Positions 1 to 64,000 of a DNA stretch of 64,000 nt are shown here, in pieces. Location of the stretch: positions 18,355 to 82,354 of the forward strand of contig CACWXL010000017.1 of the NCBI GenBank assembly GCA_902764825.1, read 5' to 3'. Positions within the stretch are counted from its first letter, which is position 1. Every line of letters starts with the position of its first letter. The position numbers were made by a program, and so were the translations under genes. The notes below the pieces were generated by a model. The model was not told the origin of the DNA. It saw only the letters and a list, made by a program, of their open reading frames with translations, and ran no database searches. Source of the DNA: Oscillospiraceae bacterium. GTDB lineage: Bacteria > Bacillota > Clostridia > Saccharofermentanales > Saccharofermentanaceae.

Positions 1-23
1 ATGGTATCAGTGCAATTCAGGAC

Positions 24-359
24 ATGTTTTCGGAGGTGCTTGAAATGACTCAGAATAAAAGAAAATGGTTGTTTGTAAAGATAGCAGTCGCAATAGCAGC
101 AACTGCTGTTTTTGCAGTGCTGTTTGTAATTCCGTTCAACTTTAAGGATGAGGAAGGCGGGTATACTTTTTCTCCAATTGTCCCATGGTATGTGATCCGG
201 GAAGAATATGATTATTTCGAGGAACCTTCAAACGCTCCATTAATTGGCACCTGGGATTTTCCTGACAGATCTGTAAGGCACAAACTGATAGTTTTCGGCA
301 AAGAATACAGATCAGACATGTACCTGGAATATAAGGATGGCCGGGTAATAAAGATGTGA
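24..359 (+). CDS. Hypothetical membrane-anchored protein
   Basis: 111-aa ORF with an N-terminal hydrophobic helix (WLFVKIAVAIAATAVFAVLFVIPF); no recognised family. Confidence 0.55.
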   Translation: MFSEVLEMTQNKRKWLFVKIAVAIAATAVFAVLFVIPFNFKDEEGGYTFSPIVPWYVIREEYDYFEEPSNAPLIGTWDFPDRSVRHKLIVFGKEYRSDMYLEYKDGRVIKM

Positions 360-436
360 TGGATACTATATAGATAATACTCAGCTTGAATATAATTATT
401 GTGAGGGGAATATAAGTTCTGGAAAAGGAGGTTTTT

Positions 437-2005
437 ATGAGGGATTGCAGTATGGGAAAAACAAGTTTTCGAGATTTTTTATCCGGCGCATATTCGAGAA
501 CCGTTGTTATTGTTGTCATTGTATCTGCTTTGCTGTTAACAGGCTGTCCGGCAAAACCCGTGCCATCGAACGCAACGAATGCAACAACCATTAAAAAAAC
601 TCAAAAAATCTATCCCATGTCTAATGTAGGGGAGCCGTCAAATACCGAATATGATATAAGTCCTTACACAGTAACTGATAATGAATTGAAATATAAATTG
701 CCTGATGCCGAAACAAACGAAGATGAACTTAAGGCTTATGCCAAAGAAAAACTGGAAAAGATAGATTTTCAGGGTAAATACAACATCAGAGGCACATTTC
801 AGGATTATCAGTTTGACATTGTAATCAGCCATGATTTTACCGGTTTTAGAGCTGATAATGGCATGAGTTTTATCTTTACGCGTTATGACAGTGCTGCCGT
901 CGGATATAATTATCCTGAAGAAGAATACGGCCCGAGTGTGGTATTAAGTGTTTATAAGGACCCTTCTGATAAGTTCTTAATCGTTACGGATTGCGCAGAC
1001 TATAAAGTCATAAGTGAGTTTTTCAGAGGAGTCGGATGCGGAACTCAACCTTCACCTACTCCTACACCCATTCCAATAGCTGATCCGTGTGAAATACATT
1101 CAGATCAGTACCGGATAATCATGAATAAGATAGAAGAGCTGGATACGTCTTCACCGGGACTTTATAAATTCAATATCACAGTCGTTACTGATGAGAACAA
1201 TCGCAGTTGCTATTTAGTCCTGACGACTTACCATGATTCTGAAGAACAGCATTTTGTTGTTTATAACGGCAGCCTTACAGAAGCTGAAGATGTTCCGTTC
1301 AAGAAAAAACCACAGATCAAGAATGCCAGAACATACGAAGAGTTAAAGAAGCTTCCGTTCCTTTTAGATACACAAATACTCTTACACGATGAAGTGTTAA
1401 GTGACGGCAAACCGGGCATAGACATTCTCACTCCTATTGCAAGCAACATTGAGGACGGTGAATATTACGGCAAACTGATAGGTATCTCAGAAGACGGAAC
1501 AAGGATCCTGGTGCAAATCGGCAAACCTGTCGTTTTAAGCTACGATAAATTAAAAGGCCTTAATCCGGGAGATCCAGTCGGTTATAAAGACTTTAAGGTT
1601 ACGGAGATAAAGCAGGGTAAAATCCATGTAGAATCCCAGAAACTCGACAAATATTATTCTTGCTTTTTCCAAAGATACGAGAGCGAAAGACGATCAACCG
1701 ACAAAGCTTTCCTTATGTTCAATACCAGTACCTGGCTTGATGACACGGTGATCATCGAATTGAAACTGGCAGAATCCTGCAAGGTATTTGTTGTGAATGA
1801 ATTCATTTCAAATTACGAAGACATGCCTAAAGATTGGAAAATAAACGGTTCACCAATGCAGAAGACACTTCTCTTTTCAAAGAGAATTAACGATCCATAT
1901 TTAATCTCAGCGAAAAATAACGGATGGTACCCTATAGATTCCGGTCGTATCACATCAATCATAATTGAAAGCGGTCAGGTTATTGAGATAGAGACTTATT
2001 GCTAA
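437..2005 (+). CDS. Putative lipoprotein, unknown function
   Basis: GGAGG RBS upstream; signal peptide with lipobox LLTGC; PTPTPTP linker; followed by a terminator. Confidence 0.7.
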   Translation: MRDCSMGKTSFRDFLSGAYSRTVVIVVIVSALLLTGCPAKPVPSNATNATTIKKTQKIYPMSNVGEPSNTEYDISPYTVTDNELKYKLPDAETNEDELKAYAKEKLEKIDFQGKYNIRGTFQDYQFDIVISHDFTGFRADNGMSFIFTRYDSAAVGYNYPEEEYGPSVVLSVYKDPSDKFLIVTDCADYKVISEFFRGVGCGTQPSPTPTPIPIADPCEIHSDQYRIIMNKIEELDTSSPGLYKFNITVVTDENNRSCYLVLTTYHDSEEQHFVVYNGSLTEAEDVPFKKKPQIKNARTYEELKKLPFLLDTQILLHDEVLSDGKPGIDILTPIASNIEDGEYYGKLIGISEDGTRILVQIGKPVVLSYDKLKGLNPGDPVGYKDFKVTEIKQGKIHVESQKLDKYYSCFFQRYESERRSTDKAFLMFNTSTWLDDTVIIELKLAESCKVFVVNEFISNYEDMPKDWKINGSPMQKTLLFSKRINDPYLISAKNNGWYPIDSGRITSIIIESGQVIEIETYC

Positions 2006-2031
2006 AACTGATCACGATCATCTGCTTTTTG

Positions 2032-2064
2032 AAGGAGCTGTCCCGCCGGGGCGGCTCCTTTTTT
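2032..2064 (+). terminator. Rho-independent terminator
   Basis: AAGGAGCTG...CGGCTCCTT stem followed by a T-tract. Confidence 0.75.
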
Positions 2065-2221
2065 GTATGTGAACGGAGATGTGGCTTTTTCGGAGGATCG
2101 CTGTAATACCTGCCGCTTTTTTAGGGGTAACAATTATATAAAAATGCCATTTTATATAATTGTCGGCCTGTTTTTTACCCCTTGTATTATAGTTGTGGTT
2201 TGTTGGGAAATAGAAGGCGTC

Positions 2222-2250
2222 AAAAAGGGCCGCCTCTTCTGAGACGGCCC
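2222..2250 (-). terminator. Rho-independent terminator of the symporter gene
   Basis: On minus strand GGGCCGTC-loop-GGCGGCCC followed by TTTTT. Confidence 0.65.
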
Positions 2251-2275
2251 TATTGTAAAACCCAAATAAAGTTTA

Positions 2276-3847
2276 TCAGACTTCGTCAGCAGGTGCTTCC
2301 TCGGGAAGTGAATATCTCTTCTCGACTGTGACCTTCTCGTCGTAGCAGGAGAAGATTCCGTCAACCTTTTCCTTAGCGAGCTTAGGAGTGATAAGGCTTA
2401 CGAGAGGTACGATGATAAGGCCTGCAACCATTGTAATTGCGCCTGCGTTGATAGGTGAAGCGATGAACTTCAGGAACATGTTAGCAACCGTGAAGCCTAC
2501 ACCGAAGATGAAGCATACCCAAACAGAGAGCTTCGTTGTCTTCTTCCAGTAGAGACCCCAGAGGAACGGTGCGAGGAATGCTCCTGCGAGTGCGCCCCAT
2601 GAATAACCCATGAGCTGAGCGATGAACGTCGGAGGGTTAAGTGAGAGGAGTACTGATACGAGGATGAAGAATACAAGCAAAAGACGCATAGTAATGAGCT
2701 GAGTCTTTTCTCTCTTCTTTTTGTCTTCGTTCTTCTTGGGCTTGATCTGTTCGATGAGGTCCAAAGTAACTGTCGAGCTCGATGTGAGAACGAGGGAAGA
2801 CAGTGTGGACATTGATGCGGAAAGAACGAGAACGATAACTACGCCTACGAGAATTGTAGGGAGGTTGTCGAGCATTGTGGGGATGATGGAGTCGTACATG
2901 ACGGAACCGTCTTCCTTGTAGATTACCGGATTATCCTTGTAGAGTCTTGCAAAGCCGCCCAGGAAGTAGCAGCCGCCGGCAACGATGAATGCGAAGATAG
3001 TGGAGATGATCGTTCCTGCCTTAACAGACTTCTCGTCCTTGATGGCATAGAACTTGCCGACCATCTGGGGAAGACCCCAAGTACCCAAAGATGTAAGGAT
3101 GATTACACCGAAGAGGTTAAGAGGGTCAGGTCCGAAGAATGATGTGAACGCACCCTGCATGCCTGCTGTAACAGGAAGGTCAGACTCTGTCTGTGAAAGT
3201 GTTGTAAGGGCGGTGAGGAAACCACCGTTGTTGTTAAGAACGGTAGCGATAACAGCCGTGATGCCGAAGAGCATGATGATGCCCTGTACAAGGTCGTTTA
3301 CGACAGTTGCCATGTAGCCGCCGAGGATGACATAGACGCAGGTAAGAGCTGCCATTACGATGATGCAGATCTTATAGTCGATGTTGAATGCCATATTGAA
3401 AAGTCTCGAAAGACCGTTATATACAGAAGATGTATAAGGGATAAGGAAGATGAAGGAGATGAGAGCAGCTGCTACGCGGAGAGCCTTGCTGTCGAATCTC
3501 TTGCCGAAGAAGTCAGGCATTGTCTTGGAGTTCAAGTGCTTTGTCATGACTCTTGTTCTTCTGCCAAGGATGATCCATGCGAGAAGTGAACCGATAACTG
3601 CGTTGCCGATACCGATCCAGGTAGATGCGACACCGTATTTCCAACCGAACTGTCCTGCATATCCGATGAATACTACTGCGGAGAAATAGGATGTTCCGTA
3701 ACCGAATGCCGTAAGCCAGGGTCCTGCATTTCTGCCGCCCAATACGAAGCCTTCGACGCTGTTTGCCTTTTTACGCGTGATAAGACCGATTCCGATCATG
3801 ACAGCGAAAAAGACAACAAGGAAGATGATCTTGATTGCCAAATCCAT
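2276..3847 (-). CDS. Sodium:solute symporter (SSS family)
   Basis: 523 aa, ~13 hydrophobic segments; N-terminal FVLGGRNAGPWLTAF and GLPQMV motifs typical of SSS proteins. Confidence 0.9.
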   Translation of the reverse strand: MDLAIKIIFLVVFFAVMIGIGLITRKKANSVEGFVLGGRNAGPWLTAFGYGTSYFSAVVFIGYAGQFGWKYGVASTWIGIGNAVIGSLLAWIILGRRTRVMTKHLNSKTMPDFFGKRFDSKALRVAAALISFIFLIPYTSSVYNGLSRLFNMAFNIDYKICIIVMAALTCVYVILGGYMATVVNDLVQGIIMLFGITAVIATVLNNNGGFLTALTTLSQTESDLPVTAGMQGAFTSFFGPDPLNLFGVIILTSLGTWGLPQMVGKFYAIKDEKSVKAGTIISTIFAFIVAGGCYFLGGFARLYKDNPVIYKEDGSVMYDSIIPTMLDNLPTILVGVVIVLVLSASMSTLSSLVLTSSSTVTLDLIEQIKPKKNEDKKKREKTQLITMRLLLVFFILVSVLLSLNPPTFIAQLMGYSWGALAGAFLAPFLWGLYWKKTTKLSVWVCFIFGVGFTVANMFLKFIASPINAGAITMVAGLIIVPLVSLITPKLAKEKVDGIFSCYDEKVTVEKRYSLPEEAPADEV

Positions 3848-3910
3848 GTTTTTTGTTCCTCACTTTTTGCTTCTTCCACCCTCAAGATAGCTAAGAAGCG
3901 TTTTTATTCA

Positions 3911-3944
3911 AAAAATAAGCCTTGTGCCTAAAAACACAAGGCTT
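3911..3944 (-). terminator. Terminator downstream of the acyl-CoA ligase
   Basis: AAGCCTTGTG...CACAAGGCTT inverted repeat with flanking T-tract. Confidence 0.65.
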
Positions 3945-3949
3945 TTATT

Positions 3950-5552
3950 TTAAGACTGATTTTCCTGTTCGACAAGTCTTTCAGCGCCATATCTCTTACG
4001 GAGAACAGGCTTTTCGATCTTGCCGGTGGCGTTTCTCGGAACGTCAGCTAAGATTATCTGCTTCGGCCTCTTGTAACGGGGCAGCTGGGTGCAGAACTTT
4101 TCGAGTTCTTCAACGGTGCAGTTGCTGCCGGGTTCGATCTCGACGATGGCACCTGTGATCTCGCCTAATCTCTTGTCGGGAAGACCGATTACCGCAACGT
4201 CCTTTACCTTAGGATATTCCTGGAGGAAGTTCTCGATCTCGACAGGGTAGATGTTCTCACCGCCGGATACGATAACGTCCTTCTTACGGTCAACGAGGAA
4301 ATAGAAACCGTCTTCATCCTGGCGTGCCATGTCGCCGGTGAAGAGCCATCCGTCTCTCAAAGTTTCCTTTGTTGCTTCAGGGTTTCTGTAGTATTCGAGC
4401 ATTACGCCGGGACCCTTGACGCAGAGCTCACCGACCTCGCCCTGAGGTACTGTGTTGCCGTTCTCGTCAACGATCTTGCACTCCCAACGGTAACCCGGAA
4501 CGCCGATGGCGCCGACCTTGTGAGTATTTTCGAGTCCAAGGTGAACGCAGCCGGGGCCGGTGGATTCGGAAAGACCGTAGTTCGTATCGTACTGGTGATT
4601 AGGGAAGTAATCCTTCCAGTGACGGATAAGTGACGGAGGTACGGGCTGAGCGCCGATATGCATAAGACGCCACTGGTCGAGCTTGTAATCTGAGAGCTTC
4701 AATTCGCCGCGGTCAAGGGCATCGAGGATGTCCTGAGCCCACGGTACGAGAAGCCATACGATAGTGCACTGCTCGTCGGAAGCTGCCTTTAAGATAACTT
4801 CAGGCTTAGTGCCCTTGAGAAGGACTGCCTTGCTGCATGTCCACAAAGAGCCCATCCAGTGGAACTTGGCGCCTGTGTGATAGAGAGGCGGGATGCAGAG
4901 GAAGCAGTCGTTCTTGCCTGTCTGGTGATGAACGGCTTCCATCTCAGCTGCCTGTGTAAGGCTTCTGTGAGGGTGAAGGATAGATAGCTGCGTAATCTTC
5001 TTCAGTAAGTTCGATCATGGGATCCTTGGAAGAGTAGTCAGCAACCTGCTGCCAGTAATTCTCTGCGAATTCGGGAGCCTGACCGTCGCCTACATAGAGG
5101 AGAAGTCTGTCTTTTGCGATCTCATCAGCATTGATATTAAGTCTGTCCACGAACTCGGATCCGAAGAACATGACGGAGATCTCGGCTAAGTCAGCGCAGT
5201 ATGAGATCTCGTTTGCCGTATATCTGAAGTTAAAAGGAACTGCGATAGCGCCTGTCTTTAAGATACCGAAATAGATAGGAAGCCATTCAAGGCAGTTGAA
5301 CATAAGGATAGCAACTTTGTCGCCCTTCTTGATCCCGCGTCCCAGGAGCATGTTTGCTACTCTGTTGGACTTCTCATCGAAGATCTGCCATGTGATCTCG
5401 TGACGGTAAGGCATGGACTTTGTCTGCTGGACAAGGTCGAATTCCTTGAAGGAGATCTTTCTCGTATCTTCCATTGCGGGGTTGAGCTCGATAAGAGCTA
5501 CTTCATCGCCATGCTCTCTGGCATTGCGTCTCAATAAATCTGTAACAGGCAT
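3950..5552 (-). pseudogene. AMP-binding acyl-CoA ligase (ANL superfamily), split by a frameshifting deletion
   Basis: ORF 4944-5552 is the N-terminal part; ORF 3950-4942 has YGLSE, FTGD, GGENIYPVEIE and GKIEK motifs. The SSGTTGxPK P-loop is missing at the junction, and the frame upstream of the second ATG reads ILHPHRSLTQAAE. Confidence 0.8.
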
Positions 5553-5707
5553 TTATATTCCTCCCTTGTGCTTTATTTATCTAAATAAAGCCAAAGACAA
5601 TAATATCATCGCAACACAAGTACGTCAAAATAATAAAATAATAAATACAAATATTTTTCATCGTGTTCTATAATAAAGTGTTTGATTATGCGCAGGAGGA
5701 AGAGTCC

Positions 5708-7450
5708 TTGATACGAAAACTGATGAAATCTATCCGGCAGTATACGAAGGATACGGTACTGTCGCTCGTATTTATTATCGGAGAAGTTATTCTTGAAGTA
5801 GTAATACCGTTTATCACTGCGTACATGGTTAATATGATCCAGGATAATGCAGGGATGGACACCATTCTTAAGATTGGCGGTGTTATTACCGTAGCTGCGA
5901 TCCTGTCACTTACCTGCGGCGCATTGGCCGGCAATTTTTCCGCCAAGGCATCAGCCGGATTTGCGGGGAACTTAAGATCCGATATGTTCGCCAAGGTCCA
6001 GAAATTCTCATTCGGAAACATCGATAAATTCTCCACGTCATCTCTGGTCACGAGAATGACGACAGATATCACTACCGTCCAGAATGCATTTATGATGATG
6101 ATAAGGATCGCGGTAAGAGCGCCTCTAATGTTTGCTTTCGCGATCATCATGGCATATGTTCTCGGAGGTTCGCTTGCTACGACTTTCGTGATCGTTGTAC
6201 CCATTCTTGCTGTTGGTCTGATCATTATCGGAAAGCTCGCAATGCCTGCTTTCCGCGCCGTATTCAAGAAGTACGACAAGATGAACGAATCCATTGAGGA
6301 AAACGTCCGCGGAATGCGCGTCGTTAAGGGCTTTGCAAGAGAAGAATACGAGCAGGACAAGTTCGGCAAGGCTTCAGACAATATCAGACTGGACTTTACC
6401 AAGGCTGAGAAGATCGTCGGTCTTAACTCTCCTCTCATGGAACTCTGCCTGCATTTCAATGTTGTATTTGTTCTTTATGTCGGCTCGAAAATGGCTATCC
6501 AGAGCAACGGCACCGTGATCAATATCGGCCAGATCTCAGCACTTATGACATACGGCTTCATGGTCCTCATGTCACTCATGATGGTATCAATGATATACGT
6601 CATGCTCACGATGTCTGTTGAGGCAGCCAAGCGTATCGTTGAGGTCCTTGAAGAGAAGCCTTCTATCGCAAATCCCGAGAATCCTGTCATGGAAGTCAGG
6701 GACGGTTCGATCGATTTCACGGATGTTGCTTTCAAATATTCCGAGAAGGCTGCAAGAAACGCACTTTTCGACATCGACCTTCACATAGACAGCGGAATGT
6801 CAGTCGGTATCTTAGGCGGTACGGGTTCATCCAAGACCACGCTGATCCAGCTTATCCCGAGACTTTACGATGTTACTGAAGGCGAGGTAAAAGTCGGCGG
6901 CGTACCCGTAAAGGATTATGACGTAAAGACATTAAGAGACGCCGTCTCGGTCGTTCTCCAGAAGAACGAGCTGTTCTCCGGAACGATCGCCGAGAACCTC
7001 AGATGGGGTAATGAGAATGCATCTGACGAAGAGCTTGTTGAGGCATGCAAGATCGCCCAGGCTTATGAGTTCGTATCTTCCTTCCCGGAAGGATTCGATA
7101 CTCATATAGAGCAGGGCGGCACCAACGTCTCAGGCGGTCAGAAACAGAGACTCTGTATCGCCAGAGCTCTTTTGAAGCGCCCGAAGATCCTGATCCTGGA
7201 CGACTCCACATCTGCAGTCGATACCAGAACAGATGCATTGATAAGAAAGGGATTCAAGGAATATATCCCTGAGACTACAAAGATAATAATCGCCCAGAGA
7301 GTCGCTTCCGTTCAGGAATGTGACATGATCATCATCATGGACGGCGGCAAGATCATGGGTACCGGTACTCACGAGGAGCTCTTAAAGAGCAATGAGATCT
7401 ATCGTGAGATCTACGAAGAACAGACGAAGGGAGGATCGGACAATGAGTAA
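5708..7450 (+). CDS. ABC exporter, fused TMD-NBD, subunit 1 (degenerate-site subunit of a heterodimer)
   Basis: AGGAGG followed by TTG start; Walker A GGTGSSKT, signature VSGGQKQR, Walker B LDDS. Confidence 0.9.
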   Translation: MIRKLMKSIRQYTKDTVLSLVFIIGEVILEVVIPFITAYMVNMIQDNAGMDTILKIGGVITVAAILSLTCGALAGNFSAKASAGFAGNLRSDMFAKVQKFSFGNIDKFSTSSLVTRMTTDITTVQNAFMMMIRIAVRAPLMFAFAIIMAYVLGGSLATTFVIVVPILAVGLIIIGKLAMPAFRAVFKKYDKMNESIEENVRGMRVVKGFAREEYEQDKFGKASDNIRLDFTKAEKIVGLNSPLMELCLHFNVVFVLYVGSKMAIQSNGTVINIGQISALMTYGFMVLMSLMMVSMIYVMLTMSVEAAKRIVEVLEEKPSIANPENPVMEVRDGSIDFTDVAFKYSEKAARNALFDIDLHIDSGMSVGILGGTGSSKTTLIQLIPRLYDVTEGEVKVGGVPVKDYDVKTLRDAVSVVLQKNELFSGTIAENLRWGNENASDEELVEACKIAQAYEFVSSFPEGFDTHIEQGGTNVSGGQKQRLCIARALLKRPKILILDDSTSAVDTRTDALIRKGFKEYIPETTKIIIAQRVASVQECDMIIIMDGGKIMGTGTHEELLKSNEIYREIYEEQTKGGSDNE

Positions 7451-9419
7451 TAAGCCCAATGCTCCCAAGCAAAAAGTTGAAGCAGCACCCGCACCCGGCG
7501 GAAGACGCAGAGGCCCGGCTTCGATGTCCCAGGTCATCGGATCCATGGGAAGCCTCAAGCGCGTTGTAAAGATGTATATCAAGCAGTTCCCCGTTCTCAC
7601 GTGGGTCATTGTCATCTTCAATATCTACAACGCTGTTGCAGCTGCACTCCCTATGGTATTCCTTCAGAAAGTCACGGCGGTTCTTGAGGAGACTCTGGAA
7701 TCAGGCGACTGGGAATACGCAAAGATTAAGATCGTCTCATACCTGATCCCGCTTATCTGCATCTATGCAGGAGCTGCGGTCGTAAGCATCCTGAATTCAC
7801 AGCTCATGGCTTACATGACGCAGAAGTTCCTGCACAAGCTAAGAACTGACCTGTTCAACAAGATGCAGACACTGCCTTTGAGCTATTTCGATACTCATAA
7901 GCACGGCGACATCATGAGCCACTATACCAACGATATTGATACATTAAGACAGCTCGTATCAATGGCTATCCCGAACATTATCAGAGCGGGTGTCGTCGTT
8001 ATCACGGTATTTGTTACGATGCTCCGTTACAGCATCTGGCTCACTTTGATAATGGTCGTCGGAATCATTGTAATGATGCTCGTAACAGGCAAAGTCGGCG
8101 CAGGTTCAGCCAAGTACTTTATCAGGCAGCAGAAAGCCGTTGCCGCTACCGAAGGCTACATTCAGGAGATAATGAACGGTCAGAAGGTCGTCAAGGTATT
8201 TAACCACGAGGGCAAGGTCACTGAAGAGTTCAACAAACTCAATGACGGTCTTGCCGAAGACAGCGGCAAAGCCAATACCTATGCGAATATCCTGGCTCCT
8301 ATCATCAACAATATCGGAAACATCATCTATGTTCTCCTCGCTGTGGCAGGCGGCATCATGACAGCTCTGCATGTTGTCAATTTCTCATTCTCCGGACTGC
8401 CGATGGGCGTCGATATCGTCGTTCCGTTCCTTAACGGAAGCAAGCAGTTCATGGGCAATATCAACCAGCTCACGATGCAGATGAATGCGATCGTTATGGC
8501 AGGCGCAGGTGCCCAGAGGATCTTCGATCTTCTCGATGAAAAGCCTGAGACAGATGACGGCTATGTAACGCTTGTCAATGCAAATATCGCTTCTGACGGC
8601 ACGATCACTGAGGCTGATCACCAGACCGGTCACTGGGCTTGGAAGCATCCTCATAAGGCAGACGGTACGATCACATATACCGAGCTTAAGGGTGACGTAC
8701 TGCTCAATGAAGTTGACTTTGCCTATGTGCCCGAAAAGCAGGTCCTTTACGATGTATCCGTCTTCGCAAAGCCCGGTCAGAAGGTTGCTTTCGTAGGTGC
8801 GACCGGCGCAGGAAAGACAACGATCACGAATCTTATCAACCGCTTCTATGACATCGCTGACGGTAAGATCCGTTACGACGGCATCAATGTCAACAAGATC
8901 AAGAAGAAGGATTTGAGAAGATCCTTAGGCCTTGTTCTTCAGGAGACAAATCTTTTCACGGGCACCGTTATGGAGAATATCCGTTACGGCAAGCTCGATG
9001 CTACGGATGAAGAGTGCAGGGAAGCAGCCAAGCTCGCAGGCGCTGCAGACTTTATCGAGCGTCTCCCTGACGGTTACAACACGATGCTTAACAACAACGG
9101 TTCCAACCTCTCACAGGGCCAGAGACAGCTCATTGCTATCGCAAGGGCAGCCGTAGCCAACCCTCCTGTAATGATCCTGGACGAAGCTACATCCTCGATC
9201 GATACACGTACCGAGGCTATCGTTCAGCGCGGCATGGACAAGCTCATGGAGGGCAGGACGGTATTCGTTATCGCTCACAGACTGTCGACCGTCATGAACT
9301 CCGACGTTATCATGGTATTGGATCACGGCAAGATCATAGAGCGCGGTTCACACGAGCAGCTCATTGCAGAGAAGGGTACGTACTATCAGCTCTACACAGG
9401 TGCATTCGAGCTCGAGTAA
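7443..9419 (+). CDS. ABC exporter, fused TMD-NBD, subunit 2 (consensus-site subunit)
   Basis: Overlaps the previous stop; GATGAGKT, LSQGQRQL, LDEATS and AHRLST motifs. Confidence 0.9.
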   Translation: MSNKPNAPKQKVEAAPAPGGRRRGPASMSQVIGSMGSLKRVVKMYIKQFPVLTWVIVIFNIYNAVAAALPMVFLQKVTAVLEETLESGDWEYAKIKIVSYLIPLICIYAGAAVVSILNSQLMAYMTQKFLHKLRTDLFNKMQTLPLSYFDTHKHGDIMSHYTNDIDTLRQLVSMAIPNIIRAGVVVITVFVTMLRYSIWLTLIMVVGIIVMMLVTGKVGAGSAKYFIRQQKAVAATEGYIQEIMNGQKVVKVFNHEGKVTEEFNKLNDGLAEDSGKANTYANILAPIINNIGNIIYVLLAVAGGIMTALHVVNFSFSGLPMGVDIVVPFLNGSKQFMGNINQLTMQMNAIVMAGAGAQRIFDLLDEKPETDDGYVTLVNANIASDGTITEADHQTGHWAWKHPHKADGTITYTELKGDVLLNEVDFAYVPEKQVLYDVSVFAKPGQKVAFVGATGAGKTTITNLINRFYDIADGKIRYDGINVNKIKKKDLRRSLGLVLQETNLFTGTVMENIRYGKLDATDEECREAAKLAGAADFIERLPDGYNTMLNNNGSNLSQGQRQLIAIARAAVANPPVMILDEATSSIDTRTEAIVQRGMDKLMEGRTVFVIAHRLSTVMNSDVIMVLDHGKIIERGSHEQLIAEKGTYYQLYTGAFELE

Positions 9420-9432
9420 GTTGTTTTGCTCA

Positions 9433-9472
9433 CTAAAGGCTTCCGCGCGAACTTCGTTCGCTTGTGCAGAAA
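9433..9472 (+). repeat. Dispersed 40-bp structured repeat, copy 1 (REP-like)
   Basis: 37/40 identical to the reverse complement of 26935-26974; inner hairpin GCGAAC-TTC-GTTCGC. Confidence 0.8.
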
Positions 9473-9634
9473 CGTTCGCAAAACTACTTGCTCTCGCGCA
9501 GGACAAATACTTAAAAGTATCAGGAGGTTGTCATATTTGTGGCAACCTCTTCGTTTTTCTCGCCTGACAGAACGGGTGATGATATAATTTCCGTAAGGGA
9601 ACAAATGGGATAAGGATAAATAAGGGATCTGAAT

Positions 9635-10531
9635 ATGAAAAAATCATTGGCATCAATTCTTATAGTCTCCGTTATTTCTTTGTCGCTGACTTCATGCGAT
9701 GTCTTCGGCGGAACCGGAGGCGGCAAGAAGCCCACTGAGACAACTGAGACTTCGGAATCCGCGGAGATCTCATACAGTCTTCCTTACGGTAAGCCTTCAC
9801 ATGATCTGAACAGTGTCGATGTCAAAGAGACTTTTGAAGATCTTTATATCGATCCCATAGACAAACCGTGGGGAGCTTCACAGAATCTTAAAATGGTAAG
9901 CGGCGATGTCGATAATTACTTCGTATATTTTTCGCTGGACCGGAACGATAATCAGGTCAATGAGAACCTGAATTACATCTCGACGGTTACAAAGCCTTCC
10001 GTAAGGGCCTATGCTTCTGAAGATGAACCGGGCTACATTATCTACGAAGTGTCCTACGATCAGGTATTTCCGATCCACTCCAGAGAGCCTGCAGTCGTTA
10101 ATACTTCGTTTTTCTCATATCACAACGTCGGTTTCGTCGATTACTATACCGGCAGGAAATTCCCTGCGGTAAATCTGTCCACGCAGATAGACAGCTTCGG
10201 AGTAACGGGCAATGTGTTCTACAAGGGTGAGAAATATCATATGGGTTATTACGAATTCAGGACCCAGGAGGAGGTTTCCGGCAGCAGGGAGAATGCAGAC
10301 GGCGGTTATGTGTTCTTAAGGCAGGTGATAAAGCTCCACTCCACGTCTTATTTCATCGTGCCGGAATTCTACAGGGGAATCCTCATGTGCGTTTATATAG
10401 CAAATGATACTGACACTCCTCTTAGTGTGATAATGGATGACAACACTCCTTATTTCGTGCCTCCGACACCGTTTGGAGACGAAGAGAATCCGGATGATTA
10501 CGTATTCTTCGGAATAAGCGCTCCGCAGTAA
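9635..10531 (+). CDS. Putative lipoprotein, unknown function
   Basis: Signal peptide with lipobox LTSC and a Ser/Thr/Glu-rich linker. Confidence 0.7.
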   Translation: MKKSLASILIVSVISLSLTSCDVFGGTGGGKKPTETTETSESAEISYSLPYGKPSHDLNSVDVKETFEDLYIDPIDKPWGASQNLKMVSGDVDNYFVYFSLDRNDNQVNENLNYISTVTKPSVRAYASEDEPGYIIYEVSYDQVFPIHSREPAVVNTSFFSYHNVGFVDYYTGRKFPAVNLSTQIDSFGVTGNVFYKGEKYHMGYYEFRTQEEVSGSRENADGGYVFLRQVIKLHSTSYFIVPEFYRGILMCVYIANDTDTPLSVIMDDNTPYFVPPTPFGDEENPDDYVFFGISAPQ

Positions 10532-10535
10532 CTTT

Positions 10536-11786
10536 TTATACCCAGCTGAGGCGCCCTTCGAAGGCAACCTTTGGATCACCCGATCTTATCGTTCCAACCT
10601 CGCAGCAGTCATAGGTCTGATTAATGTGCTTCATAACAGAGGCCTTGTCTTTTTGCGAAGTCACGATCATGAATCCAACGCCGCAGTTAAAAGTCCTCAG
10701 CATCTCTTCATCGCTGATGCTGCCGTTGTCTCTTATAAACCTGAAGAGCTCCGGTATCCTGATCTTTGACAGATCGATCCTCGCACTCAGACCGTCAGGG
10801 ATTATACGGCAGAGATTTCCCTCTATACCGCCTCCGGTGATATGTGCCATTCCGTGTATGGAATTGCCGCCGAAAAGGTCTTTGACAGCCTTGTAGTAAG
10901 GCGTATGAGGCTTCATGATCTGCTCGATAAAAGTCATTCCGCCGACTATATCAGTCTTGATCTCCGGCTTTTTGTCCATGAGGAGCCTTACCAGCGAATA
11001 ACCGTTTGTATGAAGTCCGTTGGATGCGACAGCGAGTACCGCGTCGCCTTCTTTTATCGCAGAGCCGTCAATGATCTTCGATCTTTCGACTATGCCCGCA
11101 ATGCTTGATGAAAGGACATAGACTCCGTGGTCTACAACGAGAGGCTGGATAGAGGTCTCGCCGCCGACAAGAGAGCAGCAGTTGTCGCGGCATGCATCGG
11201 AGACGCCCTTGACCAGGGTCTTGATGGTGTCCTTCTCGGCATTTCCGCAGACGATGCAGTCCAGTACCGCCAGAGGCTTTGCGCCCATAACGATAATGTC
11301 ATTTACCAGGTGGTTTATCATGTCATGGCAGATGGATTCGGTATAGCCGTACTCCATGGCGAGCTTCTGCTTTGAGCCGGGTTCTTCAGTCTTTAAAACA
11401 AGGACCGGGTCTTTGATCTCAGGAAAATTGATGTCATACAGTGACGCGAAAGGCCCCAGACCGTTCAGTACACGGGGGTCTTTTGTCTCAAGGCTCTTCT
11501 CCATTTCCTTTTTGATCGAATCGGTATAGGCGATATCTATTCCGGCTTTGCTGTAGGAGAGTCCGCTTTCTTCCTTCTCGCTTCCTGCAAGGATCTCATC
11601 CACAGTCACTTCAAGTACAGATGCGAGCTCTTTAAGGATCTCGATGTTCGGAAATGTCACTCCGTTCTCCCACTTGGATATAGCCTGAAAGGAGACATTG
11701 AGTTTCTCTGAAAGTTGAGTCTGTGTAAGTCCCAGAGCCTTGCGCTTCTCTACGATAAAGCGCCCCATCTTCTTGCTGTCGATCAT
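10536..11786 (-). CDS. XRE-family HTH fused to a PurM (AIR synthetase)-like domain
   Basis: N-terminal ~68 aa is an XRE HTH (LTQTQLSEKLNVSFQAISKWENG); the rest has PurM motifs SYSKAGIDI, GGET, SNGLHTNGYS, HITGGG and TFNCGVG. Confidence 0.85.
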   Translation of the reverse strand: MIDSKKMGRFIVEKRKALGLTQTQLSEKLNVSFQAISKWENGVTFPNIEILKELASVLEVTVDEILAGSEKEESGLSYSKAGIDIAYTDSIKKEMEKSLETKDPRVLNGLGPFASLYDINFPEIKDPVLVLKTEEPGSKQKLAMEYGYTESICHDMINHLVNDIIVMGAKPLAVLDCIVCGNAEKDTIKTLVKGVSDACRDNCCSLVGGETSIQPLVVDHGVYVLSSSIAGIVERSKIIDGSAIKEGDAVLAVASNGLHTNGYSLVRLLMDKKPEIKTDIVGGMTFIEQIMKPHTPYYKAVKDLFGGNSIHGMAHITGGGIEGNLCRIIPDGLSARIDLSKIRIPELFRFIRDNGSISDEEMLRTFNCGVGFMIVTSQKDKASVMKHINQTYDCCEVGTIRSGDPKVAFEGRLSWV

Positions 11787-11888
11787 GCCGGACCTCCGTT
11801 TTTCTTTTATGTTATCCTCATAAACGAAGTGAAAACAATAACTGACAGATTGAGTTTATCACAGCGATTCAACTAATGGTTGAAATTT

Positions 11889-11913
11889 AAAAAGGTGCCT
11901 CGAAAGGCACCTT
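11889..11913 (-). terminator. Terminator after the SCIFF maturase
   Basis: AAGGTGCC-TCGAAA-GGCACCTT hairpin with an A-tract on the left (T-tract on minus). Confidence 0.65.
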
Positions 11914-11917
11914 GGTT

Positions 11918-13300
11918 TTATTTCTTTTCGCCGGGCTGCTCCAGGCCTGAAGTGAGGAGCTTGACCGCGATCGCGCATTCTATCCTCTTCCTGAAGATAT
12001 CGCATCCCATCTCGTAGATGCCGTTGATGTCGCCTGAAGCGTGATAGGAATTTGCCGCACAACCGCCGGAGCAGTAGAGCTTTGCCCAGCAGTCCTTGCA
12101 TTCGGGACGGCTGTAAGCGTTGCAGCATGCGAACCTGTCGCGAAGTTCCGTGTTCTGAACGCCGTCGTAGATATTACCCATCTTGTATGCGTCGTCGCCG
12201 ACGAACTGGTGGCAGGGATAGAGGTCGCCCCACGGTGTGACGGCGAGATACTCTGTGCCGGAGCCGCAGCCTGCGATCCTCTTATAGATGCAGGGACCGC
12301 ATGTGAGGTCGAGCATATAGTGGTAGAAGGTAAAAGGTCTGCCTTCCTTAAAGCGCCGGACCATAAGTCTTGCGAGCTCTTCGTACTGCTCGAAAACTAT
12401 GGGCAGGTCTTCTTTGGTTATCGCAGAAGGGCTGGAAGGCTCTGTAACTACAGGTTCCATTGAGAGTTCAGTAAATCCCAGATCCAGCATCTGCTTTATG
12501 TCATTTACAAAGTCTGTGTTGAAGTGCGTGAAGGTGCCGCGCATGTAATAACTGCGGTTGCCGCGCTTTGCTACGAACTTCTGGAAGTTCGGAACGATCT
12601 TATCGTATGAACCGTGGCCTGCGTAGTCGACTCTGAAGCGGTCATTGACTTCCTTGCGGCCGTCCAGAGAGAGAACGACGTTATGCATTTCGCGGTTGGC
12701 GAACTCAGTGACCTCATCATCTAAGAGCATGCCGTTCGTCGTAAGCGTGAAACGGATATTCTTGTTGTGGATCCTCTCCTGTTCGCGGCCGTAAGCTACA
12801 AGCTGCTTTACGACGTCCCAGTTCATGAGAGGTTCGCCGCCGAAGAAGTCGATATCAAGGTTCTTGTGGAATCCTGAATTCTCGATGAGGAAATCGATAG
12901 CTCTCTTGCCGACCTCATAGCTCATTATCGCGCGCTCGCCGTGGTACTTGCCCTGGCTTGCAAAGCAGTAGGAGCAGTTGAGGTTGCATGTGTGGGCAAC
13001 GTGCAGGCACAAAGCCTTGACCTTGAAATTCTTTTTTCTGAAATCCTTGGCCAGGTGCTCGTATTTATCGGGAGCATAGAGTTTTCCGGCTGTCTTAAGA
13101 TCGTCAATGTCGGCGATGCATTCCTCAGCATCTTCTTTTGAGATGCCGTGCTTTTCGACCGCTTTGGCGACAACTGCATCAGCAGGCTCGTTCTCATACC
13201 ATTGGATCATGTCATAGGCGACCTCGTCGACCATGTGAATGGACCCGGAATAGCAGTCGAGCACGATGTTAAGACCTTCGAATTGATAACAGTGGATCAT
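11918..13300 (-). CDS. scfB: Thioether cross-link-forming SCIFF (ranthipeptide) radical SAM/SPASM maturase
   Basis: CNLNCSYC radical SAM motif, FFGGEPL, SPASM cysteines (GCGSG, YPCHQF, CKDCWAKLYCSGGC); adjacent to the six-Cys peptide gene. Confidence 0.93.
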   Translation of the reverse strand: MIHCYQFEGLNIVLDCYSGSIHMVDEVAYDMIQWYENEPADAVVAKAVEKHGISKEDAEECIADIDDLKTAGKLYAPDKYEHLAKDFRKKNFKVKALCLHVAHTCNLNCSYCFASQGKYHGERAIMSYEVGKRAIDFLIENSGFHKNLDIDFFGGEPLMNWDVVKQLVAYGREQERIHNKNIRFTLTTNGMLLDDEVTEFANREMHNVVLSLDGRKEVNDRFRVDYAGHGSYDKIVPNFQKFVAKRGNRSYYMRGTFTHFNTDFVNDIKQMLDLGFTELSMEPVVTEPSSPSAITKEDLPIVFEQYEELARLMVRRFKEGRPFTFYHYMLDLTCGPCIYKRIAGCGSGTEYLAVTPWGDLYPCHQFVGDDAYKMGNIYDGVQNTELRDRFACCNAYSRPECKDCWAKLYCSGGCAANSYHASGDINGIYEMGCDIFRKRIECAIAVKLLTSGLEQPGEKK

Positions 13301-13320
13301 TTAAAACTCCCGATTACATA

Positions 13321-13348
13321 AAAAAAGGTCCCACGTAAAATGAGACCT
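13321..13348 (-). terminator. Hairpin with T-tract between scfA and scfB
   Basis: Minus strand AGGTCTCA-loop-TGGGACCT-TTTTTT. Confidence 0.55.
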
Positions 13349-13372
13349 CTTAGGCTTCAAGATAAATTCAGC

Positions 13373-13519
13373 TTACTTGTTGAGCTGCTCGCAAGGCTGG
13401 TTAGCAACACCGCAGGATGTCTTGCATGCAGACTGGCAAGATGTCTGGCACTCGCCGCATCCGCCTTCCTTAGCTGACTTCTCGAGATCTCTTGTCTCTA
13501 CTGTAACGATTCTTGTCAT
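13373..13519 (-). CDS. scfA: Six-cysteine ranthipeptide precursor (SCIFF), 48 aa
   Basis: MTRIVTVETRDLEKSAKEGGCGECQTSCQSACKTSCGVANQPCEQLNK matches the SCIFF pattern; GAGGGAG RBS precedes ATG at 13519. Confidence 0.95.
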   Translation of the reverse strand: MTRIVTVETRDLEKSAKEGGCGECQTSCQSACKTSCGVANQPCEQLNK

Positions 13520-13550
13520 AGTATTAATCTCCCTCTTTTTTAATACGTGA

Positions 13551-13579
13551 ATTATACTTTGATGACCTTTAACAGTCAA
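13551..13579 (-). promoter_or_regulatory. Sigma-A promoter of scfA
   Basis: TTGACT-17 bp-TATAAT on the minus strand; the -35 overlaps the decarboxylase stop codon. Confidence 0.75.
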
Positions 13580-14961
13580 GGCAAAACGGGTATCAGTCCG
13601 TTGTAACTGCGCCCGCCGCCCATATGTAGCTTGATATCGCCCCTGGAAAGGATCCTGACGGTATCTTCCGTAATTATCTCTCCGGGCATCAGGAGCGGTA
13701 TTCCGGGCGGGAAGCCGTAGATGAATTCACCGGAAGGCTTGCCGATGCTGAATTCAGGCTCGAGTTCTATGGAGCGGAGCCTTAACTGTGCCGCTTCCCT
13801 GAGCGTCATTGCAAATCTGGGGTAGGGTCTGGAGATAAACTTGGATTCGGTGTAAGGACTGTCCACTGCGTCATCTACTGCCTTGACCGCATCGCAGAAT
13901 CTCTTCAGGGTACTGACCGTGTCGCCGATGCCTGTCATTGCTATCAGATGGGAAGGGAAGCTTGCTTCGCATTCGATGTTGAATGTTCCTCTGAGCTGAT
14001 CGAAAAGGAAATCCCCGTAGCCCATTATTACGAACTTTGATCTCTCCCTGACGGGCGCTTCCCAGAGCCTGAAGTTGCGAAGCCCTCTTAAGTTTTCCTC
14101 GGCGTATGTTATTGCGTCTTCCCAGGGCTTTAAGAGCGAGGGGCCTTTGGCATAAAGGCTCGAAAGGCATTTGGATACGCCGCCCAATAATATGTACGAG
14201 GGCGAGGAAGTCTCAAATATATCAAGACCTCTTCTTATAAGGGATTCTTCTATGGGACAACCTTCGTTAAGGAGCATTACTGCTGTCTGCGTAGGGGAAG
14301 ACAGTGTCTTATGAAGGCTCTTTATTACGATATCGCCCTTTGAATCAGGGCCGAAGAAATTATCATCCAGTCCGAGATGAGCGCCGTGCGCGCTGTCGGT
14401 GATGAGGAGGGCATCGTATTTCCTGGTTATACGGAAGATCTCGTCCATGTCTGACAGCACGCCTTCATAAGTAGGAGACGTTACGACGACGATCTTAAGG
14501 GACGGGTCTCTGGCAAGGTATCTTTCGATATCAGAAGGGGATACGTGTCCTGCGAAAGGAAGTCCTATGTCGAACGCGGGCATCAGAGGGACTATGGAAC
14601 TGCCGGTAAGTTCTATGGCATTCCAGACTGACAGATGACAGTTCATTGCAGCAAGGATCTTCGAATTCGGGTAGAGGTTACAAGCGCTCCAGATGGCGGC
14701 AAGGATAAGCGCGGAAGAACCGTTTACGGAAATAAACGCTTTTTTCGCTTTCCAGACCGAAGCTGCACAGTCTTCCATATCCTTAAGGATGCCGGTAGGG
14801 GAATGGAGGTTATCGAATCCGCCGATCTCGGTGATATCACGCATGAATGCCTGTGACACGAAGTCCGGGTTGCGCTTGCCGCCCGGCATATGCATCGGCA
14901 GAGGATCGGTTCCCAGATAGAGCTTCAATGCTGCTCCGAGCCTGTCGTTGTCGTATTTCAT
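13576..14961 (-). CDS. Orn/Lys/Arg decarboxylase family PLP enzyme
   Basis: HMPGGKR, DITEIGGFDNLH, SPTYEG, DSAHGAH, SLHKTL (PLP lysine) and YGFPPGIP motifs. Confidence 0.85.
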   Translation of the reverse strand: MKYDNDRLGAALKLYLGTDPLPMHMPGGKRNPDFVSQAFMRDITEIGGFDNLHSPTGILKDMEDCAASVWKAKKAFISVNGSSALILAAIWSACNLYPNSKILAAMNCHLSVWNAIELTGSSIVPLMPAFDIGLPFAGHVSPSDIERYLARDPSLKIVVVTSPTYEGVLSDMDEIFRITRKYDALLITDSAHGAHLGLDDNFFGPDSKGDIVIKSLHKTLSSPTQTAVMLLNEGCPIEESLIRRGLDIFETSSPSYILLGGVSKCLSSLYAKGPSLLKPWEDAITYAEENLRGLRNFRLWEAPVRERSKFVIMGYGDFLFDQLRGTFNIECEASFPSHLIAMTGIGDTVSTLKRFCDAVKAVDDAVDSPYTESKFISRPYPRFAMTLREAAQLRLRSIELEPEFSIGKPSGEFIYGFPPGIPLLMPGEIITEDTVRILSRGDIKLHMGGGRSYNGLIPVLP

Positions 14962-15013
14962 GGCGAGCAACCTCCTTTAATGTAACTTATCACAAAAAAC
15001 TGATATTAAGAAG

Positions 15014-15042
15014 TTGACAATTGAATTCTACACTTGTAGAAT
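15014..15042 (+). promoter_or_regulatory. Sigma-A promoter of blaI-like operon with overlapping BlaI-type operator
   Basis: TTGACA (15014)-17 bp-TAGAAT (15037); palindrome ATTCTACACTTGTAGAAT (15025-15042) contains TACA-N2-TGTA, the BlaI/MecI/CopY box. Confidence 0.85.
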
Positions 15043-15075
15043 GATGTCAAAATAATTATAAAGGGGATATATGCA

Positions 15076-15441
15076 ATGAAAGAGAATTCGATCGGTGACA
15101 GCGAGTATAAGCTAATGGAATTGATATGGGAATACGCTCCGGTAGCTTCCGGCGAGTTGTCCACCATGTGTGAGATGATCCACGGCTGGAAGAAGACCAC
15201 GGTCTATACAATGCTCAAAAGACTTCAGGACAAGGGATTCATACAGAGCGAGAAATCCACTATCACGTATCTGGTAGACCGTGACGAGCTTCAGAGACAG
15301 CAGAGCGAGGAACTCGTCGAGAAGAACTTCAAGGGATCCCTGCCGATGTTCGTCAACGCTTTCTTAGGCGGCGGTAAGAAGATGAGCAAGGAAGACGCCC
15401 AGAGTCTTATCGACATGATAGAACAGCACACGGAAGAATAA
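15076..15441 (+). CDS. BlaI/MecI/CopY family transcriptional repressor
   Basis: 121 aa; SEYKLMELIWE, WKKTTVYTMLKRLQDKGFI winged helix, FKGSLPMFVNAFL C-terminal motif. Confidence 0.92.
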   Translation: MKENSIGDSEYKLMELIWEYAPVASGELSTMCEMIHGWKKTTVYTMLKRLQDKGFIQSEKSTITYLVDRDELQRQQSEELVEKNFKGSLPMFVNAFLGGGKKMSKEDAQSLIDMIEQHTEE

Positions 15442-15466
15442 GGAACAAACCAAGGGATAGAGTGTT

Positions 15467-17986
15467 ATGAGTTTTATATTTTCCAAGGTGCTTGAGATGA
15501 GTTTGTACGGCAGTATTGCCATACTTGTCGTGTTGCTGTTCAGGCTAATTTTCCAAAAATGCCCCAAGAAAGTCATGATCCTTTTCTGGATCATTGTGGC
15601 ATTAAGGCTAGTGCTGCCTTTTAACTTCAATTCACCTACGAGCATTCTTAACTTCGGAAAGTTCGTTCAGCCGAAGACTGTGTCGGCAGAGCCCACAGTC
15701 TACGATCCCGAGACGAGATTAAGGGAGATCGCCGTAGTCGATAATACGCCTGTTGCTATAGAGCAGAATGATCCTGATGCTGCCGTAACCGGTAACAGCA
15801 ATGAGGCTCCGGATACCGCACCTGTGGTTACTGAACAGGCTCCCAAGGTAACGTTTAAGACGGTTCTGCCCTTTATCTGGCTTGGCGTAACGGCCGCCAT
15901 GCTGATCTTTTCAGCAATAAGATATGCGATCTTCTACTCAAGGGCCAGATGGAGTTCCCGTTCTTTCGACGGAAGATATTACATGGCAAATGACATCGAT
16001 TCACCGTTCGTTGTAGGCATCATCAAGCCTAAGATCTTTTTCCCGATCAACATGGATGACGATGAGCGCGAATATGTGCTCAATCACGAATGGACCCACA
16101 TAAAGAACAAGGACGGGCTTACCAAGCTTTTAAGCTACATCGTTCTCAGCATACACTGGTTTAATCCGCTTGTATGGCTTGCTTTCTTCATGCTCTGCGC
16201 AGATATCGAAATGCGTGTCGACGAGGAGACAACGAGCAATTTCAACCTCTCCATGGTAAAGGAATACTGCAAGTCGCTTGTAAGGCATGCGGCAGATGAC
16301 AATAAGGGCGCGTTTATGCAGAGCACTGCTTTCAGCGGCCTTTCTTTCGGAGGCATGGAGACCAAGATGAGGATCAAGAATCTTCTGTCACATAAGATCA
16401 CATCCAGAGAGATCCAGATCGCTTCCATTTGCGTTACCCTGGCCTTCTCGCTCCTGGTATCCGCATCTTCGATCGACCATCAGCCCTGGGTAAGGGAAAA
16501 GCCTTCTGAGCCAGAAGAGAGTGCTGTGGTTACAACATCTGATACTTTGGAATCTACGCCTTCTGAGACAACTGCTGAGACGACAAAGACCAGACGCTGG
16601 GATGCTGCATTTATTGATCCTTATATTGAACTCATCAGGAAGACCGGATATGACTATCAGGGCAATAAGCTTTATTACAAATATGCTTTCATCTACATCG
16701 ATGATGACCTGATCCCTGAGCTTGTTATGGAAAGACCGACAGAGGGTGCGAACGATCTGGTAAGTCTTTACACTTTCAGAAACGGTAAGGTTCTGCCTGT
16801 CTTTGAGGACGGCGTTTATATGGATTCGAGCGAGTCTTATCACTACGTTCCTTTTGAAGACTTTATTATTCATCATGTTGTATTGACCCAGGGTGAGCTC
16901 GCTGAAGCCAAGCTCTATTCCATGAATGATCTTATGACAGGTGCAAAGCCTAAAGCAGACGGCTATTTTGAGGGAACTTCGTTTTCAATAGACGGCAAGA
17001 GTGTCACGCAGGATGAATATAAAGAGTTTTTCAGAAGCCGCGAAGCCGAAGTGATAACCGGCAAAGTCGGTCCTGATAAGGCTATTGAGATCCTGAATGG
17101 CCAGAAGACTTCCGGCGGAACCAAGATCCCTTCTGACATTTCGGATGACCCGGCTGTTTCCGAGACAACAGAGACGACGGAAGAGACAACGGCTGCTACT
17201 GCTTCTGAGACCACAACACCTGTTGAGACAACGGTACCTGCAGAGGATAAGCTGCTTTCGATAAGCAAGATAAAGGATTTTACGGTCATTCCGTTTGTGA
17301 ACGAGAGCAACAATTCCACTTTTACTGTCTCAGGAGAATTTGGAAGTATCGTTTGCAGGATCCTCCCGGAGAAAGTGGTGCGCTTCACTATTAAGGACAA
17401 GTCATTTGAATATGCAATTCCTTCAACGAGCACCGGAGGAATCTACCTGCTGAAAGATTACGGAAAGGCGAACATCTTTATTCAGTTCTACGTTGAAGGC
17501 GGAAACCAGATCTGTGCATACAATGTCTTTGATAACGGTGTTTTCTTCAAAGGAGCGGTTAATAACGCCACATTCGAAAGAGCAGTCGATAATCCCAGAA
17601 CATTCTGGATCATTGAAAACTATGGGGAAAATGCGGTCGTTGATGTGAGGAGAAATTACTCGATGTCCAAAACAACAGGAATGCCGGCACCTGATACCTA
17701 CCTGATGTATACATGCTTCAACGTGAAGATGCCTTTAAAGAGCAAGGTTGATCTGTGCGGCTATCTGATGATAAACGGCACCATCTATAAACACAATTTA
17801 ATCTATATATATGTAGGTGAGAAAGTAACTCCGGTAAAAACAGATGAAAAAGACGTTATCATAATTCAAAAAGAAGACGGCACAGTGCTCCAGGTAAACT
17901 TCAAAGACCAGAAAGACAGATTCTACGACAGTAATAACTACCGCTGGGTCTACAATGCCATAGTGGACTGGTTCGAACCTGCATAA
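15467..17986 (+). CDS. M56 family (BlaR1/MecR1-type) membrane metalloprotease sensor with a large non-PBP extracellular region
   Basis: SPFVVGIIKPKI, HEWTH zinc motif, IHWFNPLVW, IEMRVDE; followed by a TM helix and two ectodomains separated by Thr/Glu-rich linkers. Confidence 0.9.
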   Translation: MSFIFSKVLEMSLYGSIAILVVLLFRLIFQKCPKKVMILFWIIVALRLVLPFNFNSPTSILNFGKFVQPKTVSAEPTVYDPETRLREIAVVDNTPVAIEQNDPDAAVTGNSNEAPDTAPVVTEQAPKVTFKTVLPFIWLGVTAAMLIFSAIRYAIFYSRARWSSRSFDGRYYMANDIDSPFVVGIIKPKIFFPINMDDDEREYVLNHEWTHIKNKDGLTKLLSYIVLSIHWFNPLVWLAFFMLCADIEMRVDEETTSNFNLSMVKEYCKSLVRHAADDNKGAFMQSTAFSGLSFGGMETKMRIKNLLSHKITSREIQIASICVTLAFSLLVSASSIDHQPWVREKPSEPEESAVVTTSDTLESTPSETTAETTKTRRWDAAFIDPYIELIRKTGYDYQGNKLYYKYAFIYIDDDLIPELVMERPTEGANDLVSLYTFRNGKVLPVFEDGVYMDSSESYHYVPFEDFIIHHVVLTQGELAEAKLYSMNDLMTGAKPKADGYFEGTSFSIDGKSVTQDEYKEFFRSREAEVITGKVGPDKAIEILNGQKTSGGTKIPSDISDDPAVSETTETTEETTAATASETTTPVETTVPAEDKLLSISKIKDFTVIPFVNESNNSTFTVSGEFGSIVCRILPEKVVRFTIKDKSFEYAIPSTSTGGIYLLKDYGKANIFIQFYVEGGNQICAYNVFDNGVFFKGAVNNATFERAVDNPRTFWIIENYGENAVVDVRRNYSMSKTTGMPAPDTYLMYTCFNVKMPLKSKVDLCGYLMINGTIYKHNLIYIYVGEKVTPVKTDEKDVIIIQKEDGTVLQVNFKDQKDRFYDSNNYRWVYNAIVDWFEPA

Positions 17987-18014
17987 CCGGAACATAATGA
18001 TTTCAGTACTTTCA

Positions 18015-18038
18015 GGGGAGCTTTAAGCTCCCCTTTTT
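18015..18038 (+). terminator. Terminator after the M56 gene
   Basis: GGGGAGCT-TTA-AGCTCCCC-TTTTT. Confidence 0.8.
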
Positions 18039-18066
18039 CGCGCCCTGGAAAAGATTTCAAAAAATA

Positions 18067-18165
18067 TTCTACAAATGTAGAAAAAACTATTGACATCTGC
18101 TTTCTACAAATGTAGAATGACGCTCGTAAGGTTGTTCTACGTTTGTAGAATCTACGCTTGTAGAA
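18067..18165 (+). promoter_or_regulatory. Sigma-A promoter with four BlaI-type operator palindromes
   Basis: TTGACA (18090)-17 bp-TAGAAT (18113); boxes TTCTACAAATGTAGAA (18067, 18102), TTCTACGTTTGTAGAA (18135) and TCTACGCTTGTAGAA (18151). Confidence 0.88.
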
Positions 18166-18193
18166 CAGCTACTATTATTCGGAGGAAATAAAA

Positions 18194-20050
18194 ATGAAGT
18201 CTATAGTAAAACCTATTAAGAGAGGCAGAATTACAGGATCGGCACTTGCAACGGTTATCCTTACAGGCGCACTCGCAGTTACGGCATCCGGTTGCACGGC
18301 AGAGATCAAGATGGCAGACGGAACTCCTGTAGGAACAGTAGTGATCAATGACGAAGCGCTGGCTTCGGGTATATCGATCAATCAGCAGGGCGTAAATGCA
18401 GACGTAATTACAGATCCTGCTATCCAATTACCGGCTGATGATTTTGATACGGATATAACACCTTCAGTATCCGTACCTGAAGAGAGCAAGGAAACGGAAG
18501 AGCCCGAAGTTACCGAACCTACTGCAGCAGAGACAACAGCAGCTCCTACCAAGGCACCGGCGACAGCAACTCCCGTACCGGTAAACGACAGTAAGAAGAG
18601 GGACTTTTCGAAGATCAAGAACGGAACAGTAATTCATTTTGATATCAAGGACAACGTTAAAGAGTACAAGGTATCAGGTGATTACGGCGAAGTATCTTTC
18701 ACGGTAAACGCAGGCACGCTCCGCTATGAGACAGAAGGAAACAAGTTATGGCAGGTCAGTATCAGTTCAGAAAGAGTATCCTACGCATATCTGATCAAGG
18801 AAAACGACAAGACATATCTTTATGTAGATGTTGTACGCGGCAATAACAACAACGAAACAAATATATATGAGATAAAAGAGAACTCCATCTCATGCATGAC
18901 TGTCCTTACAAACTTCACGGTATCTCCTTCTATAGACAACACGAAGAATTTCAAGGGATACGATGCAGACGGCGCAATGTTCTGCAGCGAAAGACAGTTT
19001 AAGATCGGCAAAGACGGACTCCCCGTACCTGCAGACAATATGAGCTATATCGGATCTGTAAGGGTTGTCGCAGCCAGGGATCTGACAGGATATCTCGTAT
19101 CAAACGGTAAAAAGACAAATACCAAGATGACGATCAAGGCCGGTGAAAGTGTTACTCCCACATGGCTCAACGAAGTTGAATACATTGATCTCAAGGATGC
19201 CAATAAAAACACCATCAGAGTGGATTTCACTGATGAATGCTGCAAATACTACGATCAGAACAATTACCGCTGGATCTATACGGCTCTCCGCAGCATGTTA
19301 GTTGAAGTAAGCCAGTTTAAAGCTTCAGTTAATTACCTGTCTGAAGGTTATATTGAGAAGTTCAATGACGGCAGCAAATGCTTCTGGGCAGAAGGATGCT
19401 ATGGAAAATTGTGTGTCGAGACACTCGGCAATAACATGCTCAGGATCACAAACGGCAAAAAGAGCTATGATCTCAATATAAAGTACGGTGATTCCGGTTA
19501 TGCCTTGAGCAGCGCATATCTTTTCAAGCAAAACGGAAAAGCATATATCTATGTAACTACTGTCAGAAAACCCGGCAATGCCAGTGATCTTAACGTCTAC
19601 GAATTAACAGATGATTCAGTAAAGTATGTCGGTACTGTTGAGAATCTTCTTATAAGGAAATTAAAGGACACAAAGTCTTTCTCCTGCTATGAGGATTACG
19701 GAAATAATTATCCTTTCCTTATCACGAGAAACTATAAGGTCGCAAAGAACGGCCTTGCAATCCCTGCTGACAACTACAGTCAGTTTGAATGGTCAACGAC
19801 TTTCAGAGCAGCAAGAGACATGGAAGGTAAGATCGTAAGAGACGGAAAGGTCACAGATGAGACAAAGAAGATCAAGACTGACGATCTGATAACACCCGTA
19901 GCGGTCAATGAAGTCGAATACATCGATTTTAAGGATGCTTCAGGAGATATCATAAGAGTCGATTTTACAAACGAATGCTGCACCTACTACGATCAGAACG
20001 ATTACCGCTGGATACGCCCCGCGATCCTCAGCATGGTAAAGGATGTATAA
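18194..20050 (+). CDS. Putative lipoprotein with two tandem domains homologous to the M56 sensor C-terminal ectodomain
   Basis: GGAGG RBS; signal peptide with lipobox-like TASGC; Pro/Thr linker; two ~245-aa repeats ending ECC-x-YYDQN(N/D)YRWI. Confidence 0.85.
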   Translation: MKSIVKPIKRGRITGSALATVILTGALAVTASGCTAEIKMADGTPVGTVVINDEALASGISINQQGVNADVITDPAIQLPADDFDTDITPSVSVPEESKETEEPEVTEPTAAETTAAPTKAPATATPVPVNDSKKRDFSKIKNGTVIHFDIKDNVKEYKVSGDYGEVSFTVNAGTLRYETEGNKLWQVSISSERVSYAYLIKENDKTYLYVDVVRGNNNNETNIYEIKENSISCMTVLTNFTVSPSIDNTKNFKGYDADGAMFCSERQFKIGKDGLPVPADNMSYIGSVRVVAARDLTGYLVSNGKKTNTKMTIKAGESVTPTWLNEVEYIDLKDANKNTIRVDFTDECCKYYDQNNYRWIYTALRSMLVEVSQFKASVNYLSEGYIEKFNDGSKCFWAEGCYGKLCVETLGNNMLRITNGKKSYDLNIKYGDSGYALSSAYLFKQNGKAYIYVTTVRKPGNASDLNVYELTDDSVKYVGTVENLLIRKLKDTKSFSCYEDYGNNYPFLITRNYKVAKNGLAIPADNYSQFEWSTTFRAARDMEGKIVRDGKVTDETKKIKTDDLITPVAVNEVEYIDFKDASGDIIRVDFTNECCTYYDQNDYRWIRPAILSMVKDV

Positions 20051-20085
20051 AGAAAGATCACTCCTCTGATATACAGCACACAAAA

Positions 20086-20117
20086 GAAAACGGACTGTCG
20101 TATGACAGCCCGTTTTC
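20086..20117. terminator. Hairpin between convergent genes, probably a bidirectional terminator
   Basis: GAAAACGGACTGTC-GTAT-GACAGCCCGTTTTC. Confidence 0.65.
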
Positions 20118-20139
20118 GATTAAACGCTTATTAGATCGA

Positions 20140-20982
20140 TTAAGGATTGATTACTGTGAAGCTGTAACCTGATACAACATCGGAATCCTCATAGATCGTC
20201 TTCTGCATCTGAAGAGCAGTAGAGAGGAGGAGTGTATAAGGTGAGAGCTTGCCCTTAAGGAGCTCAACGTCTGAACCGTAGCTGATAGCCTGAGCTTCGT
20301 CGTCTGAAAGCAGCATGTACTGTGAAACGAGGAAGAGGGATCTTACGCCTACGTTCATGTGAACGAGCTTATTGTTGATTGAGTATGTCGGGTTGGAGCT
20401 TGAAGAAGCACCTGACAATCTGCTGCTGAAGGAAAGACCCAATGTGGTTGTGGCGCCAAGAGAGCTTGTCTCATCCTGGATGAAGAGAGGCTTGCCCTCG
20501 ATGCCGACCTTACCTACTTCGTGGAAGAGAGCGATGATGATAGCGGACTCTTCGTCGAGCTGGGGCATGATCGTATCCTTGATCCTTAAGAGCTGCTTAG
20601 CAACTGATACGCTTCTGATGAGGAGACCCTTCTCGCAAGCGAGGGAACCCTTAACTTCTGCAGGTGCTGTAAGCCAGGATGTTCTGTTCTCGAGGAAATC
20701 GATGAAGTGATCGAATTCGGTCTTTCTCTTAACGATAGCTGCCTTGAGCTGCTCATAAAGAGTATCAACGTTGTCCTTGTTTACTTCGATCATCGGCATA
20801 ATACCGGCAACCTTATCGGACTTGCCTGTAGCTGCAGCTGAAACAGCTGCTGCCTGAGGAGTAACTACAGCGGAATCGTTGCCGCCTGCACTCTCGTCTG
20901 CTGATGTGAATGTATACTTACACTTAGGGCATCTGATAGCCTGATTGGCAATGACCATACCGCAATCGGGACATTTCTTCAT
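20140..20982 (-). CDS. Zinc-ribbon plus degenerate HD-domain protein
   Basis: AGGAGG RBS; CPDCG...CPKC ribbon; HD-fold pattern FxDFLENRTSWLTAPA...ALFHEVGK...EAQAI with HD replaced by HE. Confidence 0.7.
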   Translation of the reverse strand: MKKCPDCGMVIANQAIRCPKCKYTFTSADESAGGNDSAVVTPQAAAVSAAATGKSDKVAGIMPMIEVNKDNVDTLYEQLKAAIVKRKTEFDHFIDFLENRTSWLTAPAEVKGSLACEKGLLIRSVSVAKQLLRIKDTIMPQLDEESAIIIALFHEVGKVGIEGKPLFIQDETSSLGATTTLGLSFSSRLSGASSSSNPTYSINNKLVHMNVGVRSLFLVSQYMLLSDDEAQAISYGSDVELLKGKLSPYTLLLSTALQMQKTIYEDSDVVSGYSFTVINP

Positions 20983-21302
20983 GTTGTGACCTCCTGTTTT
21001 GCGGCTCAAAAATTAAACCGCAAATATAATTTAAACCCATTTTACAACCTTATTTTTACATAATCAATAAGAAAACACTTTTATTAACTAGGTTTTATTG
21101 TTATTTTTACTAGCAAATTTTATTTATTTTTACCTAAAATAAAAGACACTGACGAGGGGGTGTCAGTGTCTTAAGGAGGGTGTTATGAAGTAAGGAACAA
21201 TTACTTTGAACAACCATATCTTACCACCCTCAATATTTACTTTAAGATTCAAAAAAGGCAAAATAGTGGCAAAGGATTAGGCAAACAGGGAGGATTTCCG
21301 GA

Positions 21303-21566
21303 TTGACACTTGAGGGCAGACTTTTCGTCGCTAACAGGATGACAGAGATAAAAGAGGTCACAACGGAGGACACGGATGCCTCCTATTCAAAGTGTCTGGA
21401 AAAGGCTCTCATAGAGCTTTGCAAGCAGATGGACATCCCGGTACCCATGTGGATGAAGAAGAACACCAAAGAATTTGCGGCTTTCGGCCAGACGATCTTT
21501 TTCCGTGAGCAGTACACGGAGAACGTCAGATTCGACAGATTCCAGATAAGAGTAATAGAAGCCTGA
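21303..21566 (+). CDS. Small conserved-type hypothetical protein
   Basis: GGGAGG RBS and TTG start; ALIELCKQMDIPVPMW...FDRFQIRVIE resembles a small clostridial hypothetical family; coupled to the next gene. Confidence 0.6.
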   Translation: MTLEGRLFVANRMTEIKEVTTEDTDASYSKCLEKALIELCKQMDIPVPMWMKKNTKEFAAFGQTIFFREQYTENVRFDRFQIRVIEA

Positions 21567-22813
21567 TGAAGAAGCGCATAGGCATAATCGGAGGCGGTGC
21601 AGCAGGACTTTTTGCGGCCTGCCAGTTGAAAAGGCTCAAAGGCGATGCCGATGTCGAAGTAACTTTAATCGAGAAGAATTCAATACCCGGCAAAAAGCTC
21701 ATCCTCACAGGTCACGGGCGCTGCAACATCACCAACAGGAAAGAAATAAGCAGACTTAAGGAAGGCTATCACAGCGCGGACAAGTTCTTATATCCGGCCC
21801 TGAAGGAATTCGGACCGGAAGATACTGTCAGTTTTTTCGAGAACGGGATAGGATTAAAGGTCAAGGAAGAAGACAATAACAGGATCTTCCCGGTCTGCGA
21901 CAGCGCGGTAACCGTAAGAGACAGGCTTGTATCCTATATCTCTGACAGCACGGAAATAGTCTGTGATGCAGGAGTTAAGGGCATTAGGACGATGTCCGGA
22001 TTTGAGGTTGACACATCAAAGGGGACGTTTACATTCGATCAGTTGATCTTGTCCTGCGGAGGAATGTCATTCCCGAAGACCGGCTCTGCCGGAGATTCAT
22101 ACAGATTCGCAAGAGAACTGGGACACACTGTGATACCCGTAAGAGGCGCTCTGGCTCCGCTGAAGGCCGAAGATAAGGACAGAACCTTTTGCAGGGCGCT
22201 GAGCGGTGTATCGGTTAATGCCGGGGTGTCTCTTTTCTGCGAAGGCAGGAAGACTGCTTCAACGGAAGGCGGAGTGCTTTTTGCCGAATTCGGACTGACA
22301 GGGCCTGCTGTTATGGAGATATCCAGGGAAGTCCCCCAAGACATCAAGGGAAAAGATGTATTTATCGAACTTGATCTCGTGCCTGAAATGAACGACGATG
22401 AGTTCGAAAAAGAACTTCTTGATCTTATAGGAAAGCGCGCTGATACGAAGATAGCCACGCTGTTATCAGGCTTCGTTCCGCAGTCTGCCGCATCAGAGAT
22501 CACGGCCAGGGCAGGGGCAGAGGGTCTTTACGCGCAGGGCTTTACGAAGGAGAACCGTAAGAATGTCTGCCGTGAGATGAAGCACCTGAAGATCTGTCTT
22601 GAAGAAGCACCTGATATCAATACCGCATATGTCACCAGAGGCGGTGTGCCGCTTAATGAGGTGGACAGAAAGACCATGGAGTCGAAGATCGTGCCGGGTC
22701 TTTACATAATAGGGGAAGCTCTGGACATAGACGGAATCAGCGGCGGATATAATCTCCAGGCATGCATGAGCGAAGCATATCTTGCTTCCAAGAGTATCCT
22801 TAATTCAGATTAG
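21566..22813 (+). CDS. HI0933/BaiN family flavoprotein oxidoreductase
   Basis: GGGAAG FAD motif, GKKLILTGHGRCNITN, TRGGV, GEALDIDGISGGYNLQ. Confidence 0.9.
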   Translation: MKKRIGIIGGGAAGLFAACQLKRLKGDADVEVTLIEKNSIPGKKLILTGHGRCNITNRKEISRLKEGYHSADKFLYPALKEFGPEDTVSFFENGIGLKVKEEDNNRIFPVCDSAVTVRDRLVSYISDSTEIVCDAGVKGIRTMSGFEVDTSKGTFTFDQLILSCGGMSFPKTGSAGDSYRFARELGHTVIPVRGALAPLKAEDKDRTFCRALSGVSVNAGVSLFCEGRKTASTEGGVLFAEFGLTGPAVMEISREVPQDIKGKDVFIELDLVPEMNDDEFEKELLDLIGKRADTKIATLLSGFVPQSAASEITARAGAEGLYAQGFTKENRKNVCREMKHLKICLEEAPDINTAYVTRGGVPLNEVDRKTMESKIVPGLYIIGEALDIDGISGGYNLQACMSEAYLASKSILNSD

Positions 22814-22826
22814 GTTCTTACTGGAA

Positions 22827-23141
22827 TCAGTTGCCGTACTTATCGCCGGATACGCGGAAGATGACCTCGCCCGGATAGACCATGTCGAGCTGGGTCCTTG
22901 CAACGCTCTCAACATAAGAATCGTCCTTGCCGAATTCTTCCTGTGCTCTGATCTGCTGCAGCTTGTCGGATAAAGCTTCAGACTGGGCGACAAGAGAAGA
23001 GTTCTCTGCCTTAAGGCGTTCCTTCTGCCTGTTGATGTTGGCATACTTGGTAATGCATAGAATACCGACGACAACGCAGACAATGCAGATCATTGCCGTT
23101 AAGAACGATATTCCGCCTGTTTTGCGTCTGACTTTGCGCAA
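22827..23141 (-). CDS. Septum formation initiator (DivIC/FtsB family)
   Basis: GGAGG followed by TTG at 23141; single TM helix, coiled coil, YVESVARTQLDMVYPGEVIF. Confidence 0.85.
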   Translation of the reverse strand: MRKVRRKTGGISFLTAMICIVCVVVGILCITKYANINRQKERLKAENSSLVAQSEALSDKLQQIRAQEEFGKDDSYVESVARTQLDMVYPGEVIFRVSGDKYGN

Positions 23142-23251
23142 GATATGCCTCCGGAAATACAGCGATATACAGTAATTATTACTTAACCCCGGGTCCAAAA
23201 CAACAACCCGGGGTTAAACTTAAAGTACTTGTAATATTAATGACTCAGAAA

Positions 23252-23494
23252 TCATTCAATCAGCTCATACATCGATGCGGCTTCCTCTTTCCTGACCGTC
23301 TCCTGAAGCGATAAGACCCTGAACTTGACCTCTCCGCTTCCGAAAAGGATCGCAACTTCATCACCGACCTTGAGCTTTACGGAAGGCTTTGCGGGCTTGC
23401 CGTTTACGGTAACTCTGCCGGCCTGGCAGACATCATTTGCGACCGTTCTGCGCTTTATTACTCTGGACAGCTTAAGAAATTTATCAAGCCTCAT
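23252..23494 (-). CDS. S4-domain RNA-binding protein (YabO/RqcP-like)
   Basis: MRLDKFLKLSRVIKRRTVAN...GRVTVNGK S4 motif, 80 aa. Confidence 0.88.
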   Translation of the reverse strand: MRLDKFLKLSRVIKRRTVANDVCQAGRVTVNGKPAKPSVKLKVGDEVAILFGSGEVKFRVLSLQETVRKEEAASMYELIE

Positions 23495-24107
23495 TATTAT
23501 CTCCTGCAAGTATCACTCTTCCCTTAAGAGCGGAAAGGAGTGTTAAGTCATCTGCATATTCGATATCCGAGCCCATCGGAAGACCTGAAGCAAGCCTCGA
23601 TACCTTAATGCCGGAAGGTCCTACCATTCTCGACAGATAGAGAGCCGTGGCATTGCCTTCGGCAGTCTGGTTGGTTGCGACGATAAGCTCAGTTACCTCA
23701 GGATGATCGGCAAGGCGCTTGATCAGATCCGGGATGGTCGTATCCGAGATGCTCATGGACTTCATGGGGTTAAAAACACCGTGAAGCACATGATAAAGGC
23801 CCTTGTACTCGTGGGCGCGCTCGAAAGTGGATACGTCTCTCGGTGATTCGACAACAAGGACGGTAGTCTTGTCTCTCATGGGATCCGAGCAGATAGGGCA
23901 GGGATCTGAGTCCGTGAAATTCTGGCAGCACGAACACCTCTTTGTAGACTGTCTTGCAGCCATGATCGAAGACGTCAGAGCTTCGGCATCCTTATCGTCC
24001 ATTGCGAGGATATGGAATGCCAGACGCTGGGCAGACTTGCCGCCAATGCCGGGAAGACTGCTGAGCTGTGCTATGAGATTCTGAATCGAAGGCGAATATC
24101 TTGCCAT
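23484..24107 (-). CDS. recR: Recombination mediator RecR
   Basis: LPGIGGKSAQRLAFHIL, C4 zinc finger, TOPRIM region, SRLASGLPMGSDIEYAD; dnaX-ybaB-recR synteny. Confidence 0.95.
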   Translation of the reverse strand: MARYSPSIQNLIAQLSSLPGIGGKSAQRLAFHILAMDDKDAEALTSSIMAARQSTKRCSCCQNFTDSDPCPICSDPMRDKTTVLVVESPRDVSTFERAHEYKGLYHVLHGVFNPMKSMSISDTTIPDLIKRLADHPEVTELIVATNQTAEGNATALYLSRMVGPSGIKVSRLASGLPMGSDIEYADDLTLLSALKGRVILAGDNNEA

Positions 24108-24109
24108 TA

Positions 24110-24424
24110 TCAGAAGGGCATCTTCATGCCGCCGGTGATGGAGCCGATGCGCTCCTGGTTGGTCTTGTCGATCTGTGCCAAAGCCTGGTTGGCAGCAGCG
24201 ATGATGAGATCCTGGAGACCTTCGATATCATCAGGATCAACGACATCCTTTGCGATCTCAACGCTCTCGATCTGGTGCTTGCCGGTAACGACGACCTTAA
24301 CGAGCTCGCCGCCTGCAGTGCCTGTAAAACGCATTTCCTGGATCTCAGCCTGAGCCATCTCGATCTGTCTCTGCATTCTCTGAGCCTGAGCCATGACCTG
24401 GCTCATGTTGCCGCCCATTCCCAT
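24110..24424 (-). CDS. ybaB: YbaB/EbfC nucleoid-associated protein (N-terminus possibly truncated)
   Basis: QAQRMQ, GTAGGELVKV, DPDDIEGLQDLIIAA motifs; lies between dnaX and recR. Confidence 0.9.
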   Translation of the reverse strand: MGMGGNMSQVMAQAQRMQRQIEMAQAEIQEMRFTGTAGGELVKVVVTGKHQIESVEIAKDVVDPDDIEGLQDLIIAAANQALAQIDKTNQERIGSITGGMKMPF

Positions 24425-26667
24425 TCCGCCACGGAATCCTTTCCCAGATTCTGGGAACGTTCATTCAAGTCATCGAGCTTTCTGTCGAGCTCTGACTCAC
24501 GGTTCTTCTTCTCGAGATTTGAAAACTGTGTCTGCGTGCAGAGGAACAGATGCTCTGCGCCGAATTCGTCCTTTATGCCTGCAGAGATCTGTCTGAATGC
24601 CTGGGATCTCTTAAGGTTGGACAGGAGCTTCGTATCCTTGTCTTCGAATACGATGTATGCGGAATTGCCGTCCTTGCGGAGCTTGGTCTGCTCCAGGATG
24701 ACCGCAATATTATCGTTGCTCTCCTTGAGCTTGGACGTGATATTGGTCCATCTGAAATCGACATCCGTGGACTCACCGCCGAAAGAAGGAGCCCTGACAC
24801 CGGTTCTGGGCCTGCCGTCCACGATAAGTCCGCTCTTGTCTGCCTGAACGGCAAGCTGTGAGCGGGGCTGTACAGGTGCTTCCTGAGAAGGTTCTTCTTG
24901 TGGAGCATCATTTGAGCCGGCATCTTCTTCAAGGTCTTTCAAGAATGAGCTGGAAAGGCCTGCAAATATCCCTGCTGAAGGAGCGGGCTTGTCTTCGGGC
25001 AGATTAAAGGAGAAGCCCGAAGGCTCTTCCGGTTCTTCAGGCTCAGGTTCGTCCGTGCCGAAGCTTAACTGCGGTTCGGTATCCCTGGGCATGAATGAGA
25101 ATATCGTAGGTTCCGAATGCTCATTGAAAGATTCATCACCCGGAATATAAGCATCATCAGGATCAGCGGGTTCTTCCGGCTCATCCGGTTCATCGGGCTC
25201 TTTTGCAGCAGCACTTGCCGCAGAAGGCGTGAAAAGAGCATCGAAGGAAGACAGTGAAGGCTCGCTTGTCTTGGGCTCAGCCGGCGCCTGGTTAAACGGG
25301 AACATTCCCGACGGCGCAGATGAAGGCTGGGGCCTGTAGGGAGCAGGATTGGAGAAGGCCGGCTTTGCTTCGGAAACAGGCTTGTCTTCCGGCTCAGCTT
25401 CCTTGGCAGGCTCTTCCTTTTCCTTAACGGGCTCTTCGGAAGCCTTGGCAGGTTCTTCTTCCTTTACGGGCTTTTCAGGTTCTTTCCTGTCACCGATCGT
25501 GATCGATGCGGCTGCTTCAGCCTGCTTCTTCTCGAAGTCGGGGATAACGATCGGAGTTACCGGCAAAGCTGATTTCCTGCCGCAAAGGCGCATCAGCATA
25601 AGCTCAAAGCTCGTGGGAATATCCGGAGACTTGCGGAGCTCGGCATATTCCTTGGAGAGGTAACTGATATAACCGGTCAATGTATCGGCGCTGACCTTGG
25701 CAGCTGTCTGATACATATCCTTGATGGTTTCCTTGGGATAGGGCAGGTAAATGATGGGATCTGCCTTGACTCTGATGATCAGGAGGTCTCTGAAATAAGC
25801 TGCAAGATCCAACGTGAAGCGCGCCTGGTTCTTGCCTGATGCATTTAAGATCTCGCATAGATCGATAAGTTCGTCGAATCTGGCATCGATAAGGCAGTTG
25901 GCCATCTTAAAGAGGAATGAACTGTCTACGGTACCTGTTATCTTCTCGACGTCCTGTGAAGAGATCTCCTTGTCTCCGCCTGATATGGCGGATATCTGAT
26001 CGAGCAGGGAGAGCGCGTCACGAAGAGCGCCGTCTGATCTGGAAGCGATGAGGCGAAGTGCGTCATCTGAAGCCTTGATCCCTGACTTCCCGCAGACTTC
26101 CCTTAATCTTCCGGTAATGAGATCCAAGGGGATCCTCTTGAAATCATATCTCTGGCAGCGGGATATGATGGTTGCCGGGATCTTATCGGATTCCGTGGTC
26201 GCGAAAAGGAAGATAACATGCTTCGGAGGTTCCTCGATTGTCTTAAGGAGCGCATTGAAAGCGCCCTTGGAGAGCATGTGGACCTCGTCGATTATATAGA
26301 CTTTATATGTTGTTCTTGTCGGAGCGAAATTGACTTCCTGAAGGATGGGCCTGATGTCATCGACACCGTTGTTGGAAGCGGCGTCCATCTCAGTTACGTC
26401 AAGGATGGAACCGTCAAGGATGCCCTTACAGGTGGGGCACTCGTTGCAGGGATTGCCGTTTACCGGGTGCTCACAGTTGACGCTCCTGGCAAAGATCTTG
26501 GCGATCGTGGTCTTTCCCGTACCGTGCTGGCCGCAGAAAAGATAGGCATGAGCGAGCTTCTTAGAGACTACTGATTGCCTTAAAGCGGTGACGGCGGCTT
26601 CCTGACCGACTACGTCATCGAAAGTAAGGGGCCTATATTGTCTGTAGAGAACGATATGATCTTCCAT
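24403..26667 (-). CDS. dnaX: DNA polymerase III subunit gamma/tau
   Basis: LYRQYRP, GQHGTGKTT Walker A, CNECPTC, DAASNNGVD, IIDEVHML, SRCQ; long acidic Pro-rich linker. Confidence 0.95.
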   Translation of the reverse strand: MEDHIVLYRQYRPLTFDDVVGQEAAVTALRQSVVSKKLAHAYLFCGQHGTGKTTIAKIFARSVNCEHPVNGNPCNECPTCKGILDGSILDVTEMDAASNNGVDDIRPILQEVNFAPTRTTYKVYIIDEVHMLSKGAFNALLKTIEEPPKHVIFLFATTESDKIPATIISRCQRYDFKRIPLDLITGRLREVCGKSGIKASDDALRLIASRSDGALRDALSLLDQISAISGGDKEISSQDVEKITGTVDSSFLFKMANCLIDARFDELIDLCEILNASGKNQARFTLDLAAYFRDLLIIRVKADPIIYLPYPKETIKDMYQTAAKVSADTLTGYISYLSKEYAELRKSPDIPTSFELMLMRLCGRKSALPVTPIVIPDFEKKQAEAAASITIGDRKEPEKPVKEEEPAKASEEPVKEKEEPAKEAEPEDKPVSEAKPAFSNPAPYRPQPSSAPSGMFPFNQAPAEPKTSEPSLSSFDALFTPSAASAAAKEPDEPDEPEEPADPDDAYIPGDESFNEHSEPTIFSFMPRDTEPQLSFGTDEPEPEEPEEPSGFSFNLPEDKPAPSAGIFAGLSSSFLKDLEEDAGSNDAPQEEPSQEAPVQPRSQLAVQADKSGLIVDGRPRTGVRAPSFGGESTDVDFRWTNITSKLKESNDNIAVILEQTKLRKDGNSAYIVFEDKDTKLLSNLKRSQAFRQISAGIKDEFGAEHLFLCTQTQFSNLEKKNRESELDRKLDDLNERSQNLGKDSVAEWEWAAT

Positions 26668-26709
26668 AGTTAGTTCCTTAAAGCCGGTTTCAAAAACAGA
26701 TAATAAAAA

Positions 26710-26851
26710 AGTCCGTCCCGCCCGAACTGCCGCCGGTAAGGCTTGACCCGCGGCGCACTCCGTAAACCGCTTACTGCTGCTTCCTTCCGGACCTGACAGG
26801 GTTCACAGCCCGAAATCGCACGGGACCTTGGCACGAACTCGTATTTCAAAC
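26710..26851 (-). ncRNA. ffs: Signal recognition particle RNA (ffs/scr)
   Basis: Helix-8 core TCAGGTCCGGAAGGAAGCAGC at 26776-26796 (minus); upstream of dnaX as in Bacillus; extended -10 TGCTATAAT at 26858-26866; 3' T-tract. End coordinates approximate. Confidence 0.92.
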
Positions 26852-26934
26852 ATTAGGATTATAGCATAAAAGAAAAATATATAAATTCAATTATGAGGAC
26901 ATTTGACGGGAAGCGGATAATTATCAAGCCTGCT

Positions 26935-26974
26935 TTTCTGCACAAGCGAACGGAGTTCGCGCGAAAGCCTTAAG
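26935..26974 (-). repeat. Dispersed 40-bp structured repeat, copy 2
   Basis: 37/40 match to 9433-9472; enclosed by the GCCTGCTT/AAGCAGGC inverted repeat. Confidence 0.8.
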
Positions 26975-26994
26975 CAGGCGGGATTATTTTTTCG

Positions 26995-28233
26995 CTATTT
27001 ATAGCACTGCTCGATATATTTCTGTGTATAGCTTCCGAGTGTAGCAATCGCTGTTCCTGCAGCTTCCGAAGAGGCTGCTTCAACATAGATTATGAGTGCG
27101 AACGGTTCCTTGTAATCTACTATCGCGCATTCCATATATGCCTTACGGTCGGTGTTGCGGCCGAGAACATGAAGGATCCTTGTGTCCTCAGGGAATGCGG
27201 CACTTAACGGCGATCCGACCTCATTTGCCGCCAGGTCATTTAACAGACGCTGGTTTACCTGAGGGTTGATCGTGAACGTGCGGTAGATATATGAAAGATA
27301 CTGGCCCATGTCATAGCATGAGATCGTTCCGGTTGTGCGGAATTCCTTGCCGCTGTAATCCTTATAGATAACCTTGTCATCAAATGAGATATAGCCGCTT
27401 ATCTTCTTGATCTCAGATAATGCTTCATCCATGCCGCCGAGATTATTGATCAGGAAATTCAGGGCGATGCTGTCGTTTTTCGCGATCGAATAATAAAGGA
27501 TCGTCCTCATATAGAACTGTTTGCCGTATGAGAATGTTTTGGCGATATAAGAGGAATTGCGTGACCCCTTGGAGCTTCCGTCATAGGTAACGACCTCGGA
27601 AAGGGGACCCGTTATGCCTGCGATCTTATCGTAATAAACAATGGCGGCCGGAATAGCCATGGCGCCGGAAGGGACGACCGGATCGAGTTCATCGACACCC
27701 AGACGTTCTCCGCTGGATAATGAGATGAACTCGTAGCAGATCCTTAGATTCGTATGGCTCCTCTGATAAGCCGTAACCTGTTCCTTGAGCTCATCGAGAT
27801 AAACGGCACGCTGCTGATATGAGGCGGTCTGGATCCCGATAGGCTTAAAACTGAAGTTTCTGTCCTCCATGAACGGGTCAGGTGAATTGTTCTGGCCGTT
27901 GTCCCTTTCAGGTGAAATGGTAGGCGTAGGCGTCGCAGCGAGCTCCGCATGAGGTACGGTGGTCGTTACGGTCGTCGTTACCTCAGTAGTCGTTTCCGTT
28001 GTTGTATGTACAGGCCTCTGGTATGCAGAATAAGCCGTGGTCGTGCTTGTTGCGGCACCGACAAGTCCGGGATACATCAGTCTGTAAGTATCCTGTGCTG
28101 ACGCGATCGAGCTTATGAAGACTACTACGAAAGTAATCGCAAGCAGGATCAGGACGATCACGAGCGTACGCTTTTTACGGGATGTCTTTATCCCTTCGGC
28201 TTTTTTCAGAAATGTCGGATTCGGCCTTTTCAT
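26995..28233 (-). CDS. Membrane-anchored serine-hydrolase (class A beta-lactamase-like) fold protein with degenerate active site
   Basis: N-terminal TM and Thr-rich linker; motif positions read PSGAMAIP (for SxxK), KNDSIA (for SDN) and LHVLG (for HKTG). Confidence 0.65.
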   Translation of the reverse strand: MKRPNPTFLKKAEGIKTSRKKRTLVIVLILLAITFVVVFISSIASAQDTYRLMYPGLVGAATSTTTAYSAYQRPVHTTTETTTEVTTTVTTTVPHAELAATPTPTISPERDNGQNNSPDPFMEDRNFSFKPIGIQTASYQQRAVYLDELKEQVTAYQRSHTNLRICYEFISLSSGERLGVDELDPVVPSGAMAIPAAIVYYDKIAGITGPLSEVVTYDGSSKGSRNSSYIAKTFSYGKQFYMRTILYYSIAKNDSIALNFLINNLGGMDEALSEIKKISGYISFDDKVIYKDYSGKEFRTTGTISCYDMGQYLSYIYRTFTINPQVNQRLLNDLAANEVGSPLSAAFPEDTRILHVLGRNTDRKAYMECAIVDYKEPFALIIYVEAASSEAAGTAIATLGSYTQKYIEQCYK

Positions 28234-28239
28234 CGAATA

Positions 28240-29913
28240 TCAGAACAGTCCTGTGATCACACCGTTGTTATCTATGTTGATATCCATTGCGGCAGGATGC
28301 GGGGGAAGACCCGGCATGGTTACGATCGTACCCGTAAGGATAACGAGATAACCTGCGCCTGCAGAGATATAGCAGTCTCTTACCGTAAGAGTGAAGCCTT
28401 CGGGATTGCCGAGCTTCTTCGGATCATCGGAAAGCGAATATTGTGTCTTTGCGATGCAGATAGGAAGATTGCCGTAACCCTTCTTAACGAATTCGTCGAT
28501 CTTGGCCTGAGCTTCAGGGAGGATGTCGACCTTGCCTGCGCCATAGACCTTTGTTGCAACCTTGGTGATCTTCTCTTCCACGGAATCTGTCAGCTCGTAG
28601 CTGTAGACAGGGTTCTTCGGCTTGTTCTGACCAAGGATCGAGAGAGCCTTGTTTGCGAGGTCGATTCCGCCTTCGCCGCCCTTGGCAAAGATCTCAGCGG
28701 GAGCGAACTCGGCGCCTGTTGCCTTACATGCTTCCTCGACGATGGCAAGCTCTTCCTCGGTATCCGTAAGGAACCTGTTGGATGCAACGAGGACCGGAAT
28801 GCCGAAATTCTGCATGTTCTTTATATGTCTCAATACGTTTGCAAGACCTGCCTTAACAGCCTCCGGATTAGGATTGGAGAGATCCTGCTTGGGGATGCCT
28901 GCGTTGTACTTGAGAGATCTTACTGTGGTTACGATAACTACGAGATCAGGCCAGATGCCCAGATCTCTGCACTTGATATCAAGGAACTTCTCAGCGCCTA
29001 AGTCAGCACCGAAGCCTGCCTCGGTTACGACGATGTCGCTGAGCTTTAATGCCGTCTTTGTTGCTATGCATGTGTTGCAGCCGTGTGAGATGTTCGCGAA
29101 AGGTCCGCCGTGTACGAGCGCGGGAACACCTTCAAGGGACTGGACGAGGTTAGGGCACATAGCGTCCTTAAGGCATGTAACGAGGCTTCCCGTAGCACCG
29201 AGCTGGCCTGCAGTTACGATGTTTCCGTCCATGTCGTATGCGATAGCGATCCTGTCTAATCTGACCTTGAGGTCATCCATGTCCTTTGCAAGGCAGAGGA
29301 TAGCCATGATCTCTGAAGCTGCGGTGATCTGGAAGATCTCCGGACGAGTTACGCCCTTTGTGCCGCCGCCGACACCGACGGTTACTGCTCGAAGGCACCT
29401 GTCGTTCATGTCGAGACATCTCTTCCATAAGATCCTGTCCTTATCGATGTTGAGACTGTTGCCCTGGAAAAGGTGGTTGTCGATGAGGGCTGCAAGAAGG
29501 TTATTTGCAGTAGTGATAGCGTGGAGGTCACCTGTGAAGTGGAGATTGATATCCTCCATAGGAACGACCTGTGAGTAACCGCCGCCGCAGGCACCGCCCT
29601 TGACGCCGAATACAGGTCCCAATGAGGGTTCTCTTAATGCCAGGATAGGATTCTTGCCGACAAGCTTTAAGCCCTGCGCGAGTCCGATGCTTACAGTTGT
29701 CTTGCCTTCGCCTGCGGGTGTCGGGTTCATCGCCGTAACGAGGATGAGCTTGGCATCAGGTCTTTCAGGCAGATCCCGGATGTAGTTTAACGGGAGTTTT
29801 GCTTTGTACTTTCCGTAGAATTCGAGCTTGTCAGGATCGATTCCTGCCTGCTCTGCTATTTCTGCGATGGGCTTGATCTTTGCACTCTGGGCTATCTCGA
29901 TATCACTAAGCAT
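28240..29913 (-). CDS. fhs: Formate-tetrahydrofolate ligase
   Basis: TPAGEGKTT, REPSLGPVFGVKGGACGGG, HGGPFANISHG, TEAGFGADLGAEKF, KTQYSLSD. Confidence 0.96.
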   Translation of the reverse strand: MLSDIEIAQSAKIKPIAEIAEQAGIDPDKLEFYGKYKAKLPLNYIRDLPERPDAKLILVTAMNPTPAGEGKTTVSIGLAQGLKLVGKNPILALREPSLGPVFGVKGGACGGGYSQVVPMEDINLHFTGDLHAITTANNLLAALIDNHLFQGNSLNIDKDRILWKRCLDMNDRCLRAVTVGVGGGTKGVTRPEIFQITAASEIMAILCLAKDMDDLKVRLDRIAIAYDMDGNIVTAGQLGATGSLVTCLKDAMCPNLVQSLEGVPALVHGGPFANISHGCNTCIATKTALKLSDIVVTEAGFGADLGAEKFLDIKCRDLGIWPDLVVIVTTVRSLKYNAGIPKQDLSNPNPEAVKAGLANVLRHIKNMQNFGIPVLVASNRFLTDTEEELAIVEEACKATGAEFAPAEIFAKGGEGGIDLANKALSILGQNKPKNPVYSYELTDSVEEKITKVATKVYGAGKVDILPEAQAKIDEFVKKGYGNLPICIAKTQYSLSDDPKKLGNPEGFTLTVRDCYISAGAGYLVILTGTIVTMPGLPPHPAAMDINIDNNGVITGLF

Positions 29914-30084
29914 TTTTGACCTCTCCTATCAGTTTTTTAGAGTAATGCTACGATTGTATTGTAAAAAGAAAGCCTTTTCAATGAGAGTTAAAAGCTGTTC
30001 TGTAAGAAAATAGAAAAAATTCTCCCTAACCACTATATTTTGTGAGATTGCCGCTGTTTTTTTACTAAATGTTGTGTTTTCTCG

Positions 30085-30099
30085 TTGACAATATGTCAA
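30085..30099 (+). promoter_or_regulatory. -35 box of the veg promoter embedded in a palindrome
   Basis: TTGACA-ATA-TGTCAA; TAGCAT lies 17 bp after the -35. Confidence 0.45.
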
Positions 30100-30199
30100 G
30101 GAAATGTTAGCATTGGTGCAAGTTTGGTAATATTTCCGTAATGTTCCTTTAAGGCGTTTGCAATATTTATCAACAATTCTCCGGGCGGAGGGAAGACGT

Positions 30200-30469
30200 A
30201 TGATTATCAGTTCCGATTTGGAAATGTGCAAGGGTAAGTTTCAAGAGCTCATCGGCAAGCGTATAGTTTGCAAGACCAACGGCGGACGTAAGAGGATCAT
30301 CACATACATCGGTACAGTCGAGCACTGCTATCCCAATGTTTTCACAATGCTCTGCAAGAATGAAGCAGGCAAGGAATCACTCGTATCCTTCTCATATATC
30401 GATGTTCTCACAAGAACAGTCAGAGTAGGCATCATGCCTGAGAAGTCTCAGGAAGAAGTAGCAGTCTGA
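30200..30469 (+). CDS. veg: Veg family protein
   Basis: NGGRKRIITYIGTVEHCYPNVFT...SFSYIDVLT motif; veg-ispE synteny; GGAGGG RBS. Confidence 0.88.
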   Translation: MIISSDLEMCKGKFQELIGKRIVCKTNGGRKRIITYIGTVEHCYPNVFTMLCKNEAGKESLVSFSYIDVLTRTVRVGIMPEKSQEEVAV

Positions 30470-30494
30470 TCCTGAATAATTAAGCTGATAACAA

Positions 30495-30540
30495 GGCACT
30501 GTCAGAACTGATTCGGTCAGGTTTTGACAGTGTCTTTTTT
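30495..30540 (+). terminator. Terminator after veg
   Basis: GGCACTGTCAGAAC...GTTTTGACAGTGTC long stem followed by TTTTTT. Confidence 0.75.
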
Positions 30541-30644
30541 ATGGGAACATACTGTTCCCGAACGTGCAGGATTTTGATTTATATATTTTTGTAGAGTAAA
30601 ATTGAATTACAAACCTTTGCTTTGTCTGATCTTAGGAGATCCTT

Positions 30645-31595
30645 ATGGATTCTTATGAAATAACAGCTAATGCCAAATTGAATCTGTTCCTGCGGGTACG
30701 CGGGATACTTCCAAACGGCTATCACAGCTTATATTCGATAATGCAGGAAATAGATCTTGCAGACAATCTCACTATCAACATCTATCCCGAACGCGAATGC
30801 GGTTTTGATATCAAATGCATCGGCAGAAATGATATCGATCCGGAGAAGAACCTCTGCAGCAAGGCCAGAGACAGGTTCATCTCAATGCTGAGGAAAAAGG
30901 CCGAGACAGATCCTTCGGTTCCGGATGCCGGCCGCTGGAAGAGGAATGAATTCCCTTATATCGAGATAGTCCTTACAAAGCGTATTCCGTCTGAATCCGG
31001 AATGGGCGGCGGAAGCTCTGATGCGGCAGCCGTGCTCATGGTCCTTCAGGAACACTTCGGCAATCCGTTTACTGATGAAGAGCTTAACCAGCTTGCGGTA
31101 AATGTGGGAGCGGATGTTCCGTTCTTCCTTTACGGCGGAACATGTCTCTGCGAGAAAGTAGGCGAGGACATAAGGGTCCTGACGCCGCTGTCTGACATAC
31201 CGCTTCTTATCGTAAAGCCCAAAGAGGGCGTATCGACACCCGAGTGCTTCCACGCCATAGACAGTAAGCCTTTGCCGGTATTCGACGAAGAGCGGTATGA
31301 GGCATATATTGCCGGTCTTAATGAAGATGAAGGCGATCCTCTTACGAGATTCCTTAAGGGAGGAGAGCTCCTTACAAATGATCTCGAGATCCCGTCTGAG
31401 GAAAAGGTCCCGCTGATAAAGAAAGTAAGGGAAACGCTTCTTTCCACAGGCGCGCGTTTCAGCCGCATGACCGGTTCCGGCAGCGCTGTGTTCGCGATGT
31501 ATGACAGTGCTGAATCAAGAGATAAGGCTTATGAGCAGATAAAGAACGAGCCTGATTTCTCAGGCTGTGATATCTTTTCTTCGAAGACTATATAA
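30645..31595 (+). CDS. ispE: 4-diphosphocytidyl-2-C-methyl-D-erythritol kinase
   Basis: AKLNLFL, KRIPSESGMGGGSSDAA, GADVPFFL, MTGSGSAVF GHMP-kinase motifs. Confidence 0.92.
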   Translation: MDSYEITANAKLNLFLRVRGILPNGYHSLYSIMQEIDLADNLTINIYPERECGFDIKCIGRNDIDPEKNLCSKARDRFISMLRKKAETDPSVPDAGRWKRNEFPYIEIVLTKRIPSESGMGGGSSDAAAVLMVLQEHFGNPFTDEELNQLAVNVGADVPFFLYGGTCLCEKVGEDIRVLTPLSDIPLLIVKPKEGVSTPECFHAIDSKPLPVFDEERYEAYIAGLNEDEGDPLTRFLKGGELLTNDLEIPSEEKVPLIKKVRETLLSTGARFSRMTGSGSAVFAMYDSAESRDKAYEQIKNEPDFSGCDIFSSKTI

Positions 31596-31629
31596 TTCCG
31601 GTGATTGCGGATCCCGGGAACAGTGCGCT

Positions 31630-32166
31630 TCAGGCCTTTAATCTGTTCGCGAAAAGACCTCTCATATAACCTCTGGAATTCTCGGAATCTATCAGCTCAA
31701 ATCCTCTTTTGCCGTAGAATTCGACCATGTTCTTATTGGTTGCCGCGGAGTGAAGGAGAATGCAGTCTGCACCTGATCCGGCTGCCAGTTCGACGGCCCT
31801 TGCCATGAGGTCTATTCCAAGGCCCGTTTTCCTGTATTTTTCGAGCACTGCAAATCTTGAGATGTAAAAGGATCTTCCGAGATCATTTAAGTATTCGAAA
31901 GTCTTGTCCGAGAAGCTGTAGACCAGGGGATTGGGGCATTCCTTGATGCAGATGGAGCCGACGATCTTCCCGCCCGTCTCAGCCACAAGGCAGGTCTGCC
32001 GCGAGATCCTGTCGGCTACGCTCTCGATGCTCTCGGTCATGGCTTCGAGCATCGAAGAAGATATACCCGAATCCGCGCAATAAGTAAGCATCGCGCTTCT
32101 TAAGAGGCGCGATACTTCAGGTGCGTCATTGACGCTTGCAGTTCTTATTACCGGGATCGTATTCAT
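31630..32166 (-). CDS. GNAT family N-acetyltransferase
   Basis: ISRFAVLEKYRKTGLGIDL acetyl-CoA motif A, FYGKRGF; start overlaps the argF stop. Confidence 0.85.
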   Translation of the reverse strand: MNTIPVIRTASVNDAPEVSRLLRSAMLTYCADSGISSSMLEAMTESIESVADRISRQTCLVAETGGKIVGSICIKECPNPLVYSFSDKTFEYLNDLGRSFYISRFAVLEKYRKTGLGIDLMARAVELAAGSGADCILLHSAATNKNMVEFYGKRGFELIDSENSRGYMRGLFANRLKA

Positions 32167-33089
32167 CAGTTAAGGAAGCAGTTTACGAGGATAGCCTTGT
32201 GAGCGTGGAGTCTGTTCTCGGCTTCGTCGAATACAACACTCTGAGGTCCGTCGATAACATCTTCGGTTACCTCATAGCCTCTGTAAGCAGGGAGGCAGTG
32301 CATGAAGATCGCATCCTTGTGAGCGACACCCATAAGCTTGGAATTTACCTGATAGTTCTTGAAGATCTCAACTCTCTGAGCCTTCTCTGCTTCCTGGCCC
32401 ATGGATGTCCATGTGTCTGTATAGATTACGTCAGCGCCTTCTGCTGCTTCGAAAGGATCTTCGGTCATGACGATCTTGGAGCCTGTGACCTTGGCGTCCT
32501 CTTTTGCCTCGAGAACATACTTGTCAGGGCATGTATAAGCCTTGGGACTTGCTACGGAGATGTCCATTCCTGCCTTTGCACAAGCGTGGAGGAGGGAATT
32601 TGCCATATTGTTTCCGTCGCCCAGGTAAGCCATCTTGAGACCCTTGAGCGTGCCCTTATGCTCCTTGATCGTAAGGAGGTCAGCCAATACCTGTGTAGGG
32701 TGCTGGTCGTCAGTAAGACCGTTGATCACAGGGATCCTGCCGTACTTTGCGAGGTCTTCGACGTCCTGATGCTTGAATGTTCTGATCATGATGCCGTCGA
32801 CCATTCCGGACAATACGTTTGCAGTGTCGTAGATGGTCTCGCCTCTGCCTATCTGGATGTCGTTGTTGCTCAAGAAAAGAGCCATACCGCCTAACTGGTA
32901 CATTCCGACTTCAAAGGAGACTCTCGTTCTTGTTGAAGACTTTGTGAAGATCATGGCAAGCGTCTTTCCCTTAAGAAGGTGGTGCTCGATGCCGGCCTTT
33001 GTCTTAGCCTTAAGGTCTACTGCAACGTCCAGAAGGTAATCAAGGTCTTCAAAGGAAACGTCTCTGTGGAAATCAATATAATGCTTCAT
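32166..33089 (-). CDS. argF: Ornithine carbamoyltransferase
   Basis: KSSTRTR, HPTQ, DTWTSMG, HCLP motifs. Confidence 0.95.
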   Translation of the reverse strand: MKHYIDFHRDVSFEDLDYLLDVAVDLKAKTKAGIEHHLLKGKTLAMIFTKSSTRTRVSFEVGMYQLGGMALFLSNNDIQIGRGETIYDTANVLSGMVDGIMIRTFKHQDVEDLAKYGRIPVINGLTDDQHPTQVLADLLTIKEHKGTLKGLKMAYLGDGNNMANSLLHACAKAGMDISVASPKAYTCPDKYVLEAKEDAKVTGSKIVMTEDPFEAAEGADVIYTDTWTSMGQEAEKAQRVEIFKNYQVNSKLMGVAHKDAIFMHCLPAYRGYEVTEDVIDGPQSVVFDEAENRLHAHKAILVNCFLN

Positions 33090-33116
33090 TGTAATTACTC
33101 CTTAACTGTCGGTTTA

Positions 33117-34505
33117 TTATTCTTCGTCATCGATCAGGTCTATGTCTTTGGCTTCTGCCGGTTTCTTGTCCTTTCCTTCGGTAAGGCCTAACTGGTCCAG
33201 CTTGCCGATCTTGGCATTGTTTACGCTTGCTGCAGATTCCTTGATCTGCTTCTTTGAAGGAATAGCGTCCTTGATCTTGTCGAAAACGTTCTTCGGTCCC
33301 TGAACGTTCTTTAAGATCTTGTCGAGAGCCTTGATGAACTGGTTTGCCTGAGCCTTTGTGATGATGAGCGGAGGTGCAAGCCTGATCGTTGATTTGCCGA
33401 TGGCACTTACGAGGATGCCCATTGAGAATAACTGTTCACGCATGCCCTGGGCTGTGATCGTATCATCGAATTCGATGCCGATAAGAAGGCCTTTGCCCCT
33501 TACCGAACGGATGCAGTTGTATTTAGCTCTCAGCTTGTTGAGCTTCTCGAAGATCTCTTCGCTTACTTCCCTTACGTTATCGATGATGTTCTCTTCTTCG
33601 ATAGTCTCGAGTACGGCATTGCCGGCAGCGCATGCAAGGGGATTTCCGCCGAAAGTGGAGCCGTGATCGCCGGGCTTCATGCCTGTTGCAATGGCGTTTG
33701 TAGTGAGCATGGCGCCGATCGGAACACCGCCACCCAAGCCCTTTGCGAGCGTCATGATGTCAGGCTGTACGCCGTAGTTCTGATAGCAGAACATCTTGCC
33801 GGTACGTCCTATACCTGTCTGGACTTCGTCGAAGATAAGAAGAACGCCCTTTTCGACGCAGAGCTTCTTTATAGCCTGGATGTATTCGAGGTCAGCGGGA
33901 TGAACACCGCTCTCGCCCTGAACGAGCTCCAACATGATCGCTGCAGTCTTGGGAGTTACAGCCTGGATCATTGCATCAATGTCGTTGTAGGGAACATAGA
34001 CAAAGCCCGGAAGATTAGGCGCAAAGGGCGTCTGGAACTTTTCCTGGCCTGTTGCCGCAACGGTTCCCATCGTTCTTCCGTGGAAGCTCATTGTGGCCGT
34101 GATGATCTCATACTTGTTTATATCCTTATAGTAGAAATAACTTCTTGCGAGCTTGATCGCAGCTTCGTTTGCTTCAGCACCGGAATTGCAGAAGAAGACC
34201 TTGTCTGCAAAGCTTGCGCGGCAGAGCCTGTAAGCGAGCTCTGACTTCTGCGGAATATAGTAGTAATTGCAGGCATGAATGATGTTCTTTGCCTGTGAGC
34301 AGATAGCCGATGTGAGCTTCGGATGAGCGTAGCCCAGGCAGTTAACTGCGATTCCGCCGATCATGTCGAGATACTTCCTGCCTTCGGTGTCATAGAGATA
34401 GCAGCCCTTTCCCTTTGTGAATGCAACAGGGAGAAGGTTAAATACCTGAAGACAATAATTCTTGTCGTAATCCTGAATCAGGGAGAGATCATTTTCTATA
34501 CTCAT
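33117..34505 (-). CDS. argD: Acetylornithine aminotransferase with a C-terminal extension
   Basis: [47 protein letters not shown]; arg operon context. Confidence 0.92.
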
Positions 34506-35433
34506 AATGTTCCTTTTTCTCCTTTACGATCATTGTGCCGATGCCATTCTTTGTGAATGTCTCGAGAATAATAGAGTGAGGTATCCTTCCGTCTATTATG
34601 TGGGCACGGTCGACTCCGCGCAATACCGTATCAAGACAGCCTTCGATCTTGGGGATCATGCCGCCCTTGATGATGCCCTCATCAACGAGATCCTTGATGT
34701 CTTTCTCGTCGAGGACCGGAATGATGTAGTCAGAACCGTCTTCGAGCTTTCTCAATACTCCGCCGACATCTGTCAGGGTAATGAGCTTTGAAGCGCCCAA
34801 TGCTACGGCTACTTCAGCTGCGACCGTATCTGCATTGATGTTATAGCTCTCGCCGTCCTTGCCTACGCCGATAGGAGCGATGACGGGGATATACTCGTCG
34901 TTTGCGAGCATGGAGATGACCTTGGTGTTGATCTTCTTGATCTTGCCGACAAAGCCGATGTCAATGGCATTGCCTTCAGCGTCCTCAGTCATCTTCTCGG
35001 CTTCGATAAGGTTGCCGTCGATGCCTGAGATACCGATAGCCTTTGCGCCTTTTCCGCAAAGAGTGGATACGATATCCTTGTTGGTCTTTCCGATCAATAC
35101 CATCTGGGCATAACCCATGGTCTCTTCATCCGTATACCTTAATCCGTTTACGAAATGGGACTCCTTGTTGACCTTGCTGAGCATATCGCTGATGTCAGGT
35201 CCGCCGCCGTGAACGATGACAGGGTTGATGCCGATATACTTAAGGAGCGTGATATCGTCCATGACAGACTGCTTTAATTCTTCGTTGATCATGGCATTTC
35301 CGCCGTACTTGATAACGAAGGTCTGACCTCTCATCTTTCTGATATATGGAAGGGATTCGATAAGGATCGATGCCCTGTCCACGTTGTTCTTCATGTCACC
35401 CGTGATAACGGGATTTTCTTTCTGTCCTGCCAT
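34489..35433 (-). CDS. argB: Acetylglutamate kinase
   Basis: [33 protein letters not shown]. Confidence 0.95.
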
Positions 35434-35435
35434 GA

Positions 35436-36512
35436 TCAGATACCTCTTACGATATTCTTAAGTCCGGTAGTCTCGTCGAAACCGAACATTGCGTTTGCTG
35501 CCTGTATAGCCTGAAGAGCTGCGCCCTTGCCGAGATTATCCTGAGCCGAGAAGAGCTTTATCATGCCCGTGTCGGGATCGAAAACACCGTTGATGTCGAT
35601 ATAGTTCGAACCGGCAACTGCCTTTATGTCCGGCAATGTCTTTCCGGGAAGCACTCTTACAAAGTTCTCGCCTTTATAGAATTCACTGTAGATCTCATTG
35701 ATCTTCTCGGAAGATACATCGGAGAAATCCTTGGAAGGCTTTACGTAGATGCTTGCGAGCATTCCGCGCTTGAAAGGCGCCAGGTGGGGAGTAAAGGTTA
35801 CCTTGATATCTCCGGGCTTCTTTCCTGCGAGAAGCGAGCACTGCTCGGCGATCTCTGTCGTGTGACGGTGGCCTACGGCTCCATAGGGCTTGAAGGCTTC
35901 GTCGGTCTCGCAGAATGCATAAGCGAGATCAGCCTTTCTTCCTGCGCCGCTGACACCTGATGTGGCATCGATGATGATGGAATCCTCATCAATGAGATGA
36001 GCCTTAAGGAAAGGTGCCAGTGCAATGAGCGAGCATGTCGGATAGCATCCGGGATTTGCCACGAGCTTTGCTGTCTTGAGCTCATTTCTGTAGAACTCCG
36101 GGATTCCGTAAACCGCTTCTGCAAGGAGTTCCGGATTCGGGTGGGTAAGCTTATAAGACTTCTCATATGTAGCAAGATCCTTATATCTGAAATCTCCGCT
36201 GTGATCAATTACCTTTGCGCCTGCCTTAAGGAGCTCAGGAACGATCTTTGCCGATACTCCGTGGGGAAGGGCAGTGATCACGAGATCTGAATCTTTTGCA
36301 ACTTCTTCGTAGGGAAGATCTTCGCAGACGACGTCAACGATGCCCCTGAATTCGGGATAGATCTCGGAATAGGGCTTGCCTGCAAATGTCTGGCTCGTAA
36401 GATGTCGGAATCTGAAGAAAGGGTGTCCGGCAAAACCTCTTACGAGTTCTGCTCCGACATATCCTGTGGATCCGATAATAGACACATACTTTACAGATTC
36501 TTCTACCGCCAT
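35436..36512 (-). CDS. argC: N-acetyl-gamma-glutamyl-phosphate reductase
   Basis: [35 protein letters not shown]. Confidence 0.95.
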
Positions 36513-36563
36513 TTTAATTGCCTCCGAATAGAGTGGATAATCCCCACCCTGATGTTTGATTTA

Positions 36564-36617
36564 TGCAATATAATGCATAAATATTCAAAAGTCAACTGAA
36601 ACATGCATAAATATATT
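36564..36617 (-). promoter_or_regulatory. argC promoter with ARG boxes (ArgR/AhrC operators)
   Basis: Minus strand TTGACT-17 bp-TATATT; TGCATAAATATTCA (36574-36587) matches TGMAT-wwww-ATKCA, with weaker boxes at 36564 and 36604. Confidence 0.65.
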
Positions 36618-36987
36618 ACATAATAGTATTGGTGGGTCCTCTCCGCATAATAACGCATAAGCCGTTTTTGTTTGTGAAATCCCTGCAAAGGTCACTGAAA
36701 CGTAACATAGAATGATCGATTTTATGGCCCAAAAGGTTATTTTGCACAATGAGAAAAAAGATGAAAAATGCCTCAAATTATTAGATTTGCCGCTTTTTCT
36801 TGTACAACACTCACAAAATAGTTAAAGACCATTTGATAGATTTACCAAGCAACGGAAATTACTATGCCAAAATAGCAAAACTTTTTTTGGTGAGAGTGTC
36901 ATATAGTAAACAAATAAGCGTTTTGTTACTATTCTCGTAGTTATCCTGCCCACGTATGTATGGGCACATTTTTGGAGGTTATAAGTT

Positions 36988-38103
36988 ATGGCAAGTTTAT
37001 CTTTCCAGCACGTTTACAAGAAGTATGAAGGCGGCGTAGTCGCAGTTTCAGATTTCAATCTTGACGTAGCAGATAAGGAATTCGTTATCCTCGTAGGACC
37101 TTCCGGATGCGGTAAGTCTACAACACTCCGTATGCTCGCCGGTCTCGAAGATATTTCCGAGGGTGAAATCTATATCGACGATCGTTGTGTAAACGACGTT
37201 CTCCCTAAGGACAGAGACATCGCAATGGTTTTCCAGAACTACGCTCTCTATCCTCACATGTCAGTTCGTGACAACATGGCATTCGCACTTAAGCTCAGAA
37301 AGATGCCTAAGGACGAGATCAACCGCCGTGTTCAGGAAGCAGCTAAGATCCTTGAGATCGAGCACTTGCTTGACAGAAAGCCTAAGGCTCTCTCCGGTGG
37401 TCAGCGTCAGAGAGTTGCTCTCGGCCGTGCTATCGTACGTGACCCTAAGGTCTTCCTCATGGACGAGCCTCTCTCCAACTTGGACGCTAAGCTCCGTGTA
37501 CAGATGCGTGTTGAGATCACAAAGCTCCACCACAGACTTAAGACAACATTCGTTTACGTTACACACGACCAGACAGAAGCTATGACGATGGGTACCAGAA
37601 TCGTAGTTATGAAGGACGGCTTCATCCAGCAGGTTGACTCTCCTACGGAGCTCTATGACAACCCGGTTAACACATTCGTTGCAGGATTCATCGGAATGCC
37701 TCCTATGAACTTCATCAATGCTGTTATCAACGTTGAGGGTTCTGACGTATTCGTTTCTTTCGAGAACGTTACTATCAAGCTCCCTGAGAGATATGCAGTT
37801 GAGGAAGTTATGGAGCGCGACGGTCAGGAAGTTATCTTCGGTGTAAGACCTGAGGCTATCACAGACGATATCACATACGTAACAGATCACCCTGAATCAG
37901 CATTCACAGCTGACGTAGACGTCGTCGAAATGCTCGGTGCTGAGACATATCTCTATGTCACAGTTAACGGATCACTCCCGCTCACATGCCGCGTTGACCC
38001 TACAACATCCCAGTCCGCAGTTGGTCAGGTTGTTGACCTCGCAGTTGACTCCAACCGTATCCACCTCTTCGACAAGGATACAGAGCAGAGCATCATTTCC
38101 TAA
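36988..38103 (+). CDS. Sugar ABC transporter ATP-binding protein (MsmK/MalK/UgpC family)
   Basis: [40 protein letters not shown]; no permease genes adjacent. Confidence 0.92.
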
Positions 38104-38130
38104 TAGTAATTAATCTTAGAACCTCAATTC

Positions 38131-38171
38131 AGGGGCCGTGAATTCTAAATAAGAGTTCACGGCCTCTTTTT
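38131..38171 (+). terminator. Terminator after the sugar ABC ATPase
   Basis: GGGGCCGTGAA...TTCACGGCCTC-TTTTT. Confidence 0.75.
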
Positions 38172-38286
38172 ATGTGGCAAATCAGTGTCAGTTCTGCCCT
38201 TAAAACTTGCACCTTTTTAAGAAAAATAATATGATTTAATGTAGCGTTTTATGGACGTTCATAATGCTTCTTGAGAGGTGGAAACC

Positions 38287-39393
38287 ATGGAAGAGATTAA
38301 AAAGTGCATGCGTCAGGTAAAGACAATCATTTCCGTTAACTGCGGAGTGATCGACACGGCAGGTAAGATCTTGGCTGCTACGAATGAGATCGGTGAAGAA
38401 GAGATCGATCCTTCTTTCAGAGCCGTTGTTTCATCAGACAACCTTTTCGCTTCCACCGCTGACAGAACTTATCTGAAAGTGTTTATCGGAGAACAGCTCA
38501 AATACATTCTCTATATCGAGAGCACGGATCCTGATGCAAAGATCTCTTTGCAGCTCATTGCCGAGTGGATGAAGACTCTTGTCAAGGAGAAGGGTACTGA
38601 TGCGGAGAAGGCGATCTTCATCCGTAACGTTCTCCTTGATAACGAGATCAGATCAGAAGTTCCCATGATCGCAAGAGGATATAAGATCGACTGCAATAAT
38701 CCGAGACTCGTTCTCGTTGTAAGGACCGGAGCAGAGCAGAGTGCCGAGGCATTCGAGATACTGCAGAATCTCTATACTGATTCCGATGTTGCTACCGTCA
38801 TCTCCATGGATGACACGACAGCTATCGTCATCATCGACGCACTTGAATCACAGGTAAGTGAGGAAATGAAGGACAGCTTCATAGAGGAGACTTCACAGTC
38901 CGTACTGGCATGCCTTACTTCTGAAGGCTGCAAGGCAAAGGTTGCCGTAGGTTCGGTAGTAGGTTCCTTTATGGATATCAGCAAGTCTTATTCGGATGCC
39001 ATGACTGCACTTAAGGTATCCAAGATCTTCGACGGCGAGTCTGATCTCTCCAGATATGACAAGCTAGGCTTGGGCAGACTCATCTATCAGCTCCCTAAGC
39101 CTCTTTGCGAGATGTTCATCAGGGAAGTATTCCCCAACGAAGCATTCAAGCAGCTGGATGAAGAGACCAGGACCACGATCGATACATTCTTTGCGAATGA
39201 TCTTAACGGTTCTGAGACTTCAAGAGAGTTGTTCGTTCACAGAAACACTCTCGTATACAGACTCGAAAAGGTTAAGACCAAGACAGGTCTTGACTTAAGG
39301 AAATTTGACGACGCGGTACTCTTTAAGATGGCGACCATGGTCAGGACCTATATCGACTATCTTAACGATACCAATGACAACAAGATCAGGTAA
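38287..39393 (+). CDS. CdaR/PucR family transcriptional regulator
   Basis: C-terminal HTH ETSRELFVHRNTLVYRLEKV...GLDLRKFDDA; typical location upstream of ftsE. Confidence 0.88.
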   Translation: MEEIKKCMRQVKTIISVNCGVIDTAGKILAATNEIGEEEIDPSFRAVVSSDNLFASTADRTYLKVFIGEQLKYILYIESTDPDAKISLQLIAEWMKTLVKEKGTDAEKAIFIRNVLLDNEIRSEVPMIARGYKIDCNNPRLVLVVRTGAEQSAEAFEILQNLYTDSDVATVISMDDTTAIVIIDALESQVSEEMKDSFIEETSQSVLACLTSEGCKAKVAVGSVVGSFMDISKSYSDAMTALKVSKIFDGESDLSRYDKLGLGRLIYQLPKPLCEMFIREVFPNEAFKQLDEETRTTIDTFFANDLNGSETSRELFVHRNTLVYRLEKVKTKTGLDLRKFDDAVLFKMATMVRTYIDYLNDTNDNKIR

Positions 39394-39398
39394 ACAAA

Positions 39399-40904
39399 TT
39401 GATTGATTTTATTGATGTAGAGAAAACATACGCTTCCGGAGTTGAAGCTTTAAAGGGGATAAACCTTACGATCGAAGACGGCGAATTCGTCTTCGTCATA
39501 GGAAAATCAGGATCTGGAAAGTCGACACTGCTCAAGTGCATCACTTGTGAGGAGAGACCCACTTCAGGCAAAGTAACTATCGATAATTTCGATATTTCTC
39601 ATATGAGCCGCGCGCTCGTACCATATCTGCGCCGTAAGATCGGAATGATCTATCAGGACTTCCGTCTGATCGAGACAAAGACAGTCGCCGAGAATGTTGC
39701 ATTCGCAGGCGAGATCATCGGCGTACCCAAGCAGAGCCTTATGAATACGGTTCAGATCTGCTTATCCGTAGTAGGACTTAAGGATAAGGCAGACTGTTAT
39801 CCGCAGGAACTCTCAGGCGGTGAGCAGCAGAGAGTTGCCATTGCACGTGCCATGGTCAACAACCCGAGCCTTATCGTTGCAGACGAGCCTACGGGCAACC
39901 TTGACCCTGAGACATCAGAGGCCATCATGGCCATGCTCCTTGAGATCAACAGAAACGGCGGCACTACGGTAATCATCTGCACTCACGACAGCACGATGGT
40001 CGACCGTATGAAGCAGCGTGTAATCGAGATCGAAGAAGGTCTTATCTTAAGAGATGAGAAGGACAGCAGCTATAAGGGTGAAGCTGAGCCCGATGCAATT
40101 GCTGCGCAGGCACAGAGAACATCGCTGTACAGCGGTGCAGCTTCAAGCTCTGTTTCTTTCGGTGATGATGAAGCATATAACGACGATTACGATGATGCCG
40201 AATATGCTGACACCAAGGCTTCACTCCCGTCCCCCGACGGAGTGCTCTTCGGTGAGACGACTGCAAGAGAATATGAGCCGGTTGAAGAATCCTTCAAGCC
40301 CGAGTTTGACCTTGATAAGGATGTAACACCCATTACTTCCATTCCTGACGAGGTATTTAACGGCGATAATGAACCGAAGGTGACAGAGATCACCGAAGTT
40401 TTCGAGATCTCCGAAGAAAAGGAAGAGCCTGAGGAAGCAGATGATGCGGAAGAGGCAGAAGAAAAGCCTGTTTCTGAGGAACCTGCAGCTCCCGCGGAAG
40501 AAGTAAAAGAAGCGGTCAAAGAAGAACCTGCAGTTAAGGCCGAAGAACCCGAAAGGGCTGAGGTCATTGAGATCAATATTCCTGAAGATACTACATCCTT
40601 CTCGTTCGGTGATGAGGATAAAAAGGCTCCTGCAGCACCTGTCAGGGCTGCCGCAAGCGCTCCTTCCAAAAAGAACATCGATCTCGATCCTGACATCGAT
40701 CCTGATGAAGACCTTTCTTACAGCCAGGAGGAACCTGACAATTCCAGACTGATCAGGCGTGAGTTCAAGCGCAGGGAAAAGGAAGAGAAGGCTGCCTTGA
40801 AGGAAGCTAAGCGCAAGGAAAAGCTTGATAAGAAGAAAAAGGTAAGAAGGACAGATTTCAAGCCCGGAACTGATATTGATATGATGCCGGAGGATGATGA
40901 ATAA
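39399..40904 (+). CDS. ftsE: Cell division ATP-binding protein FtsE with a long acidic C-terminal tail
   Basis: [46 protein letters not shown]; directly upstream of ftsX. Confidence 0.9.
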
Positions 40905-41800
40905 TGACCGGAAGAGCTTTAATTAATTCAATCAAAGAAGGCTTTCGCGGAATCATCAGGCATCCGCTCGTAACCATAGCCTCAATTACGACCATCATGC
41001 TGATGCTCATTATCATGGGCGCTTTCTATATGTTCTCCGTAAATGCAAGAAGGATCATGAGAAAGCTTGCTCAAAGACCCCCTATCGAGGTCTATATGAC
41101 GCTTCAGTCGACTGAGGACGAGAGAAATATTGTAGCCCGGAAGCTTGCCGACAACCCGAACATCATCGAGTATACGATGGCATCACCTGAGGAGAACTAC
41201 AACAGCTTCAAGTCAAATCTCGGATCTTCTTCATCCATCCTGGATGATTTCGATTACAACATGTATCTGCCTTATACCTTCAGCATCAGACTTCAGGATC
41301 CTTCTATAGCAAATGAAGTATGTGCCGAGATAGAGACATATACCGGAGTCTCGAAGGTTGCCCAGGAAAGCAGCGTAATGACGTTCCTTACCAAGGCTTC
41401 AAGGATCGTTAATGTCACGACGGCAGTGTCATTCGTTGTTCTTTTCATAATCGCGTTGTTCATCATCTCGAACATGGTCCGTATCTCCGTTTACTCGAGA
41501 GCTTCGGAGATCGAGATCATGAAATTCGTCGGCGCCACAAACAACTACATAAGACTTCCTTATATAACGGAAGGTGCCATTGTAGGACTGTTCAGCGCTC
41601 TGACTTCATGGGCGGTCACAACGATCGTCTATCATTCGGTCTATGCAAGGGCAATGAGCTCGATCGACCCGACCAGTTTCTATTCCCTGGCTACGACCAG
41701 ATCACTCATGTGGCATGAACTTGTTATCCTTGTCATAATGGGACTTATAATCGGTGCAGTAGGAAGCGGTATTTCGGTACGTCAATATATCAAAGTGTGA
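40904..41800 (+). CDS. ftsX: Cell division permease FtsX
   Basis: Four-TM layout; IISNMVRISVYSRASEIEIMKFVGAT...IRLPYITEG. Confidence 0.92.
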   Translation: MTGRALINSIKEGFRGIIRHPLVTIASITTIMLMLIIMGAFYMFSVNARRIMRKLAQRPPIEVYMTLQSTEDERNIVARKLADNPNIIEYTMASPEENYNSFKSNLGSSSSILDDFDYNMYLPYTFSIRLQDPSIANEVCAEIETYTGVSKVAQESSVMTFLTKASRIVNVTTAVSFVVLFIIALFIISNMVRISVYSRASEIEIMKFVGATNNYIRLPYITEGAIVGLFSALTSWAVTTIVYHSVYARAMSSIDPTSFYSLATTRSLMWHELVILVIMGLIIGAVGSGISVRQYIKV

Positions 41801-41808
41801 GGCATATC

Positions 41809-43143
41809 ATGATAAACACGGAAACTATTGAAAGAAACGAGAAAAGCGTAAAAAAGAGCGGCAGGATCATCAGAAGAGTATCGATGTTCTTTGTAGCTCT
41901 GCTCTGTTGCCTTGTTGCAACGGCATCCAGTTCATGGCTCAGCTCCGAGCGTGTCGTTGCCGTAAGCGGCATTCCTGTTCTTGTCAACAAGGTCACTCAG
42001 GAAGACATCAATAATGCGAAAAAGAAGAGAGATGCTGCAAAGCAGGAAGCTAATAAAGCCAAGGAAAAGATCTCAAACCTGAAGGGCCAGAAGGACCAGC
42101 TCACCGGTGAGCTCTCAAAGCTCAACCAGGCAAATGCCGATCAGAAAGCCCAGTATGAGCTTATCGCTTCACAGCTGCAGGCTGCTCTGGATGAGAAAGC
42201 AGCAGCTCTGGATGAATACATTGCAGCTCAGGAGCACCTCGAGCAGCAGCAGAAGCTCTTTACGGACAGGATCACGATAATGTTCGAATACCAGAACAAG
42301 TCTACTCTGGAAGTCCTTTTGGAATCTGACAGCCTTGCAGGTTTCTTTACGAATATGGAAGTTATCACACTCATCGCAGACGCTGACGCACAGGCTGTTG
42401 ATATGCTCCAGTCCGCACTGGACGATGCCGAACTCCAGGCTGACATTAAGCTCCAGCATGCTGAAGAGATGCAGGGCATTGCTGATGAGAAGAAGAGACA
42501 GTTAGACGAGCTCGAAAAGCTTATCGGACAGACCGAGGCCACGATCGACGACGTTAATACGAGCATCGATTCATGGGAGAAGAAGGAAGATGAGCTTGAA
42601 GCAGAGGCAAAGAAACTTGAAGATAAGATCAAGAGCCTCCAGACCCAGTACAACAAAGAGAATGCCGCAACAGGCGGCGGCGGAGCCGGCACGACCACTT
42701 ATAACAGCAGCGGTACAAAGACCGTAGGCGGTATCACATGGCGCTGGCCTACATATACTACGAGCATTACATCCTACTACGGATACAGGATCCACCCCGT
42801 CTATAAGACAAAGAAGTTCCACTCCGGAGTAGATATCGGCGCAGGCTACGGTAATACGATCATGGCAGCAGCTTCCGGTACGGTAATCTTTGTTACAGAG
42901 CCTGTTGAAGGCAAGAACAAGGGCGGTTCCGGATACGGCAATTACTGCATCATCGACCACGGCAACGGATATACGACCCTTTACGGTCACGCAAGGGACA
43001 TCTATGTCAAGGAAGGCCAGAAGGTCAGCCGCGGCAAGGCTATCGGTGAAGTCGGAAGCACCGGCACATCAACGGGCGCACACCTCCACTTCGAAGTCCG
43101 TATAAACGGCGGTACGGTAAATCCTTTGAACTATCTGCCTTAA
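41809..43143 (+). CDS. Coiled-coil plus M23 peptidase (EnvC/CwlO-like, FtsEX partner)
   Basis: Signal peptide, long coiled coil, M23 motifs HSGVDI, HGNGYTTLYGH and TGAHLHFEV. Confidence 0.9.
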   Translation: MINTETIERNEKSVKKSGRIIRRVSMFFVALLCCLVATASSSWLSSERVVAVSGIPVLVNKVTQEDINNAKKKRDAAKQEANKAKEKISNLKGQKDQLTGELSKLNQANADQKAQYELIASQLQAALDEKAAALDEYIAAQEHLEQQQKLFTDRITIMFEYQNKSTLEVLLESDSLAGFFTNMEVITLIADADAQAVDMLQSALDDAELQADIKLQHAEEMQGIADEKKRQLDELEKLIGQTEATIDDVNTSIDSWEKKEDELEAEAKKLEDKIKSLQTQYNKENAATGGGGAGTTTYNSSGTKTVGGITWRWPTYTTSITSYYGYRIHPVYKTKKFHSGVDIGAGYGNTIMAAASGTVIFVTEPVEGKNKGGSGYGNYCIIDHGNGYTTLYGHARDIYVKEGQKVSRGKAIGEVGSTGTSTGAHLHFEVRINGGTVNPLNYLP

Positions 43144-43149
43144 TCTTTC

Positions 43150-43893
43150 ATGGACGATAGTTTTTACGACATACTCGCTCTTCATTACGATGATCTTCAG
43201 ATAAACGGCGATACTTCTGCCTGGGGACCGTATATCTATGGTCTTATCAGTGATTACTGCAGCATCAAGGATCCTTCGGTTACCGATCTCGGCTGCGGAA
43301 CAGGTGTAGTCACGAATTACCTGGCTTCAAAGGGAATGAAGGTAACGGGTGTCGATCTCTCTCCCGATATGCTCGCTTTAGCTTCGGCGGGGGATGAGTC
43401 GGGAACGGTTTCCTGGATATGCGCTGATATCACTTCTTATGAAGGACCTTCCTGCGGATGCTTTATCTCCACGATGGATACGGTCGGTCACATTACCGAT
43501 CCCGATGACCTTTCCGGGATCTTTAAGACGGCAGCCGAGAGCCTTGAAGAGGGCGGGGTATTTATCCTCGATACAACGACAAAGAATCATTTTGAGAAGT
43601 CATTGGGCGAGAATGTTTTCTACGAAGACTACGATGATTTTACGCTCCTGTGGGTAAATCATTACGATAAGGAGAATAAGATCAATCACGCCGAGCTCAC
43701 GCTTTTCGAGCTCTCTGAAGATGATCTTTATGAGAGATACGACGGCGAACTTACCGCAAGATTCTATTCTCCTGAAGAAATTGAAGAAATGGCGCAGAAG
43801 GCAGGGCTTAAAAAACTTGCAGTATTCGGAGAACTGAACAGGGAAGCGCCTTCCGATAAAGATGAACGCATTTTCTTTGTATTCGGAAAATAA
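43150..43893 (+). CDS. Class I SAM-dependent methyltransferase
   Basis: DLGCGTG, GVDLSPDML, LEEGGVFILD. Confidence 0.88.
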   Translation: MDDSFYDILALHYDDLQINGDTSAWGPYIYGLISDYCSIKDPSVTDLGCGTGVVTNYLASKGMKVTGVDLSPDMLALASAGDESGTVSWICADITSYEGPSCGCFISTMDTVGHITDPDDLSGIFKTAAESLEEGGVFILDTTTKNHFEKSLGENVFYEDYDDFTLLWVNHYDKENKINHAELTLFELSEDDLYERYDGELTARFYSPEEIEEMAQKAGLKKLAVFGELNREAPSDKDERIFFVFGK

Positions 43894-43914
43894 TTTTATA
43901 TATAAGGAACAGAC

Positions 43915-44820
43915 ATGGCAGATAACGCATATTACGTACCGGGCGCGCCCGAAGACTTAAGGAAAGACCACATCGTAAGGGCCGAAGGCTTAGGCGGTCT
44001 TGTTAAGTGTCTTTGTGTAAGCACGAAGACCGTATGTGAGACTGCCAGGGTCATGCATCAGATGTCTCCTGTGGCAACAGCTGCACTCGGCAGGTTCATG
44101 ACAGGATCTATCCTGATATCCGAATCCATGAAGAATCCCGGCGATACACAGACAACGATAATCAGGGGCGACGGACCGATGGAAGGTATGACCTGCGTTA
44201 CAGATTTCGGCTTCAAGGTCAGGGCATATCCCATGGAACCCGTTGTTCCGACAGAATATCATAAGCTCGGCAAGATAAATGTCGGTGCGGCAGTAGGCAA
44301 GGGAAGCCTTACCGTTGTAAGGGATATCGGTCTTAAGGAGCCTTATGTCGGCGTGTCCGAACTGGTTTCCGGCGAGATCGCGGAAGATTTTGCTTATTAT
44401 CTGGCAAAGTCCGAACAGACCAAGTCGATAGTGTCTTTGGGCGTATTGCTCGAAAAAGGAGAAGTCTCACATGCAGGCGGACTTATGGTCCAGCTCCTGC
44501 CCGGTGCCGGTGAGGATGAGATCTCCTATCTGGAGAAGAGAGCTGCAGGGTTCCCTGAGATCTCTTTCCTCTTCAGCGAAGGTTTTACCCCCGCCCAGAT
44601 AATCGACCTCTTCATGGGAGATCCGGACCTTAAATATCTGGACGGACAGGAAGTAGAGTTCAAGTGCAACTGCAGCAGGGAAAGAATGCTGTCAGGTCTT
44701 GCCGCACTCGGCAAAAAAGATCTTGAAGAGATCACAAAAGACGGCAAGCCGATCGAGACAGTATGCAGATTTTGCAACAGTAAATACGTTTTTGAGCCCG
44801 ATGAGCTTAAAAATGTTTAA
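43915..44820 (+). CDS. hslO: Hsp33 redox-regulated chaperone
   Basis: SGEIAEDFAYYLAKSEQ, CNCSRER and CRFC zinc ligands. Confidence 0.93.
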   Translation: MADNAYYVPGAPEDLRKDHIVRAEGLGGLVKCLCVSTKTVCETARVMHQMSPVATAALGRFMTGSILISESMKNPGDTQTTIIRGDGPMEGMTCVTDFGFKVRAYPMEPVVPTEYHKLGKINVGAAVGKGSLTVVRDIGLKEPYVGVSELVSGEIAEDFAYYLAKSEQTKSIVSLGVLLEKGEVSHAGGLMVQLLPGAGEDEISYLEKRAAGFPEISFLFSEGFTPAQIIDLFMGDPDLKYLDGQEVEFKCNCSRERMLSGLAALGKKDLEEITKDGKPIETVCRFCNSKYVFEPDELKNV

Positions 44821-44848
44821 AAATATAGGCAAAACTGTAAAAAAGTGC

Positions 44849-44877
44849 TTGCAAATCCCAAAACAAGATAGTAGAAT
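44849..44877 (+). promoter_or_regulatory. Sigma-A promoter of the S10 operon
   Basis: TTGCAA-17 bp-TAGAAT. Confidence 0.75.
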
Positions 44878-44883
44878 ACCTTT

Positions 44884-45208
44884 CGCACGCGTCTAAACAG
44901 GGCGAATTATGCCCTTTTAAGAACGGGTGATAAGGCTTTGATAACGGAGATTGCCACGAGGTGAGGCGCCAGCTGCGCGGAAACTCACGAGGTGGGTAAC
45001 TTCGAAGGAGCCGAAGGCAGAGGATACGATCCGATGCCGTCTCAGAACCCGATGGTTCGGAGAGTTCGAAGCAGTACGTTACTGCCCAGAGAACCAAAGT
45101 GCCGCCTTAAGGAGGTAACTGGATAGTCTGGGTTTTTGAATGGAAAGCCAAGACACTCCCGACAGGGTTGAGAAAAAGGAATACAGCTTATAGAAGGAGG
45201 CCAACAAA
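44884..45208 (+). ncRNA. Long structured 5' leader of rpsJ (probable ribosomal-protein leader, S10-Clostridia-like)
   Basis: ~325-nt GC-richer leader between promoter and rpsJ with GGAGATTGCC and several hairpins; family assignment inferred from position. Confidence 0.5.
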
Positions 45209-45526
45209 ATGGCAACAAAGACAACAATGGTCAGGATTAAGCTCAAGGCTTATGATCACAAGATTCTCGACGAGAGCGCAAAGCTTATCGTAGATGCACT
45301 CGCACGCGACGATGCAAGCTTCTCCGGTCCTATCCCGCTCCCTACTGAGAAGGAGATCATCACGATCCTCCGTTCACCTCACGTAAACAAGGATTCACGT
45401 GAGCAGTTCGAGCAGAGAACTCACAAGAGAATCATCGACGTCTACACACCGTCCTCCCAGACGATGGAAGACATTGCAAAGCTTGACATGCCTGCAGGCG
45501 TTACTATTGAAGTAAAGGTCAAATAA
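45209..45526 (+). CDS. rpsJ: 30S ribosomal protein S10
   Basis: [36 protein letters not shown]. Confidence 0.97.
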
Positions 45527-45638
45527 TAACGCTTAACGGCTTAAATCGGTTTTTAAAGGATTGCCAAGCCTTAAGAACCGAGGTCACGTTCTTCGGAAAA
45601 CCGTTGAACCAATAACCTAAATAGGAGGAAAGAACTTT

Positions 45639-46265
45639 ATGACGAAATTCATCATTGGCAGAAAGTCCGGCATGACACAGTTGTTCGACGATAACGGCAA
45701 CGTAATTCCGGCAACCGTTATAAGCTGCGAGCCTATGTACGTGCTCCAGAACAAGACGGTAGAGACTGACGGATACAAGGCCTGCAAAGTAGGCACAGGT
45801 TCCATCAGAGCAAAGCTTGTAAACAAGCCTGACGCAGGACAGTTCAAGAAGGCTGACGTTGAGCCTAAGAGAATTATCCGCGAATTCACACCCGACGAGG
45901 AGTACAGCCTCGGACAGGAGATCAAGGTATCCGATATGTTTGCAGTCGGCGACAAGGTTGACGTATCAGGCGTATCAAAGGGTAAGGGTTTCCAGGGTAA
46001 TATCAAGCGTCACGGCCAGAAGGGCGGACCTGACGGCCACGGCTCCATGTATCACAGAAGAGTCGGTTCCATGGGCGCTACTTCCACACCCGGTAGAGTT
46101 GTACCCGGTAAGAAGATGCCTGGACACATGGGCGCAGTTAACTGCACAGTACAGAACCTTAGCGTTGTCATGGTTGACGGCGAAAGAGGAATCCTCGTAA
46201 TCAGAGGCGCAATTCCCGGTCCTAAGGGCGGCATCGTAACAGTTCAGAATACTGTTAAGGCATAA
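45639..46265 (+). CDS. rplC: 50S ribosomal protein L3
   Basis: GRKSGMTQ, SKGKGFQGNIKRH, GKKMPGHMG. Confidence 0.97.
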   Translation: MTKFIIGRKSGMTQLFDDNGNVIPATVISCEPMYVLQNKTVETDGYKACKVGTGSIRAKLVNKPDAGQFKKADVEPKRIIREFTPDEEYSLGQEIKVSDMFAVGDKVDVSGVSKGKGFQGNIKRHGQKGGPDGHGSMYHRRVGSMGATSTPGRVVPGKKMPGHMGAVNCTVQNLSVVMVDGERGILVIRGAIPGPKGGIVTVQNTVKA

Positions 46266-46282
46266 GACGGAGGAACAAAATA

Positions 46283-46906
46283 ATGGCTAAAATTGATGTT
46301 AAAGATTTGACAGGTGCCGTTACGGGTTCCATCGAGCTTTCCGATGAGATTTTCGGCATCGAGCCCAACGAAGCTGCTATGTCTACAGTTGTTAGAAATC
46401 AGCTTGCAAATAAGAGACAGGGCACACAGAAGACAAAGACAAGAAGCGAAGTATCCGGCGGCGGTAAGCGCCCCTACAGACAGAAGGGTACAGGTCGCGC
46501 TCGTCACGGTTCAACACGTTCCGCACAGTATGTAGGCGGCGGAATCATCTTTGGACCTACACCCAGATCATACAGCTACACAGTACCTAAGAAGATCAAG
46601 AGACTTGCACTCAAGTCCGCACTCTCTTCAAAGGTTGCTTCTGAGAAGATGATCGTTATCGAGAACATGGATCTTGCTGAAGTTAAGACAGCAGCAGTTG
46701 CCAAGGCTCTTAAGGCTATCGGCGCAAGTGATTCTTCACTCATCGTTCTCGAGGGCGTAAACAGAAACGCAGAGCTTTCTGCAAGAAACATCAAGGATGT
46801 TAAGACAGCACTCGTTAACACGATCAATGTTATGGATATCCTTAAGTATGACAGCTTTGTTGCTACAAAGGCTGCAGTTGAGAAGATCGAGGAGGTATAC
46901 AAGTAA
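46283..46906 (+). CDS. rplD: 50S ribosomal protein L4
   Basis: RQGTQKTKTRSEVSGGGKRPYRQKGTGRAR. Confidence 0.97.
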   Translation: MAKIDVKDLTGAVTGSIELSDEIFGIEPNEAAMSTVVRNQLANKRQGTQKTKTRSEVSGGGKRPYRQKGTGRARHGSTRSAQYVGGGIIFGPTPRSYSYTVPKKIKRLALKSALSSKVASEKMIVIENMDLAEVKTAAVAKALKAIGASDSSLIVLEGVNRNAELSARNIKDVKTALVNTINVMDILKYDSFVATKAAVEKIEEVYK

Positions 46907-47259
46907 TGAAGTCCCCCTATGATGTAATCATCAAGCCCATCATCACAGAGAAGACGATGGCTAGCACAGAAGAAGGCAAGTACACATTCGTAGTTGCACC
47001 TGACGCTGAGAAGCCCGAGATCAAGGCAGCAGCTGAGAAGCTCTTCGGTGTAAAGGTTCTTGCTGTTAACGTTGCAAACTTTGACGGTAAGACAAGAAGA
47101 CTTAGAAATAAGCCCGGCAAGACACCTGCTTACAAGAAGGCAGTTGTTACAATCGCTACAGACGCAGTTGAGGCTACATACCTCGGCAAGGGCGGCAAGG
47201 CAGTTAAGGCCGGAACAAAGAACAAGACATCAATCGAAGAATTCGGTTTTGGTCAGTAA
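46906..47259 (+). CDS. rplW: 50S ribosomal protein L23 (extended C-terminus)
   Basis: IIKPIITEKT, KYTFVV, KKAVVT; operon order. Confidence 0.95.
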   Translation: MKSPYDVIIKPIITEKTMASTEEGKYTFVVAPDAEKPEIKAAAEKLFGVKVLAVNVANFDGKTRRLRNKPGKTPAYKKAVVTIATDAVEATYLGKGGKAVKAGTKNKTSIEEFGFGQ

Positions 47260-47281
47260 TGTAATCAAGGAGAGATAAAAA

Positions 47282-48112
47282 ATGGCAGTAAAAACATTTA
47301 AACCTACTTCTCCCGCAGTTCGTGGAATGGCCATAGCTGACTATTCCGTTCTTACAAAGAAGGACCCGGAGAAGAGCCTTCTTAAGTCAAGGAAGAAGAC
47401 AGGCGGCCGTAACTCTTATGGCCGTATCACGGTTCGCCATATCGGCGGCGGTAACCGTACAAAGCTCAGAGTAATCGATTGGAAGCGTGACAGAGTAGGA
47501 GTTCCTGCTACAGTCAAGGCAATCGAGTACGATCCTAACAGAACAGCTTACTTGGCACTCATTCAGTATGTTGACGGTGTTAAGTCCTACATCCTCGCTC
47601 CCGAGGGCCTCAAGGCAGGTCACAAGGTTGAGAGCGGCCCGGATGCAGATATCCTTAACGGCAACGTTCTTCCTATTTCCTCTATCCCGGTAGGTACAGT
47701 TATCTGCTGCGTAGAGATGAATCCCGGCAAGGGCGCTCAGCTCGTTAGAACAGCAGGCGCTTCCGCTCAGCTTATGGCTAAGGAGAATGGTTTCGCTCAG
47801 ATCCGTCTTCCTTCCGGTGAAGTTCGTATGGTTCCCGAGAAGTGCCGCGCTATGATCGGTTCTATCGGCAACGCAGAGCACGAGAACGTTAAGCTCGGTA
47901 AAGCAGGTAAGTCCAGACATGCTGGCGTCAGACCTTCAGTTAGAGGTGTCGTAATGAACCCTAACGATCACCCTCACGGCGGTGGTGAAGGTAAGTCTCC
48001 TATCGGTCTTCCCGGCCCTGTTACACCTTGGGGTGTTCCTACATTGGGTAAGAAGACACGTAATAAGAAGAAGCAGTCCAGCAAGTACATTGTTAAGTCT
48101 AGAAAGGCATAA
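47282..48112 (+). CDS. rplB: 50S ribosomal protein L2
   Basis: [33 protein letters not shown]. Confidence 0.98.
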
Positions 48113-48124
48113 GGAGGCAGTTCA

Positions 48125-48406
48125 ATGAGTAGATCAACCAAAAAGGGCTATTACGTTCAGGACGCTCTCATGAAGAAGGTCGAGGCGTTGAATGCAGCCA
48201 ACGACAAGAAGATCATCCAGACCTGGTCTAGAGCTTCTACGATTTTCCCTGAATTCGTCGGCCACACAATTGCTGTATACGACGGTCACAAGCATGTTCC
48301 GGTATACGTTACTGAGGACATGGTAGGACATAAGCTTGGCGAGTTCGCACCTACACGTAAGTTCGGCGGCCACACAAGCAACGAGAAGTCCGCTTCTAAC
48401 TCATAA
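48125..48406 (+). CDS. rpsS: 30S ribosomal protein S19
   Basis: [23 protein letters not shown]. Confidence 0.97.
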
Positions 48407-48419
48407 GGAGGAAATTTCT

Positions 48420-48896
48420 GTGGAAAAGATTATTTTAAGCAGAGACAATATTGAGAAGAACCGCGAAAAGATCCTCGAAGCTTATGCGGCACCTTCCAAG
48501 TCTTCAAATAAGCTCCCCACTCCTACAAAGAAGCAGAGAAAGCTTCTCGGAATGGGAAGAGACAGAGGAACAGCAACAGCTAAGTACATTAGAATTGCTC
48601 CCCGTAAGGTAAGAGTAGTTGCTAATCTCATCAAGGGTAAGTCTTTAGATGATGCTTATGCTATCCTCACATACACTCCCAAGGCAGCATCACCTGTTAT
48701 CGCTAAGGTTCTGAAGTCTGCTGAAGCTAACGCTGTCAACAACTTCGATCTCTCCAGAGATAAGCTTTATGTTGCTGAGTGCATTTCCAACCCCGGCCCG
48801 GTTCTCAAGAGATACATCCCGAGAGCAAGAGGTTCGGCTAGTTCGATCAAGAAGAGAACAAGTCACGTTACTGTAGTTCTCAAGGAAAGGGTATAA
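48420..48896 (+). CDS. rplV: 50S ribosomal protein L22 with an N-terminal extension
   Basis: AAGGAGG followed by GTG at 48420; IRIAPRKVRVVANLIKGK, RARGSASSIKKRTSHVTV. Confidence 0.95.
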   Translation: MEKIILSRDNIEKNREKILEAYAAPSKSSNKLPTPTKKQRKLLGMGRDRGTATAKYIRIAPRKVRVVANLIKGKSLDDAYAILTYTPKAASPVIAKVLKSAEANAVNNFDLSRDKLYVAECISNPGPVLKRYIPRARGSASSIKKRTSHVTVVLKERV

Positions 48897-48908
48897 GGAG
48901 GTTTAAGC

Positions 48909-49658
48909 ATGGGTCAGAAAGTTAACCCGAATGGACTTAGAGTAGGCGTTATCGATGACTGGAGCTCACACTGGTATGCCGACAAGAAAACCTTTTCCGA
49001 TTGTCTTGTCGAAGATCAGAAGATCCGTGAGTTCGTTTTAAAGGCAGTTGAGCCTATCGCAAGAGGCAACGCCAAGAAGCCCGTAGACGAGAGCCGCACA
49101 AATGTTGCAGGCGTTTCCAAGGTCATCATCGACCGTAAGGGCACAGACAGAATCAACGTTATTGTTAAGACAGCTCGTCCTTCACTCGTAGGTGGAGACA
49201 AGGGCTCCGGAAGAATGGCTCTTAAGGATGCACTTGAGAAGGAATTCAACAAGAACGTATCCAAGGATAAGAAGAGAGTATTCACTGTTGATATCGAAGT
49301 TATCAAGAACAGTGATACAGATGCACTCCTCGTAGCTCAGAACATCGCTTCACAGCTTGAGAACCGTGCAAGCTTCAGAAGAGCAATGAAGAGAGCAATG
49401 CAGATGGCTATGAAGCAGCCCGGCGTTCTCGGAATCAAGACAAAGTGCTCCGGCCGTTTGGGCGGTGCCGAGATCGCAAGATCCGAGACATATCACGAGG
49501 GCACGATCCCGCTTCAGACACTCCGTGCTGATATCGATTACGGATTTGCAGAGGCAAAGACAACATACGGTATCATCGGCGTTAAAGTCTGGATCTACAA
49601 GGGTGAGGTATTCGGCCAGAAGAGCCAGTCAAAGAAGTCTGAAGGAGGAAAAGCTTAA
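48909..49658 (+). CDS. rpsC: 30S ribosomal protein S3
   Basis: [46 protein letters not shown]. Confidence 0.96.
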
Positions 49659-50089
49659 TGTTACTTCCTAAGAGAACAAAGTATAGAAAGCAGCAGAGAG
49701 GCCGTATGAAGGGCCAGGCTCACCGCGGCAACTTCGTAGCTTACGGTGATTACGGACTTCAGGCACTTGAACCCTGCTGGATCAAGTCAAATCAGATCGA
49801 AGCAGCACGTATCGCAATCAACAGATACGTAAAGCGTGGCGGTAAGGTATGGATCAAGATCTTCCCTGATAAGCCGGTATCAAAGAAGCCTGCACAGGTC
49901 CGAATGGGTTCAGGTAAGGCAGCAAACGAGTACTGGTGCGCAGTAGTTAAGCCGGGCAGAGTTCTCTTCGAGATCGCAGGCGTTACTGAGGAACAGGCAA
50001 GAGAAGCAATGAGACTTGCAGGACACAAACTCCCTTGCAAGACAAAGTTTATCGCAAAGGTAAAGGAGGAAAGCACAAATGAAGGTTGA
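49658..50089 (+). CDS. rplP: 50S ribosomal protein L16
   Basis: [19 protein letters not shown]. Confidence 0.97.
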
Positions 50090-50279
50090 AGAAATCCGCA
50101 AGATGTCTGATGAAGAACTTTCTTCTGAGCTCGCCTCTTTGAAGGAAGAACTCTTCAAGCTCCGCTTCCAGCATGCAACAAACCAGCTCGATAATCCGGC
50201 TCAGATTGCACAGGTTAAGCGTGATATCGCAAGAGTAATGACAATTCAGCGCGAGAAGCAGCTCGCTGCTAATAAGTAA
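50079..50279 (+). CDS. rpmC: 50S ribosomal protein L29
   Basis: [17 protein letters not shown]...DIARVMT. Confidence 0.96.
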
Positions 50280-50293
50280 GGAGGAGACGACAA

Positions 50294-50551
50294 ATGGCTG
50301 AGAGAAATTTAAGAAAAACCAGAGTCGGTCTCGTTACATCCGACAAAATGGATAAGACGATCACAGTTTCCGTCGTAGAGCACGTTAAGCACCCTCTTTA
50401 CGGAAAGATCATGAAGAGAACATACAAGCTTAAGGCTCACGATGAGAACAATGAAGCTCACGAGGGCGATAAGGTTGAGGTTATGGAGACACGCCCGATT
50501 TCCAAGGATAAGCGTTGGAGACTCGTAAGTGTCGTTGAGAAGGCTAAGTAA
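50294..50551 (+). CDS. rpsQ: 30S ribosomal protein S17
   Basis: [27 protein letters not shown]. Confidence 0.97.
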
Positions 50552-50575
50552 GGCGATTAAAGGAGGATATATCAG

Positions 50576-50944
50576 ATGATTCAGGTTGAATCCAGACTCA
50601 GATCTGCCGACAACACCGGAGCAAAAGAGCTTCTCTGCATCAAAGTATTGGGTGGCTCTTGGAGAAAGTACGCCAACATCGGCGACGTTATCGTTTGCTC
50701 CGTAAAGAGCGCTGCTCCCGGCGGCATGGTCAAGAAGGGTGATGTAGTTAAGGCAGTTGTCGTACGTTCCAAGCAGGGCGTAAGACGTAACGACGGCTCA
50801 TATATCAAGTTCGACGAGAATGCGGCAGTCATCATTAAGGAAGACAAGAATCCCCGCGGAACTCGTATTTTTGGACCCATAGCAAGAGAGTTAAGAGATA
50901 AGGATTACATGAAGATCCTGTCTCTCGCTCCGGAAGTTCTTTAA
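50576..50944 (+). CDS. rplN: 50S ribosomal protein L14
   Basis: [28 protein letters not shown]. Confidence 0.98.
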
Positions 50945-50958
50945 GGAGGAATAGACAC

Positions 50959-51312
50959 ATGGCTAAGAGTAGTGTTCATGTAAAGAAAGACGACCAGGTC
51001 ATTGTCATTTCCGGCAAGGACAAGGGCGCAAAGGGTAAGGTTCTCATGGTAGATGAGAAGAAGGGCAGAGTTTACGTTGAAGGCGTAAATATGGTCAAGA
51101 AGCATCAGAAGGCAAGAACTCAGACAGCTCCTTCCGGAATTGTTGAGCGTGAAGGCTCTATCGATGCATCCAACGTAATGCTCGTTGACCCCAAGACAGG
51201 CAAGCCTACGAGAGTTGGCTACCGTATCAACGAAGACGGTTCCAAGTCCAGGATCGCTAAGAGATCCGGCGAGGTCATCGATACGGTTTCTAAGGCTAAG
51301 AAGGGGGAATAA
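50959..51312 (+). CDS. rplX: 50S ribosomal protein L24
   Basis: VKKDDQVIVISGKDKG KOW motif, VEGVN. Confidence 0.96.
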   Translation: MAKSSVHVKKDDQVIVISGKDKGAKGKVLMVDEKKGRVYVEGVNMVKKHQKARTQTAPSGIVEREGSIDASNVMLVDPKTGKPTRVGYRINEDGSKSRIAKRSGEVIDTVSKAKKGE

Positions 51313-51315
51313 TCA

Positions 51316-51855
51316 ATGACCAGATTAAAGGATAAGTACATTTCCGAAGTAGCACCCGCACTTCAGGAGAAGTTCAAGTACAGCTCACCTATGCAGATCC
51401 CGAAGGTCGACAAGATCGTCCTCAACATGGGTGTCGGTGAGGTTAAGGATAACCCGAAGGCTCTTGAGAGCGCTATGCGTGACATGGGCATCATCGCAGG
51501 TCAGAAGCCTGTAGCAACAACAGCAACAAAGTCAATCGCAGCCTTCAAGCTCAGAGAGGGCATGAAGATCGGATGCAAGGTTACTTTGAGAGGCGATAAT
51601 ATGTATTACTTCCTCGACAAGCTCGTAAGCCTTGCTCTTCCTCGTGTACGTGACTTCCGTGGAATCAATCCCAATTCTTTCGACGGTCACGGTAACTATG
51701 CGATGGGTATCAAGGAGCAGCTCATGTTCCCTGAAATCGACTACGATAAGATCGACAAGATTCGCGGTATGGACATCATCATTGTTACTACTGCCGGAAC
51801 AGACGAAGAGGCATTCGAGCTCTTGAAGCTCATGGGCATGCCTTTCCGCAAGTAA
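51316..51855 (+). CDS. rplE: 50S ribosomal protein L5
   Basis: [29 protein letters not shown]. Confidence 0.97.
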
Positions 51856-51873
51856 TTTGGAGGAGAATAACAC

Positions 51874-52059
51874 ATGGCAAAGAAGTCAATGATTCTTAAG
51901 TCTCAGAAGACACCCAAGTTTTCCACTCAGCAGCATAACCGTTGCAAGATCTGCGGAAGACCTCATGCTTATATCCGTAAGTACGGCATCTGCCGTCTCT
52001 GCTTCCGCGATTTGGCATACAAGGGAGAGATTCCGGGCGTAAGAAAGGCAAGCTGGTAA
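51874..52059 (+). CDS. rpsZ: 30S ribosomal protein S14 type Z (zinc-binding)
   Basis: 61 aa with CKICGRP...CRLCFR. Confidence 0.95.
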
Positions 52060-52112
52060 CAGTTTTCTTTCTTAAGAATTAGAACTGTCCATATTTAACA
52101 GGAGGAAGAATT

Positions 52113-52508
52113 ATGCAGATTACAGATGCAATCGCAGATATGCTTACAAGAATCCGCAATGCCGGTACTGCTGGACACGCTACAGTTGATGTTCCCCAGT
52201 CCAACATGAAGAAGGCTATTGCTCAGATTCTCCTTGATGAAGGATACATTGAGAAGTTTGAGACACTCGAGGGAAATACTCAGGGTGTTATCAGGATCAC
52301 ACTCAAGTATTCGGGCAGAAAGCCGGTTATCTCCGGAATCAAGAGAATCTCCAAGCCGGGTCTTCGTACCTATGCGGATAAAGAGAATCTGCCTCGCGTA
52401 CTCAATGGCTTAGGCGTTGCTATCATCTCTACATCTAAGGGTGTTATGACTGATAAGCAGGCTAGAAAGCTTGGTGTAGGCGGCGAAGTTCTCGCTTATA
52501 TTTGGTAA
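52113..52508 (+). CDS. rpsH: 30S ribosomal protein S8
   Basis: [32 protein letters not shown]. Confidence 0.97.
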
Positions 52509-52622
52509 TTTTGGGAAGGTCTCGAAAAGGGATCTTCTTAAAATATATACATCTCTGAAAAGCCCCGTTTTTGGCGACATACCGGAGCGGAGGTTAAATC
52601 TTAAGAGCAGGAGGAAAAATTT

Positions 52623-53162
52623 ATGTCAAGAATCGGCAGAATGCCCATAGTCGTTCCTGCAGGCGTTGATGTTAAGATCGACGGCCAGCATGTAACGGTT
52701 AAGGGCGGCAAAGCAGAGCTCTCACTTGATGTTCATCCGGACATCACAGTAAAGCTGGAGGATGGACAGATCACAGTTACACGTCCTTCCGATGATAAGA
52801 ATCATCGTTCACTCCACGGTCTTACAAGAGCTCTCATTCAGAATATGGTAACCGGCGTACACGAAGGTTTCTCCAAGACATTGGAGATCAACGGCGTAGG
52901 TTACAGAGCATCTAAGGCTGGAAACAAGGTTACATTCAACCTTGGTTATTCACATCCTATCGAGATGGTTGAACCCGATGGCATCACAATCGATGTAAAA
53001 GACAACCAGGTCATCGTACAGGGAGCTGACAAGCAGCTCGTTGGCGAGACAGCAGCAAAGATCCGTTCTCTTAGAGTTCCTGATGTTTATAAGGGCAAGG
53101 GTATTAAGTATGCCGGCGAGCACCTTATCATCAAGGAAGGTAAGACCGGTGCTAAGAAGTAA
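52623..53162 (+). CDS. rplF: 50S ribosomal protein L6
   Basis: MSRIGRMP, LGYSHP, DVYKGKGIKY. Confidence 0.97.
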   Translation: MSRIGRMPIVVPAGVDVKIDGQHVTVKGGKAELSLDVHPDITVKLEDGQITVTRPSDDKNHRSLHGLTRALIQNMVTGVHEGFSKTLEINGVGYRASKAGNKVTFNLGYSHPIEMVEPDGITIDVKDNQVIVQGADKQLVGETAAKIRSLRVPDVYKGKGIKYAGEHLIIKEGKTGAKK

Positions 53163-53185
53163 GGCGCAAAGGGGGTTAATTCAAC

Positions 53186-53554
53186 ATGATTGGTAGAATT
53201 GATAAAAACGAAATTCGCAAGAGAAAGCATGTTCGTGTAAGAAAGAAGATTTCCGGAACAACAGAGTGCCCTCGTCTTTGCGTATATAGAAGCAACAGCC
53301 ACATTTACGCTCAGATCATCGATGATACACAGGGAGTTACACTTGTTAGTGCTTCTACACTCGACAAGGAGATCAAGGGCTCCGTATCCGTTGGCAGCAA
53401 CATCGAGGCAGCTAAAGCAGTAGGCAAGCTTATCGGTGAGCGCGCTATTGCCAAGGATATCAAGGAAGTAGTCTTCGACCGTGGCGGATATCTCTATCAC
53501 GGAAGAGTACAGGCTTTGGCAGAGGCGGCAAGAGAAGCCGGTCTCTCATTCTAA
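53186..53554 (+). CDS. rplR: 50S ribosomal protein L18
   Basis: [27 protein letters not shown]. Confidence 0.97.
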
Positions 53555-53572
53555 TCGGGAGGAGCAAATTAG

Positions 53573-54091
53573 ATGGCTTTAGAGTCTAAGAACATTTCAA
53601 GAGAAGAAAAGAAGGATAAAGAGTTCGAAGAGCGCGTTATCCACATCGGCCGTGTTTCCAAGACTGTTAAGGGCGGTAAGAACATGAGATTTGCTGCTCT
53701 CGTAGTTATCGGCGACAGAAAGGGCCGTGTAGGTAAGGGCATCGGTAAGTCTACCGAAGTTCCGGACGCTATCAGAAAGGGTATCGAAGAAGCTAAGAAG
53801 AACATCGTTGATGTTTCTATCGTTAACGGTACTATCCCTCACGAGACAATCGGTGAATTCGCTGCAGCTCACATCGTTATGAAGCCTGCTGCAAACGGTA
53901 CCGGTGTTATCGCCGGCGGTCCTGTCCGTTCAGTTTGCGAACTCGCAGGTATCACAGATATCCGTACAAAGTCTATCGGATCCAACAATCCTAATAACAT
54001 GGTCAACGCTACTATCGAGGGCCTTAAGTCCTTGAAGTCCGTCGAGGAAGTTGCAAGACTCCGCGGCAAGTCTGTTGACGAGATTAAGTAA
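53573..54091 (+). CDS. rpsE: 30S ribosomal protein S5
   Basis: [22 protein letters not shown]. Confidence 0.97.
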
Positions 54092-54106
54092 GGAGGCCCG
54101 CTTTAA

Positions 54107-54286
54107 ATGGCTAACATCAAGATTACGCTTGTCAAGAGCATTAATAAGGCAAGAGAGTCCGAGAAGGCTACAGTTAGAGCTTTGGGCTTAAGAAAGATCG
54201 GTCAGACTGTTGAGAAGGCTGACAATGAGGCTACACGCGGCATGATCAAGAAGGCTGTTAACTACGTAGCCGTAGAAGAGAATTAA
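54107..54286 (+). CDS. rpmD: 50S ribosomal protein L30 (absent from the ORF track)
   Basis: Hand translation MANIKITLVKSINKARESEKATVRALGLRKIGQTVEKADNEATRGMIKKAVNYVAVEEN (59 aa); AGGAGG RBS; lies between rpsE and rplO. Confidence 0.93.
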   Translation: MANIKITLVKSINKARESEKATVRALGLRKIGQTVEKADNEATRGMIKKAVNYVAVEEN

Positions 54287-54298
54287 TGGAGGTGCCAC

Positions 54299-54742
54299 AT
54301 GAAGCTCAATGAAATGACTTCCGCAGGCAACGCAAAAGCATATCGTAAGGGTAGAGGTCCCGGATCCGGCAACGGTAAGACATCCGGCCGTGGCCACAAG
54401 GGTCAGAACGCTCGTTCCGGCGGCGGTGTACGTCCCGGTTTCGAAGGTGGTCAGATGCCCCTTTACAGACGTCTCCCTAAGAGAGGCTTCAACAACAAGA
54501 GATTTGCTCCTGCTTACATTGAAGTAAACATCGGAGATCTTGAGGTTTTCGATAACGGAACAGCAGTAGATGCTAAGGCTCTTTCTGAGAAGGGCATCAT
54601 CACTCTTCCTAAGAACAACGACGGCGTCAAGATTCTCGGCAACGGTGAGCTCACAAAGAAGCTCGATGTAACAGCTGCTAAGTTCACAGCTTCAGCAAAA
54701 GAGAAGATTGAGAAGGCCGGAGGCACGGCTACGGAGGGCTAA
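54299..54742 (+). CDS. rplO: 50S ribosomal protein L15
   Basis: [37 protein letters not shown]. Confidence 0.97.
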
Positions 54743-54747
54743 TAGGC

Positions 54748-56091
54748 ATGAACGGTATTTTCGATACTGCAGTAAACGCTTTTCGTGTAGAGTCTATACG
54801 CAAAAGACTGCTCTATACCTTCATGATCCTGGGCATCTTCATGCTCGGCGGCCTCGTTCCCGTACCGGGAATTGACGGTGCAGAGTTCACTAATGTTATC
54901 CGTCAGTGGGGCCAGCTCGGCAGCATCATGGATCTCATCTCAGGTGGTGGCCTTATGCATGCCTCCATCCTGTCCCTTGGTGTATCACCTTACATCAACG
55001 CATCGATTATCATTCAGCTTCTTACTGTTGTAATCCCTGCTTTGGAAGAAATGTCCAAAGAAGGTGAGTCCGGCAGAAAGAAGATGGACAAGATCACACG
55101 TGTTTCGGCAATCGTACTGGCATTTGTCCAGTCCTGCCTCTTCTGCTACTCAACACGTTCTGCATTAAATGCCGCTCTTCCTACATGGCTTAATGCAGCA
55201 CTCGTTGTTCTTGTATTCACTGCAGGTGCCGCAATCGTCGTATTCTTAGGTGAGAAGATCAACGATAAGGGTATCGGAAACGGTGTATCTTTGATAATCT
55301 TCGCAGGTATCGTTACACGTCTTCCTGACATGGCAAGAACACTTTATGAGAAGTGTGTTGATATCAGCGACTCTATCGAGAATGCGGTTTTGGGATCTAT
55401 TGTCGGAGTTCTTGTATTTATCGCGGTAACAGCTATCTCGATAACGATCATCGTATTCGTTCTTTATGTTCAGAATGCTGAGAGAAGAATTCCCGTCCAG
55501 TATTCAAAGAAGGTTATCGGCAGACAGACAAGAGGCGGTAACAGGGACTATATCCCGCTCAAGGTTAACATGTCCGGTGTTATGCCTGTTATCTTCACAA
55601 TGTCACTTTTGGCTGTTCCTTCTATTATCGTTAACCTGTTCTTCAACAACAGTCAAAATACGGTAGTTACCTGGATCAAAGAAACATTTACCGGAAGTGC
55701 TTACTATTACATAATCTACTTCCTTCTCGTAATCGCGTTTACTTTCTTCTACACACAGATCAATTTCCATCCTGTAGAGATCGCAAACAACATTACAAAG
55801 AACGGCGGTATGATCAACGGCATCAGATCCGGTAAGCCTACAACTGATTTCATCAAGACAACGGCTTTCAGACTTAACTGGGTCGAGGCATTCTTCCTCG
55901 TACTCGTCTGCATCGTTCCGACTATAATCGGTATCCTTACAGGCTTCCAGAACGTCTGGTTTGCAGGTACATCAGTATTGATCCTTACCGGCGTTGCAAA
56001 TGACCTGATCGTTCAGGTTGAAGGTGAACTTGAGATCAGAAGTCCTAAGGGCTTCCTGGAAGATCTTACGATCAAGACAGGCAGAAGATAA
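54748..56091 (+). CDS. secY: Preprotein translocase subunit SecY
   Basis: LGVSPYINASIIIQLL, GIGNGVSLIIFAGI, IPLKVNMSGVMPVIF, GIRSG. Confidence 0.96.
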   Translation: MNGIFDTAVNAFRVESIRKRLLYTFMILGIFMLGGLVPVPGIDGAEFTNVIRQWGQLGSIMDLISGGGLMHASILSLGVSPYINASIIIQLLTVVIPALEEMSKEGESGRKKMDKITRVSAIVLAFVQSCLFCYSTRSALNAALPTWLNAALVVLVFTAGAAIVVFLGEKINDKGIGNGVSLIIFAGIVTRLPDMARTLYEKCVDISDSIENAVLGSIVGVLVFIAVTAISITIIVFVLYVQNAERRIPVQYSKKVIGRQTRGGNRDYIPLKVNMSGVMPVIFTMSLLAVPSIIVNLFFNNSQNTVVTWIKETFTGSAYYYIIYFLLVIAFTFFYTQINFHPVEIANNITKNGGMINGIRSGKPTTDFIKTTAFRLNWVEAFFLVLVCIVPTIIGILTGFQNVWFAGTSVLILTGVANDLIVQVEGELEIRSPKGFLEDLTIKTGRR

Positions 56092-56119
56092 TAATCACTG
56101 CATAAAAAGTATTATTCAA

Positions 56120-56152
56120 GAGGCTGGCTCATCTGAGTCAGCCTCTATTTTT
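56120..56152 (+). terminator. Terminator ending the S10-spc operon after secY
   Basis: GAGGCTGGCTC-ATCT-GAGTCAGCCTC-TATTTTT. Confidence 0.75.
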
Positions 56153-56189
56153 ATGTCAAAGTGTCTATATCTGGATTATAATAAGCCCT

Positions 56190-57323
56190 ATGGGAAACAT
56201 GATCGACTATCTTACATGGAGGGGCGACCTGCCCTTCTCGAAAGATCCTTTTAACAGCATCGACGCAGCTCTTCTGTCGTCGCTCTCTTATATTGATTTT
56301 ACGGATGTAGTTCCCGCCAAGGGAATGGGCAAGGTCACGATGAGGGAAGCTGCAAGGGTGTTCTTCAAGCTGCATTCGGAAGAAGAACTTGCAAAGGATA
56401 AGTCGTTCATCAATTTCTGTCCTTCAATCTTAAGGGCTCTTGCAAACAGTGACAGGTTCAAGGGCGCCATGCTCTCGAACTTCGTTGACGATACCGATAT
56501 CGGAAGGGAGATCCAGTTTGGAGCGCTCGAGATCGAGACATCGGACGGAATAGCCTTCATCTCATTCAGAGGTACGGACGACCGTATTATCGGATGGAAG
56601 GAAGACTTTAATCTCAGCTACATGACGGTTCCTGCCGAGACAGAAGCAGTGCTCTATCTTCAGGAAATCATGGGCAGAAGGACACAGGAGATCCGTCTTG
56701 GCGGTCATTCCAAAGGCGGACATCTGGCGATCTATGCCGCTACGCTGGCCCAGCCTGAGATCGCTGAGAGAATAAAGAACATCTACAGTTTTGACGGCCC
56801 GGGGTTCGGCTTTAACAAGGGAATACTAGAATCGCCGCAGTTCACGTTCATTCAGCAGAAGATCGAGAAATACATTCCGCAGACATCTATTGTCGGAAGA
56901 CTTCTGACCGGTACCGTGGAGCCCGTCGTTGTAAAGAGCAATGAACTGGGAATAATGCAGCATAATCCGCTTTCCTGGGAGCTTGAGGGCAAGGAATTCC
57001 ATACGCTTGCTTCACCCGACAAGGTGAGCGATACATTTGCCGAGACACTTTCATCCTGGCTCGACGAGATGAGCTTTATCCAGAGAAAAGTTTTTGTCGA
57101 TGATCTTTTCTCTGTTTTCGAGGCCTCGGGATGCGATACAATGAGCGCCATGACAAAGATCGGCATAAGGGGAACAAAGGCAATGATCACCCGTATGCGT
57201 CAGATAAACGATTCGGGAGACAAGGTAAGGACTCTTGTCAAACTGTTCTTCGTGAACCTCGATGTCGTCAAGGAAGGCAAAGAAGCGCTCGTTGCCAATA
57301 TAAAAAAGAACGGAAACAAATAA
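56190..57323 (+). CDS. DUF2974/Mbeg1-like alpha/beta hydrolase
   Basis: DYLTWRGDL, FRGTDD, GWKEDFN, GHSKGG nucleophile elbow, SFDGPGF. Confidence 0.85.
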   Translation: MGNMIDYLTWRGDLPFSKDPFNSIDAALLSSLSYIDFTDVVPAKGMGKVTMREAARVFFKLHSEEELAKDKSFINFCPSILRALANSDRFKGAMLSNFVDDTDIGREIQFGALEIETSDGIAFISFRGTDDRIIGWKEDFNLSYMTVPAETEAVLYLQEIMGRRTQEIRLGGHSKGGHLAIYAATLAQPEIAERIKNIYSFDGPGFGFNKGILESPQFTFIQQKIEKYIPQTSIVGRLLTGTVEPVVVKSNELGIMQHNPLSWELEGKEFHTLASPDKVSDTFAETLSSWLDEMSFIQRKVFVDDLFSVFEASGCDTMSAMTKIGIRGTKAMITRMRQINDSGDKVRTLVKLFFVNLDVVKEGKEALVANIKKNGNK

Positions 57324-57326
57324 TCA

Positions 57327-57875
57327 ATGCTTTACATAATGAGACACGGGAAGACCGACTGGAATCTTTTGCACAAACTCCAGGGTCAAACGGATATTCC
57401 GCTTAATGACATGGGAAGAAAGATGGCCAGAGAGGCCGGAGAACGTTATAAGGATATCCACTTTGATGTCTGCTACTGCTCTCCGCTCGTAAGGGCCAGA
57501 GAGACTGCCAGGCTCGTTTTAGAGGGCAGGGATGTGCCGGTAATAATAGATGACAGGCTCGCTGAGATGGGATTCGGCATCTACGAAGGCACCGAGGAAG
57601 TGTTCGAAAAGCCTGAGTGCCCGGTAAGAGTACTTTTCTTCAATCCGGAAAAGTATGAGGCTGTGGGCGGCGCTGAGAGCCTGGAGTCCCTTATCAAAAG
57701 GACAAGTGAGTTCTTGGAAGAGGTGGCAATGCCTTTGGTCAACGAAGGAAAGGATGTTCTTATCTTGGGGCACGGCGCAATGAACTCTGCGATCATAGGC
57801 AATATAAGGCATAAAGATCTTAAGGATTTCTGGGCCGAAGGCATCGAAAACTGCAAGCTTATTAAGCTCCTGTGA
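57327..57875 (+). CDS. Histidine phosphatase family protein
   Basis: MRHGKTDWN, SPLVRARET, GHGA. Confidence 0.88.
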   Translation: MLYIMRHGKTDWNLLHKLQGQTDIPLNDMGRKMAREAGERYKDIHFDVCYCSPLVRARETARLVLEGRDVPVIIDDRLAEMGFGIYEGTEEVFEKPECPVRVLFFNPEKYEAVGGAESLESLIKRTSEFLEEVAMPLVNEGKDVLILGHGAMNSAIIGNIRHKDLKDFWAEGIENCKLIKLL

Positions 57876-58163
57876 TATTTCCCCATAAAAGGAGCGACCA
57901 CCCGGGAAAGGGTGGCCGCAAATATGGGGATAATAGGAATAGAAAAATGTCTTTGTTGATAACTGAAGTATAGTTGATTTATTCGTGAATTTCAACGACA
58001 TAAATTTAATGATTATTAAATGATATTTGAAAGAAATATTAAGTGTTTTATCGTTATATTAACGAAGGGACACTATTTTTTTCCCTTTTTATTAATAAGT
58101 AAGGCCGAAAAGCATGCTTTCCGGCCCTACCTAACGGGAAGTCTGAAGCAAAAAAACTCCAGC

Positions 58164-61139
58164 CTAATGCAAAAATTCGAAGCTCTTAAGGGAAGGATTT
58201 CCGACTCCTTTATATGTCAGATAGAGCGGATAGATTCCGTCAGGGACCGTAAATTCCGCTTTGCCTTCAGTCCAGGCGGTGCAGAATCCGACTGAGATCG
58301 TGCCCAGGACATCTCCGTCAATGGACGTTCTAATCTCAAAATCGCCCATGCCGTAGCCTCTGGTCGTGATCCTTAAGCCCTTGACTCCCTTAAGATCAAA
58401 GTATTTAAATCCGATAGTTGTGTTCTCGTAGATGTCCCTTATATGTGAAGGACCGTGCTCTGTATCGGTATTATCCATGGTGATATTTGCTGAATGATGC
58501 TCACCTACATACATCTTGTTGTTGTCGTCGAAGATATTGCAGGCAATGTAAGAGGGGTATTCGCCCTTATCGCTCAAAGGACCGCCGTTGAGGCCGCAGG
58601 AGGTGATCTCGACCTGCTTTATCTGTCCGTTCTCATCAAAAGCGATCTTCTCGGCACAGCCCTGACGGGAATACCAGGTGTTGTTTGTCTGTCTGTGATA
58701 GAAGATATACCAGTCATTGCCGATCTCAACGATGCTGCCGTGGTTGTTTGCACCGAAAGCCGCAGGCTTATCTGCCGGTTTATATGTACCTATGCCGATA
58801 TCGCAGTTGCTTACGATGACTCCGCCGTACTTGAAAGGTCCCAGCGGGTTATCGGAATATGCATAGCAGAGTTCGTGCATTACCTGTGATGAATAGATGA
58901 GATAGAAGATGCCGTTCCTCTCCTTGATCGAAGGTGCCTCAAAGAATGCATGACCTTCGAATCCGGTTCCTTCGCTGTACTGGGTTGAAGGAATAACGAA
59001 TTCCGGAGCGCGTTTTACTGTAAGCATATCCTTATCAAGAACAGTTACCATGCAGCCGTGGCGTGACTTGTCACTCTGGCCGCAGAAGCCGGTATATAGA
59101 TATGTGGTATCGCCGATCGTAATGACGCCCGGATCGAACTGCTGCTCGTCGCCTTCCTTTTTGCCGACGGGCGTGCTGTCTGCGTAATGAACATTTCCGA
59201 TGAATTCGAACCTTCCTGAAGGCGTATCTGATACGGCAACAGAGATGATGCAGTCGTTATCAAGGGCATAGAACAGATAGTATCTGCCGTCAGGACCGAC
59301 CGCTACGTCAGGTGCATACAGGCACCCTCTGTTATCGGCATTATTCGGGTCATCCGATCTCTTGAAGATCACGCCCTCATATGTCCAGTCGCCGAGATCG
59401 TTAACGGGAGCTGACCATGTGACATAATCGCCGGGGCAGAAATACTCGCCGTTAAAGAGATCGTGTGAGCCGTAGATATAGACTCTGTCATTAAATACGT
59501 AGGGTTCGCCGTCCGGAATGAATTCCCAGTTAGGGAGGTAAGGGTTGAAAGCCTGCTTTTTGGGAACCTCGTAAAGGTCGACACGGGGACCTTCGGTGTC
59601 CTTCTTTTCAGACGGGGCGGTTCCTGCGATCGTAGATTCGATGTGCTTCTTCATGAAATTGATGAAGTCTGATTCGGAGGATTCCTCCTGGATCTTTGTT
59701 TTTGCGCCCTCAGGCGTAAAATGCATCTCGTTCTTGGAAGATTCCGTATAGGGCTTCCACATGGGAAGAGCACTGCCGTCAACGTCATTGCCGTTCGGAT
59801 CGCCGTTCTTGATGAAGTTCGTGAAGTAGAGGCTCATCTGTCTTGCGATATCGTAGTGCCTTCCTGTCATGGGTCTCCAGCACTTGTCGAGGTTGTCGAA
59901 GAAGAACCAGAGATCAACGGAGTGGAATGTGCCAGGGTTATCTTCGCCCGGGATATCAGGTTCGAAGCTGTAATAGTAGCCCGGTTTGTCGTTGTGCTCG
60001 AAAACAGCCTTTACGCCGCACTCGATCGCGCGGACCGGAGCATATAAGTTGCCGTTATGCTTGCGTGCCTCGGGGAAGGAGAGGAATTCAGAGGTCTTAT
60101 CTCCGAAGATATCCTTTGCCTTGGATTCGAATTCCGCCTCTGAATCCGCAAGGATAAAGCTCGGGAATTCATCGAAGGTATTTCCCGACATGAGCGGGAC
60201 GTGAGCGTGCTTACCCTGCATGAAGAGCTTTAAGGGTTCGTCATGCTGGAAAACATTGTCGATCATGGGCGTAAAGAAGAATGATTCGGTCTCCCTGAAC
60301 TTCGCATATACTTCGCGGATATAAGAAGCATCGAGCTTTCTTGCTTCTTCGACAGTCTTTACGCCGAGCCTGTCGAAGAACTTAACGCCGTAGGAGCATG
60401 CGTCGTCGATCGTTCTCGGAGTCATGACAAAATCCTTGATGTAAGGGAACGAGATGATGCCCGAGAGGATAATTGCTTTCTGATAAAGGCCGATGGAAGA
60501 TCCGGAGGTAAGGTGGTTCAATACGCTTCCGCCGCCTGCCGACTGGCCTGCGATAGTTATGTTGTCAGGGTCGCCGCCGAAAGCAGCGATATTTCTCTTG
60601 ACCCACTTAAGTCCTGCGAGCTGGTCCAAAAGGCCGAAATTGGCGGGAGCATCGGGTGATTCATTGAAAAGATCAGGGTGGGCAAGGAATCCCAGTGCAC
60701 CTAATCTGTAATTTACCGATACAACGATGATCCCTTTCTTTGCGAGATTCTCACCGTTGAATTCCATCTCGGCGGTATATCCCCACTGGAATCCGCCGCC
60801 GAAGAACCATACGAGAACGGGGAGTTTGTCATCCTCGCTCTTTGCATTGGTCCAGACGTTTAAATAGAGGCAGTCTTCGCTGATCTCTATATCCTTATCA
60901 ACGTGCCACTCCCTGCAGTAGATATCGGTTCCGATGCCGGGCTGGTCCTGAACAGAGATGGGTGCGAACTTGTATGCGTCATAGATACCCTCCCAATCCT
61001 TGCAGGGCTTGGGTGCTTTCCAGCGGTTTTCCCCTACCGGCGGTTCTGCAAAAGGGATCCCCTTAAATGCAGTGATGCGGGTGTTGTTACCGGGAAGACC
61101 TCTTACAAGTCCGTTCTCGGTCTTGACGATTTTCAGCAT
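58164..61139 (-). CDS. Type-B carboxylesterase fused to a GH43 glycoside hydrolase with a C-terminal CBM6-like module; no signal peptide
   Basis: GAGGT RBS and ATG at 61139; esterase motifs FKGIPFAEPP, SEDCLYLNVW, GQSAGG and HSVDL; GH43 motifs NPYLP...PDGEP...YGSHD, YAPDV, FDPG and FFEAPS. Confidence 0.88.
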   Translation of the reverse strand: MLKIVKTENGLVRGLPGNNTRITAFKGIPFAEPPVGENRWKAPKPCKDWEGIYDAYKFAPISVQDQPGIGTDIYCREWHVDKDIEISEDCLYLNVWTNAKSEDDKLPVLVWFFGGGFQWGYTAEMEFNGENLAKKGIIVVSVNYRLGALGFLAHPDLFNESPDAPANFGLLDQLAGLKWVKRNIAAFGGDPDNITIAGQSAGGGSVLNHLTSGSSIGLYQKAIILSGIISFPYIKDFVMTPRTIDDACSYGVKFFDRLGVKTVEEARKLDASYIREVYAKFRETESFFFTPMIDNVFQHDEPLKLFMQGKHAHVPLMSGNTFDEFPSFILADSEAEFESKAKDIFGDKTSEFLSFPEARKHNGNLYAPVRAIECGVKAVFEHNDKPGYYYSFEPDIPGEDNPGTFHSVDLWFFFDNLDKCWRPMTGRHYDIARQMSLYFTNFIKNGDPNGNDVDGSALPMWKPYTESSKNEMHFTPEGAKTKIQEESSESDFINFMKKHIESTIAGTAPSEKKDTEGPRVDLYEVPKKQAFNPYLPNWEFIPDGEPYVFNDRVYIYGSHDLFNGEYFCPGDYVTWSAPVNDLGDWTYEGVIFKRSDDPNNADNRGCLYAPDVAVGPDGRYYLFYALDNDCIISVAVSDTPSGRFEFIGNVHYADSTPVGKKEGDEQQFDPGVITIGDTTYLYTGFCGQSDKSRHGCMVTVLDKDMLTVKRAPEFVIPSTQYSEGTGFEGHAFFEAPSIKERNGIFYLIYSSQVMHELCYAYSDNPLGPFKYGGVIVSNCDIGIGTYKPADKPAAFGANNHGSIVEIGNDWYIFYHRQTNNTWYSRQGCAEKIAFDENGQIKQVEITSCGLNGGPLSDKGEYPSYIACNIFDDNNKMYVGEHHSANITMDNTDTEHGPSHIRDIYENTTIGFKYFDLKGVKGLRITTRGYGMGDFEIRTSIDGDVLGTISVGFCTAWTEGKAEFTVPDGIYPLYLTYKGVGNPSLKSFEFLH

Positions 61140-61337
61140 GCGGAATACCTCATATAAAAGATTACTTACATTTATGTTAGGAAAACCAAATCGAATAATC
61201 AACGGGATAAATTACAGATAAGACCTGACTAAATCAACTCTTTCAGGTATTAAGTTCATTTGCAAAGGGGATATGTTTTTTATAACATATTAGGGTGTGA
61301 CACTTAAGGACCATCATTTGCAGCAAGCGGGGACCAC

Positions 61338-63094
61338 ATGTTCAGATTCGTCAGGGTAAGGAATTTTTTCAGCCAGCTGAAACTTAATAAGAAATTCCTG
61401 TTTATGTACATTTTCGCCGTTATCCTGCCGCTGATCATTACCGATGCCGTTTTGTTCAGATCGGTTTTTGAAGCTGAGCTCGACAATCAGAGAAAATACA
61501 GAGAGGATGCCACTAACGCTTACGTTAACCGGATCCAGGATATTCTGGATTACGATGCACAGGTTGCAATGGCGATCGACCTCAACAAAGACCTCAACGA
61601 ATTTATCGATACCGAATACGATATTCCTTACGGATATTTCAACAGTTACATCTATACAGTCTCGACTTCATTTTTCGCGACATTGTCTAATATCAACCAG
61701 GACAGACTCGTTATCTATTCGGATAACAATACCATGATGAGCGGTCACTATTTCCATAACATCAAGGAAATATATAAAGAGAAATGGTATCAGGAATTCA
61801 ATAAGACCAATGCGATCGAAGCAGCATATGCTTATTACGACAATGACCCGATAGACCTTACGTCGGACAGAAACAGATTTATCTATGTCCGTAAGATGAA
61901 TAATGCAGATTCAAAGCTGACAAAGATAATCACCATAGAGCATAAGATGCCGAGGATCTATGACGAACTCGGAGAGACACCTATAAACTGCAATATGTAT
62001 CTATGCTGCGGCGATTATGTCATTTATTCCAGCAAAGGAGACGGGGCAACTTACCAGGAGATCACCGACAGGGCCTCAAAGGTCGCAAACGTGACTGTCA
62101 GTGAAGTTAAGATGTACGATAACACGTTCACGCTCTATGCGTTCACGGAAGAGTTTACGGTCCTCAAAGTCATCAGTGAACATATCCTCATCACTTTCCT
62201 TATCATCCTCTTAACGCTCATCATACCGATCCTGCTTATGAAGCTTCTCGAGAGATCCATCACGGACAGGATCACGATCCTCGGAAAGGCATTCGGCGAA
62301 GGCGGCAACGAATACTTCCAGCCGATAAAAGAGATCAGCGGATCCGACGAGATATCCGAACTGATGCATAACTACAACAGGATCGTAGACATCAACAACA
62401 AGCTTACGAATACGATCTATAAAGACAAATTAAGAGAACAGGAGTCTGATCTCGCGCGCAAGAACGCGGAACTCTTAGCGCTCCAGAGCCAGATCAATCC
62501 GCACTTTCTCTTCAATGCGCTTGAGAGTATCAGAATGCACAGTATCCTTAAAGGCGAGAATGAGACTGCCGAGATGGTACAAAGGCTCGCCGTCATGGAA
62601 AGGCAGAATGTTGAGTGGCATGACGACGCTGTTACGATCCAGGAGGAGGAGGAATTCATCGATGCTTACCTCCAGCTCCAGAGCTACCGCTTTGGTGACA
62701 GGATCTCGTTTGACATCGACATAAGCGAAGAGTGCAAGAAGATTCTGATCCCCAAGCTTACGCTCGTTACATTCGTTGAGAATGCCTGCATTCACGGCAT
62801 CGAGTCTAAAGCCTATTCGTCAGAGTAAATAAAGAAGGGGATAACATTGTCATCGAAGTAGAGGATACCGGTGACGGAATGGATGAGAAGGATGTTATCC
62901 AGCTTCAGAGAAAGATGAACGACGTTACCATTGCAGCCGTTAAGAAAGCAAAGCACGTCGGCATTCTCAATGCCTGCCTCAGGATCAAGATGATGTTCAA
63001 GGACGAGGCAAAGTTTACGATAGAGAGCGAAAAGGGTATCGGCATGAGTGTCATCATTACGATACCTGCAGATATGATCACCATAGCGGAGTAG
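61338..63094 (+). pseudogene. YesM-like sensor histidine kinase, split by a frameshift in the HATPase domain
   Basis: 61338-62828 has HAMP and ALQSQINPHFLFNALE and ends at ENACIHG...; from 62816 another frame continues FVRVNKEGDNIVIEVEDTGDGM...GILNA...GIGMSV to 63094. Confidence 0.75.
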
Positions 63095-63103
63095 GAGTGA
63101 ACC

Positions 63104-64000
63104 ATGCTTAAAGTAATGCTTGTTGATGACGAACCTTATATCCTCCAGGGTCTTCAGGTCCTGATCGACTGGGAGAGCGGCGGATTTGAGATCGCTGCCA
63201 CCTGTTCCAACGGTAAGGAAGCATTGAAATATCTTAAAGAGAACCACGTGGATCTCATCATCTCCGATATCCGCATGCCTGAAATGACAGGCCTGGAACT
63301 TTTGGAGACCGTAAAGAAAGAGAAGATATCCGATGCGGAATTCGTCCTACTTACAGGTTACGATGATTTCGCATATACGCAAAGGGCCATAAGGAACGGA
63401 TGCCTCGACTATATCCTCAAGCCGGTAGAAGAAGAGGAACTCATTGCCGTCCTGCGTAAAGTGTCCAACTTAAACCGCGAATCCATAATCCTCAGAAAAG
63501 ACAGGGAGAAGATGGAGGATGCATATCTTTCGAGAGTCATAAGACACATAATCAGAGGCAAATATGCAGACGAGGAGATCGAGTACGCAAACAAGCATCT
63601 CCAGCTCTCAGGCGGACTAAGATTCATCTACATCGGTTTTATGCAGAAAGATGCCGAAGCAGATACCGCGGTATCGGACGATTACGATATGGCCGCCATT
63701 CAGAAGCAGCTCATCAATGCGTGCAGGGAAACGCTCAAAGAATATGTAAACCACTTCACTCTGGAAGTTCCTTACGATGAGGATATCTATGATGTAGGTT
63801 TCATATATTGTGAGAACATGGCTGACATGAGGGACATGTCAGAGAATGAATTCTTAAATCAGTTAATAAGAAAGATCGAAGTCTTGTTCATCAAGCCCGT
63901 AAGAATGTATTGCGGAAAGATCGTTCCGGATATAGCTTCTCTTTCCGAATCCTATGAATCCTGCAAGCGTCTTAAGAGTATCGCGGGATTCCATAACACA
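63104..64000 (+). CDS. YesN-like response regulator (runs off the window end)
   Basis: Hand translation MLKVMLVDDEPYILQGL...LIISDIRMPEMTG...LTGYDDFAY...DYILKP; the DD, phospho-D, T and KP receiver motifs are present. Confidence 0.88.
   Translation, partial: MLKVMLVDDEPYILQGLQVLIDWESGGFEIAATCSNGKEALKYLKENHVDLIISDIRMPEMTGLELLETVKKEKISDAEFVLLTGYDDFAYTQRAIRNGCLDYILKPVEEEELIAVLRKVSNLNRESIILRKDREKMEDAYLSRVIRHIIRGKYADEEIEYANKHLQLSGGLRFIYIGFMQKDAEADTAVSDDYDMAAIQKQLINACRETLKEYVNHFTLEVPYDEDIYDVGFIYCENMADMRDMSENEFLNQLIRKIEVLFIKPVRMYCGKIVPDIASLSESYESCKRLKSIAGFHNT

Follow-up and report, generated by a model that had tools for sequence, protein, structure and literature searches.

A portable XRE-HTH and PurM fusion of rumen and gut Clostridia: a candidate autoregulated AIR synthetase

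In the window, the whole 64,000-nt stretch of Oscillospiraceae DNA analysed here, a single open reading frame on the minus strand (10536..11786; 416 aa plus stop, delimited by ORF and HMM matches) encodes an XRE-type helix-turn-helix (HTH) fused to a full PurM. The most economical reading of this protein, hereafter HTH-PurM, and the one towards which we lean, is that it may be an autoregulated bifunctional enzyme and regulator, an AIR synthetase carried on a portable cassette.

The XRE/Cro-CI type HTH (residues 4-67; 11586..11777, minus strand) is defined by Pfam and by an AF2 model, in which it forms five helices (4-17, 22-29, 33-40, 48-57 and 62-67), and it matches the 434 and P22 repressors among PDB chains. 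A short acidic linker, delimited from the AF2 model (residues 68-73; 11568..11585, minus strand), leads into a complete PurM (AIR synthetase) fold, assigned by HMM, structure and tree to what we call the EEPGSK subfamily (residues 74-416; 10539..11567, minus strand). Pfam places HTH_3 at residues 13-65 (PF01381, E 2.9e-16), AIRS at 130-233 and AIRS_C at 245-403; the NCBIfam purM model TIGR00878 gives 274.8 bits against a cut-off of 236.35 and is covered from position 2 to 330 of 332, and PDB PurM chains are matched at E about 1e-64, with 33-38% identity to known PurMs. The AF2 model, built on an alignment of 44 sequences, has a mean pLDDT of 91.8 and aligns in Foldseek to E. coli PurM (1CLI) with a target-normalised TM of 0.93 and an rmsd of 2.0; its least confident stretch, residues 71-80 (mean pLDDT 66), includes the linker region. 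The fusion of an XRE-HTH to a full AIR-synthetase fold, as given in a preliminary description of this DNA, is thus borne out by the ORF, by Pfam, by TIGR00878 and by the comparison of the model with 1CLI. All the motifs quoted there are also present: the alignment puts the G2 loop variant KTEEPGSK, canonically GTDGVGTK, at residues 132-139 (11370..11393, minus strand), and the protein carries DMINHLVND, GGETSI, SNGLHxNG (as SNGLHTNG), HITGGG and FNCG. Across the fused family the best-conserved block is NVSFQAISKW, in the recognition-helix region.

In canonical PurM, the G1 (GGLGGFGA) and G2 (GVGTK) loops are the proposed ATP and FGAM loops, Dx4GAxP is the Mg/ATP motif, and two conserved histidines, H620 and H680 in the human enzyme, are candidate catalytic residues (PMC2978367). 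HTH-PurM does not have the canonical form of either loop and reads NGLGPFAS and EPGSK instead. To place these changes, we searched 1.84 billion cluster representatives for homologues and scanned one genome per species. The cluster search returned full-length fusions 30-65% identical to HTH-PurM together with unfused EEPGSK proteins of about 350 aa (49-52% identical), while the scan yielded 80 loci: 23 with an unfused EEPGSK gene, in Peribacteria, Latescibacterota, Phycisphaerae, Gemmatimonadota, Paenibacillus, Spirochaetales and some Bacillota; 45 of the HTH clade, 39 of them full-length fusions, in Lachnospiraceae, Oscillospiraceae and other Clostridia; and 12 canonical controls. A maximum-likelihood tree of 118 PurM domains groups the EEPGSK proteins in one clade (SH-aLRT 100, stem 0.83), in which all HTH-bearing proteins make up a single nested clade with short branches (SH-aLRT 99). 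TEEPGSK and GGETS-x-QP are invariant throughout the subfamily, fused and unfused members alike. What had been described as a rewritten motif, and proposed for a test of conservation by phylogeny, therefore reads as the mark of a whole PurM subfamily and not as a private oddity; the variant is common in ordinary PurM enzymes, namely the unfused EEPGSK proteins.

The unfused EEPGSK PurM is the sole PurM-family match over the cut-off in each of four genomes checked, two of Latescibacterota (complete chromosomes of 6.6 and 6.0 Mb) and two of Peribacteria, the next matches to the PurM model reaching 20-30 bits. All four genomes also hold a purD over the cut-off and a full-length purC-like match, and the purM model gives the Latescibacterota protein 278.8 bits, close to the value for the fusion. 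Because unfused members are the only PurM in these genomes with purD and a purC-like gene, the EEPGSK fold is most likely still an AIR synthetase, and since the loops are invariant in these sole-PurM proteins, the canonical form of G1 and G2 would not be required for the function of the family. Loss of AIR synthetase function is an unlikely reading of the motif changes on these grounds.

The individual residues point the same way. Among the 64 positions that are at least 90% invariant in canonical PurM, every one kept by the unfused EEPGSK proteins is also kept by the fused ones; kept in the latter are K139, D155, N162/D163, G168-A169-P171, GGE 208-210, D248, S255, G257, H259 and N261, as well as H315, TGGG 317-320, N324, R327 and N367. 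The sole fusion-specific departure is E213 to I, a position at which the Latescibacterota proteins have V. The Dx4GAxP motif reads D163-IIVM-GA-K-P171, with D163, G168, A169 and P171 conserved in 100% of the fused clade, and H259, N261 and H315 are conserved in all 46 fused proteins with intact motifs. Mapped by aligned ranges, N261 and H315 correspond to N186 and H239 of P. abyssi PurM, mutants of which are named in the titles of recent structure entries. The earlier idea that the motif changes betray a repurposed or inactive site thus finds no support, the EEPGSK hallmarks being invariant subfamily-wide, present in the sole PurM of four genomes and accompanied by N261, H315 and Dx4GAxP.

To estimate the constraint on each part of the protein, HTH-PurM was compared with its orthologue in the closest relative (G348). 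The dN/dS values obtained were 0.010 for the HTH, 0.046 for the linker plus N-terminal helix and 0.060 for the PurM body; for more distant orthologue pairs synonymous sites are saturated and dN is 0.09-0.34. Both domains are under strong purifying selection.

Inside the fused clade lies a long-branched clade (support 98) of motif-dead proteins, comprising ten cluster representatives (P0152 and P0131, for example) and eight gut-metagenome loci (L109-L116). The latter came from an alignment-based scan of the metagenomes, a scan with P0152 alone as query returning nothing. These proteins have lost GGET, H259/N261 and HITGGG and reach 132 bits on the purM model, below the cut-off. They share with HTH-PurM the fusion itself, the HTH signature [HNK][VI]SxQA[VI]S[KR]W and the layout of the promoter described below, with the dyad and GGTTATTG upstream of the gene (perfect in L111-L114, one mismatch in L115 and L116). 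In L109-L113 two ABC half-transporter genes directly follow the motif-dead gene, with a stop/start overlap in L111-L113. Since the motif-dead descendants keep both HTH and dyad, the module would have persisted as a regulator after the loss of catalysis, which shows it apparently at work as the controller of a transcription unit. In contrast, the branch of the window has kept its catalysis-related residues under tight constraint.

The region upstream of the gene carries an operator-like dyad, TTCAACC-ATT-AGTTGAA, about 97 nt before the ATG (11868..11884), recognised by conservation and by a position weight matrix (PWM). The six copies of the gene in the genus stand in differing contexts and have TTCAACC-N3-GGTTGAA in common, about 100 nt ahead of the ATG. 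With at most one mismatch, TCAAC-N5-GTTGA occurs at a fixed distance from the gene, despite unrelated flanks, in 33 of 45 orthologous upstream regions, compared with 1.5% of 8,800 control windows drawn from these loci; a good dyad within 160 nt is missing in the other 12 loci. The regulatory role proposed for the HTH is backed by this conserved dyad that travels with the gene. The segment 11787-11880, earlier put forward as a probe for binding assays, would cut through the dyad.

Between the dyad and the gene, nearly invariant boxes recur across 28 aligned upstream regions: AAAnTC, GGTTATTG, a TATnAT hexamer and AAAAACGGAGGT. In the window, on the minus strand, an AAACTC box (AAAnTC in the alignment; 11852..11857) lies between the dyad and GGTTATTG; it is followed by the nearly invariant, half-site-like (G)GTTATTG (11836..11844), whose TTG is the likely -35, by a -10-like hexamer TAACAT 18 nt after this TTG (11809..11814; TATnAT in most orthologues), which is recognised by conservation, and by a ribosome-binding site GGAGGT seen in the upstream alignment (11793..11798). 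The TTG...TATnAT pair does not pass a scan with a generic sigma-70 consensus; its conservation makes it a predicted promoter. On that prediction GGTTATTG would overlap the -35 and the centre of the dyad would lie near -74, where one would sooner expect an activator, or a repressor acting cooperatively, than a simple repressor. The hexamer GGTTAT, similar to the half-site GGTTGA, is found about three helical turns from the dyad, which suggests cooperative binding of two dimers. A riboswitch or other leader RNA was considered and rejected: RNAalifold predicted 0 pairs over 28 orthologous leaders, and the only Rfam match to the upstream region was at chance level and inside coding sequence.

To see how far this operator extends beyond the gene, a symmetrised PWM was run over the 3.0-Mb genome of the window. 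The promoter of HTH-PurM scored 25.4 bits, the next-best sites 19.4 and then 17.4 bits. The 19.4-bit site precedes an XRE/YhfC/FecR operon that is unrelated; its HTH shares only 42% identity with that of HTH-PurM. None of the 12 matches over 12 bits in this genome falls at the pur loci located, and none is as strong as the gene's own promoter; a wider regulon in this genome was thus not found.

The gene stands among scfB (SCIFF maturase), the scfA peptide, a PLP decarboxylase, an unknown 298-aa ORF and two ABC half-transporters. An intrinsic terminator of scfB, located by a terminator scan (11892..11913, minus strand), marks the upstream boundary, and the convergent 298-aa ORF ends 4 nt past the HTH-PurM stop codon; with the terminator on one side and the convergent ORF on the other, the gene is monocistronic. 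Together with about 112 nt of upstream DNA it forms a 1.36-kb cassette (10536..11898, minus strand) that is present or absent as a unit in congeners. A functional tie to the SCIFF neighbours was rejected on account of the terminator between them and of congeners that have scfB without the cassette or the cassette elsewhere. A tie to the adjacent ABC pair of the window was likewise rejected, as the pair is syntenic in cassette-less congeners and has no dyad upstream.

The fusion is carried by 9 of the 31 genomes of the window's genus. In the closest relative it is found at this site, 92% identical in nucleotide sequence; in two congeners the flanking genes abut, with a gap of 3 bp (G008) or 107 bp (G005), and the DNA corresponding to about 10536-11898 of the window is absent. 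In seven other congeners the 1.36-kb unit sits in unrelated contexts on other contigs (G009, G352, G022, G351, G020, G004 and G021). Inspection by eye revealed neither target-site duplications nor repeats at either end of the cassette, a sample of 300 genomes spread evenly over the class yielded no other fused copies, and the fused form was not found on phage or plasmid records, where the enzyme-part matches, among those listed, are canonical purM at 34-38% identity. Outside the genus, a housekeeping PurM, either canonical (430-460 bits) or of Bacteroidetes type, accompanies the fusion in nine of ten genomes checked; the tenth, in which none was found, is a 1.6-Mb assembly. The Bacteroidetes-type PurM is also present in the five congeners examined for it, and the suggestion that HTH-PurM is a paralogue is upheld by these two sets of genomes. 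HTH-PurM is accessory, mobile and nearly always a second purM, in a cassette patchily spread as an extra purM among rumen and gut Clostridia.

In the genome of the window the purine pathway is represented by a purE-purF-purN-purH cluster on contig C1 and by a second purF, purC, purD and a large purL elsewhere, all with open reading frames. The separate purM whose presence was to be checked exists, as a single other PurM homologue (C1:96491-97519) of Bacteroidetes type (PDB 3MDO/3KIZ, E 1e-109), but it carries a clean 95-nt frameshifting deletion relative to congeners, which removes the FNCGHR strand and leaves the true C-terminus readable in the +1 frame. In the closest relative the housekeeping purM is intact, and the lesion, a single case, could therefore be recent or an assembly error. 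Should the deletion be real, this genome (99.9% complete) has no intact PurM besides HTH-PurM. No pur genes were found among the neighbours annotated with Pfam and NCBIfam in the window, as the preliminary description had stated, but this does not extend to the whole family: in three of the 45 fused loci, and in these only, the gene is directly followed by purN (19 nt downstream, L058) or by purC (within 27-65 nt, L082 and L085). Candidate reasons for keeping an extra copy are overflow capacity, a supply of AIR while the housekeeping operon is under repression and, as may be the case here, cover for a gene that has been lost.

Taking these observations together, we propose the following working model. 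The C-terminal 343 residues would be a working AIR synthetase (FGAM + ATP to AIR) of a divergent but genuine PurM subfamily. The PurM homodimer would present the N-terminal XRE HTH twice, and the two HTHs would bind TTCAACC-N3-GGTTGAA about 100 nt upstream of their own start codon; the weaker proximal site (GGTTATTG) overlapping the -35 would probably be bound too. HTH-PurM would in this way set its own expression and also that of any purN or purC situated downstream of it. The enzyme activity, the DNA binding, the sign of the regulation and an effect of FGAM, ATP or AIR on DNA binding are what we infer for this protein. If the sole strong site of a regulator lies at its own promoter, it must be selected for some further function, and the intact enzyme offers one. 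Against the bifunctional reading, the G1 and G2 loops differ from those of all characterised PurMs, and the catalytic residues could be kept merely for ligand binding; the linkage to pur genes in just three of 45 loci, the 12 loci short of a good dyad and the predicted position of the dyad relative to the promoter also count against it. A more far-reaching version, which we put forward tentatively, is that transcription would be switched by catalysis, with binding or turnover of FGAM and ATP changing the geometry of the HTHs and so tuning transcription. The G1 loop and the N-terminal helix come directly after the linker, and ligand-induced ordering there could reach the HTHs. The family would then record in three stages how an enzyme gave rise to a regulator, and we hold this as tentatively as the switch itself: the free EEPGSK PurM, the fused enzyme and regulator on a mobile cassette, and the pseudoenzyme regulators of ABC exporters that reuse the operator.

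The main rival is that HTH-PurM acts as a one-component transcription factor only, the PurM fold serving as a sensor of FGAM, ATP or AIR and as a dimerisation module with no useful catalysis, and weaker sites providing targets beyond its own promoter. The conserved HTH and dyad would fit this, as would the derived branch that is clearly a pseudoenzyme regulator of ABC exporters and the status of the gene as nearly always a second purM, and an enzyme-like sensor of purines has a precedent in B. subtilis PurR. However, in the fused clade the catalytic positions are 96-100% conserved on short branches, unlike in the branch that lost catalysis, and the PurM part evolves at a dN/dS of 0.06; a pure regulator with no site as strong as its own promoter in the genome would control just itself, some orthologues stand in an operon with purN or purC, and the only other purM of this genome is broken. 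Weakened as it is by the contrast with the degenerate branch, we regard this explanation as possible but doubtful.

It is unlikely that the protein is an autoregulated enzyme acting on a substrate other than FGAM, through a related ATP-dependent cyclisation or phosphorylation of another amidine or amide. Both the G2 loop, the proposed FGAM site, and the G1 loop are altered (PMC2978367), and the unfused Paenibacillus members are extra copies away from pur genes; yet an EEPGSK PurM is the sole PurM homologue of Latescibacterota and Peribacteria genomes with purD and purC-like genes, the protein scores above the purM equivalog cut-off, and some orthologues adjoin purN or purC. We give least credence, and very little of it, to an ordinary PurM with a functionless HTH appendage. 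That NCBI names close homologues phosphoribosylformylglycinamidine cyclo-ligase and that the purM HMM is passed would agree with it, but the HTH is the most constrained part of the protein (dN/dS 0.010), it is kept in every member of the clade, pseudoenzymes included, and a matching dyad travels with the gene.

With canonical PurM (TIGR00878; E. coli 1CLI, B. anthracis 2BTU, the P. abyssi 9K00 series), the autoregulated enzyme that we favour shares the two-domain fold and the Dx4GAxP, GGET, SNG-H-x-NG, HITGGG and FNCG motifs. It differs by its N-terminal XRE HTH, by its accessory and mobile gene outside a pur operon, and by reading NGLGPFAS instead of GGLGGFGA in G1, EEPGSK instead of DGVGTK in G2 and GGETSI instead of GGETAE. 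The unfused EEPGSK PurMs (Latescibacterota, Peribacteria, Paenibacillus and others) are 49-56% identical to it and have the same variant motifs, but are without the HTH and carry E or V at position 213, which is I in the fused proteins. BirA (the biotin ligase/repressor), NadR and PutA are metabolic enzymes with a DNA-binding domain that controls genes of their own pathway; the likeness to HTH-PurM would be one of concept, with no sequence relationship and with a different HTH class and enzyme fold, and the regulon of HTH-PurM is apparently limited to the cassette itself. B. subtilis PurR combines a winged HTH with a phosphoribosyltransferase-like sensor that is catalytically inactive and senses PRPP. 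It is, like HTH-PurM, a purine regulator made of an enzyme fold and a DNA-binding domain, but its fold differs and the catalytic residues of HTH-PurM are intact.

A literature search for HTH-PurM fusions found no paper, and public records name proteins of this type plain PurM, an annotation under which neither the regulatory domain nor the dead-enzyme relatives are visible. If the reading proposed here is true, no purine-pathway enzyme with a DNA-binding domain of its own would have been known before HTH-PurM, and its 1.36-kb cassette would be a compact, portable metabolic module that regulates itself. Neither the G1 nor the G2 loop of PurM would then be obligatory in its canonical form, and a second sequence class of AIR synthetase would serve whole phyla. 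The family forms a natural series, from an enzyme through an enzyme-regulator to a pseudoenzyme regulator, with one operator in common, and with it the emergence of ligand-sensing transcription factors from enzymes can be tested directly.

The pur cluster of the own genome lies on contig C1 (273014-277655) with the gene order purE-purF-purN-purH; the 400-aa purH here is AICARFT-only, and purM is absent between purF and purN. A housekeeping purM of the Bacteroidetes type (3MDO-like) is found outside the window, elsewhere on C1 (96491-97519; locus L002:1171-2199). This gene carries a clean internal deletion of 95 nt with AGG microhomology, which causes a frameshift and loss of the FNCGHR strand; in congeners, including G348, the closest one, it is unbroken.

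PurM proteins of the EEPGSK type, named for their variant G2 loop, that lack the HTH fusion (loci L021-L039, L044, L054, L059, L063, L073, L078-L080, L083 and L087) are a separate PurM class. Such an unfused protein is the sole PurM found in the genomes examined from Latescibacterota and Peribacteria; in Paenibacillus it is a second copy.

Within the window, a SCIFF ranthipeptide system was observed on the minus strand, consisting of the maturase ScfB (11918-13300; TIGR03974, 739 bits) and the six-Cys precursor ScfA (about 13373-13510; TIGR03973, 81 bits), both preceded on the same strand by a PLP-dependent gene of the Orn/Lys/Arg decarboxylase family (13576-14970). On the plus strand, a BlaI/CopY-like repressor (15076-15441) is followed by a BlaR1-type M56 peptidase sensor of 839 aa (15467-17986). 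A plus-strand ORF of 298 aa (9635-10531) had no match in Pfam or NCBIfam and is present in congeners with conserved sequence and synteny. The intergenic element past the ABC gene (9427-9480) is a short dispersed repeat of 40-55 nt: further copies with 85-100% identity occur in the own genome (window about 26935-26974, contig C27) and in many congeners. An Rfam search with this repeat gave nothing significant.

The second-best match in the own genome to the putative HTH-PurM operator, a dyad, is on contig C3 (219857-219877; locus L104:2858-2878), close to a partial second dyad copy and about 105 nt upstream of a different XRE HTH gene (209 aa), after which come genes for a YhfC protease and a FecR-domain protein.

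HTH-PurM-like pseudoenzymes, whose catalytic motifs are gone, are represented by loci L109-L116 from gut metagenomes and by the proteins P0128, P0131, P0132, P0147, P0152, P0157, P0164, P0172, P0223 and P0251. These relatives retain the HTH-PurM dyad and the putative GGTTATTG promoter, and at L109-L113 the pseudoenzyme gene is the first of an operon with two ABC half-transporter exporters.

Follow-up and report, generated by a model that had tools for sequence, protein, structure and literature searches.

A locus in rumen Clostridia appears to encode a BlaI/BlaR1-type regulated-proteolysis switch whose sensor responds to something other than an antibiotic, and whose output is a lipoprotein built of domain X, which also ends the sensor, acting on the same class of ligand. 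To this reading we assign a probability of roughly 0.55. In the window, the whole 64-kb stretch of DNA analysed, the locus consists of a blaI-like repressor gene (15076-15441), a gene for an M56 sensor-protease (15467-17986) and a lipoprotein gene (18194-20050), with ORF coordinates agreeing with those of the earlier note. The circuit logic, in which a ligand leads to BlaI cleavage and derepression, is well supported at the sequence level, while BlaI binding and cleavage, inducibility, a ligand and a binding function of X are presumed in this reading, and the defence role put forward in the earlier note is conjectural.

The repressor and sensor-protease pair and domain X

The repressor (121 aa; 15076-15441, + strand) belongs to the BlaI/MecI family of winged-helix proteins. 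Its residues 6-117 match PF03965 with an E-value of 1.2e-22 (80.9 bits, cut-off 22.6), and MecI structures match it at E 3e-7. The scissile Asn-Phe site defined in MecI and BlaI (N101-F102; PMC9834060) aligns with A98-F99 of the repressor, and N97 lies one residue earlier (N-A-F versus N-F), a difference that counts against the reading above. A copper repressor of the CopY/TcrY type was considered and rejected, with TIGR02698 of NCBIfam reaching 49.5 bits where 121.95 would be needed. The C-terminus of the repressor, ...KEDAQSLIDMIEQHTEE, contains no Cys and hence none of the CxCxxxxCxC metal site of CopY, and because this C-terminal Cys cluster is missing, the repressor is not regarded as a CopY.

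The sensor is a protein of 839 aa matching PF05569 on aa 7-305 (E 3.2e-39). Motif alignment with BlaR1 identifies its N-terminal module (aa 1-340; 15467-16486, +) as an M56 gluzincin, with hydrophobic, predicted transmembrane helices at about aa 11-29, 36-54, 133-155 and 318-336 and a P/T/E-rich extracellular loop at aa 55-130. The gluzincin motif HEWTH at aa 207-211 aligns with HEYAH of BlaR1, and S293-F294 aligns with S283-F284, the bond of BlaR1 autocleavage (PMC9834060); the surrounding AFSGL.FGGMETK is near-invariant among sensor orthologues. BlaI is cut directly by BlaR1, whose sensor domain has class D beta-lactamases as relatives (PMC9834060). Judged by these motifs, the repressor and protease form a BlaI/BlaR1-type pair with apparently intact catalytic and autocleavage sites.

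The extracellular part of the sensor is of another kind. A middle ectodomain (aa ~366-565; 16562-17161, +), which was left out of the earlier note, has no match in databases; it occurs in most orthologues and in the 701-aa sensor of the related locus L023, and is missing from the 692-aa sensors (P0116). A T/E-rich linker then leads to the C-terminal ectodomain X (aa 596-839; 17252-17983, +). The transpeptidase family PF00905 has no Pfam match in the sensor, and the NCBIfam blaR1 match is limited to the protease part (model positions 165-326) and, at 85 bits, falls short of the cut-off of 400.

Domain X comprises about 240 aa, with one copy in the sensor and two in the lipoprotein. The latter is a protein of 618 aa and matches nothing in Pfam and NCBIfam. 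Its N-terminal part (18194-18595, +) consists of a signal peptide with a hydrophobic core at aa 13-35, a lipobox TASG-C (...LTGALAVTASG-C34), a conserved segment (CTAEIKMADGTP..., aa 34-85) and a T/E/P-rich linker (aa 85-133). Lipidation is predicted at this lipobox, whose G33 and C34 do not vary over 25 homologues, and a query with the N-terminus matches all the regulon lipoproteins. Repeat 1 of X follows at aa 135-372 (18596-19309, +), and repeat 2 at aa 376-618, which with the stop codon occupies 19319-20050 (+). The earlier claim that the lipoprotein is two tandem copies of the C-terminal ectodomain of the sensor is borne out by BLASTP, in which sensor aa ~590-839 match lipoprotein aa 128-365 with 28% identity (E 2e-22) and aa 397-612 with 27% identity (E 3e-20). 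Identity between the X of the sensor and those of the lipoprotein is only 24-26% in the window, so that shared ligand specificity is not implied.

The AF2 model of X is all-beta with two C-terminal helices (pLDDT 94.1, pTM 0.86). No relative of X was found in Pfam, NCBIfam, a PDB sequence search, PADLOC or PHROGs, and Foldseek against PDB and BFVD gave beta-propeller-fragment matches only, with single-domain E-values of at least 0.03 and TM scores of at most 0.34. By these searches and the model, X is a domain that has not been described before and not a penicillin-binding fold. The absence of PF00905, the all-beta model and the lack of any PBP or beta-lactamase match in Foldseek agree with the proposal of a BlaR1-type sensor without a penicillin-binding ectodomain. 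The accompanying statement that no SxxK motif is visible needs amendment, as an SxxK-like string, SKIK, is present; the domain is nevertheless modelled as all-beta and not as a PBP fold. Over 31 X domains, the conserved positions are mostly Gly or aromatic and form no catalytic set, and we infer that X is a binding module without a catalytic signature. With the sensor X alone as query, a word-index search returned 2 proteins only; the X family was recovered through the lipoprotein query and an exhaustive profile search. Distant X-like domains were found C-terminal to PdaC and DUF3298 modules in lipoproteins of 500-650 aa, and neither PdaC/DUF4163 (PF13739) nor DUF3298 (PF11738) has a Pfam match in the window proteins.

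Promoters, operators and the proposed switch

Both promoters (15014-15042 and 18090-18118, +) read TTGACA-17-TAGAAT, with 11/12 positions matched in each. The promoter of the blaI-M56 operon has its -35 box at 15014-15019 and its -10 box at 15037-15042, and the operator TCTACACTTGTAGA (15027-15040, +) overlaps the latter, which points to putative autoregulation. The operon ends in an intrinsic terminator (18015-18039, +), a hairpin of GGGGAGCUU-UAA-AGCUCCCC followed by UUUUU, with a fold energy of -18.2 kcal/mol including the U-run (z = -2.8). The lipoprotein gene has a promoter/operator region of its own (18068-18164, +), in which the -35 box lies at 18090-18095 and the -10 box at 18113-18118. 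Four boxes are found there, at 18068-18081, 18103-18116 (over the -10 box), 18136-18149 and 18151-18164, with start-to-start spacings of 35, 33 and 15 bp. ORFs, Pfam matches, promoters and hairpin thus confirm the order first noticed, a blaI-like repressor and M56 protease operon, then a terminator and a separately promoted lipoprotein.

The window has five copies of the palindrome TCTACNNNTGTAGA, one at the blaI promoter and the other four at that of the lipoprotein. The expectation is 0.83 per strand-count even with one mismatch, and the observed count was reached in 0/100 shuffles. That the same palindrome covers both -10 boxes had been noted before and holds, but the lipoprotein promoter carries four sites and not one. 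No such box lies elsewhere in the 64 kb, including the vicinity of a beta-lactamase-family gene (26995-28233); the latter was considered as a regulon member and, lacking a box, rejected. Judged by sequence, the genes switched on appear to be the own operon and the X lipoprotein only.

The TACAnnTGTA core is common to the Bla/Mec operators and the cop box. Together with the family-level matches to BlaR1, MecR1 and CopY models, and with the Beta-lactamase2-family gene only 7 kb away, it could speak for beta-lactam sensing and resistance of the canonical kind, as in BlaR1/MecR1 proper, or for a CopY-type copper switch. The protease-only BlaR1 match without a transpeptidase, the all-beta ectodomain without a PBP-like structural match, the CopY score far below its cut-off with no Cys motif in the repressor, and the missing box near the beta-lactamase-family gene all argue otherwise. 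This reading is already contradicted by the sequence and the structural model, and is held to be highly improbable.

In the preferred reading of a non-antibiotic switch, BlaI dimers at rest would sit on the single TACAnnTGTA-core operator over their own -10 box and on the four phased operators of the lipoprotein promoter, where they would bracket the -35 box, cover the -10 box and block the 5'UTR, keeping the lipoprotein gene tightly off. The four-TM M56 gluzincin would display its middle domain and C-terminal X on long T/E/P-rich stalks. Binding of an extracellular macromolecular cue to the ectodomain may shift the protease to its active state, which would cut BlaI near N97-A98-F99, and both promoters would fire. 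The sole output would be the membrane-anchored lipoprotein, with two X domains on a similar stalk, and it may act stoichiometrically on the same ligand class by binding, shielding or sequestering.

Variation and exchange of X among related loci

About 16 related rumen/gut Oscillospiraceae loci (6-22 kb each) keep the layout. Within them no box lies outside the blaI-type and lipoprotein-type promoters. A box is present upstream of blaI in every locus including that gene, the blaI promoter/operator is conserved in L003 and L005, and the position of the blaI-M56 terminator is kept in the compared loci. The box pattern of the lipoprotein promoter is the same in all related loci, and in L001, L003 and L005 the region is near-invariant despite protein identities of no more than 37-43%. 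The same logic recurs in L019, a lineage further removed. Intact motifs, shared operators, the paralogy of ectodomain and lipoprotein, and this clade-wide conservation are in favour of the bla-type circuit with a non-PBP sensor that had been proposed.

Divergence is seen in the coding regions. The window and L003 share 95.8% nucleotide identity up to about aa 388 of the sensor, beyond which the ectodomain has no match; the promoter and N-terminus of the lipoprotein are 82% identical, and its body again has no match. The sensor ectodomain and the lipoprotein body are thus replaced outright between strains that are about 96% identical in flanking DNA. In a distance/NJ tree of X domains with bootstrap, the sensor X domains are polyphyletic (monophyly bootstrap 0%), the single-X lipoprotein of L014 nests among sensors (with support of 100% for the wider and 90% for the inner clade), and the type-B sensors fall together with repeat 2 of the lipoproteins. 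There have been at least two transfers of X between sensor and lipoprotein. Because X is exchanged between the two proteins and both are replaced together in near-identical strains, the main reading supposes a shared, fast-evolving target.

These observations also suit a homotypic alternative, in which the X domains of the lipoprotein bind that of the sensor on the same or a neighbouring cell, and the lipoprotein, with no foreign molecule involved, serves the sensor as ligand or modulator, be it as a brake through negative feedback, as a latch through positive feedback or as a contact or kin signal specific to the strain. The interchangeable modules, the joint swapping of both ectodomains, and stalks of similar length would all fit, and identity between the sensor X and repeat 2 of the lipoprotein is 42% in L003, L013 and L017. 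This identity is only about 25% between sensor and lipoprotein X in the window, L005, L008, L010, L011 and L015, however, and in L023 a sensor without X drives X lipoproteins. The homotypic scheme is given a modest chance of being right. A further thought, to which only a small chance is given, is that the polymorphic X modules form a strain-specific matched receptor/effector cassette, in which they recognise one another or some external partner that co-evolves with them, for instance a bacteriocin, the receptor-binding protein of a phage or a lytic protein from protozoa or the host. The M56 switch would then let the cell quickly present a lipoprotein with two X domains as a decoy or for adhesion. 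If true, this would be contact sensing or decoy-type defence built on BlaR1 chemistry, in which module shuffling keeps sensor and effector matched. None of BlaI, the M56 protein, the lipoprotein and a neighbouring 289-aa protein matches a PADLOC anti-phage model.

In L023, the BlaI-M56 sensor lacks X, carries the middle domain and a weak C-type-lectin-like domain instead, and precedes box-bearing X lipoproteins. Thus, an effector that copies the sensor is frequent but not obligatory. L020 has an M56-X sensor and no X lipoprotein nearby, and both loci weigh against the main reading. A sortase-pilus cluster interrupts the locus in L001, L003, L007 and L017; it was rejected as a part of the regulon, as no box lies upstream of it and in L017 a terminator follows the M56 gene. 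L010 and L011 have an extra lipoprotein between the sensor and the XX lipoprotein, and its motif DCGxDGIPELL resembles IDDDLIPELV of the sensor middle domain. Homology between the two was rejected, with BLASTP not significant and an hhalign probability of 3%. Sensor and lipoprotein genes are both present in bovine rumen metatranscriptome contigs. Their depths are similar, with no on/off contrast, and since these are only assembler contig depths with possible DNA carry-over, they show the presence of the sequences and nothing quantitative on induction.

Relation to known M56 systems

About 94% of M56 proteins have no penicillin-binding domain, only about 6% of the BlaR-like M56 sensors bind beta-lactams, and the signals of the non-beta-lactam sensors remain unknown (PMC13492132). 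As these systems are the known majority, a rewired BlaIR as such is not new. In the classical BlaI-BlaR1-BlaZ(BlaP) of S. aureus and B. licheniformis and in MecI-MecR1-MecA, a winged-helix repressor and a four-TM M56 gluzincin likewise form one autoregulated operon, with a TACA/TGTA dyad over the -10 box, HExxH and S-F motifs, and an effector with its own operator-bearing promoter. The window differs in that the sensor carries a middle domain and all-beta X in place of a class-D-like penicillin-binding domain, the effector is a non-enzymatic-looking lipoprotein, four operators stand against two dyads, and the genes are co-directional rather than divergent. BlaRI of C. difficile controls the class D enzyme BlaD and the lipoprotein BlaX (bioRxiv 10.1101/630020). 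There, too, an effector (BlaD) is related to the sensor ectodomain and a lipoprotein is in the output; X, however, is unrelated to serine beta-lactamases, the effector of the window is a tandem duplication, and its regulator and effector genes are adjacent.

A parallel in layout is CenIR-CDR_0474 of C. difficile, which has an M56 sensor without transpeptidase, a BlaI partner and an exported target downstream (PMC13492132). The window has the same marks of a non-canonical BlaIR, namely an M56 protein without transpeptidase, an adjacent blaI and a nearby exported target that is presumably repressed. The tail of CenR is short, largely unstructured and unrelated to its target, whereas the ectodomains in the window are large, folded and paralogous to theirs, and orthology is not expected. 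CenIR strongly represses the adjacent exported protein, with its inducer not found (PMC13492132), and BlaI regulons of C. thermocellum are small and autoregulated and target hypothetical proteins (PMC8457756). Such cases suggest a regulon for envelope homeostasis, in which an endogenous state of wall or membrane is sensed and the lipoprotein is a structural or scaffolding part made on demand. The housekeeping genes around the locus, the fusion of distant X-like domains to PdaC/DUF3298 envelope modules, and probable transcripts in situ are compatible with this, but wholesale ectodomain replacement and repeated module exchange are seen more typically in surfaces turned towards an external partner that varies than in housekeeping envelope parts, and four operators suggest a normally-off gene. 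A homeostatic role is likewise given a modest chance of being right. The RsiV/sigma-V system is also an envelope sensor of regulated proteolysis with an ectodomain binding a foreign protein, lysozyme (PMC4183432). Its protease and regulator classes differ, the window proteins lack PdaC and DUF3298, and the link is domain co-occurrence only, through the distant X-like lipoproteins.

For the switch favoured here, the locus offers an unusually tractable handle on one non-beta-lactam M56 sensor. Its sensing part, a large domain modelled with confidence and not described before, may be obtained in soluble form, twice, from the lipoprotein, and could be used to fish for ligands or in structural studies; the minimal regulon is sharply defined by the four-operator promoter, and a cultured relative, Ruminococcaceae bacterium AB4001 (locus L015), exists. 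Among abundant rumen Clostridia this is a surface locus that varies, and module exchange with strain-level cassette replacement suggests a general route by which such systems retarget.

The neighbourhood of the locus consists of housekeeping genes. The 289-aa gene downstream of the lipoprotein gene is convergent to it, and a hairpin with a 14-bp stem between them (20086-20117, listed without strand and found on the minus strand in the scan) is a likely terminator.

Repressor, sensor and lipoprotein genes

Three co-directional genes fill positions 15014-20050. The first (15076-15441) encodes a 121-aa BlaI/MecI-type repressor that matches PF03965 (E 1.2e-22) and MecI structures (E ~3e-7); its score lies far below the CopY equivalog cut-off, and the C-terminal Cys cluster is absent. 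The second (15467-17986), starting 25 nt 3' of the first, encodes an 839-aa sensor. Its first ~335 residues form a BlaR1-type M56 module (PF05569, E 3.2e-39) and match the S. aureus BlaR1 cryo-EM chains (E 4e-6). In the alignment with BlaR1, HEWTH (aa 207-211) corresponds to HEYAH, and S293-F294, a predicted cleavage site, to the autocleavage bond S283-F284 defined in BlaR1 (PMC9834060). The hydrophobic segments (aa 11-29, 36-54, 133-155 and 318-336) match the BlaR1 topology, including its long extracellular loop (aa 55-130). Past the last transmembrane helix the protein continues with an S/T/E/P stalk and a middle domain of ~200 aa, then with a T/E-rich stalk and a C-terminal domain of ~244 aa, called X. 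The operon ends in a hairpin with a U-run (18015-18039; -18.2 kcal/mol, z = -2.8).

The third gene (18194-20050) encodes a 618-aa lipoprotein composed of a signal peptide, a lipobox (G33 and C34 invariant across 25 homologues), a conserved post-lipobox segment, a T/E/P stalk and two X domains. The open reading frames, the hairpin and the gene's own promoter bear out the layout read in the earlier note, a blaI-M56 operon and terminator followed by a separately promoted lipoprotein. The lipoprotein had been described there as two tandem copies of the sensor's C-terminal ectodomain, and indeed BLASTP of the sensor C-terminus gives two independent alignments to it (E 2e-22 and 3e-20).

AlphaFold2 modelled both lipoprotein repeats with pLDDT >90 and the sensor X with pLDDT 94.1 and pTM 0.86, as about 20 beta-strands with two short helices after them. 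Foldseek against PDB and BFVD found no significant neighbour (best E 0.03, TM <= 0.34, all beta-propeller fragments), and Pfam, NCBIfam, PDB sequence search, PADLOC and PHROGs gave zero matches. On this all-beta model, with no PBP/beta-lactamase match in Foldseek, X is certainly not a PBP/beta-lactamase fold; the earlier note had seen no penicillin-binding motif in it, although an SxxK-like string (SKIK) is present. Canonical beta-lactam or copper sensing is excluded by membership tests. The positions conserved in an alignment of 31 X domains hold chiefly Gly, aromatic or hydrophobic residues, with one Arg, one Asp and one Trp; since they form no catalytic constellation, X is read as a module for binding or scaffolding.

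An exhaustive profile search for X returned 394 representative clusters, which include single-X lipoproteins in addition to the clade described below. It also returned lipoproteins of 500-650 aa (E 1e-8 to 1e-16) in which PdaC(DUF4163)+DUF3298 modules precede an X-like core. This architecture is shared with the RsiV lysozyme-receptor ectodomain; the pairing is an envelope association, not evidence of function. The same modules with a C-terminal X-like core occur in the 500-880-aa lipoproteins P0230, P0232, P0239, P0250, P0282, P0283 and P0300. P0250 (locus L025) has an amino-acid ABC transporter and an SH3_3 protein for neighbours, and blaI-M56 is not beside it.

Operators and the conserved locus

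Both promoters are near-consensus (TTGACA-17-TAGAAT). The palindrome TCTACNNNTGTAGA has five sites, and no others, in the 64-kb window, a count reached in 0 of 100 shuffles. Its TACAnnTGTA core is the classical Bla/Mec/cop-box dyad. The blaI promoter carries one copy, overlapping the -10 box. A palindrome shared over both -10 boxes, as first noticed, is confirmed, but the lipoprotein promoter carries four copies rather than one: one upstream of -35, one over -10 and two in the 5'UTR.

The blaI-M56-X layout with an X-related lipoprotein, which the earlier note had proposed to search for in genomes, recurs in ~16 related loci. Within these (6-22 kb each), the box is confined to the 5' side of blaI (one) and of X-lipoprotein genes (three or four, spaced 35/33/15 bp), and the operator/promoter block hardly varies, even though identity between the encoded proteins is no more than 37-43%. 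This gives a predicted regulon made up of the blaI-M56 operon itself and the X lipoproteins. A 412-aa Beta-lactamase2-domain protein (PF13354, E 2e-14) is encoded 7 kb downstream (26995-28233, - strand) and is syntenic in L001 and L005; because no BlaI box lies nearby, it apparently falls outside the regulon.

The conserved gene order is SCIFF maturase, SCIFF, decarboxylase, blaI, M56, lipoprotein, 280-aa gene and HI0933. All M56 orthologues in these syntenic loci end in X, even the 692-aa sensors (P0116) that lack the middle domain, so that X is the constant ectodomain of the orthologous group. The lipoprotein has at least 60 cluster-level homologues, all unnamed and none with a Pfam domain; the full-length ones are ~606-669 aa long. 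Among species-representative genomes, its carriers are the cultured Ruminococcaceae bacterium AB4001 and MAGs from rumen or gut that bear the labels Ruminococcaceae bacterium RUGxxxx, Saccharofermentans sp. or Clostridiales (Saccharofermentans is placed in Oscillospiraceae, Clostridia). Bovine gut metagenomes contain the window sequence.

L014 has a third gene, for a lipoprotein with a single X, which has four boxes at a promoter of its own. In L010 and L011, the boxes lie directly 5' of an extra ~390-430-aa lipoprotein gene (L010 8688-9986; L011 8791-9972) between the sensor and the XX lipoprotein genes, whose product contains neither a Pfam domain nor X. The likeness of its 'DCGxDGIPELL' motif to the sensor middle domain is unsupported as homology by profile comparison (hhalign probability 3%). 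L019, from a more distant lineage, follows the same logic with blaI, M56-X, a 415-aa protein, two boxes and a single-X lipoprotein. This 415-aa protein, co-transcribed with M56-X, has a weak Lectin_C match (20.8 bits).

Other loci depart from this pattern. L023 (540-12404) holds two BlaI-M56 systems in tandem. The first is headed by a 1061-aa M56 protein with an SBP_bac_8 ectodomain, in an operon with three lipoproteins, the last of which is single-X. The second has a 701-aa M56 protein, whose ectodomain combines the middle domain (E 2e-13) with a weak C-type-lectin-like region (PF00059, 17 bits, below cut-off), and two box-bearing single-X lipoproteins. In L020 (987-7929), a distant M56-X sensor and blaI lie directly 3' of six tandem small double-glycine-leader ORFs (MF[KR]SLNEKELMMVNGG|FYYVP...), an AprE/HlyD-like protein and a Peptidase_C39 ABC exporter; this contig carries no X lipoprotein and no TACAnnTGTA box. 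The arrangement may link X sensors to secreted peptides. Taken together, these loci show X lipoproteins as an output, and X as an input module, that recur in a modular BlaIR family, whose effector is often but not always a copy of the sensor.

Module exchange and a proposed mechanism

When 31 X domains were compared by an identity matrix and by an NJ tree with bootstrapping, none of 300 replicates made sensor X monophyletic. The single-X lipoprotein of L014 falls inside the main sensor clade (bootstrap 100% for the wider and 90% for the inner clade). The X domains of 'type-B' sensors (L003, L013 and L017; 91%) group with lipoprotein repeat 2, to which they are 42% identical, against 24-29% to other sensors. 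These placements imply at least two copying events of X, one from sensor to effector and one the reverse.

The window and L003 share 95.8% nt identity from the SCIFF region to sensor residue ~388; over the middle and X domains DNA similarity is undetectable. The promoter and lipoprotein N-terminus are again 82% identical, and the lipoprotein body shows no similarity. The two ectodomain-coding segments act as replaceable cassettes between conserved recombination anchors. The post-lipobox segment (CTAEIKMADGTPVGTVVINDEALASGI..., 18293-18450, lipoprotein aa 34-85) stands far above the remainder of the protein in conservation (82-85% nt identity, against none in the body) and may be such an anchor or a docking/sorting element. 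A kindred motif, C-T-[AVI]-[EK]-[IVF]-x-D-x-G, heads other BlaI-box lipoproteins in L010, L011, L014, L019 and L023.

Some strains carry a ~8-kb sortase-pilus cluster (L001 421-7795; L003 10056-17854; L017 2930-10944; also L007 and L009) that has the M56 gene or else a first XX lipoprotein gene on one side and a box-bearing XX lipoprotein gene on the other. It encodes an S26 signal peptidase, an FctA-like 1083-aa pilin, an SpaA/LPXTG protein, two sortases and a CnaB protein; it contains no BlaI boxes and is absent from the window. This locus resembles a hotspot of variable surface structures.

By homology with BlaR1/BlaI (PMC9834060), BlaI would keep both promoters repressed. Ligand on the ectodomain would activate the gluzincin, possibly through displacement of the extracellular loop as in BlaR1, and BlaI would be cut near N97-A98-F99. 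The four operators would give tight cooperative repression of the lipoprotein and switch-like release. The effector presents the sensing module in tandem on a membrane-anchored stalk, and its most plausible partner is the class of extracellular macromolecule that the sensor would bind. The identity of only ~25% between sensor X and lipoprotein X inside the window weakens this reading, and also a rival one, homotypic X-X feedback or recognition. A second rival is an envelope-homeostasis role like that of CenIR, which controls an adjacent exported protein (PMC13492132). As to the macromolecule favoured here, cassette replacement and module exchange argue that the extracellular partner is variable. 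Rumen metatranscriptome contigs contain both genes at similar depth, which indicates presence only.

The BlaIR family is dominated by non-beta-lactam systems (PMC13492132), and in C. thermocellum the BlaI regulons are small, with autoregulation and operators of several ordered sites (PMC8457756). Sensor-effector kinship has precedent: BlaR1 has a class-D-like sensor (PMC9834060), and the C. difficile BlaRI targets are the class D enzyme BlaD and a lipoprotein (bioRxiv 10.1101/630020). New here are domain X itself, the tandem-copy effector, the four-operator promoter, and the documented module shuffling and strain-level module replacement.

Neighbouring genes

A convergent 289-aa gene (20140-21009, - strand) adjoins the lipoprotein gene in all loci. 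Its product has an N-terminal zinc-ribbon-like CPDCG...CPKCK motif, no Pfam match and a weak PHROG match to a phage 'metal-dependent phosphohydrolase' (E 2e-7). It has the top metatranscriptome contig depth of the region (690-990 in X25, versus ~160 for the lipoprotein). On the other side lie the genes for the SCIFF six-cysteine peptide (13373-13579, - strand; PF13165, E 1e-22) and, beside it, its radical-SAM/SPASM maturase (11918-13300, - strand); in the rumen metatranscriptomes examined, contig depth over this region (11918-13579) is very high. Positions 10536-11786 (- strand) encode an unusual 416-aa fusion of an N-terminal Xre-type HTH to AIR-synthase-related AIRS/AIRS_C domains.
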